Positions 1 through 64,000 of a DNA stretch of 64,000 nt are shown in pieces. The stretch is taken from the NCBI GenBank assembly GCA_965214785.1, contig OZ243975.1, forward strand, positions 2,160,593 to 2,224,592. The letters are read 5' to 3'. The notes under the pieces were generated by a model, which was given only the letters and a program-made list of their open reading frames with translations, did no database searches and was not told the origin of the DNA. The position numbers and the translations under genes were made by a program. Position 1 is the stretch's first letter. Each line of letters begins with the position of its first letter. Source of the DNA: Arenicellales bacterium (GTDB taxonomy: Bacteria > Pseudomonadota > Gammaproteobacteria > Arenicellales > JAJDZL01).

Positions 1-2292
<2,292 letters not shown>

Positions 2293-2401
2293 TCTGCACT
2301 TCACCCATAGAACCGAACGATTTCATCGCATCGGGTTCACACTATCAACTACACAAGACGGTCAATGCCGATACTTGGCTGTCTGGCGTGACCTGAAACG
2401 G

Positions 2402-2779
2402 TTAATGCATTACGTCTGCAGCACTTAAAACAAAAGGAGCGATTTTTGCCTCAAACTCAATGCCGTCGTCAGCAACCATTTGGTAACTTCCGTGCATCGT
2501 CCCAACCGGAGTTCCCAGATGAGTGCCGCTGGTATACTGATATGAAGCTCCAGGACTGAGGTGGGGCTGTTCGCCGACAACGCCTTCTCCGCTTACCTGC
2601 TGGCTTTGATCGTTCGCATCAGTAATCACCCAGCGCCGCGTAATGAGCTGCGCGCCGACGGTCCCATCATTGATGATGGTGATCGCATAAGCGAAGACAT
2701 AAGTGTGATCTGAGGGGCTGGACTGGTCGGGTAGATACAGCGTGCTTACCTCAACGCGAATGCAGTATTTATCACTCAT
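2402..2779 (-). CDS. apaG: ApaG (DUF525) protein
   Basis: 125 aa with the ApaG pattern ..YVFAYAITIINDG..QLITRRWVITDAN..VSGEGVVGEQPHLSPG..YQYTSG. Confidence 0.9.
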   Translation of the reverse strand: MSDKYCIRVEVSTLYLPDQSSPSDHTYVFAYAITIINDGTVGAQLITRRWVITDANDQSQQVSGEGVVGEQPHLSPGASYQYTSGTHLGTPVGTMHGSYQMVADDGIEFEAKIAPFVLSAADVMH

Positions 2780-2998
2780 AAAAACAATCAGTTATTGTAA
2801 AAAAATATAACGGTATTGTGGATCCGTTCGATGTTCAAACCATGTATCGCCTGACGACCATGCACCGTGTTCAGGCCTGTGCAAGAAAATTGAAGTTATA
2901 TAACAAAGGTCGTTGAATATTTCAGATCGAATCGGTTGTAAACGAAAAATATGCGGCATCGCTGACTCGCATTTCAATAAAGAATTAACTCGATATGA

Positions 2999-3832
2999 TC
3001 AAGCCGATTTTTTTTGCAAGCGCACAGATTTGACTTGCGTGATCTTAAATGGCTGACTGTCGAGATTCGCAGCACTGAGGCTTCGCCCCCAGTAACAACC
3101 AGAATCCATAGCTAAAATTCCGGGTTGAATATGGACCCCGAGTGATGACCAGTGGCCGAATACAATTGTCGGCTCAACAGGAACTCTCCCCGGGTAGTCG
3201 AACCACGGTTTGAGCTTTTTGCGCTGTTCTCCCAGAGTGCGCATTTCTACGAAATCCAGTTTCCCCTTTCTGTTGATATAACGCATGCGGGTAAATGCGT
3301 TTACAAAAAATCGCACCCTGTCCCAGTTGCTGTGGGATTGTGACCATTTACGCGGTTTGTTGCCAAACATGTTTTTCAGAAATTCACGACGGCACTTGCC
3401 TTGCAACAGCGCTTCGACCTCTCGTGCATATTCAAGCGCCTCATCAAGTGACCACAATGGAAAAATTCCAGCATGAACCGCCAGAATATTCAACTCAGGC
3501 TCATAAATGATCAGTGGCTGGCGGCGCAACCACTTTTTGATTTGCTTGCGATCCGGCGCTTTGAGAACATCATCAAAGGTGTCGTGACTGCGCGCCAGAC
3601 CGGGATCTTCAAGTGCCGCGATTAAGTAAAGATCGTGGTTTCCTAAAACAACATCGACACAAGAACGATGGTTCATCGCAAACCGGATAACCGAAAGGGA
3701 ATCAGGACCGCGGTTGACCAGATCGCCTAATAAAATAAGCCGATCGCGATCAGGGCAAAACTCGATTTTCTCCAGCAGCTGACACAACTCCTTGTAACAG
3801 CCCTGAATATCGCCAACTGCATACGTTGCCAT
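2999..3832 (-). CDS. apaH: Bis(5'-nucleosyl)-tetraphosphatase, symmetrical
   Basis: 277 aa with metallophosphoesterase motifs: YAVGDIQGC, LGDLVNRGPDS, GNHD, FGHW. Confidence 0.9.
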   Translation of the reverse strand: MATYAVGDIQGCYKELCQLLEKIEFCPDRDRLILLGDLVNRGPDSLSVIRFAMNHRSCVDVVLGNHDLYLIAALEDPGLARSHDTFDDVLKAPDRKQIKKWLRRQPLIIYEPELNILAVHAGIFPLWSLDEALEYAREVEALLQGKCRREFLKNMFGNKPRKWSQSHSNWDRVRFFVNAFTRMRYINRKGKLDFVEMRTLGEQRKKLKPWFDYPGRVPVEPTIVFGHWSSLGVHIQPGILAMDSGCYWGRSLSAANLDSQPFKITQVKSVRLQKKSA

Positions 3833-3870
3833 GGAACTTCGGTTCGAAAGATTGACTGAAAGGTGTTTTG

Positions 3871-4581
3871 TCAGTTGCAGATCGCGTTAAGCCTTGACTG
3901 GCGGTAGCTTTCTCGTACAAATATATATGGATCAGGCTGGTCTTCAAGCAAGTCGGTAAATGGCAGCAGCTTCGCTCTCGCATCCATCCACGAGAGGTTT
4001 TGAACAGCCAGCTGATGCTCGTCTTTTTTGATTCGCTTTACAACATAAGTTGTGCGGTTGTGAATTGCCGATCCCGTCAAATCCCGGGCATTGGAAGGCC
4101 CTACGAACGGAATAACGATATATGGCCCTTCGCCTACGCCCCAATGACCAGCGACTTGACCGAAATCAGTGCTTTCGTAGCTGACGCCTCCATAACCGGC
4201 AATGTCGATCAGGCCAGCGATGCCGATAGTTGAATTAACAACAAAACGAAACCCGGATGAGGCAGCGCCTTGCGCGTCAGCAATCATGACCGACGCGACA
4301 GTGTTGCGAGGTTCTTTGAGGTTGTTAAAGAAATTACTGATCGCTATCTGAACCGGGTCAGGCGTGTTTTCCCTGTACGACCTCGCGAAAGGTTCAATCA
4401 GCGCATCGTCTACTTGTTCATTAAAGTTGTAGATACCCCGGTTCATATTCTCGAAAGGGTCGTAAGTTTCAACATAATATTCCGGGTCAAGCGACTCGCA
4501 AAGATCGGGTGAATAGTTTTTCGCACACCCGCTTGCAACAATCATTAGCACACCAAGCACAGCGATCAACCTAGAATTCAT
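3871..4581 (-). CDS. mlaA: MlaA/VacJ family outer-membrane lipoprotein
   Basis: I moved the start from ORF-track 4767 to the ATG at 4581 (MNSRLIAVLGVLMIVASGC, signal peptide plus lipobox). The VacJ core is present: DPFENMNRGIYNFN and GPYIVIPFVGPSNARD. Confidence 0.85.
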   Translation of the reverse strand: MNSRLIAVLGVLMIVASGCAKNYSPDLCESLDPEYYVETYDPFENMNRGIYNFNEQVDDALIEPFARSYRENTPDPVQIAISNFFNNLKEPRNTVASVMIADAQGAASSGFRFVVNSTIGIAGLIDIAGYGGVSYESTDFGQVAGHWGVGEGPYIVIPFVGPSNARDLTGSAIHNRTTYVVKRIKKDEHQLAVQNLSWMDARAKLLPFTDLLEDQPDPYIFVRESYRQSRLNAICN

Positions 4582-4898
4582 GAGAAATCGCGGTCCATTG
4601 GGCCTATTGATTTGAACCAAACGCCTATTGCGAAGCCATAAAAACAATGAACCTGAAAAAAAACGGTTTAGCCGAACCTGATACAATCGTAAACAAGCCA
4701 TATTAGAGTAGAAAAATTGTAGTAAATACAGACCTGATATCATGCAATGTCTGCGATAGACACTCAACTCACAGCGGCGCGCTTGAATTCAGCGTGTTGT
4801 CAAAATTCATAGGCAACAGTTAACATTCAGACACTGGAACTTTTAAGGTTGCGCGACCAGCAAAGGAATCAACCCACATTATACCAGCCGATAATTTC

Positions 4899-5780
4899 AT
4901 GAAGTCTTGTTGTAGTTGTTTTATTGAACGAATTTTCCCTATCGTTCAATTCCTGTTGCTAATGGCTGTCCCTGCGACCGGTTTGTCCAGTGACTCTGCC
5001 AGCATCGAAAATAACGCAGTGGTAATATTTAAAGCGTTTACCAAGAACAACTCGTTCGATGCCGCTGAGATTGATGTTGATGCGGCCAATGCTACTGCCG
5101 TGCAGGATTACTACATCGCGCTGCTGCGGCCCACTTGGGGGATGGACGTTGGATACGCTTCGTCTTCGATGGTTGACACCGATCAGTTGGCGCCTGTGCC
5201 AACCGCGATTTTATTAGAGAATATGTTCACCGGCACCCGGGCAGTCATCAGCCGCAGTTTTGGTGTTCAAATGCATGCCGCAGCCGAAATTCTGGTGCGT
5301 GTTGGCTCCGATGAACTGAATCATGCAACCTCCCGAGAACAGGCACTCGCGTCGATCAAGACAGTCATACCCGGCGTTCGGCTGTCTGATGCACTTGTTG
5401 ACAATGCGACCGCAAACAACGATTCGCTGGTGCGGGCGACCAATTTGAATGTCCGGTTCTGCGTGATGGGTGCAGAAATTGAATTGACAAATGCTCAAAG
5501 CGAGATTGAGGCTCTGGCGGATTTTTCCGTGACAATGCTCGATCAGGAACAAAACGAAATCGCATTTTCCTCAGCCGCTAATCATCCACATATCTTAGAC
5601 GCCGTGTTGCAGACAAAAGATGCGTTGCAACTTCGAGGAATCGATCTGATTGCCGGCGATATTCTCGCGCTCGGTCCACTGACCGAATCGTTCGCGGTAG
5701 AAGACTTAAGCCGCTTGCGGGCGGTGTTCCAAGGCCTGGACAAAGATCAGGATGTATTCGTCTATATGGGGTTTCAATAG
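4899..5780 (+). CDS. Hypothetical exported protein with weak resemblance to the MhpD/XylJ-type hydratase-decarboxylase fold
   Basis: 293-aa ORF with a hydrophobic N-terminal signal-like segment. The middle region (..GYASSS..LLENMF.., ..AAAEILVRVGSDL..) loosely follows the 2-oxopent-4-enoate hydratase family pattern. The function is not established. Confidence 0.5.
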   Translation: MKSCCSCFIERIFPIVQFLLLMAVPATGLSSDSASIENNAVVIFKAFTKNNSFDAAEIDVDAANATAVQDYYIALLRPTWGMDVGYASSSMVDTDQLAPVPTAILLENMFTGTRAVISRSFGVQMHAAAEILVRVGSDELNHATSREQALASIKTVIPGVRLSDALVDNATANNDSLVRATNLNVRFCVMGAEIELTNAQSEIEALADFSVTMLDQEQNEIAFSSAANHPHILDAVLQTKDALQLRGIDLIAGDILALGPLTESFAVEDLSRLRAVFQGLDKDQDVFVYMGFQ

Positions 5781-5819
5781 CCGCTGCGTTGTCATCGACC
5801 AACGCGCACGCGTTTTACA

Positions 5820-6506
5820 GTGAACGCCAAAGGCCTGATCTTCGCACACGGACCGTGGTCTGCGGCGCACCTTGCGGTGTCTGAAGATGCCGGGTTTTGT
5901 CCTCCATTGACCGATACACCAAGAGTGCTTTGTACTGTTTCAACGATGACGGGCGCGGGTATCGAAAAAATTCTCATTACAGTAACGCCCGAGTCGTTTC
6001 ACCCGCTTCGCGATGCAGTGCGCAGTGACTTTGGAGATGGTGTTCAGGTTTCTTACCTGTTGAGCGAAAAAAATTCATCTTTGATCTGGCTCATTGCGCA
6101 ATCGAATGAATTTATCGCTCAGTCGAAAGTGTTGGTGATGACAGCCGGTACCTGTTGCGTAAAACAACACTCAATCAAAAAGCTGCAAGATTCTGTCGGA
6201 CGATGCCGCGGCACACTTGCAATTCGCATGCAAAATGCCTGCACTGGCGAAATGACGGGCTGCGATACAGCCTGTGTGATGGATGCAAAATCGCAAAAAC
6301 AGCTGCGACAAGACCTGACCGCGCTTAGAGTGCCAAAAACGCTTACGCAGTTAGCTGATCAGTTAAGCGAATATCCGAACTTTTCGAGAACAAACCTCGG
6401 ACACGAAGCGCTCTTTGTCGATCTAATGCAAGACAAACTGTCAGCGAACAGCGTTGTTGACAGCCATCAGATCTTCGAAACTTTTACCCGCAGCGCTGCC
6501 GTTTAG
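5820..6506 (+). CDS. Nucleotidyltransferase (RmlA/GlmU N-terminal fold)-like protein with a degenerate active-site loop
   Basis: GTG start, 228 aa. It is colinear with glucose-1-phosphate thymidylyltransferases (KGLIF.., ..GAGIEKILITVTPES.., ..FGDGVQVSYLL.., ..NEFIAQSKVLVM..). The G-G-x-G-T-R-L loop is replaced by AHGPWSAAHL. Confidence 0.5.
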   Translation: MNAKGLIFAHGPWSAAHLAVSEDAGFCPPLTDTPRVLCTVSTMTGAGIEKILITVTPESFHPLRDAVRSDFGDGVQVSYLLSEKNSSLIWLIAQSNEFIAQSKVLVMTAGTCCVKQHSIKKLQDSVGRCRGTLAIRMQNACTGEMTGCDTACVMDAKSQKQLRQDLTALRVPKTLTQLADQLSEYPNFSRTNLGHEALFVDLMQDKLSANSVVDSHQIFETFTRSAAV

Positions 6507-6531
6507 GATCTGCCACAATTTTGCCGGCATT

Positions 6532-9468
6532 TCAGTCCTCTTCGTCCATCCAATCTGTAATAGGTGGGCAGCTGCAGACTACGTTTCGGTCGCCATATAC
6601 ATTGTCGATACGGCTGACAGGCGGCCAGTATTTGTCTTGCCAAATCCATGGCAGCGGAAAAAACGCTTCCTGTCGGGTATACGGCAAATCCCACTGATCA
6701 TCAATCAGCAAATCAAATGTATGCGGGGCGTTGGTAATCGGATTGTTCTCACGGTCGGATTCGCCGGATTCAATTTTTGCAATCTCCTTGCGAATTTGGA
6801 TCATCGCGTCGCAATACCGGTCAATTTCTCGCATAGCCTCACTTTCAGTAGGTTCTATCATCATCGTGTCGGCAACCGGAAACGACACCGTCGGGGCGTG
6901 AAAGCCAAAGTCAATCAGTCGCTTTGCCACATCTTCTACGGTGACACCAGTAGCAACTCGGATTTGACGCATGTCGATAATGCACTCATGGGCTACACGG
7001 CCGTTTTGACCTTTGTACAGAATCGGGTAATACTTCTCCAGCCTGCTGGCCATATAGTTCGCGTTCAAGATTGCGATTTCGGTCGCATAGCGCAAGCCTT
7101 CAGCGCCCATCAGCGAAATATATGCCCAAGAAATCGGCAAAATGCCTGCTGACCCCCACGGAGCTGCCGACACGCTGCCGACAGTGGGTTGCTTGCCGGC
7201 GTATGGGTTGACGCCTTCCACCACACAGTGATCAGGTAAATATGGTGCCAGGTGGGTGCGCACACCGATTGGACCCATCCCAGGCCCGCCACCGCCATGC
7301 GGTATGCAAAACGTCTTGTGCAGATTGATGTGTGCGACATCTGCGCCTATTTCAGCAGGTTTGCACAGGCCCACCATCGCGTTCATGTTTGCTCCGTCAA
7401 GATACACCTGCCCGCCGTACTGATGAACCAGGTCACAGATATCAAAAATCCGTTCTTCAAATACACCGTGTGTTGACGGATAAGTAATCATCAGTGCCGC
7501 TACGTCATCGCTGTGTTTTTTTAACTTAACCTCCAAATCGTCAACATCTACGTTGCCTTGGTCATCACAGCTGACTACCACAACCTTCATGCCGGCCAGC
7601 GCTGCGCTGGCTGGGTTTGTGCCGTGGGCCGAGCGCGGAATCAGGCATACATCGCGATTTCCCTGTCCCTGGGATGTGAGGTATTGTTTGATGCAAAGAA
7701 GTCCGGCGTATTCACCCTGTGAACCGGCATTGGGTTGGAATGAAATCGCGTCAAATCCAGTAATCTCACAAAGCATCTGCTCAAGCTCTTCAACCAACTG
7801 GTGATACCCTTGCGTCTGGTCAAGCGGCGCGAAGGGGTGAATGGCACTGAATTTGTGAAATGTTACCGGCGTCATTTCTGTGGTTGAATTCAGTTTCATT
7901 GTGCACGACCCAAGAGGGATCATCGAGCGGTTCAGTGCGATGTCTTTTTGGCCCAGCTGGCGGATATAACGAAGCATCAGCGTTTCTGAGTGATACAGGC
8001 TGAAAGTCGGATGCGTCATGTAGGCGCTGGTACGCTGCAAGTTTTCAGGGATGACCGTGTCCAGACACCGATCCAGTTCGTCAATCGTGAACTTCTTGTT
8101 GGCATGGGTGTCAAAAATCGCCCACAGCCGCTCAAGATGAACGCGTTTGGTTGTTTCATCGAGAGAAATTCCAAGATGGTCGGCATCGACAACTCGCAGG
8201 TTGATTCTTGATTCCCGGGCGCGGGCGGCAATCCTGCGAGCCTGACCATCCGCGTTGATCGTCAGCGTGTCGAAATAAACATCGTGCAATACCTTGTATC
8301 CCAGACGTCTTAAACCTTCTGCAGTAATCAGCGTAAATCGGTGAACCCTCGACGCAATATCTTTTAAGCCGTCGGGACCGTGATAAACCGCGTAGAACGC
8401 AGCGACAATCGCAAGCAATACTTGCGCAGTGCAGATATTGCTGGTAGCCTTGTCTCGACGGATATGCTGCTCTCTTGTCTGCAGCGCCATACGCAAGGCA
8501 GGCCTTCCTTTCGAATCAACCGATACGCCTATCAAACGTCCAGGCAAGGTGCGTCTGTACTCATGGCGAGTGGCTAAAAAAGCAGCGTGCGGTCCGCCAT
8601 AGGCCATCGGCACGCCAAAGCGTTGTGAGTTTCCGATAACGATATCTGCACCAAACTCACCAGGGGGCTTTAGAAGGCAAAGCGCCAGTGGGTCGGTTGC
8701 GACCGTTACAATCGCCTTTTTACTGTGCGCGTTTTCTACCAGATGGGAGATGTCGACGACCTGTCCGCTCGACCCAGGATACTGGATCAAAATGCCAAAA
8801 CAATCTTCATGCTCCTCAAGCAAAGATGCCATGTTACCGATGGATATTTCAAACCCCAATGAGTTCGCGCGGGTTTGGACAACAGCGATAGTTTGCGGGT
8901 GGCAGTCGTTGGAAACCAGAAACTTGTTTGACTTGCTTTTAGATACGCGTTTGGACATCGCCATCGCTTCTGCCGCTGCGGTGGCTTCATCCAGCAAAGA
9001 GGCGTTGGCCAGTTCCATGCCGGTTAAGTCTGTCAACATTTCCTGGAAAATCACAAGTGCCTCGAGCCGTCCCTGACTGACTTCAGCCTGATACGGTGTG
9101 TACGCAGTGTACCAACCCGGGTCCTCGAAAATATTTCTGCGTATAACGCCTGGCAGGACTGTTGCGTGATAACCCATTCCAATCATGGACGTGAACACGC
9201 TGTTTCTTTCGCGCATTCGGCGTATATAGCTGATGGTTTCGTTTTCACCTGCCGGATAGGGTAAATCGAGCGGCTTGTCAGTAACAAGTCGCTTGGGAAC
9301 AGTCTGGTCAATCAGCTCGTTCAGTGACGAAAGCCCCAGTTCTTTGAGCATCATTTCGACTTGTTCGGGCCCAGGTCCAATGTGTCGCCGAACGAAGTCG
9401 TTGTGGTTTTCGTGTGCGGTTAAAAGCGTGTTCTGACTGGCGTTGGGAATTGTTGAATTGAAAGTCAT
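6532..9468 (-). CDS. gcvP: Glycine dehydrogenase (decarboxylating), single-chain P protein
   Basis: 978 aa. N-terminus ..DFVRRHIGP..; PLP-lysine region NLHKTFCIPHGGGGPG. It lies downstream of gcvT-gcvH. Confidence 0.97.
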   Translation of the reverse strand: MTFNSTIPNASQNTLLTAHENHNDFVRRHIGPGPEQVEMMLKELGLSSLNELIDQTVPKRLVTDKPLDLPYPAGENETISYIRRMRERNSVFTSMIGMGYHATVLPGVIRRNIFEDPGWYTAYTPYQAEVSQGRLEALVIFQEMLTDLTGMELANASLLDEATAAAEAMAMSKRVSKSKSNKFLVSNDCHPQTIAVVQTRANSLGFEISIGNMASLLEEHEDCFGILIQYPGSSGQVVDISHLVENAHSKKAIVTVATDPLALCLLKPPGEFGADIVIGNSQRFGVPMAYGGPHAAFLATRHEYRRTLPGRLIGVSVDSKGRPALRMALQTREQHIRRDKATSNICTAQVLLAIVAAFYAVYHGPDGLKDIASRVHRFTLITAEGLRRLGYKVLHDVYFDTLTINADGQARRIAARARESRINLRVVDADHLGISLDETTKRVHLERLWAIFDTHANKKFTIDELDRCLDTVIPENLQRTSAYMTHPTFSLYHSETLMLRYIRQLGQKDIALNRSMIPLGSCTMKLNSTTEMTPVTFHKFSAIHPFAPLDQTQGYHQLVEELEQMLCEITGFDAISFQPNAGSQGEYAGLLCIKQYLTSQGQGNRDVCLIPRSAHGTNPASAALAGMKVVVVSCDDQGNVDVDDLEVKLKKHSDDVAALMITYPSTHGVFEERIFDICDLVHQYGGQVYLDGANMNAMVGLCKPAEIGADVAHINLHKTFCIPHGGGGPGMGPIGVRTHLAPYLPDHCVVEGVNPYAGKQPTVGSVSAAPWGSAGILPISWAYISLMGAEGLRYATEIAILNANYMASRLEKYYPILYKGQNGRVAHECIIDMRQIRVATGVTVEDVAKRLIDFGFHAPTVSFPVADTMMIEPTESEAMREIDRYCDAMIQIRKEIAKIESGESDRENNPITNAPHTFDLLIDDQWDLPYTRQEAFFPLPWIWQDKYWPPVSRIDNVYGDRNVVCSCPPITDWMDEED

Positions 9469-9488
9469 GGGTCGGTTCGCTCAGTTGT

Positions 9489-9869
9489 TCATTCAAGACC
9501 AGAGATGTATTCGCTGTACTCGTCCTCACTCATCAAACTGCTGAACTCAGACGGTTCGGTCAGTTCAAGTTTGCAGAACCAGCCGTCTCCTTCGGGACTG
9601 TTATTGACCGTTTCCGGACTGACTTCGAGCGTATCGTTGACTTGTGCAACTTCGCCCGATACCGGTGTTTTCAACCCCTCGGCCGCTTTGACCGATTCGA
9701 TGACAGCGATTTCCTCGCCGGCATTGAATTCATCTCCTTGGCCAGGCAGGTCGACGAATACGATGTCGCCCAATTCTTTCTGGGCATAGTCGGTAATTCC
9801 AATTGTGACCGTGTCATCTTCTTCCTTTCTGACCCATTCATGGTCTTTTGAGTAACGTGTTTCAGACAT
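9489..9869 (-). CDS. gcvH: Glycine cleavage system H protein
   Basis: I moved the start to the ATG at 9869 (MSETRYSKDHEWV..), which has AGGGGAAA upstream. The lipoyl-lysine motif IESVKAAE is present. Confidence 0.95.
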   Translation of the reverse strand: MSETRYSKDHEWVRKEEDDTVTIGITDYAQKELGDIVFVDLPGQGDEFNAGEEIAVIESVKAAEGLKTPVSGEVAQVNDTLEVSPETVNNSPEGDGWFCKLELTEPSEFSSLMSEDEYSEYISGLE

Positions 9870-9879
9870 ATTATTTCCC

Positions 9880-11004
9880 CTATGTGTGAGATTGCAATTT
9901 GACGTGATAATGATATCGATGCGGTACAAATGGAAGCCGTACGACGACGGCCGCATTCAACTTGCCGCGAATCGAGACGCATACAGACTGTCCAGCTTTG
10001 CCGAAATCGCGGTCGATATATCCCATTGCTATCGGTGTTTTTAATGTTGGTGAAATCAACCCGCTGGTCACCTGTCCGATTACTTGTCCGTCTTGCAGAC
10101 AGATTTCGGTGCCGTTTCTGGCAGGAGCCTTGGACTCGATGCGCAAACCTACAAAGCGGCGGTCAACGCCGTTGGCAAGCTGTTCAAAAATGACACTCTC
10201 ACCCAAAAACCCACCGGCGCGTGCGCCGTTGGCGCGCCTTGATTTTGAGATGGTCCATTGAATGCCCGCTTCGACCGGCGTGGTTTGTTCACTCATGTCC
10301 TGACCGTACAGGCGAAGTCCTGCTTCAAGACGCAGTGAATCTCTAGCGCCAAGTCCAGCAGGTTTTACTTCGGGCTGTTCAAGCAGTACCTTTGCCAGTT
10401 TCATGGCCGATTCGGCTGGCATCGAAATTTCAAATCCGTCTTCTCCAGTATACCCGGAGCGGCTGACAAAACAGGGCACTCCACTGAGTTCGAAATCAGA
10501 TATCGTCATGAAATCCAATTCACAGATTTTAGGGTGGAACCGGTTGAGAACTTCGACCGCCATCGGACCTTGTAAGGCAATCAGCGCGTTTTCATCATGT
10601 TCGATTACCACAGCATCATCAAGGTGGCTGCGAAGATGCTGCAAGTCATGGGCTTTGCGCGCAGCGTTGAGCACAACAAAATAGTCTTTGCCCAGGTGAG
10701 CGATAATCAGGTCATCGATAATTCCACCTTGCTCGTTGGTCAAACAGCAGTAGTGCATTTTGTTGTCGTCAAGCGCCGCCAGATCGGTCGGCACCAGTCG
10801 TTCCAGTGACCGGGCAGGGTTGTCACCACCGATGCTGGCTTGACCCATATGCGATATATCGAACAGACTGGCTTCATTACGCGTATGTTGATGCTCGGCA
10901 AGCGTTTTTTCCGCATACCAAAGCGGCATCTCGTACCCGGCAAACGAGCCCATACGCGCCCCGAGCTCGACATGCAAATCATGTAACGGACTGCGAAGTG
11001 TCAT
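9880..11004 (-). CDS. gcvT: Aminomethyltransferase (glycine cleavage T protein)
   Basis: I moved the start to the ATG at 11004 (MTLRSPLHDLHVELGARM..). Motifs FDISHMGQ and GYTGEDGFEISMP are present. Confidence 0.95.
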   Translation of the reverse strand: MTLRSPLHDLHVELGARMGSFAGYEMPLWYAEKTLAEHQHTRNEASLFDISHMGQASIGGDNPARSLERLVPTDLAALDDNKMHYCCLTNEQGGIIDDLIIAHLGKDYFVVLNAARKAHDLQHLRSHLDDAVVIEHDENALIALQGPMAVEVLNRFHPKICELDFMTISDFELSGVPCFVSRSGYTGEDGFEISMPAESAMKLAKVLLEQPEVKPAGLGARDSLRLEAGLRLYGQDMSEQTTPVEAGIQWTISKSRRANGARAGGFLGESVIFEQLANGVDRRFVGLRIESKAPARNGTEICLQDGQVIGQVTSGLISPTLKTPIAMGYIDRDFGKAGQSVCVSIRGKLNAAVVVRLPFVPHRYHYHVKLQSHT

Positions 11005-11185
11005 CTTTGCCTTCGATTTATGTAATTCATAGTAACCATTTTTTGTTGTATTAGCCGCATTGACAGGCCTATTTGGGCTATTGCACACTTTTGCTAAAGC
11101 TTCAAACTGATAAAAACCCGCAGTGCTATGGGTGAAAAATTTTACAGCAAGATGTTAACGAACAATTCGAAATGTTGTCGTATGA

Positions 11186-11929
11186 TTAAGCGGGTTTGGC
11201 AGGCATGTCTGCAGCAATCTGTACAAGTCCCTGCAGTACCAGCTGCGGAAAAAGTTCGAACGAATATCGACTACGAGGCGACAGCCAGTTTGCATCGCCG
11301 CCTGTTAAAAACAGCATTGCATGTTCCCCTGCATAGCCAAGGTACCTGGACACCAGCGCGTCTACCGCGCCGGCGGTGCCGAATACAACGCCGCTTGAAA
11401 CCGCCTCAGAGGTAGACAGCGCAGGTAGCTGCGGCGTCAGTTCGTTGAGCTTGGCAATTTGCTCGGTATTTTGACCCAACGCACTGAGGCCAAGCGAAAA
11501 TCCTGGCAGGATTGACCCGCCGATGAAGGTTCCATTGTCACTGAGCGCGTCCACTGTAATGGCGGTTCCACAGTCTACAACCACACAAGCCTGGCGGTTG
11601 ATCGACCAGGCGCCAATGAGCGCAGCCCATCGGTCGGCTCCGAGCTCAGCAGGGCTGTAACTGGGGTTGTGTACTCCACATTGGGACTTCACAGGCGCTA
11701 CCGGCAAGGCTTCGACACCCCAGGTCGAAGCCGAGAATGCACAAAGACTGCGCACCGACTGATGCCCTTTAACACTGGTAAAAACCACCATTTCAATGTC
11801 GAGGAGATGGCCGAGATTGCGTGAAAGGTTCTCATCGAATTGTTCGGTGCATGACGCAAAACGACCGCATTTTTCCGCAGCCATCCATTTCACGTTTTGA
11901 TTTCCAATATCAACTACAAGGATCACCAC
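11186..11929 (-). CDS. coaX: Type III pantothenate kinase
   Basis: Conserved sequence begins at (V)VILVVDIGNQN.., preceded by cAGGAGaaaGTGGTG; start taken at GTG 11929 (11926 is the alternative). ..VVVDCGTAITVD.. and ..GGDA.. are typical of CoaX. The long upstream extension of the track ORF overlaps the AEC gene and has no similarity. Confidence 0.85.
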   Translation of the reverse strand: MVILVVDIGNQNVKWMAAEKCGRFASCTEQFDENLSRNLGHLLDIEMVVFTSVKGHQSVRSLCAFSASTWGVEALPVAPVKSQCGVHNPSYSPAELGADRWAALIGAWSINRQACVVVDCGTAITVDALSDNGTFIGGSILPGFSLGLSALGQNTEQIAKLNELTPQLPALSTSEAVSSGVVFGTAGAVDALVSRYLGYAGEHAMLFLTGGDANWLSPRSRYSFELFPQLVLQGLVQIAADMPAKPA

Positions 11930-12104
11930 TTTCTCCTGGCGCAAATCACGCGTACGCTGGCAGATCTGACTGTCAGGCGTGTAAAGCGATCGAACATGTG
12001 ACTGTTTGTACCTGCATGTGCGGCAAACAAAAACAAAATTGTAAAGGCATTGACAAGCAAAATAATTTTTTCTGTCGCGTAGGCTGGCAGATCTGACCTG
12101 GAAA

Positions 12105-13037
12105 TCAGCGAATTTGACTGAGCACAAACGACAATGTTGCGATCGATGCGCCAGTCGACAGCAGGATGGATGTCGAAGTGCGTCCGACATAGACATTGAA
12201 CTGCTGCGCCAGCACATAAGCGGTTACTGCAACGGGCATTGCCGCCGCAATGATTGCGATCTGCGCCCATGACAAGTCAACAGCGAAAACATGCACCATG
12301 GCAACCCACATTAAAAAAGGATGAACAATCAGCTTGATGAGGCTGATGACATACAGCTCGCCTTGAAACAAAGCTGCACGTTGCTCGTTCATGCTCGACC
12401 CCAGCGCAAACAGCGCACAAGGTGCAGCAGCAGAACCAAGCAGGACGATGAACCGGTCTGCGATTTGTGGCATATCAATGCCTGATAGCGAAACAGCAGC
12501 TCCCAATGCTACAGCAATGATCAAAGGGTTTTTCACAACACTCATCAGTGCCTTTGAGATAAGTTCGTGGAACTTCCCACTTTGTGAAGATTGCGCACGG
12601 TCCACCAGTACCGACGCCAGCGGCAGCATGATGGCAAGGTCGATCGTGGTGCACACAACCATCGCAACACTGGCTTGCTGGCCAAAGGCAATAACCACAA
12701 ACGGCACACCGAAGTAGCCGGTATTTCCGTAGATGCTTGCTGTTGCGAATATGCTCGACATGGCTTGATTGAGCCGAAAAACTCGTCTGGCAATGGTTAC
12801 AGCGAAAGTGAAAAGAACCAACCCGACAGCGGCGTAAGCAAGAACAAAGCTCCAGCGAAACTCACCTCGCAGGTCGGCTTGCGACATAAGCGAAAAAGTC
12901 AGAACTGGAAGAGCAAAATAAAAAACGAAGTTGTTCAGCCCGATACGGCCAGCAGAATCGATAATGTTGCGTCTGACCGCAAAATATCCGCAGGCGATGA
13001 CCGCAAAAATCGGAATTGTGATGGAAATTGTGGTCAT
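12105..13037 (-). CDS. AEC (auxin efflux carrier) family permease
   Basis: 310 aa and polytopic. The N-terminus ..IFAVIACGYFAVRRNII..GLNNFVFYFALPVL.. is typical of AEC/MdcF-like transporters. Confidence 0.85.
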   Translation of the reverse strand: MTTISITIPIFAVIACGYFAVRRNIIDSAGRIGLNNFVFYFALPVLTFSLMSQADLRGEFRWSFVLAYAAVGLVLFTFAVTIARRVFRLNQAMSSIFATASIYGNTGYFGVPFVVIAFGQQASVAMVVCTTIDLAIMLPLASVLVDRAQSSQSGKFHELISKALMSVVKNPLIIAVALGAAVSLSGIDMPQIADRFIVLLGSAAAPCALFALGSSMNEQRAALFQGELYVISLIKLIVHPFLMWVAMVHVFAVDLSWAQIAIIAAAMPVAVTAYVLAQQFNVYVGRTSTSILLSTGASIATLSFVLSQIR

Positions 13038-13135
13038 CGGCGGTTACAACAACAAGGATGTTCGTTGGCACATTGGCGTATATACTGAATGGGGCTTTCT
13101 TGTGAGAATCAAACTATCGAGTACAAGGTTATTAA

Positions 13136-13663
13136 GTGAATTTCTGCAGCCTATGCGGCCATACGGTCGAGTTGAAAGTTCCCCAAGGCGATACGCTGGT
13201 GCGCCATGTCTGCACGAATTGCGATGTGGTTCACTACCGCAATCCGAAAATAGTTGCCGGCTGCATTGTCAGCTGCGAGCAAAAAATTCTGTTGTGTCGA
13301 AGAGCGATCAAACCGCGGTATGGGCGCTGGACTATTCCGGCGGGATTCATGGAGCTCGGTGAAACAGTCCAAGGTGCTGCAGCGCGCGAAACTTTGGAAG
13401 AAGCTTGTGCTGATGCAGTCATTGACGAGATATTTGCGGTATATAACATTCCATCGGTCAGTCAGGTTTATGTAATTTTCCGCGCCCACCTCACCGAACC
13501 GAAATTTGCCCCCGGTGAAGAAAGCCTTGAAACCGAGCTTTTCAGCGAACAGGATATCCCTTGGGACGACTTGGCATTCAGAGTGGTGCACAGGGTATTG
13601 AAGCGGTATTTTACTGCCTTGAAAGACGATGACTTTCGTCCGTTTGTCAGCGACATCATTTAA
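13136..13663 (+). CDS. NUDIX hydrolase with N-terminal zinc ribbon
   Basis: A CxxC..CxxC ribbon (CSLCGH..CTNCD) is followed by the Nudix box GFMELGETVQGAAARETLEEA. Confidence 0.85.
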   Translation: MNFCSLCGHTVELKVPQGDTLVRHVCTNCDVVHYRNPKIVAGCIVSCEQKILLCRRAIKPRYGRWTIPAGFMELGETVQGAAARETLEEACADAVIDEIFAVYNIPSVSQVYVIFRAHLTEPKFAPGEESLETELFSEQDIPWDDLAFRVVHRVLKRYFTALKDDDFRPFVSDII

Positions 13664-13686
13664 ATAAATCAGCGTCGCAGCACACT

Positions 13687-15252
13687 TTAGCCGCATTCGA
13701 CCGATTTGAGTGCCTGACGGTCGATTTTGTCGGTTCCGGTTTTGGGCAGTGAATCAAGGTAGATGATGTTGCGCGGATACTTGTGCGGCAGCAGTTTCGC
13801 CTTGACAAAGCTTTGCAGGTCTTCGGTCATGTTGTCATCACCACAGGCGTCATCATTAAGCGACACCCATGCTGTGATTGACATTCGCCGGTCAGCAAGT
13901 TCAACAGCCTGGACACAGCATTCGCGCACTTTTGGATGTTCGTTGAGCGCAGTCTCGATTTCCATTGGATAGACCCATTGTCCAGAGACTTTCACCAGGT
14001 CGTCGGCGCGGCCTTTGAAGAAATAAAATCCGTCTTCGTCCATAACGAAGCAGTCGCCAGTAACAATCCACCCATCGCGCATGGTTTGCGCAGTCTTGTT
14101 TGGACGGTTCCAGTAGTTTTGTGCGCAGCTCAGTCCACATACTTGCATAACTCCTTGCTCACCGGCTGTGACATTGCTGCCGTCTTTGTCTGTGAGTCGC
14201 ACTGCATAACCGGGCACCACGCGTCCGGCAGAGCCGGGTTTTTGCACCGCTTCGTCGTTCGACAGGTAAATGTGAAGCGCCTCGGTAGAACCGAGTCCCT
14301 CGATAATTTTCAAACCGAACAGAGACTGCCAAAGTTTTGACAATTCATCAGAGAGGATTTCAGCGGCAGATATGCACAGACGAACACAGCTCAAGTCAGC
14401 GTTAGCGGCTAATTCACTATGAGCCAGTGCAGTATAGACCGTAGGCAATCCGAATAGAACGGTTGGGCGGTGTCTGGCAATGTGCTCGTAGATTCGTTGC
14501 GGCGTAGGTCGTCCGGAAAGCAGCACCGCTGCCGCTGCCCGGCTCATCGGAAAGGTGACTGAGTTGCCAAATCCGTAAGCAAAAAAGATCTTCGGAATCG
14601 AAAAACACACATCACTTGGCTGCAAGTTCAGTATATGTGCGCCGTAGGTGTGTGCGGTATATGGTGCGTCCTCATGGCGGTGCACGATGCCTTTGGGCTT
14701 TCCGGTCGAGCCGGAAGAATACATCCAGAATGCCGCGTCGCTGCGTGAAGTGGGATGTTCAGACAATTGAACGGATTCGTTTGACCAGGGCCGGTGATGC
14801 GAATTCAAAATTACCTTACACGACGTCGAAGCGATCATTTTCGGTGTCAGCAAAGACCGAAAGCTGTCTGAAACGATAGCCGCGGTGGCAGCACTGTCTT
14901 TGAGAAAGTACTCAATCAAATCTGCCGGCGACAGCGTATTGGTCAGTATCGGGACCAAACCTGCACGCATTGCGCCCATAATAGCAGCCGGGTAGGCGGG
15001 CTCATCGTCCATGAGCAGCAAAACCCGCTCGGGGGCTGCGCAATAGCGCTTGAGATGATTGCCGATGCGGGCGGCTTCGTCAGCGAGCTGCGCATAGGTC
15101 CATGTTGCCGAATCGTGAACAACAGCGGCGCACTGTCCATTTTCTGGTAGATTGTCCCACAGCAAACGAGATGAGTTGTAGCATTGCGCGAGGGTAAACC
15201 CGACATTGTTGCTGAGATTTGCTACGGTTTGGTTCATCGATGGATTTCGCAA
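13687..15252 (-). CDS. Benzoate/4-hydroxybenzoate-CoA ligase family AMP-forming acyl-CoA synthetase
   Basis: 521 aa. AMP-binding motif YSSGSTGKPKGIVHRH, the ..GYGFGNS.. region and C-terminal ..LPKTGTDKIDR.. are present. The overall pattern matches the aryl-CoA ligase subfamily. An alternative start is the ATG at 15237. Confidence 0.8.
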   Translation of the reverse strand: MRNPSMNQTVANLSNNVGFTLAQCYNSSRLLWDNLPENGQCAAVVHDSATWTYAQLADEAARIGNHLKRYCAAPERVLLLMDDEPAYPAAIMGAMRAGLVPILTNTLSPADLIEYFLKDSAATAAIVSDSFRSLLTPKMIASTSCKVILNSHHRPWSNESVQLSEHPTSRSDAAFWMYSSGSTGKPKGIVHRHEDAPYTAHTYGAHILNLQPSDVCFSIPKIFFAYGFGNSVTFPMSRAAAAVLLSGRPTPQRIYEHIARHRPTVLFGLPTVYTALAHSELAANADLSCVRLCISAAEILSDELSKLWQSLFGLKIIEGLGSTEALHIYLSNDEAVQKPGSAGRVVPGYAVRLTDKDGSNVTAGEQGVMQVCGLSCAQNYWNRPNKTAQTMRDGWIVTGDCFVMDEDGFYFFKGRADDLVKVSGQWVYPMEIETALNEHPKVRECCVQAVELADRRMSITAWVSLNDDACGDDNMTEDLQSFVKAKLLPHKYPRNIIYLDSLPKTGTDKIDRQALKSVECG

Positions 15253-15351
15253 TAAATGGGTCAGCCAAGGTGTGTGGTTATCTCAATGAGCGGCGATAAA
15301 GTCTTCTGTAATCCGGTAGCATACCAAACTATGCATGGAAAATTGACAAGT

Positions 15352-15674
15352 ATGCACAGCGAGGCATTTGCGATCGGGCGGTTTTTTGGGCAGCGCGGAC
15401 CCGCTGAAATTCGCTGCCTGCGCAATTTTCCTCATCACACGCTTTCGAGCCGCACAATTCGGGATTTATACACGAGCCATTGTCGAAATTCGAGTTGAAC
15501 CGGAGTTTTCGACAAACCTCGACAAGCCTGATATATCAAATTAAGGTGCCCAAAGGGAAGCGTAATTCACAATCGAGCGTTTGCATCAATGATCAATGGA
15601 GACTTTGTTTTAGGTGGCGCGAAGAACGTCCGGGGCCGGTAGATGTTAAAATCGTGGATTATCACTGGAATTAA
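15352..15674 (+). pseudogene. higB: HigB-type (killer protein, RelE superfamily) toxin, apparently frameshifted or degenerate
   Basis: The C-terminal half in frame 3 is clearly HigB-like (..KGKRNSQSSVCINDQWRLCFRW..VDVKIVDYH). N-terminal-like sequence (..FFGQRGPAEIRCLRNF..IRDL) sits in frame 1 and stops at 15498. No single intact frame covers both parts. Confidence 0.5.
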
Positions 15675-15685
15675 GGAGGCCTGCT

Positions 15686-15937
15686 ATGCGTGAACCCATC
15701 CATCCCGGAGAGACATTGCGAGAGGACCTTGATGAACTTGGTATGAGTGCGGCTGAATTGGCGCATCAAATTGAGGTTTCAGCGAATCACATAACCGAAA
15801 TACTCAACGCTCAGCGTTCAATCACAGGTGATACGGCTTTGAGATTGGGCCGACAATTTGGAACTTCCGGAGAGTTTTGGCTAAATCTTCAAAAACTCTA
15901 TGAACTACGCTTGGCGCAGGAAAAAACGGTGCGGTAA
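15686..15937 (+). CDS. higA: HigA-family antitoxin (XRE helix-turn-helix)
   Basis: 83 aa: ..IHPGETLREDLDELGMSAAELAHQIEVSANHITEILNAQRSITGDTALRLGRQFGTSGEFWLNLQ... AGGAGG lies 7 nt upstream of the ATG. Confidence 0.85.
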   Translation: MREPIHPGETLREDLDELGMSAAELAHQIEVSANHITEILNAQRSITGDTALRLGRQFGTSGEFWLNLQKLYELRLAQEKTVR

Positions 15938-16114
15938 TTATTCAGTTGCCGACGCTTGATTCGAACAAGGACTTGCGTGCTGGGAATTGAAAGTGCTGCA
16001 TGCGTCTTGGTGATTGAACTTCTTGGTTGCCCTTGCCTAATTTGCGCCCGGATTTCGCAAAATGACTTGGGTCATGCTTCCTGCATATTCCAGAATATGT
16101 GCGCAAACGATAAT

Positions 16115-16225
16115 TTTGTAACAATGCTCGATTCTTCACACATTGAAGACTCGCGTAAACGTCGCGGCCGTCGCTATCGCATTGAAACCTTGGCTAGCAT
16201 TGGTAATTGCCGCTGTGGTGCTTAG
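16115..16225 (+). pseudogene. Remnant of an ISAs1-family (H-repeat) transposase N-terminus
   Basis: ..FVTMLDSSHIEDSRKRRGRRYRIETLASIG.. resembles the ..I.DPR..RGK.H.L..IL.I.. motif at the N-terminus of ISAs1 transposases. Only about 35 codons are present and there is no DDE domain. Confidence 0.3.
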
Positions 16226-16359
16226 CGGTGCCCAGGGGTTATCTTAAAAAATACCAAATACGCAAGTCGATTTACCGCATCAAAAGGGTTTGATGATCAT
16301 TCGCCAAAGAGTTACTCTACATCTGCCAATAGCAATGCATTGCGACGAAAACGCCTGAC

Positions 16360-17493
16360 TCAAAAACTGATAGCGCGTCGTGCAAGCTCAGCGGTGAAAT
16401 TCGGACACATCCGGCGCAGTTTGTCTTCATTCACTCTTGCTGAACGCGTCACATAGCTCAGCGCAAATTCCCATGGCGACAGCGCCATATGTTCTGCAAA
16501 GCGCTCGTACCACTGTCCGGAACGAAGTGCGGCAGTGCAAAGCTTGTCGACAATCGGTTGGCGCTGACGCTGATATTCGGCAAATCCCCGTTGCGGGTTA
16601 AAATCCGTTTGCTTTAGCGCGTTGACAAGCGCAATTGCATCTTCCATAGCAAGGCGGGTGCCGGAACCAATTGAAAAATGCGCGCTGTGAAGCGCATCTC
16701 CAACCAGTACGCGGTTGCCATCAAAATAGCGCTGATTGCTCAATACCGGAAACTGGCGCCACACCGAATTGTTGCTGATTAGCGCACCGCCGTCTAGCGC
16801 ATCGGCAAAGATGGCCTCACAGATCTTTCGGTACTTAAGTTCGGACATTTGAGCAAACCCATAGTTCAAAAACGTTTGTTCATCACACTCAATGATGAAG
16901 GTGCTGCGGTCCTCACCATAGCGGTAGTGATGCGCGTTGAAAAAACCGCGGTCGGTTTCAACAAATGTCTGTGTCAATGCATCGTATGAACATCGGGTGC
17001 CAAACCAGCAAAAGCGATTGCTGAGATATTCGATTTTCTCACCGAACGCTTCTGGAGACTTTGCGCGAACCGTTGAATTCAATCCGTCAGCAGCAATTAC
17101 AATGTGACAGTCACCAAAAACATCCATCTTGCTGATTTTTCTGTTGTATTTTGGTTCAATGCCCAATTCCAGGGCTCTTTTGCGTAACAGCGACAGCATC
17201 TCAAGGCGACCGATAGCTGCGAATCCTATGCCATCTATACGGACGCTTTGTCCTTTGTGCACAATGCAGATGTCCGACCAGGTCTGCATATGAGGTTCGA
17301 TCAGGTCGGCAGTGGGAGGATCGTCGGCATGCAAGAAGCCGAGCGCAGAGTCCGACAGGACAATGCCAAAACCAAATGTGGCATCTTCGGGGTTTTGATC
17401 GATGATTGTGATTTGTGCGCGCTTAAAGCACTGCTTGATCAAAATAGCACAATACAGTCCTGCCGGCCCGGCGCCCAATATCCCTATTTTCAT
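16360..17493 (-). CDS. FAD-dependent monooxygenase (like the aryl-CoA / salicylyl-CoA hydroxylase N-terminal domain)
   Basis: I moved the start to the ATG at 17493 (MKIGILGAGPAGLY.., the dinucleotide fold). ..DATFGFGIVLSDSALGFL.., ..VIAADGLNS.. and ..LVGDALHSAHFSIGSGTRLAMED.. are present. Confidence 0.8.
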   Translation of the reverse strand: MKIGILGAGPAGLYCAILIKQCFKRAQITIIDQNPEDATFGFGIVLSDSALGFLHADDPPTADLIEPHMQTWSDICIVHKGQSVRIDGIGFAAIGRLEMLSLLRKRALELGIEPKYNRKISKMDVFGDCHIVIAADGLNSTVRAKSPEAFGEKIEYLSNRFCWFGTRCSYDALTQTFVETDRGFFNAHHYRYGEDRSTFIIECDEQTFLNYGFAQMSELKYRKICEAIFADALDGGALISNNSVWRQFPVLSNQRYFDGNRVLVGDALHSAHFSIGSGTRLAMEDAIALVNALKQTDFNPQRGFAEYQRQRQPIVDKLCTAALRSGQWYERFAEHMALSPWEFALSYVTRSARVNEDKLRRMCPNFTAELARRAISF

Positions 17494-17670
17494 GTGATTG
17501 TCAAATTCGATGCGTTGTAATTGAACTTTGTCTGGCATGCCCAGACCTGACCATATTCTACCTGTGACAGCGACACGAATCCGTATCATCTACAATTGTC
17601 GGTCAGCAATCGCGAAGTCACATTGCTGACTTCGGTCTTCAAGTAACTACACAAGTGGTGAAGTATTCCA

Positions 17671-19872
17671 TTGAACTGCATCGTCAAGGTTTCGATACCA
17701 ATCGGCCACTACGGTCTGTTTGATTACGAATGCGAATCATTCGATCAGGCAGCGATAGGCAGCCGCGTAATGGTTCCGTTTCGTTCCGGGCTGCGAGTGG
17801 GGATCGTTGTCGAACACACACAGTCCGATTCGCGGCCGGATTACACCGTTCGGCCTGTTTATTCAACCGTCGACACTGTACCTGCAATTCCAGCCCACTT
17901 GATGCGCACTTTGGTATGGGCTTCGAATTACTACCGCCAGCCGGTCGGAGAGATGATTTGGTCTGCGCTTCCTCGAACGCTTCGCAGTTCACGCCCGTTT
18001 GAGCCAAAACTGCGAATCGGTTACAGCATCAGCGAGCTTGCGAGTGCTGTCAATATGGATAAACTTTCACGAGCACCGGTGCAACGCGCGATTTTGGAGA
18101 TTCTGCTATCCAACCCAAACCCTGTTCCGGTGAAAAACTTAGCGCAAGCAGGCAAAAGTTATGGCAGCGCACTTCGTGCAATGGAAAAAAAGCAGTGGGT
18201 GATCGCAAAACCGCTTGATGACCCCAAGGCCGAACCTCAACTGAATCTGATTACCGACCTGACACCGGATCAGATCGTTGCCCGAAAGCGAATCGTTGAG
18301 AATCTAGGCAGATTTCATTGTTTTTTGCTGCATGGTGTCACCGGCAGCGGGAAAACCGAAGTCTATCTGCATGCGATCGCGCAAGTCCTCAAAAAAGGCG
18401 GACAAGCGCTGATGTTAGTTCCTGAGATCGGGTTGACTCCGCAATTGGAACAGCGGGTGCACAGTGCCCTTGGTCCGGTTGTCGCTTCCTATCATTCCGG
18501 CTTGACCGATGCTCAGCGTCATCGTACTTGGTGGCAGGCAAAAAGCGGTAAGGTCTCCGTCGTTATCGGCACCAGGTCTGCTGTATTTTTGCCTTTTCAA
18601 TCACTGTCACTGATCGTTATCGATGAAGAGCACGACACATCGTTCAAACAGCAAGAAAGGGTTCGATATCACGCCCGAGCGGTTGCCATACATCGCGCAG
18701 CGAGTGACAATATCCCGCTTGTCTGCGGCAGTGCGACACCGTCGCTTGAATCGTTCAACGCATCGCAAACCGGGCGAATGGAAGTGCTTGACCTGCCGAT
18801 GCGCGCAACTCAAGTTTCAATGCCGTCGGTACGATTGATCGATTTGAATAGCGCCTATGTCCACAACGGAATTTCGACAAAACTGGTAGCCGAAATTGCC
18901 AACGCAATCGAACGCAAGGAACAAAGTCTGATCTTTATCAATCGCCGCGGTTTTTCTACCGTGGTCGTGTGCAGTGACTGTAAGTGGATCGCACAGTGTG
19001 AAAACTGCGACATCAACCTGGTCTACCATGATTCGGACAAGCTTCTGCATTGCCACCGCTGTTTTAAAAAAGTGGTGCCGTTTGACCAGTGTCCGCAGTG
19101 CCAGTCGTCGCGTGTGCATCTGCTCGGTGAGGGCACGCAGCGCATCGAGCAGACCCTGCGCAACGAGATTAGCGGCGCAAGGGTGATACGCATCGATCGC
19201 GACACAACACAGTCATATGCGCAATTCGAACAAAAAATCAAACGCATTCATGACCGTGAGGTAGACATCCTGGTGGGAACGCAAATGCTGTCAAAAGGCC
19301 ATCATTTTCCTCATGTCACGCTAGTCGGGGTGCTCAATGCTGATGCAGGCTTTTACAGCACTGATTTTCGGGCGCGCGAACACATGATTCAGCAGGTGCT
19401 GCAGGTCGCTGGCAGGGCAGGCCGCGTCGAAAAGTCCGGAACTGTATGGATTCAAACCATTCATCCGCTCAATGAAATCTTTACCTGCATCAAACACCAC
19501 GACTATCTGCAATTCGCGCAAATGGAACTGAAAATGAGACGCCAGGCGAGTCAGCCGCCATTTATGCATTACGCACTGCTGCGGGCCAATTCACTTGAAA
19601 GAGGCGAAGAAATCGCGTTTTTAGACTCGGCGCGAAAAACGGCACTTAAGTACATCGACAAGCATCAAGACGCCAAGGTGGAGGTGTTTGATGTATTACA
19701 ATCACCGATTTCAAAAATCTTAAAACGTTACCGTGCACAGCTGCTTGTAGCCAGTGTAGAGTCGCCAGCACTGAGAAAATTTTTAGCTGCGTGGATTACT
19801 CTGCTGCCTGCCCTCAACAAAAAAGGCAAACTGCGCTGGCATATCGATGTTGATCCTGTTGATTTTTCATAA
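17671..19872 (+). CDS. priA: Primosomal protein N' (replication restart helicase PriA)
   Basis: 733 aa. Walker A GVTGSGKTEVY, DEEHD, and a Cys-rich zinc-binding insert (CSDCKW..CENCD..CHRC..CPQC). Confidence 0.93.
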   Translation: MNCIVKVSIPIGHYGLFDYECESFDQAAIGSRVMVPFRSGLRVGIVVEHTQSDSRPDYTVRPVYSTVDTVPAIPAHLMRTLVWASNYYRQPVGEMIWSALPRTLRSSRPFEPKLRIGYSISELASAVNMDKLSRAPVQRAILEILLSNPNPVPVKNLAQAGKSYGSALRAMEKKQWVIAKPLDDPKAEPQLNLITDLTPDQIVARKRIVENLGRFHCFLLHGVTGSGKTEVYLHAIAQVLKKGGQALMLVPEIGLTPQLEQRVHSALGPVVASYHSGLTDAQRHRTWWQAKSGKVSVVIGTRSAVFLPFQSLSLIVIDEEHDTSFKQQERVRYHARAVAIHRAASDNIPLVCGSATPSLESFNASQTGRMEVLDLPMRATQVSMPSVRLIDLNSAYVHNGISTKLVAEIANAIERKEQSLIFINRRGFSTVVVCSDCKWIAQCENCDINLVYHDSDKLLHCHRCFKKVVPFDQCPQCQSSRVHLLGEGTQRIEQTLRNEISGARVIRIDRDTTQSYAQFEQKIKRIHDREVDILVGTQMLSKGHHFPHVTLVGVLNADAGFYSTDFRAREHMIQQVLQVAGRAGRVEKSGTVWIQTIHPLNEIFTCIKHHDYLQFAQMELKMRRQASQPPFMHYALLRANSLERGEEIAFLDSARKTALKYIDKHQDAKVEVFDVLQSPISKILKRYRAQLLVASVESPALRKFLAAWITLLPALNKKGKLRWHIDVDPVDFS

Positions 19873-19890
19873 CAATTCAATCCCCAAGGC

Positions 19891-21627
19891 ATGAAACACA
19901 AAATTCAGGCTCTACTCGGCGAGTCTTTTAAGGCGTTGGTCGATGCGGGTCAATTGCCGCCCGTCGCGCAGCCGCAATCCATTGCTGTGGATACACCGCG
20001 CAGAGATGGCCAAGGTGATTATTCCTCGGCTGTGGCGATGAGTGTCGCGCGCAAGGCCAATATGAACCCGCTGGAACTCGCGCAGCTCATCTGCGAGCAC
20101 ATCCGGAGCGTTGACTACCTCAGCAAAGTTGAGATTGCACCGCCTGGGTTTATCAACTTTTTCCTTTCCGGGACGGCGCTTAGCAGCGTTGTTGACGACA
20201 TTTTGCGCCGCGGTGTTCAATACGGTACGCTCAAGCAAGACAATCCCGAACGAATCATGGTGGAATTTGTATCCGCCAATCCTACCGGCCCGCTTCATGT
20301 CGGACATGGCAGGGGAACTGCCTTTGGTGATTCACTTGCGCGCATTTTGCGCGCTGCAGGCAACGAAGTGGACACCGAATATTACGTCAACGATATCGGC
20401 CGGCAGATGAACATTCTTGCTGTCAGTGTCTGGATAAGATACCTGCAATCACATGACAAGGCTGTTGATTTTCCCGCCGGTGCCTACCAGGGGGGTTACA
20501 TCATTGAATGTGCGAAGTCCATGACCGATGAAGTCCAAAGCGAGCTGGTGCGAAGTTTTGATGCGCCGCCAAAGGATGCAGAGCAAACCGAAGACGATTT
20601 CCTCACACAATGGATCGCGACGGCAAAAGACGAGTTGAATGACAGGTTTGGTTTTGTTAGGACATATGTTCGCGACTACATGGTAAATGTCATCAAAGAC
20701 GATTTGGCATCGCTTGGTGTATATCACGACAACTGGTTTTTTGAAAGTCAGCTGTCGCAAAATGCGCAGGTCTCAAACGCGGTTAGTGTGCTTGAGCGCA
20801 ACGGTTTTTTGTATCAATCCAACGGCGCGACATGGTTTCGGTCGAGTCAATTTGGCGACGAAAAAGATCGGGTGATGGTGCGCTCAAACGGAGAGTTGAC
20901 GTATTTTGCTTCGGATATTGCATATCACCTCGATAAATACAAGCGCGGCTATAATAGAATGATCAACATTTGGGGCGCAGATCACCATGGATACGTGGCG
21001 AGAATGAAAGCTGCCATGGATGCCGCGGGCGAAGACTCCGGGCGGTTGCAGATACTGATCGTTCAACTTGCTTCGCTGATTCAGACGGGGCAAAAAGTGT
21101 CGATGTCGACGCGTGCCGGCAAGTTTGTTACGCTAAGACAACTGGTTGACGAAACTGGCAGCGATGCAGCGAGATTTTTTTACCTGCTCAGAAAGTGTGA
21201 GCAGCATCTGGATTTTGATCTCACGCTGGCCAAGGCACAAAGCAGTGACAATCCGGTTTATTACGTTCAATACGCACATGCAAGAATCTGCAGCGTGTTT
21301 CGGAATTTGTCACAGCGTGGCATGAAACACTCCCACACCGACGTGTCACAACAGATCTATCAACAAGATTCTGAAGTGGCTTTGATCAAACGCTTGGCGC
21401 AGTATCCGGAAGTAATCCAAAGCTCAGCGCGCAGTGCTGAACCCCATCAGATTGCTTACTACCTGCGGGATGTTGCGACGGATTTTCATTCGTTTTATAA
21501 CCGCGAACGTATTTTGGATGCCGCCGAACCGCTGCGCTCAATGAGACTCACACTAATTGATGCTGTGCGCCAAGTGCTGTCAAACGGTCTTGGTCTGCTT
21601 GGTGTTTGTGCACCACAGAAGATGTAG
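19891..21627 (+). CDS. argS: Arginine--tRNA ligase
   Basis: 578 aa. Class I motifs PTGPLHVGHGRG and VSMSTRAG; C-terminal anticodon-binding region ..YVQYAHARICSV... Confidence 0.96.
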   Translation: MKHKIQALLGESFKALVDAGQLPPVAQPQSIAVDTPRRDGQGDYSSAVAMSVARKANMNPLELAQLICEHIRSVDYLSKVEIAPPGFINFFLSGTALSSVVDDILRRGVQYGTLKQDNPERIMVEFVSANPTGPLHVGHGRGTAFGDSLARILRAAGNEVDTEYYVNDIGRQMNILAVSVWIRYLQSHDKAVDFPAGAYQGGYIIECAKSMTDEVQSELVRSFDAPPKDAEQTEDDFLTQWIATAKDELNDRFGFVRTYVRDYMVNVIKDDLASLGVYHDNWFFESQLSQNAQVSNAVSVLERNGFLYQSNGATWFRSSQFGDEKDRVMVRSNGELTYFASDIAYHLDKYKRGYNRMINIWGADHHGYVARMKAAMDAAGEDSGRLQILIVQLASLIQTGQKVSMSTRAGKFVTLRQLVDETGSDAARFFYLLRKCEQHLDFDLTLAKAQSSDNPVYYVQYAHARICSVFRNLSQRGMKHSHTDVSQQIYQQDSEVALIKRLAQYPEVIQSSARSAEPHQIAYYLRDVATDFHSFYNRERILDAAEPLRSMRLTLIDAVRQVLSNGLGLLGVCAPQKM

Positions 21628-21631
21628 ACTG

Positions 21632-22264
21632 ATGGCCAAGCGTCGACGCGCAAAGCAAAAAAGCTCCGGCGGTTTCGGGATATTTATTCTCGGAGTGCTC
21701 GCCGGTGCCATACCGACAGCGCTTTGGTTTGGCGTTATTGATGATCGCCCTACCAATCTGGGCGCTGGGATAGACGGACTGATTGAAGCCGCCCAGCAGC
21801 GCTACGAGCACAACCAGGGTGAACAATCCAAGTCCGATTCAGCCGGTGAAGTGCCGGAAATAGAATTCAGTTTTCACGAATTGCTGTTGAAATCCGATTA
21901 TCAGCCACCCCAGCCGCCGCCATCGCAGTCAGATTCTGCACCGCAGGAGGCATCACAGGCATCAGAACAATCGGATACACCAGCGCCGCCGGCACCTGTT
22001 GCTTCAGATTCAGCACAAGACACCTCATACGTTTTACAAGTTGCCTCATTTGCGGACTATCAAAGCGCCGATCGCGTCAAGGCGTCTCTTGCCTTAAGCG
22101 GACTTGAGGCATTTATTCAAAAAGTCTCGGTTGAAGGACAGGGCGACTTTTATCGGGTCCGACTTGGGCCTTACGAGGAGTTTGATGAAATGCAGCGCGT
22201 AGGAGGCGTTTTAACACAGCTGGGGTTTCAGGCGCTGCGCTTCAGATTGAGAAACCAAAGCTGA
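21632..22264 (+). CDS. SPOR-domain protein (FtsN/DedD-like septal peptidoglycan-binding protein)
   Basis: I moved the start to the ATG at 21632 (MAKRRRAKQK.., followed by a TM segment). It has a Pro/Gln/Ser-rich linker and a C-terminal SPOR domain (..YVLQVASFADYQSADRVKASL..FYRVRLGPY..). Confidence 0.8.
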   Translation: MAKRRRAKQKSSGGFGIFILGVLAGAIPTALWFGVIDDRPTNLGAGIDGLIEAAQQRYEHNQGEQSKSDSAGEVPEIEFSFHELLLKSDYQPPQPPPSQSDSAPQEASQASEQSDTPAPPAPVASDSAQDTSYVLQVASFADYQSADRVKASLALSGLEAFIQKVSVEGQGDFYRVRLGPYEEFDEMQRVGGVLTQLGFQALRFRLRNQS

Positions 22265-22282
22265 GCGCATTTGCGTCAGCTT
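22258..22282. terminator. Palindromic hairpin spanning the convergent stop codons of the SPOR gene and phaC
   Basis: AAGCTGAgCGCAttTGCGTCAGCTT is a near-perfect inverted repeat. There is a T-rich run only on the phaC side (complement of gaaaccaaag). Possible bidirectional terminator. Confidence 0.4.
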
Positions 22283-23334
22283 CGCTCACCGAGCCACTTA
22301 GAAACCTTAATCGGAATGTCTGCCCCAGCTTTGCCGCTGACATAAATTCCGATGTGCCCGGTGTCATACTCGATTTCCTGATAGTCTTTTGTACCCGCCA
22401 GGTACTTCAGTGCTTTGGACGCAGCGGTGGGCACCAGATGATCATGTTTTGCCATGATGTTTAAGATGGGGTGCTTAATTTTTTTCAGATCCACTGCCCG
22501 CCCGTCGATTTCAAGTTCTCCTGTCACCAGTTGGTTTTCCCGAAAGAATTTACGAATAAACGTACGAAACATCTCTCCGGCCTGGTCGGGACTGTCGAAA
22601 ATCCATTTCTCCATGCGCATGAAATTTTCAACTTTATCTTTCTGATCAATAATTTTTACCAAATCAAGGTATTTCTCGATGCCGAGACGAAACGGCTTGA
22701 GTGAAAGAAAGATACTGTTCAGTAAAGTGCCTGGAACATTCCCCATGGTGTCCACGAGGCCATCAACATCAATTTTGCCAAACCAGTGTGTCAGCAGATT
22801 GTCCGGGGAGTGAAAGTCCACCGGTGTGACCATGGTTACCAGATTGTTGACTTTTTCAGGATAAAGCGAGGTGTAACAAAGGCTCATCGTTCCGCCCTGG
22901 CAGATACCGAGCAGATTCATCTTGGCGGTACCGGAATTTTCCAGCGTTTTGTCCACGCAAGTGTTGATGCGCTCGGTATAGTGGTGCAGATCGACAAAAC
23001 GATCGGCTGCGCTCGGGTATCCCCAGTCGATGAGGTAAACGTCGAGGCCCTGATTCAACAGTCCTCTGACTAAGGAGCGGCGCTTGTGTAAATCTACGAT
23101 ATAGGGTCGGTTTACCAGTGCATAAACAATCAGCACCGGGATATTTGTTTCGGGCTTTTCATCAAAAGGTTCGTAGCGGTATAAAACCATCTCTCGATCA
23201 CTATAAACCGGTCGCTTCGGTGTGGTGCCGACTTCGATTTTGTCGAGTTTCTGCAGTACTTTGACGCCTTCTGTCAGACGGGACTGGAACTCGATCGCCT
23301 CAGTAGCGAGTTGGTCAGCGTTTTTGATACTCAT
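22276..23334 (-). CDS. phaC: Class III poly(3-hydroxyalkanoate) synthase, catalytic subunit PhaC
   Basis: 352 aa, the class III size. Lipase-box-like GICQGG, and it is colinear with Allochromatium-type PhaC (..VLIVYALVNRPYIVDL..YLIDWGYP..). ATGA overlap with phaE upstream. Confidence 0.9.
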   Translation of the reverse strand: MSIKNADQLATEAIEFQSRLTEGVKVLQKLDKIEVGTTPKRPVYSDREMVLYRYEPFDEKPETNIPVLIVYALVNRPYIVDLHKRRSLVRGLLNQGLDVYLIDWGYPSAADRFVDLHHYTERINTCVDKTLENSGTAKMNLLGICQGGTMSLCYTSLYPEKVNNLVTMVTPVDFHSPDNLLTHWFGKIDVDGLVDTMGNVPGTLLNSIFLSLKPFRLGIEKYLDLVKIIDQKDKVENFMRMEKWIFDSPDQAGEMFRTFIRKFFRENQLVTGELEIDGRAVDLKKIKHPILNIMAKHDHLVPTAASKALKYLAGTKDYQEIEYDTGHIGIYVSGKAGADIPIKVSKWLGERS

Positions 23335-24194
23335 GATTTTTTTGAGGTGCGTCGTCGGCTCGACCCCTGGGCAGCCGGACGCTTGTTCGATGTGCGTTTT
23401 GCTGTCTTGGGGCGAGTGGTGTGAATTTTCTTTTCCAATTCTGCAACTGTTTGCTGCAGTTGTCGAATTTCGGTTTCTTTTTGCTGATTATCCCGGTGTA
23501 TCTGTTCCATTTCCTGGCGCGATGGCTGCCCTCGCAAACGGCAGAATTTGTCGTCGATAATTTGCATTTGCCGGGTCAGTCGCACGTGGCAGTCAATCAG
23601 TTTGCCATAGGTTTGCGCGTATTGGTCGGTAAACGCGAGTTTTTGAAACTCGTCTTCACACAGATCGATCCATTTGCGACACAGTGAATCAAAATCTGAT
23701 TCGGCATCCATTTCGCTTATCAGGGTGATGAATTTTTCGCTGGTATCTCTGGAGAAAATCTGGAAAACGCTGATGTAGTCTTGTAAAGCGGATGCGTAAT
23801 TGAGCTGACATTTTGAAAGCTCGGCAAAATCTTCCTGATATTCCCGGCTGATACCCAGTGCAGGCAGCTGAGCGGATGCGCCTTGAGCAAAGTTCGGCGA
23901 AGTGGCAGTGAGGTTTTTCATGGACTCAAGCCACGGGTTTGTCATCGGCGGCATCTGAGCGGATGCGACACCTGGCATGAATGACTGAAGAGAAAACATC
24001 CGGATCATCTCTTCGATCTTCAAGGCGGTGGCGGTGTCTGCGCCTTGAGCATGCATGGCGTCGAACACGTTTCGAAATGCTTCAGATAAATCTGTAAGCT
24101 GTGAGTAGATATTCGGTGACGGTGACGGCGCAGACATTTTGCTCCACGGCGAAAGCCAGTCATTTTGATGAAATGTATCCCAGGGATTGAACAT
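23331..24194 (-). CDS. phaE: Class III PHA synthase subunit PhaE
   Basis: 287 aa. Blocks colinear with A. vinosum PhaE (..LGISREYQEDFAELSKCQLNYASALQDY.., ..WIDLCEDEF..YAQTYGKLIDCHVRL..), followed by a coiled-coil and a basic tail. Confidence 0.85.
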   Translation of the reverse strand: MFNPWDTFHQNDWLSPWSKMSAPSPSPNIYSQLTDLSEAFRNVFDAMHAQGADTATALKIEEMIRMFSLQSFMPGVASAQMPPMTNPWLESMKNLTATSPNFAQGASAQLPALGISREYQEDFAELSKCQLNYASALQDYISVFQIFSRDTSEKFITLISEMDAESDFDSLCRKWIDLCEDEFQKLAFTDQYAQTYGKLIDCHVRLTRQMQIIDDKFCRLRGQPSRQEMEQIHRDNQQKETEIRQLQQTVAELEKKIHTTRPKTAKRTSNKRPAAQGSSRRRTSKKS

Positions 24195-24470
24195 GTGATT
24201 GTGAGTTAATTTGCCAGTAAAGTCGAGTGGTGAATTTTATTCGATTCGGAAAATTATTATTCCGATTGGCATATTCACTGACATATCGGTCAGGGTGTTT
24301 TCCGCTAATTTTTTGATGGTATTCTTCTGTGTGTTCGCTTGAGAATTGGCCAAAACAACTCAATTCCGTCGATAGGCGCTTCGTCTATTGCATACCCGAG
24401 CGCGTTAGCGTGTTTTGAAAAATCCGTGCAAAGTTTCCTAATGAGTGTTATCAATCACCTGGCGGAGAAG
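24160..24470 (-). pseudogene. Possible frameshifted remnant of an AraC/XylS-family regulator (C-terminal HTH region only)
   Basis: Minus-strand frames give ..LIRKLCTDFSKHANALGYAI.. and, in another frame, ..TELSCFGQFSSEHTEEYHQKISGKHPDRY... Together they mimic the two AraC HTH motifs (..L.R.F.K..G.S...Y.. and ..GF.S.S.F.R.FKK..G..P..Y..). There is no intact ORF. Confidence 0.3.
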
Positions 24471-24884
24471 CTTCGTTTTGGAAAATTGCCATCAACTCAA
24501 TGAAATGATAACATCGTCGCGATGCGACTTGTCAGGGGTTCTATTATTCGCTTTCATATGATCTGCTCAATTGATCATGTCAAAGCTCAAATAGCAACAT
24601 ATTTCGCTGGTTTAGGCCATGTATACAAACATTAAATACTGGGCGTTGGAATACAAAATTGTATATAACGAGGCAACATACACAACAAAGCCATAGATTC
24701 CTTGGGCAGATAAAATCGCATGGCTGTATATTTCTAACGTTAGCTTCCAATTATTCACTGACGATGCACATGCCGATATTCTTACGGTTCAGAGAAATAA
24801 TTGTGATAAGAAGCAATCCATTATGACTGGCACCATAAAGGAGAGTTTGAATCTTTTCTCTCCGATTCAGGAATAGTTGAACCA

Positions 24885-25790
24885 ATGGAAGTAATTAACC
24901 CAATCCAGCTTACTGCATCTACTCTTGCCAAATTGAATGCAGATGTTTCTAATGAACTAAATGGAGATTGCATTTTTATTTGGTGTGGAATTCTGTCACC
25001 GCTTGACGACGAACTGCGCGCAGTAATCGAAGGGCTTGTTGCAAGCCCGGATCATAAGCAAAACTTAATTGTTTTACTAGAGACAAAAGGCGGGTACATT
25101 GAAATCGTAGAACGGATGGTGCGTATTATGCGGAATCACTACGAAGAGGTGTATTTTATTATAGCAGGACACGCTTATTCTGCGGGCACCGTGCTCGTTT
25201 TATCTGGCGACAGGATTTATATGGATTATTACTCTGTTCTAGGTCCAATTGATCCACAGGTCCAAGATGAAGAGGGAGCATCTTTGTTGCCAGGTGTTGG
25301 ATATTTGGAAAAGTTCAAAGAGATCAGGAAGAAAATAAATAAATCAACTTCAAATTCCCCAAATGCTAGGAGAGCCGAATTAGCATATTTGATTAAAAGG
25401 TTTGACCCCGCAAAGTTATTTCATATTGAGCAAGCAATTCAGCATGGTCGTTCTTTGATTACTGAATGGTTGCCAAAGTACAAATTCAAAAGTTGGAAAA
25501 AGACAACAACTCGGGGAGTAAAGGTCGATGAACAAATGCGAAAGAAGCGTGCAGAAGATATTGCAAGTTTACTCGCAAAGGCAGACAGGTGGCATTCCCA
25601 TGGAAGGGGCATATCAATGAGCGAACTTCAGGGTGAAGAAATAAAACTAGAAATCGACGACTTTGGCGCCAACAGCAATCTAAATTCTGCGGTAAGGAAT
25701 TATCACGGGTTAGCAATTGACTATGCGAAGAAAGTCGGTATCAGAGGTTTCATTCACACTAAAATTCATGGCATGAGGAGTATTCGATGA
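24885..25790 (+). CDS. SDH-family Clp/SppA-fold serine proteinase (PF01972-like)
   Basis: 301 aa. ..LIVLLETKGGYIEIVERMVRIM..VYFIIAGHAYSAGTVLVLSGDRIYMDYYSVLGPIDPQ.. is the ClpP/SppA crotonase-like core, with the nucleophile Ser in YSAGT. The gene is visibly more AT-rich than its neighbours. Confidence 0.7.
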   Translation: MEVINPIQLTASTLAKLNADVSNELNGDCIFIWCGILSPLDDELRAVIEGLVASPDHKQNLIVLLETKGGYIEIVERMVRIMRNHYEEVYFIIAGHAYSAGTVLVLSGDRIYMDYYSVLGPIDPQVQDEEGASLLPGVGYLEKFKEIRKKINKSTSNSPNARRAELAYLIKRFDPAKLFHIEQAIQHGRSLITEWLPKYKFKSWKKTTTRGVKVDEQMRKKRAEDIASLLAKADRWHSHGRGISMSELQGEEIKLEIDDFGANSNLNSAVRNYHGLAIDYAKKVGIRGFIHTKIHGMRSIR

Positions 25791-26002
25791 AAAATACAAT
25801 CAAATCTAACAACCTTACCAAGGCAGATACTGACAAGTTTGTCAAACTCATTGACGAATTGTCGAAACAGTCTGATGATTCAGGATTTCTTGACTTGGAT
25901 TACCTTGATCAAATTCCCGAACATGATGATATTGACAAGCCAATTCCGTTTCCATTTGGAGGGCACGGAGAATTTGGGAAATGGCGTTCACAATCAAAAT
26001 AA
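25787..26002 (+). CDS. Small acidic protein, translationally coupled to the protease gene
   Basis: 71 aa. ATGA start/stop overlap with the upstream gene. It is D/E-rich (..DDSGFLDLDYLDQIPEHDDIDKP..) with a C-terminal FPFGGHGEFGKW. I recognise no family. Confidence 0.55.
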   Translation: MKNTIKSNNLTKADTDKFVKLIDELSKQSDDSGFLDLDYLDQIPEHDDIDKPIPFPFGGHGEFGKWRSQSK

Positions 26003-26473
26003 CATTGCTAAATTCCCAACCATTTTTTGAATGACCCGCTGGACATGCGGGCGCGTAGCGCTAGACCAGCAGAAATAAACCAAACTGTGCTTGACTTGTC
26101 CTCTTTTTTGGATCTCAAGCGCCTTGAACAATTCTTGGATTGCATCTTTAGCCAGCCACGAAACTGGATGCGGCGCTGCTTTATTAACAACAACCCCACA
26201 ACTGCCGTTGGCCTGCTCGACACGGGACGATTTCTGGATGTTGACTTAACGGCAAATATCTGAATCGCTTACAACCACAGGTTGCCAGGCTCCTTTATTC
26301 GTGTTCATTCGGGCCGTTCGAATGGCAATTTATTTCGCTGATATAGGTTCAATATTTGAAGCGAAATTCAAACACAGTTTGAAGTGTGCAGTGCAAAACA
26401 AAACCCAATTGATATAAACAGCGAAGTGTACAATATCACGTCCGTTTAACCCGCTTTAGGAGCTTGAAACATC

Positions 26474-27205
26474 ATGACTGTCAAAGACCGTGTAGCCGTA
26501 GTAACAGGTGGTACGCGAGGAATTGGCGAAGCAATTTCTGTTGCATTGAACGACAGCGGCTATCTAGTCGCTGCAAATTATGGTGGCAACCATGATCGCG
26601 CCCGACAATTCAACGAACGAACCGGCATTGCTATTTACCCATTCGATGTGAGCAACTTTGATGAATGCAAAGCAGGAATTGCTGCGATTTCGAACGATTT
26701 GGGTCCTATCGACATTGTTGTGAACAATGCAGGAATTACCCGGGATAAAACCTTACATTCAATGGACTTCGAGCAATGGAACGAGGTTTTGCAAACCAAT
26801 TTGTCATCGTGCTTCAATATGTGCCGATGCGTGATTGAAGGCATGCGCGAACGCGGGTTTGGTCGGATTGTGAATATCGGTTCGATAAACGGACAAGCCG
26901 GTCAATACGGCCAGGTCAATTATTCAGCTTCAAAATCAGGAATTCACGGGTTTACCAAGGCATTGGCGAAAGAAGGCGCCAGCAAGGGAATTACAGTGAA
27001 CGCGATTGCCCCAGGTTATGTGGATACAGACATGGTGCGAGCCGTACCTGAACGGGTGTTGGAAAAGATCATCGCTACAATTCCAGTCGGTCGACTCGGC
27101 CGCGCGCAAGACATTGCAAGAGGCGTGCTTTTTCTGGTGTCTGACGAAGCGTCTTTTATTACCGGTTCGACAGTCGACATCAATGGCGGCCAACATATGT
27201 ATTGA
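26474..27205 (+). CDS. phaB: Acetoacetyl-CoA reductase (SDR)
   Basis: 243 aa. TGGTRGIG, NNAGITRD, YSASKSG, and C-terminal ..INGGQHMY typical of PhaB. GGAG lies upstream of the ATG. Confidence 0.9.
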   Translation: MTVKDRVAVVTGGTRGIGEAISVALNDSGYLVAANYGGNHDRARQFNERTGIAIYPFDVSNFDECKAGIAAISNDLGPIDIVVNNAGITRDKTLHSMDFEQWNEVLQTNLSSCFNMCRCVIEGMRERGFGRIVNIGSINGQAGQYGQVNYSASKSGIHGFTKALAKEGASKGITVNAIAPGYVDTDMVRAVPERVLEKIIATIPVGRLGRAQDIARGVLFLVSDEASFITGSTVDINGGQHMY

Positions 27206-27213
27206 TGCAGGCA

Positions 27214-27693
27214 ATGACTGAACCGAGAATCATAAAAAAATACTCGAACAGACGGCTTTACGATACGCTTGACAGTCGCTACGTCAATCTGTCGGAAGTT
27301 CGAGAGTTGGTATTGGCTGACATTGATTTCAATGTTGTTGATGTTTCAACAGGGAACGACATTACCCGGCAGATATTGCTGCAGGTCATAGCGGAGCAGG
27401 AAATGGGCGGACAGCCGATGTTCACCAAGGACTTGCTGGTGCAGATGATTCGGTTTTATGGCGGGGCATTTCAAAGTGTTTTTACCGACTACCTGACGAA
27501 AACAGCGAACATGCTCAATGACCAGCACAAGACCTACCAGGACCAGTGGAACGAAATGTTCAATGCAGCTGGAATGCCACAAATGGGCGATATTGCTCAG
27601 CAAAATATGAAGGTGTGGACAGACATGCAGCAACAAATGCTAAGAATGTACGGCTTGCAGCCACCAAAGGAGCAGCCGCCAGAGGATAGCTGA
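27214..27693 (+). CDS. phaR: PHA synthesis repressor PhaR
   Basis: MTEPRIIKKYSNRRLYDT..S.YV.L.. is the canonical PhaR N-terminus. An alternative start at 27202 overlaps the phaB stop. Confidence 0.85.
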   Translation: MTEPRIIKKYSNRRLYDTLDSRYVNLSEVRELVLADIDFNVVDVSTGNDITRQILLQVIAEQEMGGQPMFTKDLLVQMIRFYGGAFQSVFTDYLTKTANMLNDQHKTYQDQWNEMFNAAGMPQMGDIAQQNMKVWTDMQQQMLRMYGLQPPKEQPPEDS

Positions 27694-27807
27694 GCACCGA
27701 TGGGAAGGCGCGGCGGCGGTTTATGCGTTGTTGGCTTGGAGTCCCGAGTAGATTTGCTGCGATGAGTGTATTCGGATTAAACCGTTTTTGACTTAAGAAG
27801 AGATATT

Positions 27808-27978
27808 GTGAATTACAAAGTTTACATGTGCGTGGTTTGCGGATTTATCTACGAAGAGCAATATGGAATGCCCGAAGAGGGAATCCCTGCGGGAACACTA
27901 TGGGATGAGATTCCAGATACATGGGTGTGCCCGGACTGTTCTGCGATTAAGGAAGATTTCGAAATCATTGAGATCTGA
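27808..27978 (+). CDS. Rubredoxin
   Basis: Not in the ORF track because it is under 60 aa. From a GTG start the 56-aa product is (M)NYKVYMCVVCGFIYEEQYGMPEEGIPAGTLWDEIPDTWVCPDCSAIKEDFEIIEI, with both CxxCG / CPxC iron-binding knuckles. Confidence 0.85.
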   Translation: MNYKVYMCVVCGFIYEEQYGMPEEGIPAGTLWDEIPDTWVCPDCSAIKEDFEIIEI

Positions 27979-28017
27979 GTCTTATAACTCAAGTTTCGAG
28001 GTTTACTTCGGGCGATT

Positions 28018-28307
28018 TTAGCCGCTCGGGGTTGATTTCAGGCAGTGTTCCTGCTGAAGAACTCTTGAATTCAATTGCAACGCATCGACAAAAAACATCT
28101 CGATGTGCCGATCTACAACATCCTTCATCTCTTGTGTCGCACATCCGAGTCTGTCACTCATGTTAATTGAGCGCATTGTGGATCATCACACGGAACACTT
28201 TCCATGGCTTTTGCGCATAACTTAAGTGTTCGGATCTGGTCTGCAATCTCCTGTCTGGTTTCGCCAACTTTGGTATAACATTCATCCAACGTCAAGTACA
28301 GCACCAT
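28018..28307 (-). CDS. Two tiny overlapping ORFs (49 aa and 47 aa, ATGA junction), or one frameshifted Cys/His-containing gene of about 96 aa
   Basis: 28158..28307 gives MVLYLTLDECYTKVGETRQEIADQIRTLKLCAKAMESVPCDDPQCAQLT. 28018..28161 gives MSDRLGCATQEMKDVVDRHIEMFFVDALQLNSRVLQQEHCLKSTPSG. No family recognised and coding status is uncertain. Confidence 0.2.
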
Positions 28308-28432
28308 GTAGCATACCGCAGACAAATGCAGCTACGCACAGTGCGAAGCGTAACTGCGAATCTGCTTGTGTTGGCAGGCAACGATCTTAAGTTGAGTAGA
28401 AGTTAATCTCAAAATCAAAAATTAATTATGTC

Positions 28433-28459
28433 TGAACTAAGCTGCGTTCCGCAGCAGTT
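28433..28459. repeat. Left terminal inverted repeat of the IS91-family element
   Basis: tgaactaagctgcgttccgcagcagtt matches the reverse complement of 31009-31035 (tgaactgagctgcgtttcgtagcagcc). Confidence 0.7.
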
Positions 28460-28675
28460 GTCTTTCCGTGCCATGCTGTCGTTTTTCATTTTAACCGACC
28501 AGTAGTTCATTCGCCTATCGCCCGTTCTTCTTCTATTTCCTGATTCTTCTCCCGCATCATCGGATTACGCAATTCAAGTTGCGTAACTCTCCAAAATATG
28601 GTTCCATTAAAACCGAAGGGTTCGTCCCTGCGATGAGCCTGAAGTTTTAATTACCCATTTTATGGAGATTTATTC

Positions 28676-29536
28676 ATGAGTCCATTAAGAAAAAAATTAT
28701 TGAATGACATGACCGTTCGAGGCATGTCGGAGAACACCAAGAAACTGTATGACCGATCGGTATCCGGTCTAGTGAGGTATCACCGCCGAAGTCCCGACAC
28801 CATCAGTAAACAGGAAGTCCAAGACTACCTGCTGTATCTGATTGAAGAACGCAAGTTGAGGTGGACAAGCGTCAATGTGTATGTGCAGGGTATCCGGTTT
28901 TTCTACCGCATCACCTTGGGTCGTCCAGAACCTTACTTCTACGTGCCAACAGCGAAACAGGGATCAAAGTTGCCGGTGCTGCTCAATCGGGATCAGATCG
29001 CGAAGCTGTTCAACGCAGCGGCCAATCCCAAACATCGAGCAATCCTGATTACCGCCTATGCTGCAGGTCTGAGAGTTAGCGAGCTGACTAATCTTCGCGT
29101 CAAAGATATCGACTCGCAGCGCATGACAATTCGCATCTGTCAAGGCAAAGGGAAAAAGGATCGCTACGTGCCGCTGTCACCGCGGCTGCTTGAACAGCTG
29201 CGCATTTACTGGCGGCAAATGAAAGTGAAGCCGACCGAGTGGCTGTTTCCCGGTCAATGTGCCGACGGCCGATTGTCGATCGCCGGTATCGCCAGGATTT
29301 ACAGCAGCATCAAAGCCAAGGCCGGCATCACCACCGAAGGAGGGATCCATACGCTTCGCCATTGCTATGCGACAACACTACTTGAATCCGGTGTCGCACT
29401 GTACAGCATCCAGCGTAATCTTGGACATACCTCGATCCGCTCCACCATGCACTATCTGAGGTTGGCCAAATCGGCGGACAACGAAGCGGTCTCGCCGCTC
29501 GATGTGCCGCCAGGCAATTCGTCGCACCGCAACTGA
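28676..29536 (+). CDS. Tyrosine recombinase (phage integrase family) associated with the IS91-family element
   Basis: 286 aa with an N-terminal SAM-like domain. Catalytic-domain residues: ..AGLRVSEL.., ..KGKKDRYVPL.., ..HTLRHCYATTLLESG.., ..LGHTSIRSTMHYL... Confidence 0.9.
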   Translation: MSPLRKKLLNDMTVRGMSENTKKLYDRSVSGLVRYHRRSPDTISKQEVQDYLLYLIEERKLRWTSVNVYVQGIRFFYRITLGRPEPYFYVPTAKQGSKLPVLLNRDQIAKLFNAAANPKHRAILITAYAAGLRVSELTNLRVKDIDSQRMTIRICQGKGKKDRYVPLSPRLLEQLRIYWRQMKVKPTEWLFPGQCADGRLSIAGIARIYSSIKAKAGITTEGGIHTLRHCYATTLLESGVALYSIQRNLGHTSIRSTMHYLRLAKSADNEAVSPLDVPPGNSSHRN

Positions 29537-30749
29537 TCCGGTGCACCCCAATTGTCAGCCACAGCCGGTCAAACGACCGGCTGTGGAGATTGCCGATATT
29601 GTACGGGTTCGCCTCGCACAATGTCGTAAATTAAAGTGGTTTACGCCACTGCGACAGAAAGTCTCTCGAGCGTTGCTTGATTGTAGAACTGCAGCGCTCG
29701 GCGGCTTTGCCGCGCAGTGCGATCACTGTGGCGCGACCGTTTGCCGCTACAAATCGTGTCGCAACCGTCATTGCCCAAAATGCTTGTCCTTGAAACAAAC
29801 CCAATGGGTAGACAAACAAAACTCGCATCTGCTCGATACCCGATATTGGCATCTGGTATTCACGCTGCCGCACGCGCTCAATCCCATTGCCTTGCAGTGC
29901 CCGAGACAGATTTACTCCATCTTGTTTAAAGCCGCAGGCCAGACTCTGCTCGAATTCGGTCGCGATCCCAAATGGCTTGGCGGACAAATTGGCTTTACCC
30001 TGGTGCTCCACACCTGGGGTGCGAATTTATCGTACCACATTCATGTTCACGCCATCGTCACCGGCGGAGCACTGAGCCATGATCGAAATCAATGGCTGTG
30101 TGCCAAGCACGGCTTCCTTTTTCCGGTGCGGGCTTTGTCCAAGGTTTTTCGAGGTAAATACCTCGACTTGCTCAAAAAAGCCTATCGGAAAGATCAATTG
30201 AGATTGTCAGCCGATACCGTCGAGTTTGACCGGCTGATATCTAAATTGTATGACCACAACTGGGTGGTCTATGCGAAACGGCCATTCAATGGTCCCCGAC
30301 AGGTTGTTGCCTATCTGGGTCGCTACACGCACAAAATTGCAATCTCCAATCACCGTCTGGTCAGTTTTGATGGCCAATCGGTACGCTTTCGCTGGCGAGA
30401 TTACGCCGATGGCAATCGGCAAAAAGTCATGCAGCTTAACGCAGATGAGTTTCTGCGTCGGTTCTTCTTACATGTGCTGCCGCACAGGTTTACACGAATC
30501 CGTCACTATGGTTTGCTTGGCAATCGAAATCGAAAAGAAAATATCGCAGCTTGCCGAGCCGTGCTCAATCAAGATCAGCCGCCTGAGCCCGAGTCTGAAA
30601 CCACCGCACAAATGATGCTGCGACTCACCGGCGTTGATATCACCAAGTGCCCTCATTGTAAGCAAGGCAACTTGGTGACCATGTCCGAGTTTGAACCGTC
30701 GAATCAAGATATCGCAATGGCGTCGACAAGGGTGAGAGCTCCTCCATGA
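29502..30749 (+). CDS. IS91-family (HUH, Y2) rolling-circle transposase
   Basis: Zn-finger N-terminus (CRTAALGG..CDHCG..CRNRHCPKC), HUH motif HTWGANLSYHIHVHAIV, and Y2 motif YLGRYTHKIAISN. The start is uncertain: ATG 29502 overlaps the integrase gene, and the in-frame GTG at 29583 is the alternative. Confidence 0.9.
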   Translation: MCRQAIRRTATDPVHPNCQPQPVKRPAVEIADIVRVRLAQCRKLKWFTPLRQKVSRALLDCRTAALGGFAAQCDHCGATVCRYKSCRNRHCPKCLSLKQTQWVDKQNSHLLDTRYWHLVFTLPHALNPIALQCPRQIYSILFKAAGQTLLEFGRDPKWLGGQIGFTLVLHTWGANLSYHIHVHAIVTGGALSHDRNQWLCAKHGFLFPVRALSKVFRGKYLDLLKKAYRKDQLRLSADTVEFDRLISKLYDHNWVVYAKRPFNGPRQVVAYLGRYTHKIAISNHRLVSFDGQSVRFRWRDYADGNRQKVMQLNADEFLRRFFLHVLPHRFTRIRHYGLLGNRNRKENIAACRAVLNQDQPPEPESETTAQMMLRLTGVDITKCPHCKQGNLVTMSEFEPSNQDIAMASTRVRAPP

Positions 30750-30937
30750 GTCATCATATTAAGTCAGTTAGCAGATATCCGAATGCGCTGTTTAGCGTGT
30801 TACAGGGAGGGTTTTGCCTGCGTCTAAAAAAACGCGACCAGAAGTCGGTTTTTCAGTCCCTTTTGATGTGGGTAAGCAGGCTATTTTCTCCGAGCAACAC
30901 CTTCGAACTCTGGAGTGTGATTGCGAAATCCTGCGAT

Positions 30938-31005
30938 TCAGCCTGAATCCAGCGTTACTTTTTCCATACACTCAGCCTGAATCCAGCGTTACTTTTTCCA
31001 TACAC
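30938..31005. repeat. Perfect 34-bp tandem duplication just inside the right end of the IS91-family element
   Basis: tcagcctgaatccagcgttactttttccatacac occurs twice back-to-back (30938-30971 and 30972-31005). Confidence 0.95.
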
Positions 31006-31008
31006 CTC

Positions 31009-31035
31009 GGCTGCTACGAAACGCAGCTCAGTTCA
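31009..31035. repeat. Right terminal inverted repeat of the IS91-family element
   Basis: ggctgctacgaaacgcagctcagttca is the complement partner of 28433-28459. It contains the imperfect hairpin GCTGC..GCAGC. Confidence 0.7.
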
Positions 31036-31101
31036 ATATTCTTAATCAAACATGCTGGCGCATTTTCGATTAAGAACCTATACAAAAAGGAGTGAGCAAA
31101 A

Positions 31102-31620
31102 ATGTTGAACAAAGTGACAAATAACATGAGAGTTAAAGGAAACAGAATTAACCTTCAGTTTAAAGCTGTAGCTTTGTTTTCTTTGATTGTGTTAGGTTTT
31201 GTATCTCCCCCCGGGGGGACAGCATTCGCAGATGATGTAACTGTAGATCCCGGTGACGATATCAATTTTGTAATTAATCAAACTGGGGCATACAGCGTCA
31301 AATTACGCTATCACGCAAAATCTTCAGATGAATCGGCCGTAGCTGGTGTAGATTATGATAGTATCGATACGCATGTTGAGATTGCAGCTGGAACATCTCA
31401 ACTTAAAGTGGGCACAAAAACATATGAAAATTCGGATGCGGACGGTACTTTGTCATTTGATGTGCAATTTGTCAATCCCCAATACTATGACGGCTCCAAT
31501 TGGATTAACGTCCAACATCCTACTACTATCACAATGCGGTATTCTGCGACAGGTAGAATCTACTATCCCCACAATGCACCTTCTGGTGGTAGTGGTAGTG
31601 GTAGTGACGAAAATTATTAA
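31102..31620 (+). CDS. Small secreted protein with a Calx-beta-like domain
   Basis: 172 aa with a signal-like N-terminus ending ..TAFADD. ..SDESAVAGVDYDSIDTHVEIAAGTS.. fits the Calx-beta A.AG.DY motif. It has a Gly/Ser tail (SGGSGSGSDENY). The gene is AT-rich. Confidence 0.6.
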   Translation: MLNKVTNNMRVKGNRINLQFKAVALFSLIVLGFVSPPGGTAFADDVTVDPGDDINFVINQTGAYSVKLRYHAKSSDESAVAGVDYDSIDTHVEIAAGTSQLKVGTKTYENSDADGTLSFDVQFVNPQYYDGSNWINVQHPTTITMRYSATGRIYYPHNAPSGGSGSGSDENY

Positions 31621-32028
31621 GATGTGAGTGAGTTACTCGAGTTTCGGAATTCAAAATGGTCGATTCATGACGCCCGGAACCCCGATAGTTTCATGATCCT
31701 GGCTGATTGTCAGTGGTTCGAGTTGTAAAATTTGCATCAGGAATTCTTCCATTGTCTGGTCAGTCGTCTCCATCACCACTGTCGTCTGAGTTAGGCCTGG
31801 AAAAATGATGCAGCAACCTTTTACAAAAAAAGCCAATGCTTGAATAATCCAGCTAGCGCCACAGCAGGTGTAAAACACTAGGACGCTGACATCGCGGCCG
31901 GTGCGAGACAGCAGCGTTGGGATATTCAGTTGCTTCCAGATTCCGTATTACATTTATATATCAATATGTTATCCCATTCCTTCGGGAAAATATGGATCTC
32001 GAAACTCAAGTTATAAAAACACTTTAGT

Positions 32029-32937
32029 TCACGTTTGGCCAAAATTGCCACCGCATTGTTCGATTTGTTCAGCACTTAACAGCGTTACAACCGACTGCCC
32101 GCTAAGGGAAGTCAACCACAAAAACGATACGTCAGGATAGGCCTTTTCAAGCACATCAGCTGAATTGCCCAGCTCCATGACTAAATGTCCATGCGGTGAA
32201 AGGTATTCGGCGCACTGCGCAAGAATTCGATTGACGACGCCAAGGGCATCTTCACCACCGGTCAGTGCGATCTGAGGCTCGTGGTGATATTCGCGCGGCA
32301 GGTGTGGCAAATCATCGTCATTTACGTATGGTGGATTGCAAACGATCAGGTCGTAGCGTTCACCTGCCAGATTTTCGAAAAGGTCGCTTTTGACGATGCG
32401 AATTGAATCGTCGCACTGATGTCGGTCAATATTGATCTTTGCCACATCGAGCGCATTGGAGTCAATATCTGAGGCGTCGACTTGCGCATGTGGATATCTC
32501 AGTGCCATTGCGACAGCGATACAGCCACTTCCGGTACACAGGTCCAAGATTCGCCGAACTTTTTTCGCCGTTACCCAAGGCGCAAAGCCATCTTCTATCA
32601 GGTCGCCGATGTGAGAGCGAGGCACAATTGCGCGTTCATCAACATAAAACGGCAATTGGGCAAACCACGCCTCGTTGATCAGGTAAGCGAGCGGCTTGCG
32701 GGTTTGGATTCTGCGATCAATCAGATCTCGAAAATTGCGCGCAACTGCGCGGGGCACGGTCTTAAGTCGGACGGATTCGTATTCGCAACTCATCAGTCCC
32801 GAAACGTGCAGCGCAGCCCATATTGCTTCGTCGTCGGCGTTGTCGCAGCCGTGACCGCAAAACACATCCGCCGCGAGCAATTGCTGCTGCCCCCAGCGGA
32901 CACAATCGTCAATCGTTGCCAAGTGTTGCGAGTTCAT
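32029..32937 (-). CDS. prmB: 50S ribosomal protein L3 glutamine N5-methyltransferase
   Basis: I moved the start to the ATG at 32937 (MNSQHLATIDDCVRW..). ..FCGHGCDNADDEAIW.., the SAM motif LDLCTGSGCIA, and the catalytic NPPYV are present. Confidence 0.85.
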   Translation of the reverse strand: MNSQHLATIDDCVRWGQQQLLAADVFCGHGCDNADDEAIWAALHVSGLMSCEYESVRLKTVPRAVARNFRDLIDRRIQTRKPLAYLINEAWFAQLPFYVDERAIVPRSHIGDLIEDGFAPWVTAKKVRRILDLCTGSGCIAVAMALRYPHAQVDASDIDSNALDVAKINIDRHQCDDSIRIVKSDLFENLAGERYDLIVCNPPYVNDDDLPHLPREYHHEPQIALTGGEDALGVVNRILAQCAEYLSPHGHLVMELGNSADVLEKAYPDVSFLWLTSLSGQSVVTLLSAEQIEQCGGNFGQT

Positions 32938-33042
32938 GGCAAAAGAAGAGCGTAGGGCAACCGATACATGTGCCATCAGCGTGCGGCACCATCACCGCAT
33001 CACCGCGTGGTCAATAAGCTTTAAGGAAGCTTTCAGGAGAGA

Positions 33043-33249
33043 TTAAGCGCTTATGCCGTACTTTTGCTGGAATCTGCCGACACGCCCTTCGGTATCGATA
33101 ATCTTTTGTTTGCCTGTATAAAACGGATGGCAAACCGAACAGATTTCGATATTCAGACTGTCGGTCAAAGTTGAACGTGTCTCAAACGTATTGCCACAGA
33201 CGCATTTGACTTCGATGGTCGAGTATTTTGGATGAATTCCCTTTTTCAT
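33043..33249 (-). CDS. rpmE: 50S ribosomal protein L31
   Basis: [27 protein letters not shown].., 68 aa. Confidence 0.97.
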
Positions 33250-33392
33250 GGTTTTGTCAATCTAATTTGGTGATTTGATTGGACGGTCGCAACCCAACTT
33301 AAGTTCGGCAGACCTGAAATGCAAGTTGCGAATTATACGTATAACACACGAACCTGGTTGAAGTAAAAATCCGATGTTATGTAAAACGGTAT

Positions 33393-34664
33393 TTATGATG
33401 CCCGTTTCATCGAAGCGAAAAACTCTGCATTGGTCTTTGACGTCTGCAGTCTTTCTGAAAGAAGTTCTATCGCTTCTACATCATCGTGTGAGTGAAGCAG
33501 CTTTCGAATCGCCCAAATCATTTTCAGTTCGAGTGCTTCGGTTAGCAGCTCTTCGCGCCGGGTGCCGGAACGGTTGATCATAATTGAAGGATATACGCGT
33601 TTTTCAGCAATACGACGGTCAAGGTGAATTTCCATGTTGCCGGTGCCTTTGAACTCTTCGTAAATCACATCATCCATTTTCGAGCCGGTTTCGATCAGCG
33701 CAGTGGCTAAGATAGTGATACTGCCGCCTTCTTCAATGTTGCGCGCGGCTCCGAAGAACCGTTTTGGACGTTGCAGTGCATGGGAGTCAACACCACCGGT
33801 GAGCACTTTGCCCGAGGCAGGTGCAACCGTATTGTACGCACGCGCGAGCCGGGTAATTGAATCGAGCAGGATAACAACATCACGTTTGTGCTCAACGAGC
33901 CGTTTGGCTTTTTCGATTACCATCTCAGCGACCTGTACGTGACGCGAAGCGGGCTCATCAAAAGTCGATGAGACGACTTCGCCGCGCACTGAGCGCTGCA
34001 TTTCGGTCACCTCTTCGGGCCGTTCATCGATTAGCAGCACGATCAGTTCGCATTCGGGGTGATTGGCTGTAATCGAGTGAGCGATTTGCTGCAGCATAAC
34101 CGTCTTGCCGGTTTTTGGCGCTGACACAATTAATCCGCGTTGACCTTTGCCGATCGGTGCGACCAGATCAATTATGCGGCAGGTAAGGTCTTCGGAGCTT
34201 CCATTGCCACATTCAAGGCGGATGCGTTCGTCCGGATGCAGGGGGGTTAGATTTTCAAAAAGCACCTTGTGCCTGACATTTTCAAGCGATTCATTGTTGA
34301 TCTCTTCGATTTTAAGCAGAGCGAAATACCGCTCTGAATCTTTAGGCGGGCGCACGAGTCCTGAGACGGTGTCGCCAGTTCGCAGATTGAACCGCCGGAT
34401 CTGGCTCGGTGATACGTAAATGTCATCCGGTCCGGCCAGATAAGAGCTATTTGGAGAACGAAGGAATCCGAAACCGTCTTGCAGCGCTTCCATAACGCCT
34501 TGACCGGTGATATTGCCACCGTTTCTGGCTTCTGCCTTGAGAATGGCAAAGATCTGATCTTGCTTGCGCATTCTGCCGGCTCCGTTGATATTGGCATCGC
34601 GTGCGATTTCAATTAATTCGGTCGGAGATTTTGCTTTTAGCTCGTTTAGGCTGATACTACCCAT
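33393..34664 (-). CDS. rho: Transcription termination factor Rho
   Basis: 423 aa, nearly colinear with E. coli Rho (..[13 protein letters not shown].., ..[31 protein letters not shown].., Walker A SAPKTGKT, ..RLARAYN..). Confidence 0.98.
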
Positions 34665-34856
34665 AAAATGTGCCTCGCTATGTGGCGAAAGTTGAACCTG
34701 TGTCTGACAGACACAGAATGTGAAATGCTATGAATGGTGTTGGTTTATTAGAAAGTCAGGAAAGAAGAAAAGAAAATGCGGACGAGGATAAACTACGTAC
34801 GAACAGTCTTGCATCCGCGTCGTAGCATTATATATGAATTACGATTTTAACAAGTA

Positions 34857-35183
34857 TTAAACAGCTCCGTCGATAAAACCGGTTAATTGAGACTTGGAAA
34901 CAGCACCGACTTTGGTTGCTTCAACGACGCCGTCTTTGAAAATCATTATGGTAGGAATTCCGCGAATGCCATACTTTGGCGGCGTGAGCGGATTTTCATC
35001 AATGTTTAGCTTGGCAATTTTCAGCTTGCCTGCGTATTCGGTTGCAACTTCGTCAAGCAATGGGGCGATCATTTTACAAGGCCCGCACCATTCAGCCCAG
35101 TAGTCTACCAATACGGGAACTGGTGAATTGATGACATCTTGTTCAAAACTGTCATCTGTGACATGAGTAATTGAGTTTGACAT
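34857..35183 (-). CDS. trxA: Thioredoxin 1
   Basis: 108 aa. [13 protein letters not shown] active site; ..[14 protein letters not shown]... Confidence 0.97.
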
Positions 35184-35560
35184 TGTTTTTGCTTCTTGTT
35201 CGGTTATAGACGGGGGTAGATTTCCTGCAGCAGGGAAGTAGAATTATTTACAAAAAAAATAATTTTGCAAGTTTTTTTTAATTTTATTTTTGCTGAGTAT
35301 TCTCTCCAGATAGTGCCAAGTTTAGTAATTTCAAGTCAAGTCATTGAATAATATAGGATATTAGGATTAATCGTAAAATGACCTGTAACAGAGCGGCGTA
35401 TTGTACTGCGATTCAAAAAGTTTTGCCTTCGGATTCGTGCTTTGAACTTCGTTGTATCAATGAGAGGTGATGCTAATTTTTGGGGCTTATGAACACTTGC
35501 TTGCCCATTGGAATTAAACAAAGCCGAAAGTCACTTCAAATTAACTTGATTTCCACTGAA

Positions 35561-35747
35561 ATTCAATTCGCGTTGTTTTGATTTCAAGGCTTCAAAATTA
35601 TAGTCACGCCCGATCACTGATCCGGTTCAACAACATGGCGGACATTGTCATTATGTCACCTAAGTCGATGCGCGCGACCGAACAAAGTATTCAACCGGCG
35701 CAGTTTTAACCCTCCTCACATGTGAAACCGGTTCAAGTCCTCGGCAG
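35561..35747. repeat. Direct repeat copy 1 (~185 bp), upstream of the toxin-antitoxin cassette
   Basis: By eye it aligns with 36596-36780 at roughly 90 percent identity (attcaat..gcgttgttttgatttcaagg..tagtcacgcccgat..ctgatccggttcaacaacatggcgga..tatgtcacctaagtcgatgcgcgcgaccgaa..gcagttttaaccctcctcacatgt..ggttca.gtcctc). It contains the 10-bp palindrome tcacatgtga (35716-35725). Confidence 0.9.
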
Positions 35748-35937
35748 GCGCGGTCGCAAAGTACCTGAACTTTTGCTGAAACTGAATTCAAGATGAAAAT
35801 CCGGTAGAATCTGCTTTTCCTTGAATAGACAACCCGATCGTAATTTGAAAACCGAATAGAAAAATAACTCAACAACGAAACGATATAAAATTCCTTTCGT
35901 AATAATGTACTATATATGGTTCGCTATTTATGAATGA

Positions 35938-36279
35938 ATCAAAGCGATTGCCGCGCGATTCTTTGAACTGATAAGCGGTCGATCGCCAGTTTGTGAGTGG
36001 CTACTTAAGTTAACTGTGGATGAACGTAAACGAATCGGTGATGACATTCGTACAGCAGAATTTGGATGGCCTATTGGAATGCCGCTTTGCAGACCTATTC
36101 AGAGTTACAAAGGTCTGTGGGAAGTGCGCACAAACCTACGGAACAAGAAAATCGCTCGCGTCATATTTTGCATCCACAAAAGTGAAATGATACTGCTCCA
36201 CGGTTTTATCAAAAAAGCGCAGAAGACACCCAAAATTGAACTCGAAATTGCAACCAACAGAATGAGGAGTTTGAAGTGA
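35938..36279 (+). CDS. Gp49-like (DUF891) RelE/ParE-superfamily toxin; native start apparently lost or frameshifted
   Basis: The frame is open from 35938. ..ARFFELISGRSPVCEWLLKLTVDERKRIGDDIRTAEFGWPIGMPLCRPI..GLWEVRTNL..IARVIFCIHKSEMILLHGFIKKAQKTPKIELEIA.. matches the family over its full length. The first canonical in-frame start is GTG 36016, which would delete the conserved N-terminus. ATGs at 35930 and 35934 are out of frame. Confidence 0.65.
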   Translation: MKAIAARFFELISGRSPVCEWLLKLTVDERKRIGDDIRTAEFGWPIGMPLCRPIQSYKGLWEVRTNLRNKKIARVIFCIHKSEMILLHGFIKKAQKTPKIELEIATNRMRSLK

Positions 36280-36563
36280 AATACGAAAAAGGAAAACCTG
36301 GACAGTACTTTGAGGATTTTCTTATTGAACAAAACACTTACGAATCTACCACCGAACAGGCAGTGAAACGGGTCATTGCATTTCAACTGTCAGAGGAAAT
36401 CAAAAGTCTGGGCATATCCAAAACAGAGATGGCCCGACGCTTGCACACTAGCCGGTCCCAACTTGATCGATTGCTTGACCCCGAAAACGACGGCGTTACG
36501 GTTGGTGCTTTGTCACGCGCTGCAAAGGTGGTTGGACGTCATCTACGTCTCGAACTTACGTGA
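36276..36563 (+). CDS. HTH (XRE-like) antitoxin partner of the Gp49-like toxin
   Basis: 95 aa with a GTGA overlap with the toxin stop. ..AVKRVIAFQLSEEIKSLGISKTEMARRLHTSRSQLDRLLDPENDGVTVGALSRAAKVVGRHLRLEL.. is the typical partner sequence. Confidence 0.8.
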   Translation: MKYEKGKPGQYFEDFLIEQNTYESTTEQAVKRVIAFQLSEEIKSLGISKTEMARRLHTSRSQLDRLLDPENDGVTVGALSRAAKVVGRHLRLELT

Positions 36564-36595
36564 CCAATAATTTCTGGACTTAAATTGTTTTCGAT

Positions 36596-36780
36596 ATTCA
36601 ATCAGCGTTGTTTTGATTTCAAGGCCTCAAAATTTTAGTCACGCCCGATACTGATCCGGTTCAACAACATGGCGGATATTGTCTTTATGTCACCTAAGTC
36701 GATGCGCGCGACCGAATAAAGCATTCAACTGACGCAGTTTTAACCCTCCTCACATGTAAAAGAGGTTCAGGTCCTCAGGG
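36596..36780. repeat. Direct repeat copy 2 (~185 bp), downstream of the toxin-antitoxin cassette
   Basis: It is the second copy of the unit at 35561-35747, in the same orientation and 1035 bp away. It diverges at its 3' end, and there the tcacatgtga palindrome is disrupted. Confidence 0.9.
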
Positions 36781-36946
36781 GCTTGGCGTGTATGCAAACA
36801 TTGGTGCAACACACAATGATTTGTGAGCTGAATGCATCATTTCTGATATTGGAAGCAACACATATCTTTCGAAACGGACAATTTTACTGCTGACCAAGTA
36901 AGAGAATAAGGAACAGAATTCCGAAAAAAGATGACTAAATCGGAAT

Positions 36947-37066
36947 ATGAAAACGATAAAGTACGAACGGACCTGCGATATATCTCTGCCTTCGGATCAA
37001 TCCGCATTTCTTTGGGGCGCTCGACAAACCGGTAAATCGACCTTGCTTCACCAGCAATTTCCAATA
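36947..37066 (+). pseudogene. N-terminal fragment of an AAA (AAA_14/DUF4143-type) ATPase
   Basis: MKTIKYERT..SAFLWGARQTGKSTLLHQQFP.. carries the family's G.RQ.GKSTL Walker A. All similarity ends after about 40 codons; the rest of the listed ORF (to 37186) looks like random read-through. Confidence 0.4.
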
Positions 37067-37152
37067 CGAGGCAGCTGCACTGAAGTTAAGTTTCGGTATC
37101 CGCAATATAATGGACCGAATTCACACACCGAACTTGACCGAAAGCTAGCCAC

Positions 37153-37746
37153 ATGGACATTCTCCAACGTATTCAATATGTTTTGAACGAAGAAGCGCAA
37201 GCGATCAAAAACATCAGGATTACACCTGCTTTTGAACAAGCTGTGCAACTGCTGATGGGTTGCCAAGGCAAACTGCTTACTACCGGCATGGGCAAGGCCG
37301 GAATTATTGCTCACAAATTTGCGGTTACACTATGCTCAACCGGAACGCCCGCGCTCTACCTGCATCCGGGCGAAGCTGCTCACGGTGACCTGGGCGTGAT
37401 CTCCAAGGGCGATTTCTTGGTGGCGTTTTCCACCAGTGGCAAAACCCGGGAGGTAATCGAAATGCTCAGTCTGGGTGAACATATCGGTCTGGATAAAGTC
37501 ATCGGAATTACCTCACACAGCGATTCGCAGCTGCGTGAGTATTGTGACATTATTGTTGAAATGGGAGACATTGCCGAACCGTGTCCGCTCGGTCTCACAC
37601 CTTCTGCCAGTGTCGCTGTCATGAACGCTATCGCTGATGCGATTACGCTTGCTGTGATGGAACAAAAAGGCATCACGCGTCACGAGTATGGCCTGCGCCA
37701 TCACGGTGGATATCTCGGCCGCATAGCGCGTTTGGACAACGACTAA
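37153..37746 (+). CDS. SIS-domain sugar-phosphate isomerase-like protein (KpsF/GutQ N-terminal type, no CBS pair)
   Basis: 197 aa. ..GKLLTTGMGKAGIIAHKFAVTLCSTGTPALYLHPGEAAHGDLG.., ..FSTSGKTRE... Confidence 0.8.
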   Translation: MDILQRIQYVLNEEAQAIKNIRITPAFEQAVQLLMGCQGKLLTTGMGKAGIIAHKFAVTLCSTGTPALYLHPGEAAHGDLGVISKGDFLVAFSTSGKTREVIEMLSLGEHIGLDKVIGITSHSDSQLREYCDIIVEMGDIAEPCPLGLTPSASVAVMNAIADAITLAVMEQKGITRHEYGLRHHGGYLGRIARLDND

Positions 37747-37776
37747 CGCTGCCGTGCCAGACGGTGTTCGGTCAAA

Positions 37777-40071
37777 TCAACAATTTTGAATTTTTTGCCA
37801 CACCCGAAACGGTGTTGCAGGTTTTTCAAACGTAACAAACGATTCATTGCTCAACATGTCAGACAGCGCGTTGCAGATCGCGCCGGGCGCACCCAAACAG
37901 GCGACTTCCCCTGCACCCTTGACACCTAGCGCGTTTGTTTTGCACAGGGTTGGAAGTTTTTCCAGTTTTATAAATGGCAGGTCTTGTGCTCTTGGCAACT
38001 GGTAGTCCAGCAGTGACCCGCTGACAGGCTGTCCGCTTCCACTATCATCGAACTCGATAGATTCCATCAAACTGGTCCCGACCGCTTGGGCCCATGAACC
38101 GTGCAGCTGGCCGTCCGCGAGCTGTGGAAAAAGGACATTACCGAGGTCGTCGACTCCGAAAAGCGAAATAATTTGCACCACTGCGGTTTCACGGTCACAC
38201 TCAAGTTCAGCTACATAAGCACCGCATGGGTGAGTGGTTGGTGTTCCTTCAAAATTCGCCCGTGCCACACAGGCTGACTCATCTACCCGGGGCGCAGAGC
38301 TTTCATAAATATGGGTGGCAATCGCCGCAAGACTCAACTGTTTGTCGGTGCCGGGAATGGTAAACTTTCCGTCTTCATATTCGATATCTGCATGCGAGAC
38401 TTCGAAAATTTCAGCTGCTACCGCGCCTAACTGGGTCAACCACATGTTTGCGGTTCTGACAACTGTATTGCCGCTTATTGCCAGCAGCTGCGAACCGCCG
38501 GTTCCTCCACCGAGTTCGAATTTATCCGTATCACCTTGCACTACCTGTACCGAATCTGCATTGACCTGGAGTGCTTTGGCAGCAATTTGCGCCAGTGCGC
38601 TAACATGTCCTTGTCCTCCACTTTGAGAACCTGTGAAAAGCACAATGGCGCCGTCGGCGCGCAAACGCAGTTCACACACCTCTGCGGTGGATACGGACGT
38701 GGTATGCATGTACATGCCAAGTCCAATACCGCGAAGCTTTCCGTCTTGCTCGCAGTGCACGCGCCGCTTTGCAAAGCTTTTCCAGTTTGCGTATTCAAGC
38801 GCTTTGTCGACAAGCGCTTCGAAATTGCCACTGTCGATCACATGACCGTTTGGCATTGTGTACGGCAAGTCACCGGGCTGTACAAAATTCTTTCTTCGAA
38901 GTTCGATTCGATCAAGGTTCAGTTCAAAGGCAGCTTTGTCGATGAGTTGCTCGACAGTGCACACTGTTTCGGGTTTGCCGGCACCGCGGTAGGCATCAGT
39001 TGGAACTGCGTTGGTGAAATACCCCCTGCAGTGGTAATAAACAGAAGGGATTTTGTAGGTGTGGCCGGTCACCATATTTCCAAATATGGTTGGAACCGAT
39101 GGCCCAACATACGACAGGTAAGCTCCTAAGTCTGCCTTCGCATCAATACGCAGCGCCACGATTCGCCCGTTCTTGTCCAGTCCCAGCTGGGCATGGTCGC
39201 GCCGCGCACGACCTTGTGTATCAGACACAAAAGACTCGCTTCGAGTCGCAGTCCACTTTACTGGCCGTGCCAGTTTTCGAGCTGCTATCAGAACCAGAGC
39301 ATACTCCGGATAGGTAAAGATCTTCATGCCGAAACTGCCGCCGACATCGTGCGTCACCAATCGCAGTTTTTCCTGCGGGATACGTAAAACGTCTTTGGCG
39401 AGCACTCTGCGTACCGAATGTACGCCTTGTGTTTGCACTTCAAGCGTAAATTTTCCGGTTGCGCAGTCGAATTGCCCCACTGCGGCTCTCGGCTCCATCG
39501 GCACAATTGCCATTCTGGGGTGATTTGTATCAATGGATACAACGTGCGCTGCCCTGGACAAAGCGTCCTCCGTGACATCTTCGTCACCGTCACTCCAGTC
39601 GAAGCACACATTGTTTGGTGCTGACGCCCAAATTTCATTCGTCTCGTTAAAATCAAGCGCGACCGGCAGTTCGTGAAAATTGATTTCGATCATTTCAGCG
39701 GCTTGCAATGCGGTATCGAGATCTTCAGCGACAATAAATGCGACAGGCTCGCCGACGTAGCGAACGCGATCGGCCGCAAGCAGTGGCCGCGGTGGTTTGA
39801 CCATGTCTGAACCGTCTGTATTGACTAGGTTGGACACGCACGGCAAAGTACCGATTTTCTCGCGCTGCAAGTCTTCAGCGGTCAGTACACACAGAACACC
39901 TGGCAGTGCAATGGCAGCTTCAATATCGATTTTTTCAATCTGCGCGTGCGCGTACTGACAGCGCAGTACATAGCCGATACACTGATGGGCGACTGTGACA
40001 TCGTCAACAAATGTTCCGCGGCCTCGTAAAAGCCGTTCATCTTCTTTTCTTAGGTGGTGAGAATCGTTCAT
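37777..40071 (-). CDS. Xanthine dehydrogenase/CO dehydrogenase family molybdopterin-binding large subunit (CoxL form II-like)
   Basis: 764 aa. N-terminus ..RKEDERLLRGRGTFVDDV..; active-site loop ..AVPTDAYRGAGKPE.. (the AYRGAG type). No [2Fe-2S] or FAD domain is fused. Confidence 0.9.
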   Translation of the reverse strand: MNDSHHLRKEDERLLRGRGTFVDDVTVAHQCIGYVLRCQYAHAQIEKIDIEAAIALPGVLCVLTAEDLQREKIGTLPCVSNLVNTDGSDMVKPPRPLLAADRVRYVGEPVAFIVAEDLDTALQAAEMIEINFHELPVALDFNETNEIWASAPNNVCFDWSDGDEDVTEDALSRAAHVVSIDTNHPRMAIVPMEPRAAVGQFDCATGKFTLEVQTQGVHSVRRVLAKDVLRIPQEKLRLVTHDVGGSFGMKIFTYPEYALVLIAARKLARPVKWTATRSESFVSDTQGRARRDHAQLGLDKNGRIVALRIDAKADLGAYLSYVGPSVPTIFGNMVTGHTYKIPSVYYHCRGYFTNAVPTDAYRGAGKPETVCTVEQLIDKAAFELNLDRIELRRKNFVQPGDLPYTMPNGHVIDSGNFEALVDKALEYANWKSFAKRRVHCEQDGKLRGIGLGMYMHTTSVSTAEVCELRLRADGAIVLFTGSQSGGQGHVSALAQIAAKALQVNADSVQVVQGDTDKFELGGGTGGSQLLAISGNTVVRTANMWLTQLGAVAAEIFEVSHADIEYEDGKFTIPGTDKQLSLAAIATHIYESSAPRVDESACVARANFEGTPTTHPCGAYVAELECDRETAVVQIISLFGVDDLGNVLFPQLADGQLHGSWAQAVGTSLMESIEFDDSGSGQPVSGSLLDYQLPRAQDLPFIKLEKLPTLCKTNALGVKGAGEVACLGAPGAICNALSDMLSNESFVTFEKPATPFRVWQKIQNC

Positions 40072-40343
40072 CGGCTAAGCTGTGCAGGTCACAAAACGCA
40101 TGTACCACGAATTATAGAAACTATGATTGTGTATCAGGCTTGGGAAATTTTAGGGAAGCTTCTACCGACTTTGACTTGTTCAAAAAAGACTCGATTTAAT
40201 TAATGAAAACACCCTTTGCTACCGGTTTGAAATGGCGACTAAAGACAATACGGTAAACTGCTTTGTCCACACTATAGCATGCTTCGGTGTAGAATAAAGC
40301 AACGATACGAAACTGAACAACAACACACCGAAGGAGAGAGCAA

Positions 40344-40841
40344 ATGAAAGCTATTTTTCACAAAATGCTGCTGATGTTTATGGCATTGACCTTTACCACA
40401 ACTGTGGCGATAGCGGATTCAATGCCAGGCAAAGTCAACTCAGCCGAACAAGCCGAAGCGGTTTTGGAAATGCGCAGTGAGACAATGAAACAGTTCGGAA
40501 GTGCGATGAAAGCGTTCGGTAACTTTTTAAAGCGAGGCGATGGTGAGCCACTGGAGTTGGCTGGCATGGCGGCACAGGTTGCCGAAGGCGCGTCAAAAAT
40601 TCCAAGTCTTTTCCCTGAAGCTACCGGAATGGCTGACTTCGAAGACAGTGAATCGAAAGCTGAAATCTGGCAAAACTGGGCCGACTTTGTTGCCGCAGCC
40701 GAAGCGATGGTTGAGCCGGCGATGATGGTGGAAACCGCTTTCGACTCCGAAGACAAGGGTGCTATTGGTGCGGCCGTCAAAAAATTGGGAACAGACGGAT
40801 GCAAGAATTGCCACACCCAGTTCAGGGAGAAAAAAGAGTAA
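40344..40841 (+). CDS. Class II cytochrome c (cytochrome c'/c-556 type), paralog 1
   Basis: 165 aa with a signal peptide, four-helix-bundle-type sequence and a single C-terminal heme site, CKNCH. Confidence 0.8.
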   Translation: MKAIFHKMLLMFMALTFTTTVAIADSMPGKVNSAEQAEAVLEMRSETMKQFGSAMKAFGNFLKRGDGEPLELAGMAAQVAEGASKIPSLFPEATGMADFEDSESKAEIWQNWADFVAAAEAMVEPAMMVETAFDSEDKGAIGAAVKKLGTDGCKNCHTQFREKKE

Positions 40842-40971
40842 ACACTGTGGATTTTGTGCTGCGTTATTTACTAACGAGAATTCGCCTATTGACTGATGCG
40901 CAGGTTGTGCGTACTGTCAACAATGCAAATTGCGTCATGCATCCTTTGACTTGTTCGCTAAGGCAGTCGAT

Positions 40972-41469
40972 ATGAAAAAAACCTTTCGGTCGAATTTGAT
41001 TGTATTGGCGCTGTTGATTTCGCCAATGGGTGTAACGCAGGCCGAATCAATGCCTGCGCCGGTGGAGTCGCTGGAACAGGCTGAAGCTGTGCTTGAGCAA
41101 AGAAGTGAATTCATGAAAAAGTACGGCGCTGCGATGAAAGCATTTGGAAATTATCTGAAGCGCGGCGAAGGACAACCACAGGATTTGGCTGACAGGGCAA
41201 GTCATATTGCACAAACCGCTCACGAAATCCCAGGTCTTTTTCCACCTGATACCGGAATGGACAGATTAAAAGATAGTGAATCGATGTCAAATATTTGGCA
41301 GGATTGGAAGAATTTTGTTGCTGCAGCACAAGCGACAGTAGAACCGGCGCAAGACCTTCAAGCTGCATTTAACGGGGCGGACAAAGCGGCGATTGCCAAG
41401 GCATTCAAAGCACTTGGCAAGCAAAGCTGCAGAAACTGCCATCATGAATACAGGGAGCACGAACACTAG
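40972..41469 (+). CDS. Class II cytochrome c (cytochrome c'/c-556 type), paralog 2
   Basis: I moved the start to the ATG at 40972 (MKKTFRSNLIVLALL..). It is colinear with the upstream paralog (..EQAEAVLE.RSE.MK..G.AMKAFGN.LKRG.G.P..) and has a C-terminal CRNCH. Confidence 0.8.
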   Translation: MKKTFRSNLIVLALLISPMGVTQAESMPAPVESLEQAEAVLEQRSEFMKKYGAAMKAFGNYLKRGEGQPQDLADRASHIAQTAHEIPGLFPPDTGMDRLKDSESMSNIWQDWKNFVAAAQATVEPAQDLQAAFNGADKAAIAKAFKALGKQSCRNCHHEYREHEH

Positions 41470-41561
41470 GGCTCTGCGTGATCAAGTCGTTTGGCTTTGT
41501 CGGCTTAAGTCTTACTTGAGCAGCGGCGCTGGACGCGCAGGTGTCTTAGGTTTGATACAGC

Positions 41562-42356
41562 TTATCTTGCGAAATTCACTGCCGGATACTGCTCGCTGTC
41601 TAAAGCATCACCGGTTTTCAGCTGCGGATTGACGATAAATCGATTGATTTGCACATCACGGTGGTAGGTCATATCTTCGTCGGTGTAACGAACCGCATAG
41701 CCTCTTCTGATCGCAGCAGATGTATTTGCACGCGCGCCGTGCACAATCATAGAGTCAAAGACCATGACATCTCCGGCTTGCATTTCCCAGCACAGAATTC
41801 GATGCCTGTCACGCTCGGATTCAAAATCCGGCAGTGGTTCAAACACATTATCAGTTGCGTTGTAAAATTCACCTTGGCTTCCATCTTCAACAGTGGTAAA
41901 CGGCTGATACCACTTGTTCCACAAATGGGAGCCAGCAATAAACTCAAGGGGACCGGAATTCAAGCTAATTGAGTCCAGAGCCAGCCAAACAGTAACCGCT
42001 TTCCCATTTCGCACCGGCCAGTATGGCAAATCATTATGCCACGGTGTAGCCGGGTCACCCGCTGTCTTGGCAAACACTTGATCGTAAAGCAAGTTGACTT
42101 TTGATGATTCCATGAACGCAGCAGCAATAGACGGTGTAAGTGATTCGAGACAATATTCGCGATAAGTCCGGTCGTGTTCCCAGACTCTTTGGCGATGAAA
42201 ATAATTTGCCGCCTGCGTCAGTGATTGGTCTGTGGATTCGCGCAGACGGCATAACCACGTTTCGTCAAATACAGACTTTAGCAAAACTGCGCCATCTTCC
42301 TTGTAGGCACTGAGGTCTTGCGCAGTGACGACGTATTGTTGAGTTGTTTTTGTCAT
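41562..42356 (-). CDS. Phytanoyl-CoA dioxygenase (PhyH) family Fe(II)/2-oxoglutarate oxygenase
   Basis: 264 aa. ..YKEDGAVLLKSVF.., ..WHNDLPYWP.. (the HxD iron ligands), ..MIVHGARAN... Confidence 0.8.
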   Translation of the reverse strand: MTKTTQQYVVTAQDLSAYKEDGAVLLKSVFDETWLCRLRESTDQSLTQAANYFHRQRVWEHDRTYREYCLESLTPSIAAAFMESSKVNLLYDQVFAKTAGDPATPWHNDLPYWPVRNGKAVTVWLALDSISLNSGPLEFIAGSHLWNKWYQPFTTVEDGSQGEFYNATDNVFEPLPDFESERDRHRILCWEMQAGDVMVFDSMIVHGARANTSAAIRRGYAVRYTDEDMTYHRDVQINRFIVNPQLKTGDALDSEQYPAVNFAR

Positions 42357-42642
42357 GTTGTAGTCCGAGTGGCTTTAGCCGATTTGACCAGTACGCTATA
42401 AAATTCAAAGCGCGGACAAGCCGTGGTTTCCAGAAAACGCCTATTTTAAGCAAGAAATCATCGAAAATTTGAAAATTAATGATGCCGATTAGATATCGAT
42501 ATTGCGCCGATTTGTGCGAGAATTTCAGGAATTCTATAGTCGAATGGCCAACCGCTGAATTGCCATATGTTCGCCTGACAAATTGTCGTTCTCGATATCA
42601 ATTCGTCTGGACGATGACCCAATTATTGGCTGGTGTCGAAGC

Positions 42643-43230
42643 ATGAACCGGGTTTCGGTTCATCCCTCTATGATCCGTTGGGCACTTGAGCGTGCGCAAA
42701 TGGATGTGCATGACCTGACGCATCGCCTGCCTGGATTAGCACACTGGGAGACCGGAAAACGCAAACCGACACTTAAACAGCTTGAAGACTTTGCCAAGGC
42801 TACCCGCGTTCCCTTTGGGTATATGTTCTTACCCGAACCTCCCGAAGAGAAATTACCGATTCCTGACTTCCGAACTATTCAAGGTGAAGTTCGCCGCCCA
42901 AGCCCAGACCTGCTTGATACCATCTACACAATGCGACGTCGTTCAGCCTGGCTTCGTGAAGACCGAATTGAATGCGAAGCCGATTCACTTGACTTCGTAG
43001 GGAGCGCACGACTTCATCACAATCCGCAAGCGGTTGGACAACAGATGCGTCGCTTTATGGGCATAAGTGATGCATCTTTTACTGATGCGGATACGTGGGT
43101 CGAAGCAATAGGAAAATTACGCAGTGCAATCGAGCAATTAGGAGTGATGGCGGTAATTAACTCAGTGGTAGGCAATAACAGCTACCGAAAATTAAGGATG
43201 GAGGAATTTCGAGGACATGCTTTTTATTAA
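42643..43230 (+). pseudogene. Truncated XRE-HTH / ImmA-IrrE family protein (metallopeptidase half missing)
   Basis: MNRVSVHPSMIRWALERAQMDVHDL..HWETGKRKPTLKQLEDFAKATRVPFGYMFLPEPP.. is the typical N-terminal half. The ORF stops at ..EEFRGHAFY, just before where the HExxH peptidase domain normally begins. Confidence 0.6.
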
Positions 43231-43388
43231 GGGCCACTCGGTGTTCAATACACATGGGCAAAGCCAATTTGCTTAATCCGAGATTCAAAGATTGGTAAGC
43301 TTGAAGGGGCAGGTGGTTGATTGGTAAGCAGGCATCAACTCCAAAACTTATTGAATTGATCGCGCAATCTAATTGGCACGCGCGCAGG

Positions 43389-43952
43389 TTATTTGTCCGC
43401 TACTGAACTGCCCGAGAGAATCTGTCGTGCTTGCGTTTCGTGTTGTACCTCAATATGACTATCTGGTTGGACGAATTGCTCGGGAAATAAGATCTCGTAG
43501 GAATCTGAATAGCCGTCGTCAATGATGACAAATCGTTCAATATCCGAACTTGAGTCGATATACTCTTTCACCTCTCCAGCCCGATAATATGGAGCTGTGC
43601 CTCCCTCTGGCGTCTTATCTGTGACATACTGATCAAGGTCGTAAATACGAAAAAAAGCCTTAAGTGTGTCCATGGGGCTATAGCGACGCCAATCTGAGAT
43701 AATTACGATCTCCGCTTTGAAGTCTTGGCACAGACCGCGCAGCGCTTCCACCGCCTCTTTATTCCAATCGTAGTAGACCGCCGCCAGATCATATTCGTCT
43801 ATTTCCAAATACGAATCATCATTGAAATCTTCGGCAATTTTTCGGCGCAGTGCCTTGCGATCATGCCTAAAACGCGCCTGATTCACCGGCGGTTGAAGAA
43901 CCCCGTCGATATCCAAAAAGATAACTGTACGACCTCGCTGCTGTTGGTTCAT
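43389..43952 (-). CDS. HAD-superfamily hydrolase (HAD_SAK-like stand-alone domain)
   Basis: I placed the start at ATG 43952 (MNQQQRGRTVIFLDIDGVL..), which has AAGGAGA 8 nt upstream. The DxDGV motif and ..VIISDWR.. / ..FVIIDD.. motifs are present. Confidence 0.7.
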   Translation of the reverse strand: MNQQQRGRTVIFLDIDGVLQPPVNQARFRHDRKALRRKIAEDFNDDSYLEIDEYDLAAVYYDWNKEAVEALRGLCQDFKAEIVIISDWRRYSPMDTLKAFFRIYDLDQYVTDKTPEGGTAPYYRAGEVKEYIDSSSDIERFVIIDDGYSDSYEILFPEQFVQPDSHIEVQHETQARQILSGSSVADK

Positions 43953-44299
43953 AAGAACTTTCTCCTTATTCGAATTATGCAATGTTCCTTTCGCATTCCT
44001 TTCGTATTAATCGTGCCGTCGTCATGACTGATTGAAATATCCAAAGCTTCTAACTTCTCACTGATCTGCCGAACTCGACCAACCTCACCTTTGGATTGTA
44101 ACTGAGTTAATGTTGAGACAAAAGTCGTTTGTTGTGACTTAAAATAGACCCTATCTGGTTTGCAGATTATTTCATTGTTTGTTGAAAATGACGATTCATG
44201 GGTTTCGACCATCGTATTGCACACACTGATAAATTCATGTTTAACTTCTACCGCACAGGTAACCGACGCGATCGCGCAGGAGTCTAAGAGGTGAAACAT
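43949..44299 (-). CDS. Hypothetical protein, translationally coupled to the HAD gene
   Basis: ATGA stop/start overlap with the HAD gene at 43949-43952. No recognisable family. The start is uncertain: ATG 44299 overlaps the divergent TPR gene, and ATG 44212 is the alternative. Confidence 0.35.
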   Translation of the reverse strand: MFHLLDSCAIASVTCAVEVKHEFISVCNTMVETHESSFSTNNEIICKPDRVYFKSQQTTFVSTLTQLQSKGEVGRVRQISEKLEALDISISHDDGTINTKGMRKEHCIIRIRRKFL

Positions 44300-45967
44300 C
44301 GATATAACCTAGGAGAATATTTCAAATCCATCGAACAATCCTCCGATGAGTACAAAACCTGGTTTAACCGGGGCATGGTGTGGCTGTATGGATTTGATTT
44401 GGAGATGGCGTTTCGATGCTTTCAGCAAGCATCAAAGCTCAACGAGCAGTCCGCGATTTCGTTGTGGGGGATGGCTTACACGTCAGGCATCTACTACAAC
44501 AAGCCATGGTCGCGCATGCAAGAAGACGAACTGGTCGAAAAACTGCAACAAACCTATGAATACTCCCGACTGGCAATGCGAAAAATCTCCTTCGCATCGA
44601 ATCGCGAAGCGATGATGATAGAGGCTTTGCAGGCCCGTTATCAATCACCCGTTGCGGTCGAATCGCAGCAATACGATTCGTGGAATGACGCCTATGCCGA
44701 TAAGATGCGTGAAGTGTATCGGAATTTTCCGGATGACGACGATATCTGCGCACTGTTTGCCGAAGCCCTGATGACCAGAACTCCATGGGCGCTTTGGGAA
44801 TTGCGCTCGGGTCAGCCGGCACAAGGAGCATCAACGCTTGAGGCGATTGATGTTCTTGAAAAAGCGATGGCGAGAATCGATAAAGACCAAAAAGTGCCGC
44901 ATCCGGGCGTCTTGCATATGTACATCCACGTCATGGAAATGTCCCGGACTCCGGAAAAAGCCTTGCGCGCAGCAGACCAGCTTCGCCAGCTGGTACCCGA
45001 CTCAGGGCATCTGTGTCACATGCCTTCTCACATTGATTCGCGTTGCGGACACTACTACGAAGCTATCGAAGCGAATAACCGGGCAATCGAGGCCGATCGC
45101 GTCTACGTAAAAAATGAAGGAGCCCTAACCTATCATGCACTTTCAAGAATTCACAACATCCACCTGAAAATTTATGCCGCGATGTTTCTCGGTCAATTTC
45201 GCACCGCATTCGATGCCAGTGAAGATCTGATAGCCACCATACCTGAGCAATTGCTGCGAATTGAAAACCCTGCAATGGCAGACTGGGGAGAAGGCTACAT
45301 CGGTGTAAAGGCACATGTTCTGATTCGCTTCGGTCGCTGGCAGGACATCATCGACCATGCAATGCCTCATGACCCGGAACTGTATGCGATGACTACCGCT
45401 GTGTGGCGATATGCAAAGGGCATTGCGCACGCAGTTCGAGGTGAGATTGACGAGGCCACGCTCGAACAGGAAAAATTTCGCAAGGCGCTGAACAATGTCC
45501 CAGACACCCGCTATTTGTTTAACAATTCGTGCAAGGACGTATTAAAAATTGCAGATCAAATGCTAATCGGAGAACTGGCCTATCGACAGGCAAACTACGA
45601 AGTGGCCTTTGATGCATTACGCAAAGCCGTTTATTTAGATGACAATCTGAAATACGATGAACCTTGGGGCTGGATGCAGCCTGCCCGTCACGCATTGGGT
45701 GCGCTGCTGCTTGAGCAAGACCGCGTCGAAGAGGCAAAACAAATATATATGGATGACCTCGGATTGTCGGACACGCTGGTCAGCACTTCTCATCATGTTG
45801 AAAACATGTGGAGCCTGCACGGGCTGGTAGAGTGTTTGGAGCGACAGAACAATCCAGTCGAAGCGAGACTGTTTCGTACGCGGCTGCATCTCGCTCAGGC
45901 AAGAGCCGATGTCGAGATTGAAGCTTCGTGTGCCTGTCGAGTGCACAAGCATTGTGGGAACCGGTGA
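44291..45967 (+). CDS. TPR-like all-helical protein of unknown function
   Basis: 558 aa from a GTG start, the only start after the in-frame stop at 44285. ..WFNRGMVWLYGFDLEMAFRCFQQA.. and a helical-repeat character throughout. Confidence 0.7.
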   Translation: MKHRYNLGEYFKSIEQSSDEYKTWFNRGMVWLYGFDLEMAFRCFQQASKLNEQSAISLWGMAYTSGIYYNKPWSRMQEDELVEKLQQTYEYSRLAMRKISFASNREAMMIEALQARYQSPVAVESQQYDSWNDAYADKMREVYRNFPDDDDICALFAEALMTRTPWALWELRSGQPAQGASTLEAIDVLEKAMARIDKDQKVPHPGVLHMYIHVMEMSRTPEKALRAADQLRQLVPDSGHLCHMPSHIDSRCGHYYEAIEANNRAIEADRVYVKNEGALTYHALSRIHNIHLKIYAAMFLGQFRTAFDASEDLIATIPEQLLRIENPAMADWGEGYIGVKAHVLIRFGRWQDIIDHAMPHDPELYAMTTAVWRYAKGIAHAVRGEIDEATLEQEKFRKALNNVPDTRYLFNNSCKDVLKIADQMLIGELAYRQANYEVAFDALRKAVYLDDNLKYDEPWGWMQPARHALGALLLEQDRVEEAKQIYMDDLGLSDTLVSTSHHVENMWSLHGLVECLERQNNPVEARLFRTRLHLAQARADVEIEASCACRVHKHCGNR

Positions 45968-46010
45968 GATAATCCCGCTAGCCGATCATTGGGCATTTCT
46001 AAAAGATTGA

Positions 46011-46568
46011 TTATTCGTTCAGTACTGCCCAGATTTCGGGACGGTGCTGTTTGATTTCATCTTCACCGAGCCCCTCCAGTGAGTGGGGAAACTTAATCCA
46101 CTTTGAGGTTTCGTGCAGGTAATAGTCAGGTGCCCTGCCGATTTCATTGCGTGTTGGCTTGTACCACGGGACAGCGACACGAATTTCGCGAGGCGTGTTC
46201 AAGCGAGCTTTTCGTCGCAGCTTGTCGATCACCGTTTGAATCGTATAACCGGTATCGAAGACATCATCAACCAGAAGCAATCGATCTTCAGCATTGACTC
46301 GATCGACCAAATATCGCAGGCCATGAACCCGCACCTGATGGCCTCGCTGATCAATGGATTGATGGTAGGACGAAGTTCGAATAGCAATATGGTCAGTTTC
46401 GGTTCCAGACCAGGCAAGAACTTCCTGAACTGCAATTCCAATCGGGGTACCACCTCGCCAGATGCCGACAATGAAGCTGGGCTTGAAGCTGCTGTTTACG
46501 ATCATCGCTCCAAGACGCATGGCGTCAACGAGCAAGTCCTCAGCGTGAACGTATAGTTTTTCTGTCAT
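46011..46568 (-). CDS. Phosphoribosyltransferase-fold protein, paralog A
   Basis: 185 aa. ..FIVGIWRGGTPIG.. and the PRPP loop LLLVDDVFDTGYT. Confidence 0.8.
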   Translation of the reverse strand: MTEKLYVHAEDLLVDAMRLGAMIVNSSFKPSFIVGIWRGGTPIGIAVQEVLAWSGTETDHIAIRTSSYHQSIDQRGHQVRVHGLRYLVDRVNAEDRLLLVDDVFDTGYTIQTVIDKLRRKARLNTPREIRVAVPWYKPTRNEIGRAPDYYLHETSKWIKFPHSLEGLGEDEIKQHRPEIWAVLNE

Positions 46569-46717
46569 GGCAATCGAACTTGTTAAAATTCAACCACTAA
46601 AATTGTCTGTTGATTATTAATTATCTGTTATCGCCAGCCAAACTCACTGCTTGACCAGCTCGCAATGTCATTTACAATCGCCGAATGCTAATCGAATAGT
46701 TGCTCGACCAAATTTGA

Positions 46718-47344
46718 ATGAAAACCGATTCTTCCAGTAACATGTCAAAAATCTTCGATCAGCAAAAATTAAACAATATTTACATTGATGAACAGTCACT
46801 GATTCTCGACAGTTTCCGGCTTGGCCGCAGTGTTTACAAAAGTGAATTTCAGCCAGATTTTATCGTCGGAATTTGGCGTGGAGGCAGTGCAGTTGGTATT
46901 GTTGTTCAGGAATGCATGCAATATCTGGGAGTTGAAACCGACCACATTGCCATTCGAACATCCTATCGCGGTATGCAGCATTATGCCCATATGATCGAAG
47001 ATGCTGACGCCATCCGCGTCCATGGCTTGGATTACTTGGAAGACCGGCTTGAATCAAATCATCGCCTGTTGCTGGTTGACGATGTATTTAGCAGCGGATA
47101 CAGCATTCAGGCTGTAAAGAACGCCTTAAGTAGCAAATTACGCCGTAACATGCCAAAACAAGTACGTGTTGGCACTGTTTGGTACCGACCTGTAGAAAAT
47201 CGACCCAAACCAGACTTCTATATCAATGAATCGAACCGCTGGCTGGTGCTGCCATACGAACTGACTGGTCTGGATTTGGAGCAAATTCGCAAACACAAGC
47301 CATGGGCTGCACCGGTAATCGAAACCATTGATTCGCCAAAATGA
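46718..47344 (+). CDS. Phosphoribosyltransferase-fold protein, paralog B
   Basis: 208 aa, colinear with paralog A (..FIVGIWRGGSAVG.., LLLVDDVFSSGYS). ATGA overlap with the downstream DMGDH-like gene. Confidence 0.8.
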   Translation: MKTDSSSNMSKIFDQQKLNNIYIDEQSLILDSFRLGRSVYKSEFQPDFIVGIWRGGSAVGIVVQECMQYLGVETDHIAIRTSYRGMQHYAHMIEDADAIRVHGLDYLEDRLESNHRLLLVDDVFSSGYSIQAVKNALSSKLRRNMPKQVRVGTVWYRPVENRPKPDFYINESNRWLVLPYELTGLDLEQIRKHKPWAAPVIETIDSPK

Positions 47345-49752
47345 AAGACTCAGCGCAAGTTGCAATCATCGGTGGAGGAGTGGTCGGCTGCTCAATTGCC
47401 TATCACTTGGCAAAAAACGGTTGGACCGATGTGGTTTTGGTTGAGCGCCAAGAGCTCACTAGCGGGTCGAGCTGGCATGCAGCCGGCGGATTGTTTACCG
47501 TCACTCGTCCGAATTTTGTTGCGCAAATTCACAAGTACACCTACGAAATCTATGCAGAGCTTGAAATACAAAGCGGTCAATCCTGCGGGTTTCATGTAAC
47601 TGGCGGACTGAATTTATGTCGCACCCCCCAAGAAGTCGATAGCAACCTCATGCTGCAGAGCGCTTGCCGAAGACTCGGACTGGAAAGTTACTTTATCTCA
47701 CCGAACGAGGCGCGCGAAAAAGCACCGGTGCTTGCGAGCGAAAATCTGATCTGCGCACTTTGGGAAAAAGACGGCGGACACGTAGACCCTGCTTCGGCAA
47801 CTCAGGCGTTTGCAGCAGCAGCGCGGAAACTGGGCGTCGAAATATACCGCCATACACCGGTGATTCGAACCGAGTGGCAAAATGACAGAACCTGGCTGGT
47901 CGGAACCGAAAAAGGCGATATTAAAGCGCAGTACGTCGTCAATGCAGCTGGGTTGTGGGGACGTGAAGTCGGTGCACTGGCGGGCATCAAGCTGCCGCTT
48001 ATGCCGGTAGAGCATCATTATCTGGTCACCGAAAACATTCGTGAAATTGAAAATCTGGACTTTGAACTGCCGCAGATCAATGACAATGAAATTGGTGTTT
48101 ACGCACGACAGGAAGGCCAGGGACTGCTGTTCGGAGCATACGAGAAAAATTGTACGCACTGGGCTAAAGACGGCACGCCGGCTGACTTCGGACACGAACT
48201 GCTGGCCAACGACCTTTCCCGGATGGAGTGGAATTTCGAAAAAGCCGTCGAAATGATGCCGTGCCTCGGTGAGGCGGGAATCAAACGAATCATCAATGGC
48301 CCGATGATTTTTTCTGCGGATTTGGGCCCGCTTCTTGGACCGCATCCTGAACTTGAAAACTATTTCTGTGCGAACGGCGTGATGACAGGTTTCAACCAGG
48401 CAGCAGGCATTGGCAAAGTTATCTCAGAGTGGATTATTCAAGGTGAACCGGAATTTGACATTACACCCTGGGATGTGGCTCGTTATTCAAATTGGACTTC
48501 TCAACACTACACCGAAGCGAGGACGAAGTATTTTTACGAGAACCGGTCAGAAAAAATTTATCCGTACCAGGAGTTCGATGTCGGCCGGCCACTTGAAAAA
48601 CCACCGGTTTACGACGCTCTACAAGTAGCCGGAGGCGTATTTGGCGAATCATTCGGACTTGAACACGCAAATTGGTTTGACCCCAACAACATCGGTTCGC
48701 GCGATACCCTTACGTTTCGCAAGCCAAACTGGTGGCAATTCGTAGTCGATGAAGGCAAGCGCATCCGCAATGAAGTTGGCCTTATGGAATTTTCGGCAAT
48801 GGCGAAATTTGAAATCACCGGCAAGGGCGCCCAAACCTGGTTGAACTTTGTGATGACAAACCGTATGCCGCCACCGGGGAGAATGAAACTGACGCCGATG
48901 CTTTCTGAAAACGGACGAATTATCGGGGATTTGTCTGTTTCCTGTTTGGATGAAAACCACTTCTTTGTACTTTCAGCAGACTATATGCAGCTCGCACATC
49001 TAAGGCACATGCGTCGGTTCCTGCCAACAGACGAAGTCAGCGTGAAAAATGTCTCATCGCACTATAGCGGTTTGCATATCTGCGGCCCGCAAGCCCAGAC
49101 TCTGATTGCCCGGCTGACTGAAAAGTCGATGGATACAGAGAATTTTCCGTTTATGAGTGCCGCGCGAGTTTGCATTGGCGGAATCAATGACGTCATTACA
49201 CTTAGGGTTTCGTATACCGGTGAGACCGGTTACGAGATGTATCTGCCTCGCGAACATCAACTCAAACTGTTCGACCTGCTGATGCGCGAAGGACAAAGTC
49301 TTGGAATCGCTCTGGTAGGGACAAGAAGTCTAATGATCACGCGACTTGAGAAGAGCTTTCCAGCGTGGGGACTGGAAATATCCCCGGACTACACCACCGT
49401 TGAAGCGGGTGTGCACCGCTTCGTCAATCTGAATAAAGGTGATTTTATTGGTAAAAAAGCAGTGCTCAATAGCCGACCACCCCGAGAGAAAATGGTCACC
49501 TTAACCACACAGGACACACAAACGCCAATATGGGGTGATGAAGCAATTTTTATGGATGGCGAGCCGGTTGGATATGTCACATCCAGCGGATTCGGGCCGC
49601 AATCTCAATGTCAGATATCTTTGGGCTACATTGATGTAGACGCACACAGTGCAAGAGGCAAATTCACTGTAGAAGTTCTCGGCAAATTTATTGAAGCTGA
49701 ACTTCACGATCAGCCGTTATATGATCCGACTGGAAGCAAAATGAGATCATAG
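47341..49752 (+). CDS. Dimethylglycine/sarcosine dehydrogenase-like flavoprotein (DAO domain plus GcvT-type folate-binding domain)
   Basis: 803 aa. FAD fold VAIIGGGVVGCSIAYHL, and a C-terminal aminomethyltransferase-like region with RVSYTGETGYEMYLP. Confidence 0.88.
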   Translation: MKDSAQVAIIGGGVVGCSIAYHLAKNGWTDVVLVERQELTSGSSWHAAGGLFTVTRPNFVAQIHKYTYEIYAELEIQSGQSCGFHVTGGLNLCRTPQEVDSNLMLQSACRRLGLESYFISPNEAREKAPVLASENLICALWEKDGGHVDPASATQAFAAAARKLGVEIYRHTPVIRTEWQNDRTWLVGTEKGDIKAQYVVNAAGLWGREVGALAGIKLPLMPVEHHYLVTENIREIENLDFELPQINDNEIGVYARQEGQGLLFGAYEKNCTHWAKDGTPADFGHELLANDLSRMEWNFEKAVEMMPCLGEAGIKRIINGPMIFSADLGPLLGPHPELENYFCANGVMTGFNQAAGIGKVISEWIIQGEPEFDITPWDVARYSNWTSQHYTEARTKYFYENRSEKIYPYQEFDVGRPLEKPPVYDALQVAGGVFGESFGLEHANWFDPNNIGSRDTLTFRKPNWWQFVVDEGKRIRNEVGLMEFSAMAKFEITGKGAQTWLNFVMTNRMPPPGRMKLTPMLSENGRIIGDLSVSCLDENHFFVLSADYMQLAHLRHMRRFLPTDEVSVKNVSSHYSGLHICGPQAQTLIARLTEKSMDTENFPFMSAARVCIGGINDVITLRVSYTGETGYEMYLPREHQLKLFDLLMREGQSLGIALVGTRSLMITRLEKSFPAWGLEISPDYTTVEAGVHRFVNLNKGDFIGKKAVLNSRPPREKMVTLTTQDTQTPIWGDEAIFMDGEPVGYVTSSGFGPQSQCQISLGYIDVDAHSARGKFTVEVLGKFIEAELHDQPLYDPTGSKMRS

Positions 49753-50012
49753 TTCCAGAAAAAAATCGGTTTAGTCGCCTAATCAGCCGGCTAAGTTTGC
49801 ACAGTGTGTTATAAAAATTCCTCAAACAATTGTGTAAGGCCTGCGGCTTCGGTATCATCCGCAAGCGAAAACCAATGGGTTCAGATGTGTGGCCAGGTTT
49901 ATCAGTCTCAGCTGTCACTGACGTCGATAACACAGCACTACTGAACGAATTTTCGACAGCAAATGAACACGGCAACGACGGTTCAGAGAATAACAAGCAG
50001 AGCACAAAAAAG

Positions 50013-51551
50013 ATGACACGACGCAATTCCAGAGCAAAGGCGAACCGACAAGCAGCGCGAAGCCAGACATTTACGCAAAGACCGTTCGCGCAGTTGCGCA
50101 ACCCATACAAGCCAATGGAAATCATCTCAGAGGACCAGCTTGAATCAATCCATCAGACCAGCCTTACTATCCTCAGCGACATCGGAATTAAAGTTGAAAG
50201 TGAAACAGCGCTCAAGCTTCTCACCGACCTAAGAGCAGATATTGATAAAGATACGCGTGTCGTTCGCTTCGACCCTGAATTGATCGAAGAACTGATCACA
50301 GGGCTGCCGCAGGAGTTTACGATTCATGCAAGGAATCCGGCAAAGACAGTCACCATGGGCAAAAACTCGATTGTCTTTGCAACTGTCTGCGGCCCGTCAT
50401 TCGTTTGCGATTTGGATCGCGGTCGAAGAGCCGGCACTTATGAGGATATGGAGAATTTTGTCAAGTTATCCGGGTCGTTGAATGTGTTTCACCAAGACGG
50501 CGGAAGCGGACTCGAGCCATTAGACTTGCCGCCCGAGACGCGGCATCTCGAAATGATGTATGCGCAAATTACATTGACTGATAAATGCTGGCAGCCAAAC
50601 TGGATGAATACCGGCGCCAGAGCGCGAGACTGTATTGAGATGGCAAAAATTGCGCTGCAAACCGATGATGACGGTTTAAGACAGCGGCCAGGCATTGTGG
50701 GTGGCATCAATACCAATACACCGCTGCTGCTCGATGCCGGCCAAGCAGACGGCATGCGTGAATTTGCCCTAGCCGGACAGCCCGTTCATATCACACCGTT
50801 CACACTGGCAGGTGCCATGGCACCGGCAACAGTTGCAGGGGCGGTTGCCTTGCAAAACGCCGAAGCTTTAGGCTGCATTGCATTGACGCAGGCCGCCGCG
50901 CCAGGCTCACCGACTTTCTATGGGCACTTTACATCCAATGTTGACATGCGCACCGGTTCACCGGCTTTTGGTACGCCGGAGTACGCCCAGTCAGTCATTA
51001 TTTCAGGACAATTGGCTCGTCGCTATAAATTGCCACTTCGTTCATCAAGCGCGACGGCTTCTGCGTGTGTGGATTTGCAAGCCACTTACGAAAGCGATAT
51101 GTCGATCAACGCGTGCGTCCAAGCGCATGTAAACTTCGTGATGCACGCCGGCGGGTGGATCGAAGGGGGATTGACCTGTTCTTTCGAAAAGCTAATTTTG
51201 GATGCAGAAATTCTTCAGTTGCAATCGGCTTTCTTGCAACCCGTAGTCATCGATGAAGACGCATTTGGTTTAGATGCGATTAAACAAGTCGGAGCAGGGG
51301 GACACTTTTTTGGAACTGAACACACCCTTGAGCGATACAAAGACGCGTTTTATGAACCGATGCTTTCAGACTGGCGTAATTATGAAACCTGGCGCGACGA
51401 CGGAAGCCGCACTGCGCTCGACAGGGCAAACGAAATCTGGAAGCAAATTTTGCGTGAATACGAAAAACCACCGATCGACCCGGCCATAGAAGATGAGCTG
51501 CAAGCGTTTATGGCCAAGCGTAAAGAACAGATTAAAGCCAAAGGCGTTTGA
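50013..51551 (+). CDS. MttB-superfamily methyltransferase, non-pyrrolysine type (glycine betaine / quaternary amine methyltransferase-like)
   Basis: I moved the start to the ATG at 50013 (MTRRNSRAKANRQAARS.., the basic N-terminus typical of the family). ..EDQLESIHQTSLTILSDIGIKV.. and ..GGHFFGTEHTLERY.. are present. The frame is uninterrupted, with no internal TAG. Confidence 0.85.
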   Translation: MTRRNSRAKANRQAARSQTFTQRPFAQLRNPYKPMEIISEDQLESIHQTSLTILSDIGIKVESETALKLLTDLRADIDKDTRVVRFDPELIEELITGLPQEFTIHARNPAKTVTMGKNSIVFATVCGPSFVCDLDRGRRAGTYEDMENFVKLSGSLNVFHQDGGSGLEPLDLPPETRHLEMMYAQITLTDKCWQPNWMNTGARARDCIEMAKIALQTDDDGLRQRPGIVGGINTNTPLLLDAGQADGMREFALAGQPVHITPFTLAGAMAPATVAGAVALQNAEALGCIALTQAAAPGSPTFYGHFTSNVDMRTGSPAFGTPEYAQSVIISGQLARRYKLPLRSSSATASACVDLQATYESDMSINACVQAHVNFVMHAGGWIEGGLTCSFEKLILDAEILQLQSAFLQPVVIDEDAFGLDAIKQVGAGGHFFGTEHTLERYKDAFYEPMLSDWRNYETWRDDGSRTALDRANEIWKQILREYEKPPIDPAIEDELQAFMAKRKEQIKAKGV

Positions 51552-52672
51552 CGAACGTTCGAAGCAAATACATGTCACGGCATCGAAGTGTTTTTGACCG
51601 CGGCGGCGCGATAGTCGATGGTATCGACAATCTGCTGAGACGCTGCATACAAATACGACCGAAAGACAGTTTGCTGATCGTCGGTGAGGATGGTGCAGAT
51701 TCATACTACGAAAGCGGTTTGTGTGAGGCTGTAGGCCAGCAGGCGGAGAAACTCGGTGCGATTGCAAAGATACAATACGCCACACCCGGTGCTGACGCTT
51801 CGAGTATTTCGGACTCGCTGATCGAACAAATATCAACATCTGACGCGGTTGTCTTTTTTTCCAGAATCGGTGATCAGATAAGGTTCGCCACCTCCAGCAA
51901 AGACGCAAAGAAAGTCATGAGCTACACGCTGACTCAAGCCCATCTTGGCGCACCGTTTGCAACGCTTGACCATCAAAAAATGACCAGCATGCTGCACTTG
52001 CTTGAATCACAGATTCGCGCATCGACTCGATACCGTATTGTTACAGCCAATGGGACTGATTTACATGGAGAAATCCTTTGCAGCAAGACGCGAAGCTCAA
52101 CCAAAAAGTTTTATCTTGAACTGTTTCCGGTGATGATATTTGAACCGGTAATTTGCCACAACCTTTGCGGCAATCTGACTATTTCGAAATTCATCACGTC
52201 AACGTCAACACGGGCATATGACCAAAGCGTATTGCAGATTCAAACACCTGTAAAGGCAAAGGTAGACAATTGTGTCATCACGTCTTTCGACGCAGACAGC
52301 GAGACAGTGCGTCGCCTGACTCGTCAAATTGAACGTGCAGGAGCGTTAAGCGGCGGCGACCCCTATGCACTTCATTCTTGGCATACCGGCATCAATCCGG
52401 GTACGTTTTTTAATGCAGATCCATTTAACAATCTGGAGTATTGGGGGACTGTAGCGTATGGATCTCCAAGATACACTCACATCCATGGTGCCGGGCTCGA
52501 CCCGGGAGATGTGTCCTACAATTTAATGGATGCGACGATTTGGTTTGATGACGATATGTTTTGGGACCGCGGGCGATTTGTGTTCCTTGACAGCGCGCAG
52601 GTCAAGTCGGTTTTCAGTTCAGATGAACGCGAGGTAATGAACGGTCAATATCATCTGAATATAGGGATGTAA
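51548..52672 (+). CDS. Hypothetical protein, possibly aminopeptidase-T (M29)/NicX-like fold
   Basis: 374 aa. The TTG start overlaps the mttB stop (TTGA); ATG 51572 is the alternative. The N-terminal ..LLRRCIQIRPKDSLLIVGEDGAD..AEKLGA.. resembles the M29/NicX family opening. This is a weak call. Confidence 0.5.
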   Translation: MTNVRSKYMSRHRSVFDRGGAIVDGIDNLLRRCIQIRPKDSLLIVGEDGADSYYESGLCEAVGQQAEKLGAIAKIQYATPGADASSISDSLIEQISTSDAVVFFSRIGDQIRFATSSKDAKKVMSYTLTQAHLGAPFATLDHQKMTSMLHLLESQIRASTRYRIVTANGTDLHGEILCSKTRSSTKKFYLELFPVMIFEPVICHNLCGNLTISKFITSTSTRAYDQSVLQIQTPVKAKVDNCVITSFDADSETVRRLTRQIERAGALSGGDPYALHSWHTGINPGTFFNADPFNNLEYWGTVAYGSPRYTHIHGAGLDPGDVSYNLMDATIWFDDDMFWDRGRFVFLDSAQVKSVFSSDEREVMNGQYHLNIGM

Positions 52673-52802
52673 GTGTTTTGGACATTCCGGCGTTGATTGG
52701 CTAAAGCAAGTTTTGTGCATTTACAAATAGATATGACAGGATATGACAGGCTTGTTTTATACACGCGCTTGCAGGCAACGGGGTTTGGCAGGAATCTTTC
52801 AG

Positions 52803-53513
52803 TCACCCGTATTGATTAAACACCCACAGCAGCACACCAGCGCAAATCAGACCGACTATTACACCCCTTATCGAAGACACAATCCGCGGTGCGTTTTTCG
52901 CAATGTGCTCAGGAACCGATCGCGTGCCCACAATCATGGGCCGAATCAAATTGTCCTTTTTATAAAGGTAGTAAAATGCGTTTGCAGCCAAATGAGCCAT
53001 GATCAGCACGAAAAGCCACTGTTCGTGATCCTCGTGAAATTCGCTCGCCCATCGACTCACATCGTACGAAACATAGTAGGCAAAAGGCCCTTCAACAAGC
53101 CCGTCTATATCTGACGAGATCAATCCGGTTGATACCTGAACAATCACTGCGACTAGGATCAAAATAACCGCAATGGATCCGATCGGGCTGTGAGACATGC
53201 CGTAACCAGGCTGACGTCGAGGCAGGTTTCGAACGTACTCGATATAGTGTCGAGGTAAGAATAACCAGCTCGAAAAACGGGCATTGCTGCTGCCTGCAAA
53301 GCCCCACAAAATGCGCGCTGCGAGCAATATCGCTATACCCTTGCCCGCAAGAATATGGATGTCGAAGTTCTCCACTTCGGCACTGACAAACATGACAGTA
53401 ACGAGTATCGCCAAAAGCCAGTGAAACACGCGAAGTGGAAGGTCCCAAACTTTAACTGTAACAAACTTGGCGTCTTTGCTGTTCGGCATTTTTCTATGTT
53501 TGTTGGAAAACAC
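52803..53513 (-). CDS. Cytochrome b561 / Ni-Fe hydrogenase b-type cytochrome family membrane protein
   Basis: 236 aa. ..VWDLPLRVFHWLLAILV.. with conserved His in TM helices (..HILAGK.., ..FVLIMAHLAANAFY..). Confidence 0.8.
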   Translation of the reverse strand: MFSNKHRKMPNSKDAKFVTVKVWDLPLRVFHWLLAILVTVMFVSAEVENFDIHILAGKGIAILLAARILWGFAGSSNARFSSWLFLPRHYIEYVRNLPRRQPGYGMSHSPIGSIAVILILVAVIVQVSTGLISSDIDGLVEGPFAYYVSYDVSRWASEFHEDHEQWLFVLIMAHLAANAFYYLYKKDNLIRPMIVGTRSVPEHIAKNAPRIVSSIRGVIVGLICAGVLLWVFNQYG

Positions 53514-53559
53514 GCGGTGCTTCGGTGCGCGGCACTTGCCTTAATACCCCTTCTTTGAG

Positions 53560-54057
53560 TTAGATCAGCTCACGGGGAATGACAAAATCAACCAGCTCAG
53601 CGCTTCCCATCTGAATGTCTGCCCAATCGTTTACAGGAAAATCACAGACAAGTGTCGCTGCTGTCGGGTATTGCCAAAAAGCGTGATGCTTCGGCACCTG
53701 ATGCATAATTACTTCGGCGAACGAGCCGATTCCAGGATTGTGCCCCAATACAAGTGCCGGTGAATCGCCAGCGCTTTTTAATACCTCATTGATTGTATAG
53801 GCACTACCATGATATAGGTCCGCCTCAAGCAAAACAGTGCACGCCTTAGGCATGAAATATTCCATTCTTTGCCATGTCTCGCAGGTGCGTTTGGAAGTCG
53901 AACACAAGACCACATTGGGAATATACCCGTTTTCCGCCAGCCATTGGCCGATCGCGTCGGCAGACTTTCGACCGCGCTTCGATAGCGGCCGGTCGTGATC
54001 TGACAGATTTAAATTGTCCCAACTGGACTTGGCATGGCGCACGACAATCAGTCGCAT
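53560..54057 (-). CDS. sixA: Histidine phosphatase family protein (SixA-like)
   Basis: I moved the start to the ATG at 54057 (MRLIVVRHAKS.., the RHG-type motif). ..RPLSKRGR.. and ..LVLGHNPG.. are present. It overlaps the speB stop by 10 nt. Confidence 0.8.
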   Translation of the reverse strand: MRLIVVRHAKSSWDNLNLSDHDRPLSKRGRKSADAIGQWLAENGYIPNVVLCSTSKRTCETWQRMEYFMPKACTVLLEADLYHGSAYTINEVLKSAGDSPALVLGHNPGIGSFAEVIMHQVPKHHAFWQYPTAATLVCDFPVNDWADIQMGSAELVDFVIPRELI

Positions 54058-55025
54058 GATGAATCTGTCCGTGTGCTGCACACAATCAGATTGACCAATT
54101 CGAATGCCAGTGTGGCTGCTGCCAGCGAAGTGATCTCCGCATGGTCATAGGCAGGGGCAACTTCGACGATGTCAGCTCCGACTATTTTCAGACCCTTGAG
54201 TCCCCGCAAAATATTCACCAATTCCCGGCTGCTGAGTCCAGCGATTTCCGGTGTGCCTGTGCCAGGGGCATGGGCTGGGTCAAGAACGTCGATATCAACA
54301 GACAGATAAAGCGGAACATCACCTACCCGGTCGCGAATACGCCTGGCGATATGATCCGGCCCCATCTCGTTTAACTCGTCACAATGAATGACTTTGAATC
54401 CCAACTGTTCGTCCTGGCGCAAATCTTCGCTGCTATAGAGCGGTCCGCGGATTCCAACATGCATGGAATGCTCATCGTCAAACAGTCCTTCTTCAGCTGC
54501 CCGTCGAAATGGCGTGCCGTGCGTATAAGGTGCACCGAAGTACGTGTCCCAAGTGTCAAGGTGAGCGTCAAAGTGGACAAGCGCTACCGGTCCGTGACGA
54601 CGATGCATCGCCCTTAGCAGGGGCACTGCGATCGTGTGGTCACCGCCGAGACTGATGAGTGTTTCTGCCTTGTCCAGAAACGCCGAGGCCGCCGACTCGA
54701 TCTGGCTGATCGCTTCTTGAATATCAAACGGATTGCACGCAATGTCACCAGCATCTGCGACCTGAATCTCGCGAAAAGGCTCAGTGCTGTACGCCGGATG
54801 AAAATTGTAGCGAAGATGGCGGGAGGCCTGACGAATCGCCTGCGGTCCAAAACGCGCACCAGGTCGGTAACTGGTCCCCGAATCAAACGGAATACCAACA
54901 ATTGCGACATCGCAATAGGGTACATCTCGAAGTTCAGGCAGACGGCAAAAAGTCGATGGGCCCGCATAGCGCGGCACAATGGTACCCGCGACAGGCTCAA
55001 TTGGAGGTGTTTTTCGTTCAGTCAT
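54048..55025 (-). CDS. speB: Agmatinase / ureohydrolase family (agmatinase or guanidino-acid hydrolase)
   Basis: 325 aa. Mn-binding motifs GGDHTIA, FDAHLDT, SVDIDVLDPA. Confidence 0.88.
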   Translation of the reverse strand: MTERKTPPIEPVAGTIVPRYAGPSTFCRLPELRDVPYCDVAIVGIPFDSGTSYRPGARFGPQAIRQASRHLRYNFHPAYSTEPFREIQVADAGDIACNPFDIQEAISQIESAASAFLDKAETLISLGGDHTIAVPLLRAMHRRHGPVALVHFDAHLDTWDTYFGAPYTHGTPFRRAAEEGLFDDEHSMHVGIRGPLYSSEDLRQDEQLGFKVIHCDELNEMGPDHIARRIRDRVGDVPLYLSVDIDVLDPAHAPGTGTPEIAGLSSRELVNILRGLKGLKIVGADIVEVAPAYDHAEITSLAAATLAFELVNLIVCSTRTDSSCD

Positions 55026-55345
55026 AATCAGTGATGTGAGGCACTTTGTGTGAGGCGCTTTATGTTGTCAATACGCCCAATTGTAATTAATTTGTAACCG
55101 GTATCATGGAGCAGACTTGACACCAGCATAAAAGATTTTTTACCGGACACTGTTGCCTGTAACACAACGGCTGCACAAGTGTTCTGAATTTGTGATTGCT
55201 TGCAATCTGTAATCATCGAAAGGTGAAACTTTTCCAGCTCGTCTGCAAGTTATTCTCGTATAATAACAATCCCTACGATTTACACTACAAAATCATAATA
55301 GAGCCGTTCGTCGCTCAACCGATGGATGGACACTAGAGGTATCTA

Positions 55346-55705
55346 ATGGCACGAATTACAGTAGAAGATTGTCTCGACAAAGTTGAAAATCGCTTTCAGC
55401 TTGTGCTGATTGCCACCAAACGCACGCGGCAGCTGGTCAGTGGCGCCGAACCGCTTGTCGACCGGGACAACGATAAAGAGACCGTGATTGCACTGCGGGA
55501 AATTGCAGAAGGACTGATTACCAAGGACATCCTTGACGAAGATGACAGTCCTCCAGGTCTGGAAAGCCTCGATTTCTCACAAGAGCACAGCGAAAGCCGC
55601 AGTGAAGAAGTCCCGCTTACGAATGCAAACAACGACGATAACGACGAGATCGACGAGACCGACCAGGACGAGCAGAGCGAGCCGGCTGATCAAATCACAC
55701 AGTGA
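55346..55705 (+). CDS. rpoZ: DNA-directed RNA polymerase subunit omega, with an extended acidic C-terminal tail
   Basis: [30 protein letters not shown].. is canonical. At 119 aa it is longer than the 91 aa of E. coli, because of the tail ..[20 protein letters not shown]... Confidence 0.93.
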
Positions 55706-57869
55706 CAAGCTATCGGATTTCTTTCGTTGGCTTAAGATCTCGAATGAAGAAGAGCAGCAGTTCCGGGGACTTTGCTCTACACTGGAAACGTATCTTGACG
55801 ATTCCCAGATAAATGTCATAAAGCAGGCATATCAGGTCGGCGCGCAAGCGCATAAAGGTCAACGCCGCAAAAGCGGCGAAAACTATATCAACCATCCCCT
55901 CGCAGTCGCCTGCATATTGGCAGACCTTCATCTAGACTGCACGACTATCGCTGCTGCAATTTTGCACGATACGATAGAAGATACTGACGTGACTGTTGAT
56001 CAGCTAGAGCAGCAGTTCGGCCCGCAAGTCGCTGTGCTAGTCGCCGGTGTGAGCAAGGTCTCCAAGGCGAAGTTCAACTCCATCAACGACTATCAGGCGG
56101 AGAACACCCGCCACTTGTTTGTGGCGATGTCGAAAGACATTCGCGTCGTTCTGATTAAATTGGCTGACCGACTGCACAATCTTTCGTCGATCGATGTGCA
56201 CGCGCTGCAAAAACGAAAACGGATCGTGCGTGAAACACAGGAAATTTACATCCCGGTTGCCAATCATCTGGGTATGTACAACTGGCTTCAGCAAATGGAA
56301 GATTTGTGCTTTAAAGCCATGTATCCCGAACGTTACAAAACCATCGGCAAAGCGGTGCGAAAAGGCATCGGCGGGCGGGTCGATGACATCATCAAAAAAC
56401 ACACCAAACAGATTAAGACAGAACTTAAAAAGAACAAAATCGAAGCAGAGGTTTCCGGACGTTTTAAGAATATCGCTTCGATTCACGACAAGATGAAGCG
56501 AAAAGGAAACTCGCTGTCTGCGGTGCAGGATCTTTTTGCGTTTCGCGTCATCGTATCAGACATTGACAGCTGTTACCGCACACTCGGTGTAATCCACAGA
56601 CGATACAAACCGATTAGCGGAGGATTCAGCGACTACATCGCAATTCCCAAGTCAAACGGCTACGAGTCACTGCACACGGTGGTCCACGGCGAACTGGGCC
56701 GGGCGATTGAAGTGCAAATCCGCACCCGGCAAATGCACCAGATCGCTGAATCTGGTGTCGCGTCCCATTTGCGTTATAAAGCCAATGCGTCATCGAAAGA
56801 TTCGAATGCGCCGATGCTGCGGTCATTCCATGACTTGATTCACAATCTGGACGAATCGGAAACGCCTGCAGAGTATCTCAACAACATGCGGATGGATCTT
56901 TTTTTCGACTACGTGCACGTATTTATGCCCAACGGCGAGATCAAGCGAATGAAAAAAGGTGCCTCCGTGATCGATTTCGCTTATGCAGTGCACACCGACA
57001 TTGGAGACGGAACCAAGTCGGCGATGATCAATGGACAGCGGGTGCCGCTGCATACCGTGCTAAACAACGGCGACAGTGTCAAAATTAACTCCTCGAAAAC
57101 AAAAAAACCGGATCCCGCCTGGCTGAATTTTGTGGTGACCAGCCGCGCTCGAATGGCGATACGCAAAGCACTGAAAAACAAATCGGAAAAAGAGCAGGAA
57201 AAACTCGGCTCCAAACTGTTCAAACAAGTGCTCGACAGCTACCGCATCAAAGCGTCCTCGGTAAGTGGCCAGATGAAACGCAAATTGGCCAAACAGAATC
57301 AATCGGATTGGGCGGGTTTGCTGAGAAATATCGGCCGCGGAGAATTGAACGCAACAATTGTTGCCGAACAGGTGTTCCGCGAGATGTCACCGGATGCCAA
57401 GCCGGCAACAGCGGACGACATATCGCTGTCGTTAGCCGGCACCGAAGGCACAGTCATTACCTATCCGAAATGCTGTAACCCGATTCCTCCCGAACCGATT
57501 GTTGCACACATGGTGCGCGGTCGAGGATTTGTTGTCCATCACAGTGATTGCCCGAATGTCAAAGCCTCCAAGGATCCGCCTGAACACTGGGTCAAATTTG
57601 ACTGGAAAAACCAGCCCAAGGGTGTGTTTCGAACTTCAATTCAAGTGGATGCAGAAGATGGCAAAGGTGTGCTCGCTGGGGTGACAGCCCGCATATCGGC
57701 AGAGCAGGCGAATATCCGCGACTGTAAAATTAAAACCAGTCAAGACGGCGGTGAGGCCACCTTGCATTTTGATATTGAAGTGACAGACAGAGCTCACTTG
57801 GCAAGAATTATCAGAAAAATCAGACGCGACAGCAAAGTTGTGCGCGTCAGCCGTGTAAACCCGAATTAG
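55623..57869 (+). CDS. spoT: Bifunctional (p)ppGpp synthetase/hydrolase SpoT (5' end unresolved)
   Basis: HD hydrolase motif (..[26 protein letters not shown]..), RelA/SpoT synthetase domain, TGS and ACT regions, all colinear with E. coli SpoT from ..[12 protein letters not shown]... The listed start is only the nearest canonical in-frame ATG, and it lies 83 nt inside rpoZ. See the finding on an out-of-frame ATG at 55744. Confidence 0.9.
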
Positions 57870-57963
57870 AACCAACAGCCATTCACACTTTAGTGCCGTC
57901 TGAAAGACTTAAAAAGCATGATTGCCTCGCGATCACTTAAGCGGTGAAACAGGATTCGACGCC

Positions 57964-58353
57964 ATGACAAAACGACAGGTTATCTCAACTGACAAAGCCC
58001 CCGCTGCGATTGGAGCTTATTCTCAAGGCGCCCGTCACGGTTCGACCGTGTACATCTCCGGTCAGATTCCAATCGACCCGGCTACGCAAAACGTGATCGA
58101 TGGCGATGCAAAAATGCAGATTGATCGGGTTTTTAAAAATGTCGAAGCCGTAGTGCAGGCCGCCGGTGGAACTTTGGACGATGTCGTCAAGATTACGGTG
58201 TATCTGACCGACCTTGGTGACTTTCCGATCGTCAATGAGGTAATGGAACGCTGCTTTAACAAACCGTACCCGGCGCGGGCCGCAATCGGAGTTGCATCTT
58301 TGCCCAAAGGGGTGTCGGTTGAAGTTGAAGCGATTATGTCAGTGCCCGATTAG
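57964..58353 (+). CDS. ridA: RidA (YjgF/TdcF) family reactive-intermediate deaminase
   Basis: I moved the start to the ATG at 57964 (MTKRQVISTDKAPAAIGAYSQG..). ..PARAAIGVASLPKGVSVEVEAI.. is present. Confidence 0.92.
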   Translation: MTKRQVISTDKAPAAIGAYSQGARHGSTVYISGQIPIDPATQNVIDGDAKMQIDRVFKNVEAVVQAAGGTLDDVVKITVYLTDLGDFPIVNEVMERCFNKPYPARAAIGVASLPKGVSVEVEAIMSVPD

Positions 58354-60447
58354 GTGGACTCTGAAATTCCGCAACAGGTAGAGGATATTCCAGTTTCGGA
58401 ACTGCCGCGGGTAGGGCCGAAACTAAAATCGCTGCTGGAAAAAATCGGCATCACGCAGATAAAGGACCTGCTGTTCCACCTGCCCTACCGCTACGAAGAC
58501 AAGACGCGAGCCGTTCCGCTTGGCTCAGTTGTCGCCGGCGAGCGAGTGCTCATCATCGGCAAAATAGCCGCAGTCAGTGAAAAGTTCTCGGGACGACGCG
58601 CTTTGGTGGCTGACATCCGAGATGCAACCGGTTCGATATCCATGTGCCTGTTTCACTTCAACACGCGCCAACGCGAAAATCTCGAACGTGCAAACTGGAT
58701 ACGCTGCTATGGCGAAGCTCGGCTTGGCCGCTACAAACTGCAGATGATTCATCCCGAATACACAGTTTTTGATCGTGAGCCGCAACCGCCTGATTCAGAC
58801 CGTCTTACACCGGTCTACCGGCGAACAGAAGGAATAACCCAGTACCTGATGCGGACCATCGTCAAATCGTCACTGACCGTGAGTCAAAGACGAAGTTTGC
58901 AGGAGCTTTTGCCCGAACAAGTGCGAAAAGCCAATGGGCTTCCGGACATCCATCAAGCGCTAGACTACGTCCATGCGCCACCTGTGAGCGACGGGTTATT
59001 TGACACTGTAGACTACAACGCACCGGCGATGCGCCGGTTCATTTTTGAAGAGCTGGTTTCGTTTCAGATTGCCCGTATGCAACAGAAAAAACTGCGTCAA
59101 TCAAGCAGTGCCGAAAGCATGCATCCGCAAGGTGACTTGTCAGACCGGCTAAAACAGTCTCTGCCGTTTGAACCGACCGGCTCTCAAATCAAGGTAATTC
59201 GCGAAATCATTGTTGACTTAAGAAAAGACCAGCCGATGCTGCGACTGGTACAAGGTGATGTCGGTTCTGGCAAAACTCTGGTTGCCGCAGCGGCAGTTGC
59301 ATGGGTGGTGGACTGTAAACATCAGGTGGCAATCATGGCACCTACTGAGCTTTTGGCCGAACAGCATCTGAAAACTTTTACCGAGTGGTTTTTGCCACTA
59401 GGCATTGAGGTTGCGCTCCTCACTGGCCGTTTGCCGGCAAAACAACGCCGCTACGTCACCCACGCGGCCCGACATGGATCGGCGAAAATTGTGATTGGCA
59501 CCCACGCGCTGTTCCAAGAAGGCGTTGAATTCAAAAGCCTCGGTCTGGTTGTGGTTGACGAGCAGCATCGGTTCGGAGTAGGTCAACGCTATGCGCTGCG
59601 TGAAAAAGGGATCAGCGCCAGTAAAGTTCCACACCAGCTAGTGATGACTGCCACACCTATTCCCAGAACTTTGGCGATGACGTTTTATGCTGACCTTGAT
59701 GTATCGAGTGTGACTGAAATGCCGCCAGGGAGAGTTCCGGTACAAACAGCAGCCATGCCTGCATCCCAACGAAACCGGGTGCTTACCATGGTGAGGAATC
59801 TTTGCGCAACCGGCCAGCAGGCATATTGGGTGTGTCCGATTATTGACAAGTCAGAGACCATTGAGGCACAAGCCGCAGTTGACGCGCAGCAGTACGTAAG
59901 CGATGCACTTGAGGGCTATTCGGTTGGACTGATCCATGGAAGACTGAAATCCACCGACAGAGACCGTGTGATGGATTCTTTTCGCAAAGGGGAAATTCAT
60001 GTACTGGTCGCAACAACGATTATCGAGGTCGGGGTCGATGTACCGAACGCGACATTGATGGTGATTGAAAGCTCAGACCGCCTGGGTCTTGCTCAGTTGC
60101 ACCAGCTGCGAGGCAGGGTTGGCCGCAGCTCCAAGCAGTCCCGATGTGTTTTGATGCATAAAGATGATCCTTCTAAAATCGCACGCGAAAGATTGTCGGT
60201 CATGAAAGAGTCAAACGATGGGTTTAAAATCTCTGAGATCGATCTGAAACTGCGCGGTGCCGGCGAATTGCTGGGCACCCGCCAAAGCGGTGCACAATTG
60301 TTTCGAATTGCAGAATTGCCCAGAGACATGGGATTGATTGGTGAAGTCAATCAGGCGGCTGAGTTGATTTTGCAACAAACAGCAGATCTCGCCGGCCCGC
60401 TGATCCGACGCTGGACGCCTAAAGACGGTGATTACATTTCTGTTTGA
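58354..60447 (+). CDS. recG: ATP-dependent DNA helicase RecG
   Basis: 697 aa from a GTG start. Wedge domain, Walker A GDVGSGKT, DEQHRFG, and the TRG motif region ..QLRGRVGR... Confidence 0.95.
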   Translation: MDSEIPQQVEDIPVSELPRVGPKLKSLLEKIGITQIKDLLFHLPYRYEDKTRAVPLGSVVAGERVLIIGKIAAVSEKFSGRRALVADIRDATGSISMCLFHFNTRQRENLERANWIRCYGEARLGRYKLQMIHPEYTVFDREPQPPDSDRLTPVYRRTEGITQYLMRTIVKSSLTVSQRRSLQELLPEQVRKANGLPDIHQALDYVHAPPVSDGLFDTVDYNAPAMRRFIFEELVSFQIARMQQKKLRQSSSAESMHPQGDLSDRLKQSLPFEPTGSQIKVIREIIVDLRKDQPMLRLVQGDVGSGKTLVAAAAVAWVVDCKHQVAIMAPTELLAEQHLKTFTEWFLPLGIEVALLTGRLPAKQRRYVTHAARHGSAKIVIGTHALFQEGVEFKSLGLVVVDEQHRFGVGQRYALREKGISASKVPHQLVMTATPIPRTLAMTFYADLDVSSVTEMPPGRVPVQTAAMPASQRNRVLTMVRNLCATGQQAYWVCPIIDKSETIEAQAAVDAQQYVSDALEGYSVGLIHGRLKSTDRDRVMDSFRKGEIHVLVATTIIEVGVDVPNATLMVIESSDRLGLAQLHQLRGRVGRSSKQSRCVLMHKDDPSKIARERLSVMKESNDGFKISEIDLKLRGAGELLGTRQSGAQLFRIAELPRDMGLIGEVNQAAELILQQTADLAGPLIRRWTPKDGDYISV

Positions 60448-61291
60448 TCGCGCCGGCGCATATGCCCGGTTGACGCGGATGGACAAGCCCATCGGCTCTT
60501 TGCTGTTGCTGTGGCCAACGCTATGGGCAGCCTGGATTGCAGGCGACGGAACTCCGCAACCCCATATTGTGCTGATTTTGGTGCTAGGCGTCTTTGTTAT
60601 GCGCTCGGCGGGCTGTGTAATCAATGATTTTGCCGACCGCAAGATTGACCCCCATGTTGAAAGAACACACAATCGTCCGCTGGCAACCGGGGAGGTTGCG
60701 GCGAGCGAAGCGATCGTTTTGTTTGTGTGTCTGTGTCTGCTTGGGCTGGTTCTGGTGCTTTTTTTGAATCGACTGTCTTTGATTCTTGCCGGCGTTGCGG
60801 TTTTTCTCGCAGTTTCCTATCCGTTTTTGAAACGCGTTACGAATCTGCCTCAGTTTTATCTGGGAATCGCCTTTGGCTGGGGAATTCCGATCGCGTTTGC
60901 CGCACACCTCGATACAGTTCCGCTCATCGGATGGATGCTGCTGGCGGCAAATATTGCCTGGGCAGGTGCCTACGATACGTTTTATGCGATGGTAGACAGA
61001 AACGATGATGTCGACATCGGAGTCAAGTCTCTTGCGGTTCTTGCCGGCCGCTATGACCGAACGGTTATCGCGGTTTGCCAGATAATCACAGTGGCACTTT
61101 TGACTGTGGTCGGATATATGGCAGCTTTAGACGGTTACTTTTATATGGGATTGGGTGTCGCCGCACTGATCGGTCTTTGGCATCAGATTCGTTGCCGTGT
61201 CGATGACCGCGAACAGTTCTTCAAAGCATTTGTGGGCAACAGCTGGTTCGGTGCAGCTGTGTTCACAGGTATTGTATTGTCATACCTGTAA
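60428..61291 (+). CDS. ubiA: 4-hydroxybenzoate polyprenyltransferase
   Basis: ..RMDKPIGSLLLLWPTLWA.. and NDFADRKIDPHVERTHNRPLATG, plus a second Asp-rich motif YDTFYAMVDRNDD. It overlaps the recG end by 20 nt. Confidence 0.92.
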   Translation: MITFLFDRAGAYARLTRMDKPIGSLLLLWPTLWAAWIAGDGTPQPHIVLILVLGVFVMRSAGCVINDFADRKIDPHVERTHNRPLATGEVAASEAIVLFVCLCLLGLVLVLFLNRLSLILAGVAVFLAVSYPFLKRVTNLPQFYLGIAFGWGIPIAFAAHLDTVPLIGWMLLAANIAWAGAYDTFYAMVDRNDDVDIGVKSLAVLAGRYDRTVIAVCQIITVALLTVVGYMAALDGYFYMGLGVAALIGLWHQIRCRVDDREQFFKAFVGNSWFGAAVFTGIVLSYL

Positions 61292-61304
61292 ACCCATCGC
61301 AAAC

Positions 61305-61679
61305 ATGACGCCATTTGATATTGGACTGCATATTGCCACAGCAACGCTTGCAGTGGTAGTCGGCTGTGTCATTTTGCTGATGCCAAAAGGCACGCTGCGT
61401 CACAAGATGGCCGGCAGAATCTGGGTGGCGCTGATGGTGGTCGTCGCAATCGGGTCGTTTCGCCTTTTCGGAATTTCCCAAAACGGATGGTTCAGCCCAA
61501 TTCACGTTCTTTCGATTTTTACCCTTTGTTCTTTGGCGTACGGGATTTTTATGATTCGACGCGGCAACAAAAAGGCGCACATCGGTGCGATGATCGGGTG
61601 TTTCTCAGGATTGGTTGTCGCAGGGGCTTTTACCTTGAGTCCGGGTCGACTCCTTGGTGTGTTTTTCTTCGGCAACTAA
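61305..61679 (+). CDS. Small integral membrane protein (DUF2306-like)
   Basis: I moved the start to the ATG at 61305. 124 aa with four predicted TM segments and conserved His/Arg pattern (..LHIATATLA.., ..RHKMAGRIW.., ..SPIHVLS.., ..KKAHIGAM..). Confidence 0.6.
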   Translation: MTPFDIGLHIATATLAVVVGCVILLMPKGTLRHKMAGRIWVALMVVVAIGSFRLFGISQNGWFSPIHVLSIFTLCSLAYGIFMIRRGNKKAHIGAMIGCFSGLVVAGAFTLSPGRLLGVFFFGN

Positions 61680-61690
61680 ATTTATTGTGC

Positions 61691-63034
61691 TCACTGCACG
61701 CTTGCAAATGACAGGTCCATTGCCTCGACTATCGGTGGAACATCTTCGCTCGAAAGACACAGCGGCGGTACCAGTCTTAGAACGCTTCGATCCGGACCTG
61801 CTTTGCTTGTTACCAGGCCGTGTTCGCGCGTCTTTTCAAAAACAACCGCAGTCTCCATAGGCGCAGGCTGTTTGGTTTTTCTGTCTTTTACCAGTTCTAT
61901 CCCTAACAGTAGCCCTCGTCCTCGGATATCTCCAATAATCGGGTATTTGTCTTTCAGCACTGACATGCCGTCGAGCAGCATGCGTCCGACCTTGTGAGCA
62001 TTTTGCTGCAGTTTGTCGCGCTTGATAATCTGTAAAACCGCACGTCCCGCTGCACAGCTCACAGGATTGGCCCCATAGGTGTGAAACAAGAATTTGTCTG
62101 CCATCGGTTCTGCCACTTTGCGTTGGGCAATGACCGCACCCAATGGGTAGCCGTTGCCAATTCCTTTTGCACTGACAACGATATCGGGTACAACATCATG
62201 TGCGTTGAAACACCAAAAATCACTGCCGCTCCTGCCATATCCCGACTGCACTTCATCAATGATCATCAAACCGCCACTGGCGCGTACCCGCTCAGCAGCA
62301 CCGGCGATATAGCCTCTTGGCATCGGCACGGCACCCGCGTAACCCTGTATGGGCTCGATAATCATCGCTGCCAGATTCGCACTCGTGCCGAAATGAATTG
62401 TGCTTTCGAGCGCATCAAGATAGCACTCGACACGGTCTGAAAAAGCACCGCGATAGGTGTTCGGGGTGATCGCGAACTGGACGTTGCCAGGCAGCCCGAC
62501 ATTGTGGCGAAACCCTGAAATTCCGGTTACCGACTGTGCACCGTAGGTCGGGCCGTGATATGCACCCTGCAGTGAGATGATGTCGTTTCTTTCCGTATAT
62601 GTACGCGCCATCATCAGCGCCAGGTCAACTGCTTCAGCACCGCTGTTTGTTAAGTGCACGACCCAATCGTATCCATCGGGCATCGTGGCTGCGAGTTCTT
62701 CGCAAAAATGCGCTGGAACAGGATGGTAGAACATCGTCGTGCAGTGGGTAAGCGTTTGCGCCTGCTCAGCGGCTGCCTGGTTGACTTCGCGGTTGCTGTG
62801 ACCGACTGAAATGCACACATTCATACCGAGCAGGTCGATTAGCCGAGTGTCGTTTTCGTCCCACACGTATTGTCCGCTGCCGCGTTTTAAAATCAGCGGT
62901 TTGCGATACGGCTGAAACTTTCTTTGTGAAGCCGCGTAAAAATTTTCTCGACGGGCGATGACAGCACCTGTGTTCCAGTCGGTATGAAGTTTCATTGGGT
63001 TGCTCCGGTTTCGTGATTTGGATTGTTTAGCCAC
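61691..63034 (-). CDS. Class III (omega) PLP-dependent aminotransferase
   Basis: 447 aa. ..GAYHGPTYG.., IIDEVQSGYGRSG, and PLP-lysine SAKGIGNGYPLGA. Confidence 0.88.
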   Translation of the reverse strand: MAKQSKSRNRSNPMKLHTDWNTGAVIARRENFYAASQRKFQPYRKPLILKRGSGQYVWDENDTRLIDLLGMNVCISVGHSNREVNQAAAEQAQTLTHCTTMFYHPVPAHFCEELAATMPDGYDWVVHLTNSGAEAVDLALMMARTYTERNDIISLQGAYHGPTYGAQSVTGISGFRHNVGLPGNVQFAITPNTYRGAFSDRVECYLDALESTIHFGTSANLAAMIIEPIQGYAGAVPMPRGYIAGAAERVRASGGLMIIDEVQSGYGRSGSDFWCFNAHDVVPDIVVSAKGIGNGYPLGAVIAQRKVAEPMADKFLFHTYGANPVSCAAGRAVLQIIKRDKLQQNAHKVGRMLLDGMSVLKDKYPIIGDIRGRGLLLGIELVKDRKTKQPAPMETAVVFEKTREHGLVTSKAGPDRSVLRLVPPLCLSSEDVPPIVEAMDLSFASVQ

Positions 63035-63103
63035 AATGGATGTTTTGCGTGTGCAGTTTGTGTGCGGTTTTAATCTGAATCAAAACGTGATGGTCACATC
63101 AGT

Positions 63104-64000
63104 TTAATTCGGCCGCTTTTCAATCTGCTCGGTTCTGCGTGCGACAAAATCATCAATCGCTTCAGCCTTGCCCTGGTCAAGTGGCGGTTTTTCGTACTCA
63201 GCCAAAAGCTTTTTCCAAATACTGTTGGCTTTTTCGTGCTGCCATATTGAACCCTCTGCTTTCCACTGCTCAAAAGTCAGATTGTCGGCCAGCGGTGACT
63301 GAAAAAAAGCAGATTCAAAATGTTTCTGCGTATGCAGTGCGCCGAGAAAGTGTTCACCTGGCTGCACTTCATCGAACGCGTCCTGTGCCTGTGCCTCCAA
63401 AGAAAGGTCAATATTGCGTGCGAAAGCTTCAAGCATCGCACAGCGGTCGGCGTCCATAATGACTTTTTCGTAGCCGACTGTGAGCAGGCTTTCGAGGCAG
63501 CCGGTGGCGTGAATAATGAAATGGGTGCCGGCCATAAAGGAGCCTAAAAGCTGTGTTGTGCTTTCGTACGCAGCTTGCGCGTCGGGCACCTTCGAAGCTG
63601 TGAGCGCACCTACAGAGTGAAATGGAACACCGAGTCGGTCGGCTAGCGAGCGGGCACACATCTGAAACTGCATGCCTTCGGGCGTGCCAAACGTTGTCGC
63701 GCCGCTGCGCAATGATATCGGGGAGAAAAATGTTCCAAATACGCAAGGCGCACCGGGTCGAATCAACTGTATCAGGCTAAGACCTGCGAGTACTTCAGCC
63801 AATACCTGCGCCAAAGTCGCTGCAACGGTAACCGGGCTCATTGCTCCGCCCAAAATAAACGGCGAAACAACGACTGCCTGATTTGCCTTTGCATACACTT
63901 TAAGGGCATCGAGCATGGTGGCATCGAGTACTAGAGGAGCGTTGGTGTTCACTACGCTGTACAAACAGCAATTTGCATCGACAAAATCGTCCCCGAACAC
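63104..64000 (-). CDS. Second MttB-superfamily methyltransferase (N-terminal part lies beyond the window end)
   Basis: 298 C-terminal residues colinear with the 50013-51551 protein (..VVSPFILGGAMSPVTVA.., ..GEHFLGALHTQKHF.., ..KKLLAEYEKPPLD..). Confidence 0.85.
   Translation of the reverse strand: MFGDDFVDANCCLYSVVNTNAPLVLDATMLDALKVYAKANQAVVVSPFILGGAMSPVTVAATLAQVLAEVLAGLSLIQLIRPGAPCVFGTFFSPISLRSGATTFGTPEGMQFQMCARSLADRLGVPFHSVGALTASKVPDAQAAYESTTQLLGSFMAGTHFIIHATGCLESLLTVGYEKVIMDADRCAMLEAFARNIDLSLEAQAQDAFDEVQPGEHFLGALHTQKHFESAFFQSPLADNLTFEQWKAEGSIWQHEKANSIWKKLLAEYEKPPLDQGKAEAIDDFVARRTEQIEKRPN

Follow-up and report, generated by a model that had tools for sequence, protein, structure and literature searches.

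The segment that separates the divergent genes phaE and phaB in an Arenicellales bacterium raises the question why a protease gene coupled to a very small second gene is found in a pha locus, and what this pair does. In the stretch of DNA that was analysed (64,000 nucleotides, called the window here) the first-pass annotation had placed the borders of the segment at the starts of phaE (24194) and phaB (26474). Gene coordinates and Pfam matches agree with these borders, between which lie 2279 bp. The segment had also been described, by eye, as AT-rich and foreign-looking, and windowed GC values bear this out: its GC content is 0.409 versus 0.495±0.020 for non-overlapping intervals of the same size (z=-4.2), the minimum of the 64 kb. 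GC3 is likewise low, with 0.37 for the protease gene and 0.35 for the partner gene, compared to 0.47-0.62 for 18 other genes of the window. Table 1 gives an overview of the features.

Table 1 Features of the segment between phaE and phaB and of its flanks (positions refer to the window)
Feature	Position	Strand	Basis
phaE (class III PHA synthase subunit), left flank	23331-24194	-	PF09712, E=2.7e-27
AT-rich, putatively foreign segment from the phaE start to the phaB start (divergent genes)	24195-26473	none	GC content, pha-locus comparison
Imperfect direct repeat, left copy bracketing the pair	24540-24616	+	30-nt core, 24/30 identical
SDH-type ClpP/SppA-fold serine protease, 301 aa	24885-25790	+	family matches, AF2 model, homologs
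Ser99 codon (A-Y-S-A-G-T), predicted nucleophile	25179-25181	+	invariance, ClpP alignment
W-H-S-H-G-R-G loop, aa 236-242, family signature of the C-terminal domain	25590-25610	+	conservation in 62 members
GAGGAG Shine-Dalgarno sequence of the partner gene, within the protease 3' end	25775-25780	+	read from the sequence, 6 nt before ATG at 25787
71-aa partner	25787-26002	+	ATGA overlap with the protease stop
Partner C-terminal motif PFPFG...W, aa 54-66, conserved family core	25946-25984	+	motif alignment of partners
Imperfect direct repeat, right copy bracketing the pair	26291-26347	+	match to left copy
phaB-like short-chain reductase, right flank	26474-27205	+	PF13561, PF00106
phaR, downstream of phaB	27202-27693		PF07879, PF05233

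In the Allochromatium-type class III pha locus phaC-phaE is divergent from phaA-...-phaB, and the thiolase gene phaA is located between phaE and phaB. Ten distant metagenomic class III pha loci show thiolase-phaB-phaR divergent from phaEC, and this fits the earlier proposal that the insert displaced phaA. Neither a thiolase gene nor a remnant of one was found in the window, where the insert occupies the slot between phaE and phaB. We infer that the cassette has replaced phaA or occupies the slot of phaA in related pha loci, which would explain the anomaly of this locus, the missing phaA between phaE and phaB. A metagenome scan with PhaC as query recovered relatives with no more than 57% identity; these inform on locus architecture and not on the insertion junction. 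With PhaE as query the metagenome scan returned no relatives; the exact window protein has no database record.

Open frames do exist at 24160-24470 and, on the minus strand, at 25994-26245 (84 codons), but their description as gene debris bordering the segment, the former as an AraC-type HTH remnant, was dropped as unsupported, since their conceptual translations match no Pfam family at E≤1. The GGAGAG/CTCTCC hairpin reported at 24840-24863 is present as well, but its stability (-9.4 kcal/mol) does not exceed that of shuffled sequence (z=-0.85), and a promoter and terminator scan of the hairpin region gave promoter counts near the shuffled expectation. The direct repeat that brackets the pair extends beyond its 30-nt core, with a further 24 nt matching across a 20-nt indel, and 0 of 100 shuffles produced a second match. 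The two copies may represent an att-like site or a target duplication.

The ClpP/SppA motifs quoted by the first-pass annotation for the 301-aa protein are present as read. The protein matches PF01972 (E=4.6e-12, 46 bits, cut-off 31.3) in an alignment limited to aa 48-137, phrog_11747 (E=5e-44) and NCBIfam model NF047768 (E=5e-15), the latter with 55.6 bits, under the equivalog cut-off of 250 bits. Its placement in the SDH family is supported by the Pfam gathering score and by the ClpP/crotonase-like fold, which includes the helical C-terminal domain of the family, but not by the NF047768 equivalog score. A sequence profile search for a solved structure gave no PDB match for the protease. Its AF2 model (pLDDT 88) was matched by Foldseek to ClpP, SppA and 1510-N (6m4b, 3bpp) in the PDB, and BFVD models of giant-virus 'serine dehydrogenase proteinases' match it over the full length (281-306 columns, TM 0.52-0.55). 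The protease has 4025 homologs; a family search gave 5046 clusters (50% identity, E≤1e-3), 291 of those with E≤1e-30.

Ser99 is invariant among 62 diverse family members and pairs in hhalign with the active-site Ser (GQAASMG) of the E. coli protease ClpP. Ser99 is predicted to be the nucleophile at the ClpP-equivalent position. The C-terminal domain has a signature of its own (WLPKYKFKxW, WHSHGRGIS). We infer a role for its WHSHGRG loop, in which S238, H239, G240, R241 and G242 are each conserved in at least 95% of the 62 members and which is flexible and modelled with low confidence by AF2 (pLDDT<50 at 238-241). The general base is uncertain, because K143 is conserved (≥90%) in the close clade only, with <85% in the wider set, and because H239 is substituted in P0152, a natural fusion of protease and partner. 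Judged from a dN/dS of 0.17 relative to an 83%-identical relative, the protease is evidently under strong purifying selection.

Weak matches of the protease to the head-maturation model NF045542 (E=2.8e-6, 27.4 bits, cut-off 120) and to the head-maturation families phrog_1684 and phrog_53 could indicate a decayed phage head-maturation protease with its scaffold and no present function, and the small, helical, scaffold-like partner would suit such an origin. It is very unlikely, as the SDH match is far stronger, the full-length fold fits SDH proteinases, and capsid-type families are absent from the 244 nearest neighbours, with no capsid, portal or terminase gene adjacent to the pair in more than 60 loci. 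The strong purifying selection and the conservation of the pair across phyla also argue against it.

The second gene begins within the stop region of the protease gene. Its ATGA overlap had been noted before and is accompanied by a Shine-Dalgarno sequence; this arrangement indicates that the two genes are translationally coupled. Of the properties ascribed earlier to the partner, the strong acidity holds in part: the net charge of the 71-aa protein is -4, which is moderate only, and in the family the charge ranges from -7 to +9 (median 0). Acidity is not a defining property of the partner. The reported C-terminal end was incorrect, since the protein ends with ...FPFGGHGEFGKWRSQSK and not with the W. 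Across 54 partners the motif Φ-x-Φ-P-[YF]-[GS]…W near the C-terminus can be aligned, with the variants PFPYG, LPYSS and Y-x-L-x-P-P-[YF]-S and the W following 8-11 residues later, while the N-terminal part before the motif is variable and helical. Only 6 close sequence homologs were found in a single-sequence search and 11 matches with the 54-member profile, all of them unnamed. The partner is too short for database-scale statistics and was therefore traced by synteny. It falls outside all Pfam and NCBIfam families, and these collections revealed no toxin, antitoxin or effector domain of known type. Its conservation, as had been supposed, is indicated by homologs in both position and motif in nearly all loci and by a dN/dS of 0.57, which points to purifying selection on this ORF too. 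A reading of the partner as a RiPP precursor was set aside, as no modifying enzyme or transporter recurs among the neighbours of the loci.

Indeed, the protease gene is followed by an ORF of 56-89 aa in 70 of the 72 assessable homologous loci, which cover about 10 phyla, and in about two thirds of the loci the two reading frames overlap by 1-4 nt. Recurrent coupling, which the first-pass annotation had proposed as the decisive point, is thereby confirmed. Two natural fusions (P0152, P0259) each carry the partner motif at the C-terminus of the protease: the tail of P0152 holds ...RLRLPYSS... and that of P0259 two GADYxIEPALG repeats. AF2 modelling of P0152 with the protease homologs as alignment left the motif disordered (pLDDT<50), a result that is uninformative on docking because it is a monomer model with a tail that has no alignment depth. 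Copies from Bacteroidota, Thermodesulfobacteriota and Proteobacteria are 55-60% identical, and pseudogenes make up about 10% of the copies. Both inheritance and transfer across phyla involve the pair as a whole. Among the loci examined there is no universal third gene. A small upstream ORF (MPKGP...ARW) occurs in about 30% of the loci and is absent from the window. As expected earlier, no characterised system that matches the pair was found in PADLOC, Pfam, NCBIfam or the literature. Neither protein matches a defence HMM of PADLOC-DB v2 at E≤1, and literature searches on the protein family, on defence by ClpP-like proteins and on the immunity region of lambdoid phages retrieved no description of the pair.

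Several observations speak for mobility. Homology to the nearest relative (83% identity) is limited to 24885-26033 and begins exactly at the ATG, and the copy of the relative is located in a different genomic context. One MAG contains four 100% identical copies of a 2778-bp unit that carries the pair as cargo; the unit encodes an IS1-type transposase and is bounded by perfect terminal inverted repeats of 22 bp. In 9 of 61 loci an IS1 transposase gene is located immediately downstream of the pair. Plasmid-borne copies have Fic and RelB genes in their vicinity, and on a Rhizobium plasmid the pair comes after a ubiquitin-like cluster of multiubiquitin, E1 and DUF6527 genes. Many homologs are present in MAGs of Arenicellales, Poriferihabitaceae, Rhodothermales and Thermodesulfobacteriota, a spread that flags horizontal transfer among symbiont-type genomes. 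Otherwise, for most chromosomal copies, the flanks are unrelated housekeeping genes and not defence islands.

These housekeeping neighbours are one reason to consider a protease with a dedicated substrate or pro-peptide in a role outside conflict, where trimming at the motif would release a small regulatory or signalling protein, or where the partner would serve a self-compartmentalising protease as adaptor or assembly factor. Mobile elements would then carry the pair only by chance, as a hitch-hiker. Coupling, co-inheritance and fusions would be expected just as much of an enzyme with its substrate or subunit, and NfeD/stomatin and the self-processing C-terminus of SppA are precedents in the same fold. 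We nevertheless consider this explanation rather unlikely. The patchy cross-phylum distribution, the foreign composition, the carriage by IS elements, the pseudogene fraction and the prophage location described below speak against it, as does the lack of a conserved metabolic or regulatory neighbour.

In E. coli lambdoid prophages the pair (protease WP_021518647.1 and a 56-aa neighbour) is located between a cI-type repressor gene and N. It has this location in 17-20 of 5426 genomes, which represent two or more prophage backgrounds. The order is cro, cI, pair, N, with cro pointing away from cI and the pair oriented with cI in the lysogeny-expressed region. The cI-N region is a hotspot with the abortive-infection genes rexAB and bstA (PMC8585504). 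Furthermore, in one locus (L057) a gene for a ThsB-like TIR protein shares 4 nt with the start of the protease gene, and nearest neighbours gave single matches to Drt1a, HmaA, mad3 and PDC-M50. A defence-type neighbour was found in roughly 6-10 of 61 loci; in this raw count any enrichment would be modest. On the earlier question whether the pair is enriched in defence or mobile islands, the mobile side is favoured by IS1 cargo, plasmids and the cI-N slot and the defence side by the TIR coupling, the ubiquitin-like neighbour cluster and the single matches to defence models, but the pattern is patchy and most flanks are housekeeping genes.

Other phage copies lie outside lysogeny modules, namely in the accessory region of a Mu-like Shewanella phage, in Gordonia phage BeeGee and, on an IMG/VR contig, among structural genes. 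Together with the phrog_11747 match and the IS-element cargo, they would be consistent with a protease that serves the element without being a defence, either in anti-defence or host takeover or as a life-cycle regulator cleaving a repressor or host factor, the partner being a specificity factor. This seems improbable in view of the orientation of the E. coli pair with cI and of the ThsB-like TIR coupling, which points to immunity. Moreover, only 3 loci related to this subfamily were found in IMG/VR (2.9 million contigs), and the majority of copies lie on chromosomes, away from any phage.

The best explanation of these data appears to be that the segment is a horizontally acquired cassette, present in the window in its minimal two-gene form, for a cytoplasmic SDH-family ClpP/SppA-fold protease and for a partner of about 65 aa that is translated along with it, the protease being latent and acting in defence or addiction. 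We assign this reading a probability of roughly 45%. Pairing, fusions, mobility, the cI-N slot, the TIR coupling and the competence of the protease argue for it, and it is weakened because of the housekeeping flanks, the disordered motif in the AF2 model, the uncertain general base, the gene order, the variable charge of the partner and the negative results with PADLOC and the literature. The motif-bearing tail of the partner would be a dedicated ligand, pseudo-substrate or cleavable plug in the substrate groove of the protease, which would thereby be held latent. Such a tail-in-groove arrangement would resemble the C-terminus of B. subtilis SppA in its own active site and would echo the action of NfeD 1510-N on the adjacent stomatin. 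Phage infection or loss of the element might remove or titrate the partner, so that the freed protease would cleave proteins of the host or of the phage. The carrying element would benefit through abortive infection, exclusion or addiction.

More tentatively, SDH-type proteases with a motif-bearing partner may constitute a widespread, self-contained and unrecognised immunity or addiction system that IS elements, plasmids and prophages disperse, the protease being kept latent by the pseudo-substrate tail and released on infection. If true, this would be the first cellular role for PF01972-like proteases and a new occupant of the lambda rexAB slot. To our knowledge, PF01972-like ClpP-fold proteases are common and have no assigned cellular role. 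With its obligate, unannotated partner and its carriage by mobile elements, what was a 'hypothetical protease' becomes part of a defined module of two components, for which a clear hypothesis can be stated. Since lambdoid prophages of E. coli have the same module in their cI-N slot, this hypothesis is directly testable in the best-developed phage-host system.

Comparison with known systems places the pair beside several of them. With the SDH family (PF01972/NF047768) the protease shares the ClpP-like N-terminal core, the Ser in A-x-S-A-G-T and the full-length fold (TM ~0.53), but its Pfam match is limited to aa 48-137, its C-terminal signature is distinct and it has a small partner. We know of no SDH-type family description that includes an obligate small partner. 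NfeD/1510-N (STOPP) is likewise a ClpP-fold serine protease with an adjacent partner gene, and PF25145 matches the window protease with E=5e-6 (26.7 bits, under the cut-off of 40). In the PH1510/PH1511 pair, the 1510-N protease is reportedly encoded beside stomatin and acts at the stomatin C-terminal region. The window protease, in contrast, has no membrane segments or OB domain, its partner is not an SPFH/stomatin protein, and K143, the candidate counterpart of Lys138 in the Ser-Lys dyad, shows the clade-limited conservation given above. SppA (S49) has the same fold, and its C-terminus in B. subtilis is bound in its own active sites (PDB 4KWB); the two natural fusions place the partner motif at the corresponding end of the protease, which, unlike SppA, has no signal anchor or tandem-domain architecture.

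Lambda RexAB and BstA of Salmonella BTP1 resemble the E. coli pair in their identical slot and orientation downstream of cI, whereas no kinship in sequence or fold connects them to the pair. Type II toxin-antitoxin systems consist of a growth-arresting toxin and an antitoxin that neutralises it by direct binding, and they are usually autoregulated. The pair is compatible with them in its architecture, as a compact, coupled and mobile two-gene unit on IS elements, plasmids and prophages, but the order of a large first and a small second gene and the variable charge of the partner do not fit a classic labile acidic antitoxin. Lit/Gol of prophage e14 and CalpL-CalpT are protease-based defence modules. 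Unlike these, the protease described here has a ClpP/crotonase-like fold and the pair contains no sensor domain; what it shares with them and with protease-Pepco modules is the idea of a latent protease that is controlled by, or acts on, a small partner, for which protease-effector modules provide a precedent (PMC12642450).

The divergent arrangement of the pha genes claimed by the first-pass annotation was borne out by gene calls and Pfam matches, and phaB, phaR and a rubredoxin gene are oriented away from phaE and phaC. The gap between phaE and phaB comprises 2279 bp with a GC content of 0.409, compared to 0.495 ± 0.020 for non-overlapping windows of the same size, and is the GC minimum of the whole 64 kb (z = −4.2). 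GC3 is also low in the two intact genes (0.37 and 0.35 versus 0.47–0.62 in 18 other genes), in agreement with the suspected AT-rich, foreign nature of the segment. Both genes indeed form a unit with an ATGA overlap, and a GAGGAG ribosome-binding site is located 6 nt before the partner start. While the observation itself was largely right, its embellishments were not: the supposed AraC-type HTH remnant and the minus-strand frame regarded as gene debris (84 codons) had no Pfam match at E ≤ 1, the GGAGAG/CTCTCC hairpin folded no better than shuffled sequence (z = −0.85), and acidity is not a trait of the partner family, in which the median net charge is 0 (range −7 to +9).

In ten distantly related class III loci (PhaC 52–57% identical) the thiolase gene phaA, phaB and phaR are divergent from phaEC. 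Neither a thiolase gene nor a remnant of it is found in the entire 64-kb window, though phaB and phaR are present, and the cassette occupies the place where phaA is expected. Position and thiolase absence thus fit the idea that the insert displaced phaA. Nevertheless, insertion is not proven as the cause of the loss, because a search for a close relative with an empty site found none. The closest relative is an Arenicellales MAG. Its copy of the pair is flanked on one side by an acyl-CoA dehydrogenase gene accompanied by an IS1595-type fragment and on the other by a cluster for leucine catabolism, and DNA homology to the window extends exactly from the protease ATG to 31 bp beyond the partner stop. 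An imperfect direct repeat, absent from the first-pass annotation, brackets the pair 268 bp upstream and 257 bp downstream of this common stretch. Its 30-nt core is identical at 24 of 30 positions (overall about 75–80% identity with a 20-nt indel), and a second match appeared in 0 of 100 shuffles. The repeat may mark the junctions of inserted DNA; possible origins are att-like junctions, duplication of the target, or a pha promoter/operator sequence that was duplicated. A possible second mobile element lies 2 kb from the cassette, just beyond phaR and rubredoxin. Judged by eye, it comprises two overlapping ORFs: one of 286 aa that resembles a tyrosine recombinase, and one of 415 aa that has Cys-rich and HxH motifs and looks like a putative IS91-type transposase.

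Coordinates of features in the window and, local to each locus, in other genome loci (L-numbers) encoding protease homologs
Feature	Location	Coordinates	Remarks
phaC	window	22276-23334	minus strand
phaE	window	23331-24194	minus strand; PF09712
Direct repeat, copy 1	window	24540-24616	
Protease ORF	window	24885-25790	301 aa
Stretch shared with closest relative	window	24885-26033	
Partner ORF	window	25787-26002	71 aa
Second partner motif	window	25892-25915	DLDYLDQIP; partner aa 36-43
Direct repeat, copy 2	window	26291-26347	
phaB	window	26474-27205	faces phaE/phaC, divergent
phaR	window	27202-27693	PF07879, PF05233
Rubredoxin gene	window		past phaR; same divergent group
Recombinase-like and 415-aa ORFs	window	28676-30749	
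2778-bp unit	L014	5247-8024	also in L015, L016, L017
Upstream basic ORF	L014	5792-6013	
Upstream basic ORF	L004	5754-5981	
Upstream basic ORF	L075	1496-1723	
Upstream basic ORF	L076	5697-5954	
Overlapping ORF series	L057	5059-7091	146-aa ORF, TIR (171 aa), protease (293 aa), partner (70 aa)
Ubiquitin-like cluster and pair	L083	2063-6088	
E. coli prophage pair	L082	6149-7990	
E. coli prophage pair	L085	3850-6074	
E. coli prophage pair	L086	4233-6074	
Protease with C-terminal extension	L171	4971-6185	

Sequence searches with the 71-aa partner retrieved few relatives only, because the protein is too short for database-scale statistics. Synteny was used to settle the question in 80 genome loci encoding protease homologs, originating from Gamma- and Alphaproteobacteria, Bacteroidota/Rhodothermales, Thermodesulfobacteriota, Spirochaetes, Planctomycetota, Acidobacteriota, Actinomycetes, Nitrospirae and Myxococcota; eight loci with a disrupted protease gene were left out. 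An ORF of 56–89 aa follows directly on the same strand in 70 of the 72 assessable loci, and in about two thirds of these cases the two genes overlap, by 4 or 1 nt, at the protease stop. The central prediction of a small ORF recurrently coupled to the protease is thereby strongly confirmed, and synteny shows the small protein to be a genuine, obligate companion of the protease. None of the partners is covered by a Pfam or NCBIfam model. The partners can be aligned, with 40–50 variable, predicted helical N-terminal residues, a conserved motif at residues 40–57 and a Trp 8–11 residues after it. The motif reads PFPYG in the clade nearest the window, [LM]PY[ST]S in the middle clade and Y-x-L-x-P-P-[YF]-S in the most distant clade, and RefSeq partner records of E. 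coli (FTLAYGPD), Rhizobium gallicum (YDLAPSFGG) and Methylosinus (YDLSPPFS) show the same pattern. The PFPYG clade carries a second short motif, L-D-[FY]-[LI]-D-x-[LI]-P, about 12 residues before the main one; it is similar to the C-terminal peptide of FtsZ (DYLDIPAFL in E. coli), but the similarity is so short that it may well be due to chance. Two proteases, P0152 and P0259, are natural fusions to the partner, with RLRLPYSS and two GADYxIEPALG repeats in their respective tails. C-terminal extensions occur in both of them, in P0238 and P0261 and at locus L171; other members, including a Leptospira plasmid copy, have a CxxC...CxxC zinc-ribbon tail in place of the partner motif.

The protease passes the gathering threshold of PF01972 (SDH-type ClpP-like proteinase), yet is aligned over aa 48–137 only, and its NCBIfam equivalog score is 55.6 bits against a cut-off of 250 bits. 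It matches phrog_11747, a phage family of unassigned function (E = 5e-44). Searches by sequence detected no solved structure. A confident AF2 model (pLDDT 88), for which 30 homologs were used, superposes with its N-terminal half on ClpP, SppA and the NfeD protease 1510-N, and PDB 4KWB (SppA) is among the fold matches; over its full length the protein is matched by models of giant-virus "serine dehydrogenase proteinase" (TM about 0.53). Ser99 (A-x-S-A-G-T) is invariant in 62 diverse family members and aligns with the ClpP nucleophile; the predicted nucleophile is intact. A W-H-S-H-G-R-G loop of the C-terminal domain is almost invariant across the 62 members and flexible in the model; fusion P0152 has WFSCGRN instead. 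Homologs amount to 4025 matches in a 90%-identity collection and to 5046, 1234 and 291 clusters of 50%-identity representatives at E ≤ 1e-3, 1e-10 and 1e-30, nearly all of 280–300 aa.

In a Limibaculum MAG (CATOTJ02) a 2778-bp unit with perfect 22-bp terminal inverted repeats is present in four 100% identical copies. It comprises ORFs of 106 aa (minus strand) and 73 aa (basic), the protease and partner genes, and an IS1-family DDE transposase gene; two of the four copies have an additional insertion of about 840 bp past position 7625. An IS1-type transposase gene is found directly downstream of the pair in 9 of 61 loci. The remaining flanks are unrelated housekeeping genes, and no universal third gene exists among the two nearest genes on each side. 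About 30% of loci (about 19/63) have an additional small basic ORF upstream of the protease, often overlapping its start, with the consensus MPKGPxGxKRPADVIGNAVxVAxIATGE...GGKARAxxLSxExRxEIAxKAAxxRW. Neither Pfam nor NCBIfam has a match for it, and both the window and the E. coli copies lack it; this ORF may encode a regulator or be a third component that is optional. The closest homologs (55–83% identity) are mostly from MAGs of Arenicellales, Poriferihabitaceae, Rhodothermales, Thermodesulfobacteriota and Paracoccaceae with similar isolate naming, a pattern that suggests recent cassette exchange within a single kind of community, possibly a host-associated one. Frameshifts or truncations affect about 10% of the pair copies. 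The analysis shows a two-component unit, built around a protease whose nucleophile is intact: its genes are translated together and inherited together, move horizontally and are occasionally fused.

Several neighbourhoods have a bearing on function. In an Arenicellales MAG contig (OZ243980.1, L057) four ORFs overlap serially; the gene of the ThsB-like TIR protein (PDB 9b7d and 6lhy, E = 1e-19) overlaps the protease start by 4 nt, and therefore TIR, protease and partner form one overlapping gene series, probably one operon. This genome has a second, different pair copy (L027). On the Rhizobium gallicum plasmid pRgalIE4872c (L083) the pair directly follows multiubiquitin, ThiF-E1 and DUF6527 genes on the same strand; such ubiquitin-like conjugation clusters are of a type linked to phage defence. 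Fic or RelB genes adjoin the pair on other plasmids. PADLOC models applied to 244 nearest neighbours gave single strong matches to Drt1a, HmaA/DrmD-type helicases, mad3, PDC-M50A/B and PDC-S01; neither protease nor partner matches. Nevertheless, most copies are located among ordinary metabolic genes, which counts against a simple "defence island gene". That the pair is a protease with its dedicated substrate and serves in host physiology is an alternative that we consider unlikely.

Family members also occur on three IMG/VR contigs and in two isolated phages. A remnant of a decayed head protease and scaffold is highly improbable, as both the neighbourhoods and purifying selection (dN/dS of 0.17 in the protease gene and 0.57 in the partner gene, window versus the 83%-identical relative) argue against it. 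In E. coli a protease of 36% identity with a 56-aa partner is present in 17–20 of 5426 complete genomes. The pair directly follows a cI-type repressor gene in the same orientation in all three contexts inspected. Two distinct prophage backgrounds are represented, one of which has integrated into an IncI2 mcr plasmid. In two lambda-like prophages (L082, L086) it lies upstream of N and thus in the cI-N (rexAB) slot, the position of lambda rexAB and BTP1 bstA. N is not annotated in the stretch examined of strain 2015C-3121 (L085), where a small membrane-protein gene precedes the pair and hicAB follows on the opposite strand. PMC8585504 describes the rexAB/bstA region as a hotspot of mosaicism that is transcribed together with the repressor gene in lysogens. 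Another role serving the element, such as anti-defence or life-cycle control, seems rather improbable.

The window pair typifies a protease-partner module that is widespread, mobile and unannotated. It is a small mobile two-gene module based on a protease and is probably related to conflict; to the reading as a conflict module we assign a probability of roughly 0.45. We have less confidence in a specific pseudo-substrate mechanism, by which the conserved extended motif of the partner would be a ligand filling the substrate groove as pseudo-substrate or cleavable plug and keeping the protease latent. Disturbance of the partner would unleash proteolysis of host or invader proteins, and the carrying element would gain via exclusion, abortive infection or addiction. 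In an AF2 prediction of fusion P0152 the motif stayed disordered, which is uninformative on docking. No paper describing the pair was found in full-text literature searches. The module matters as it is common, undescribed in the sources searched and directly testable in E. coli prophages. SppA, of the same fold, binds its C-terminus in its own active sites and is a precedent for the pseudo-substrate idea. The NfeD protease, also of this fold, acts on a protein from its own operon and is a further precedent. Conceptual precedents for the proposed mechanism are Lit/Gol and, from PMC12642450, protease-effector modules.
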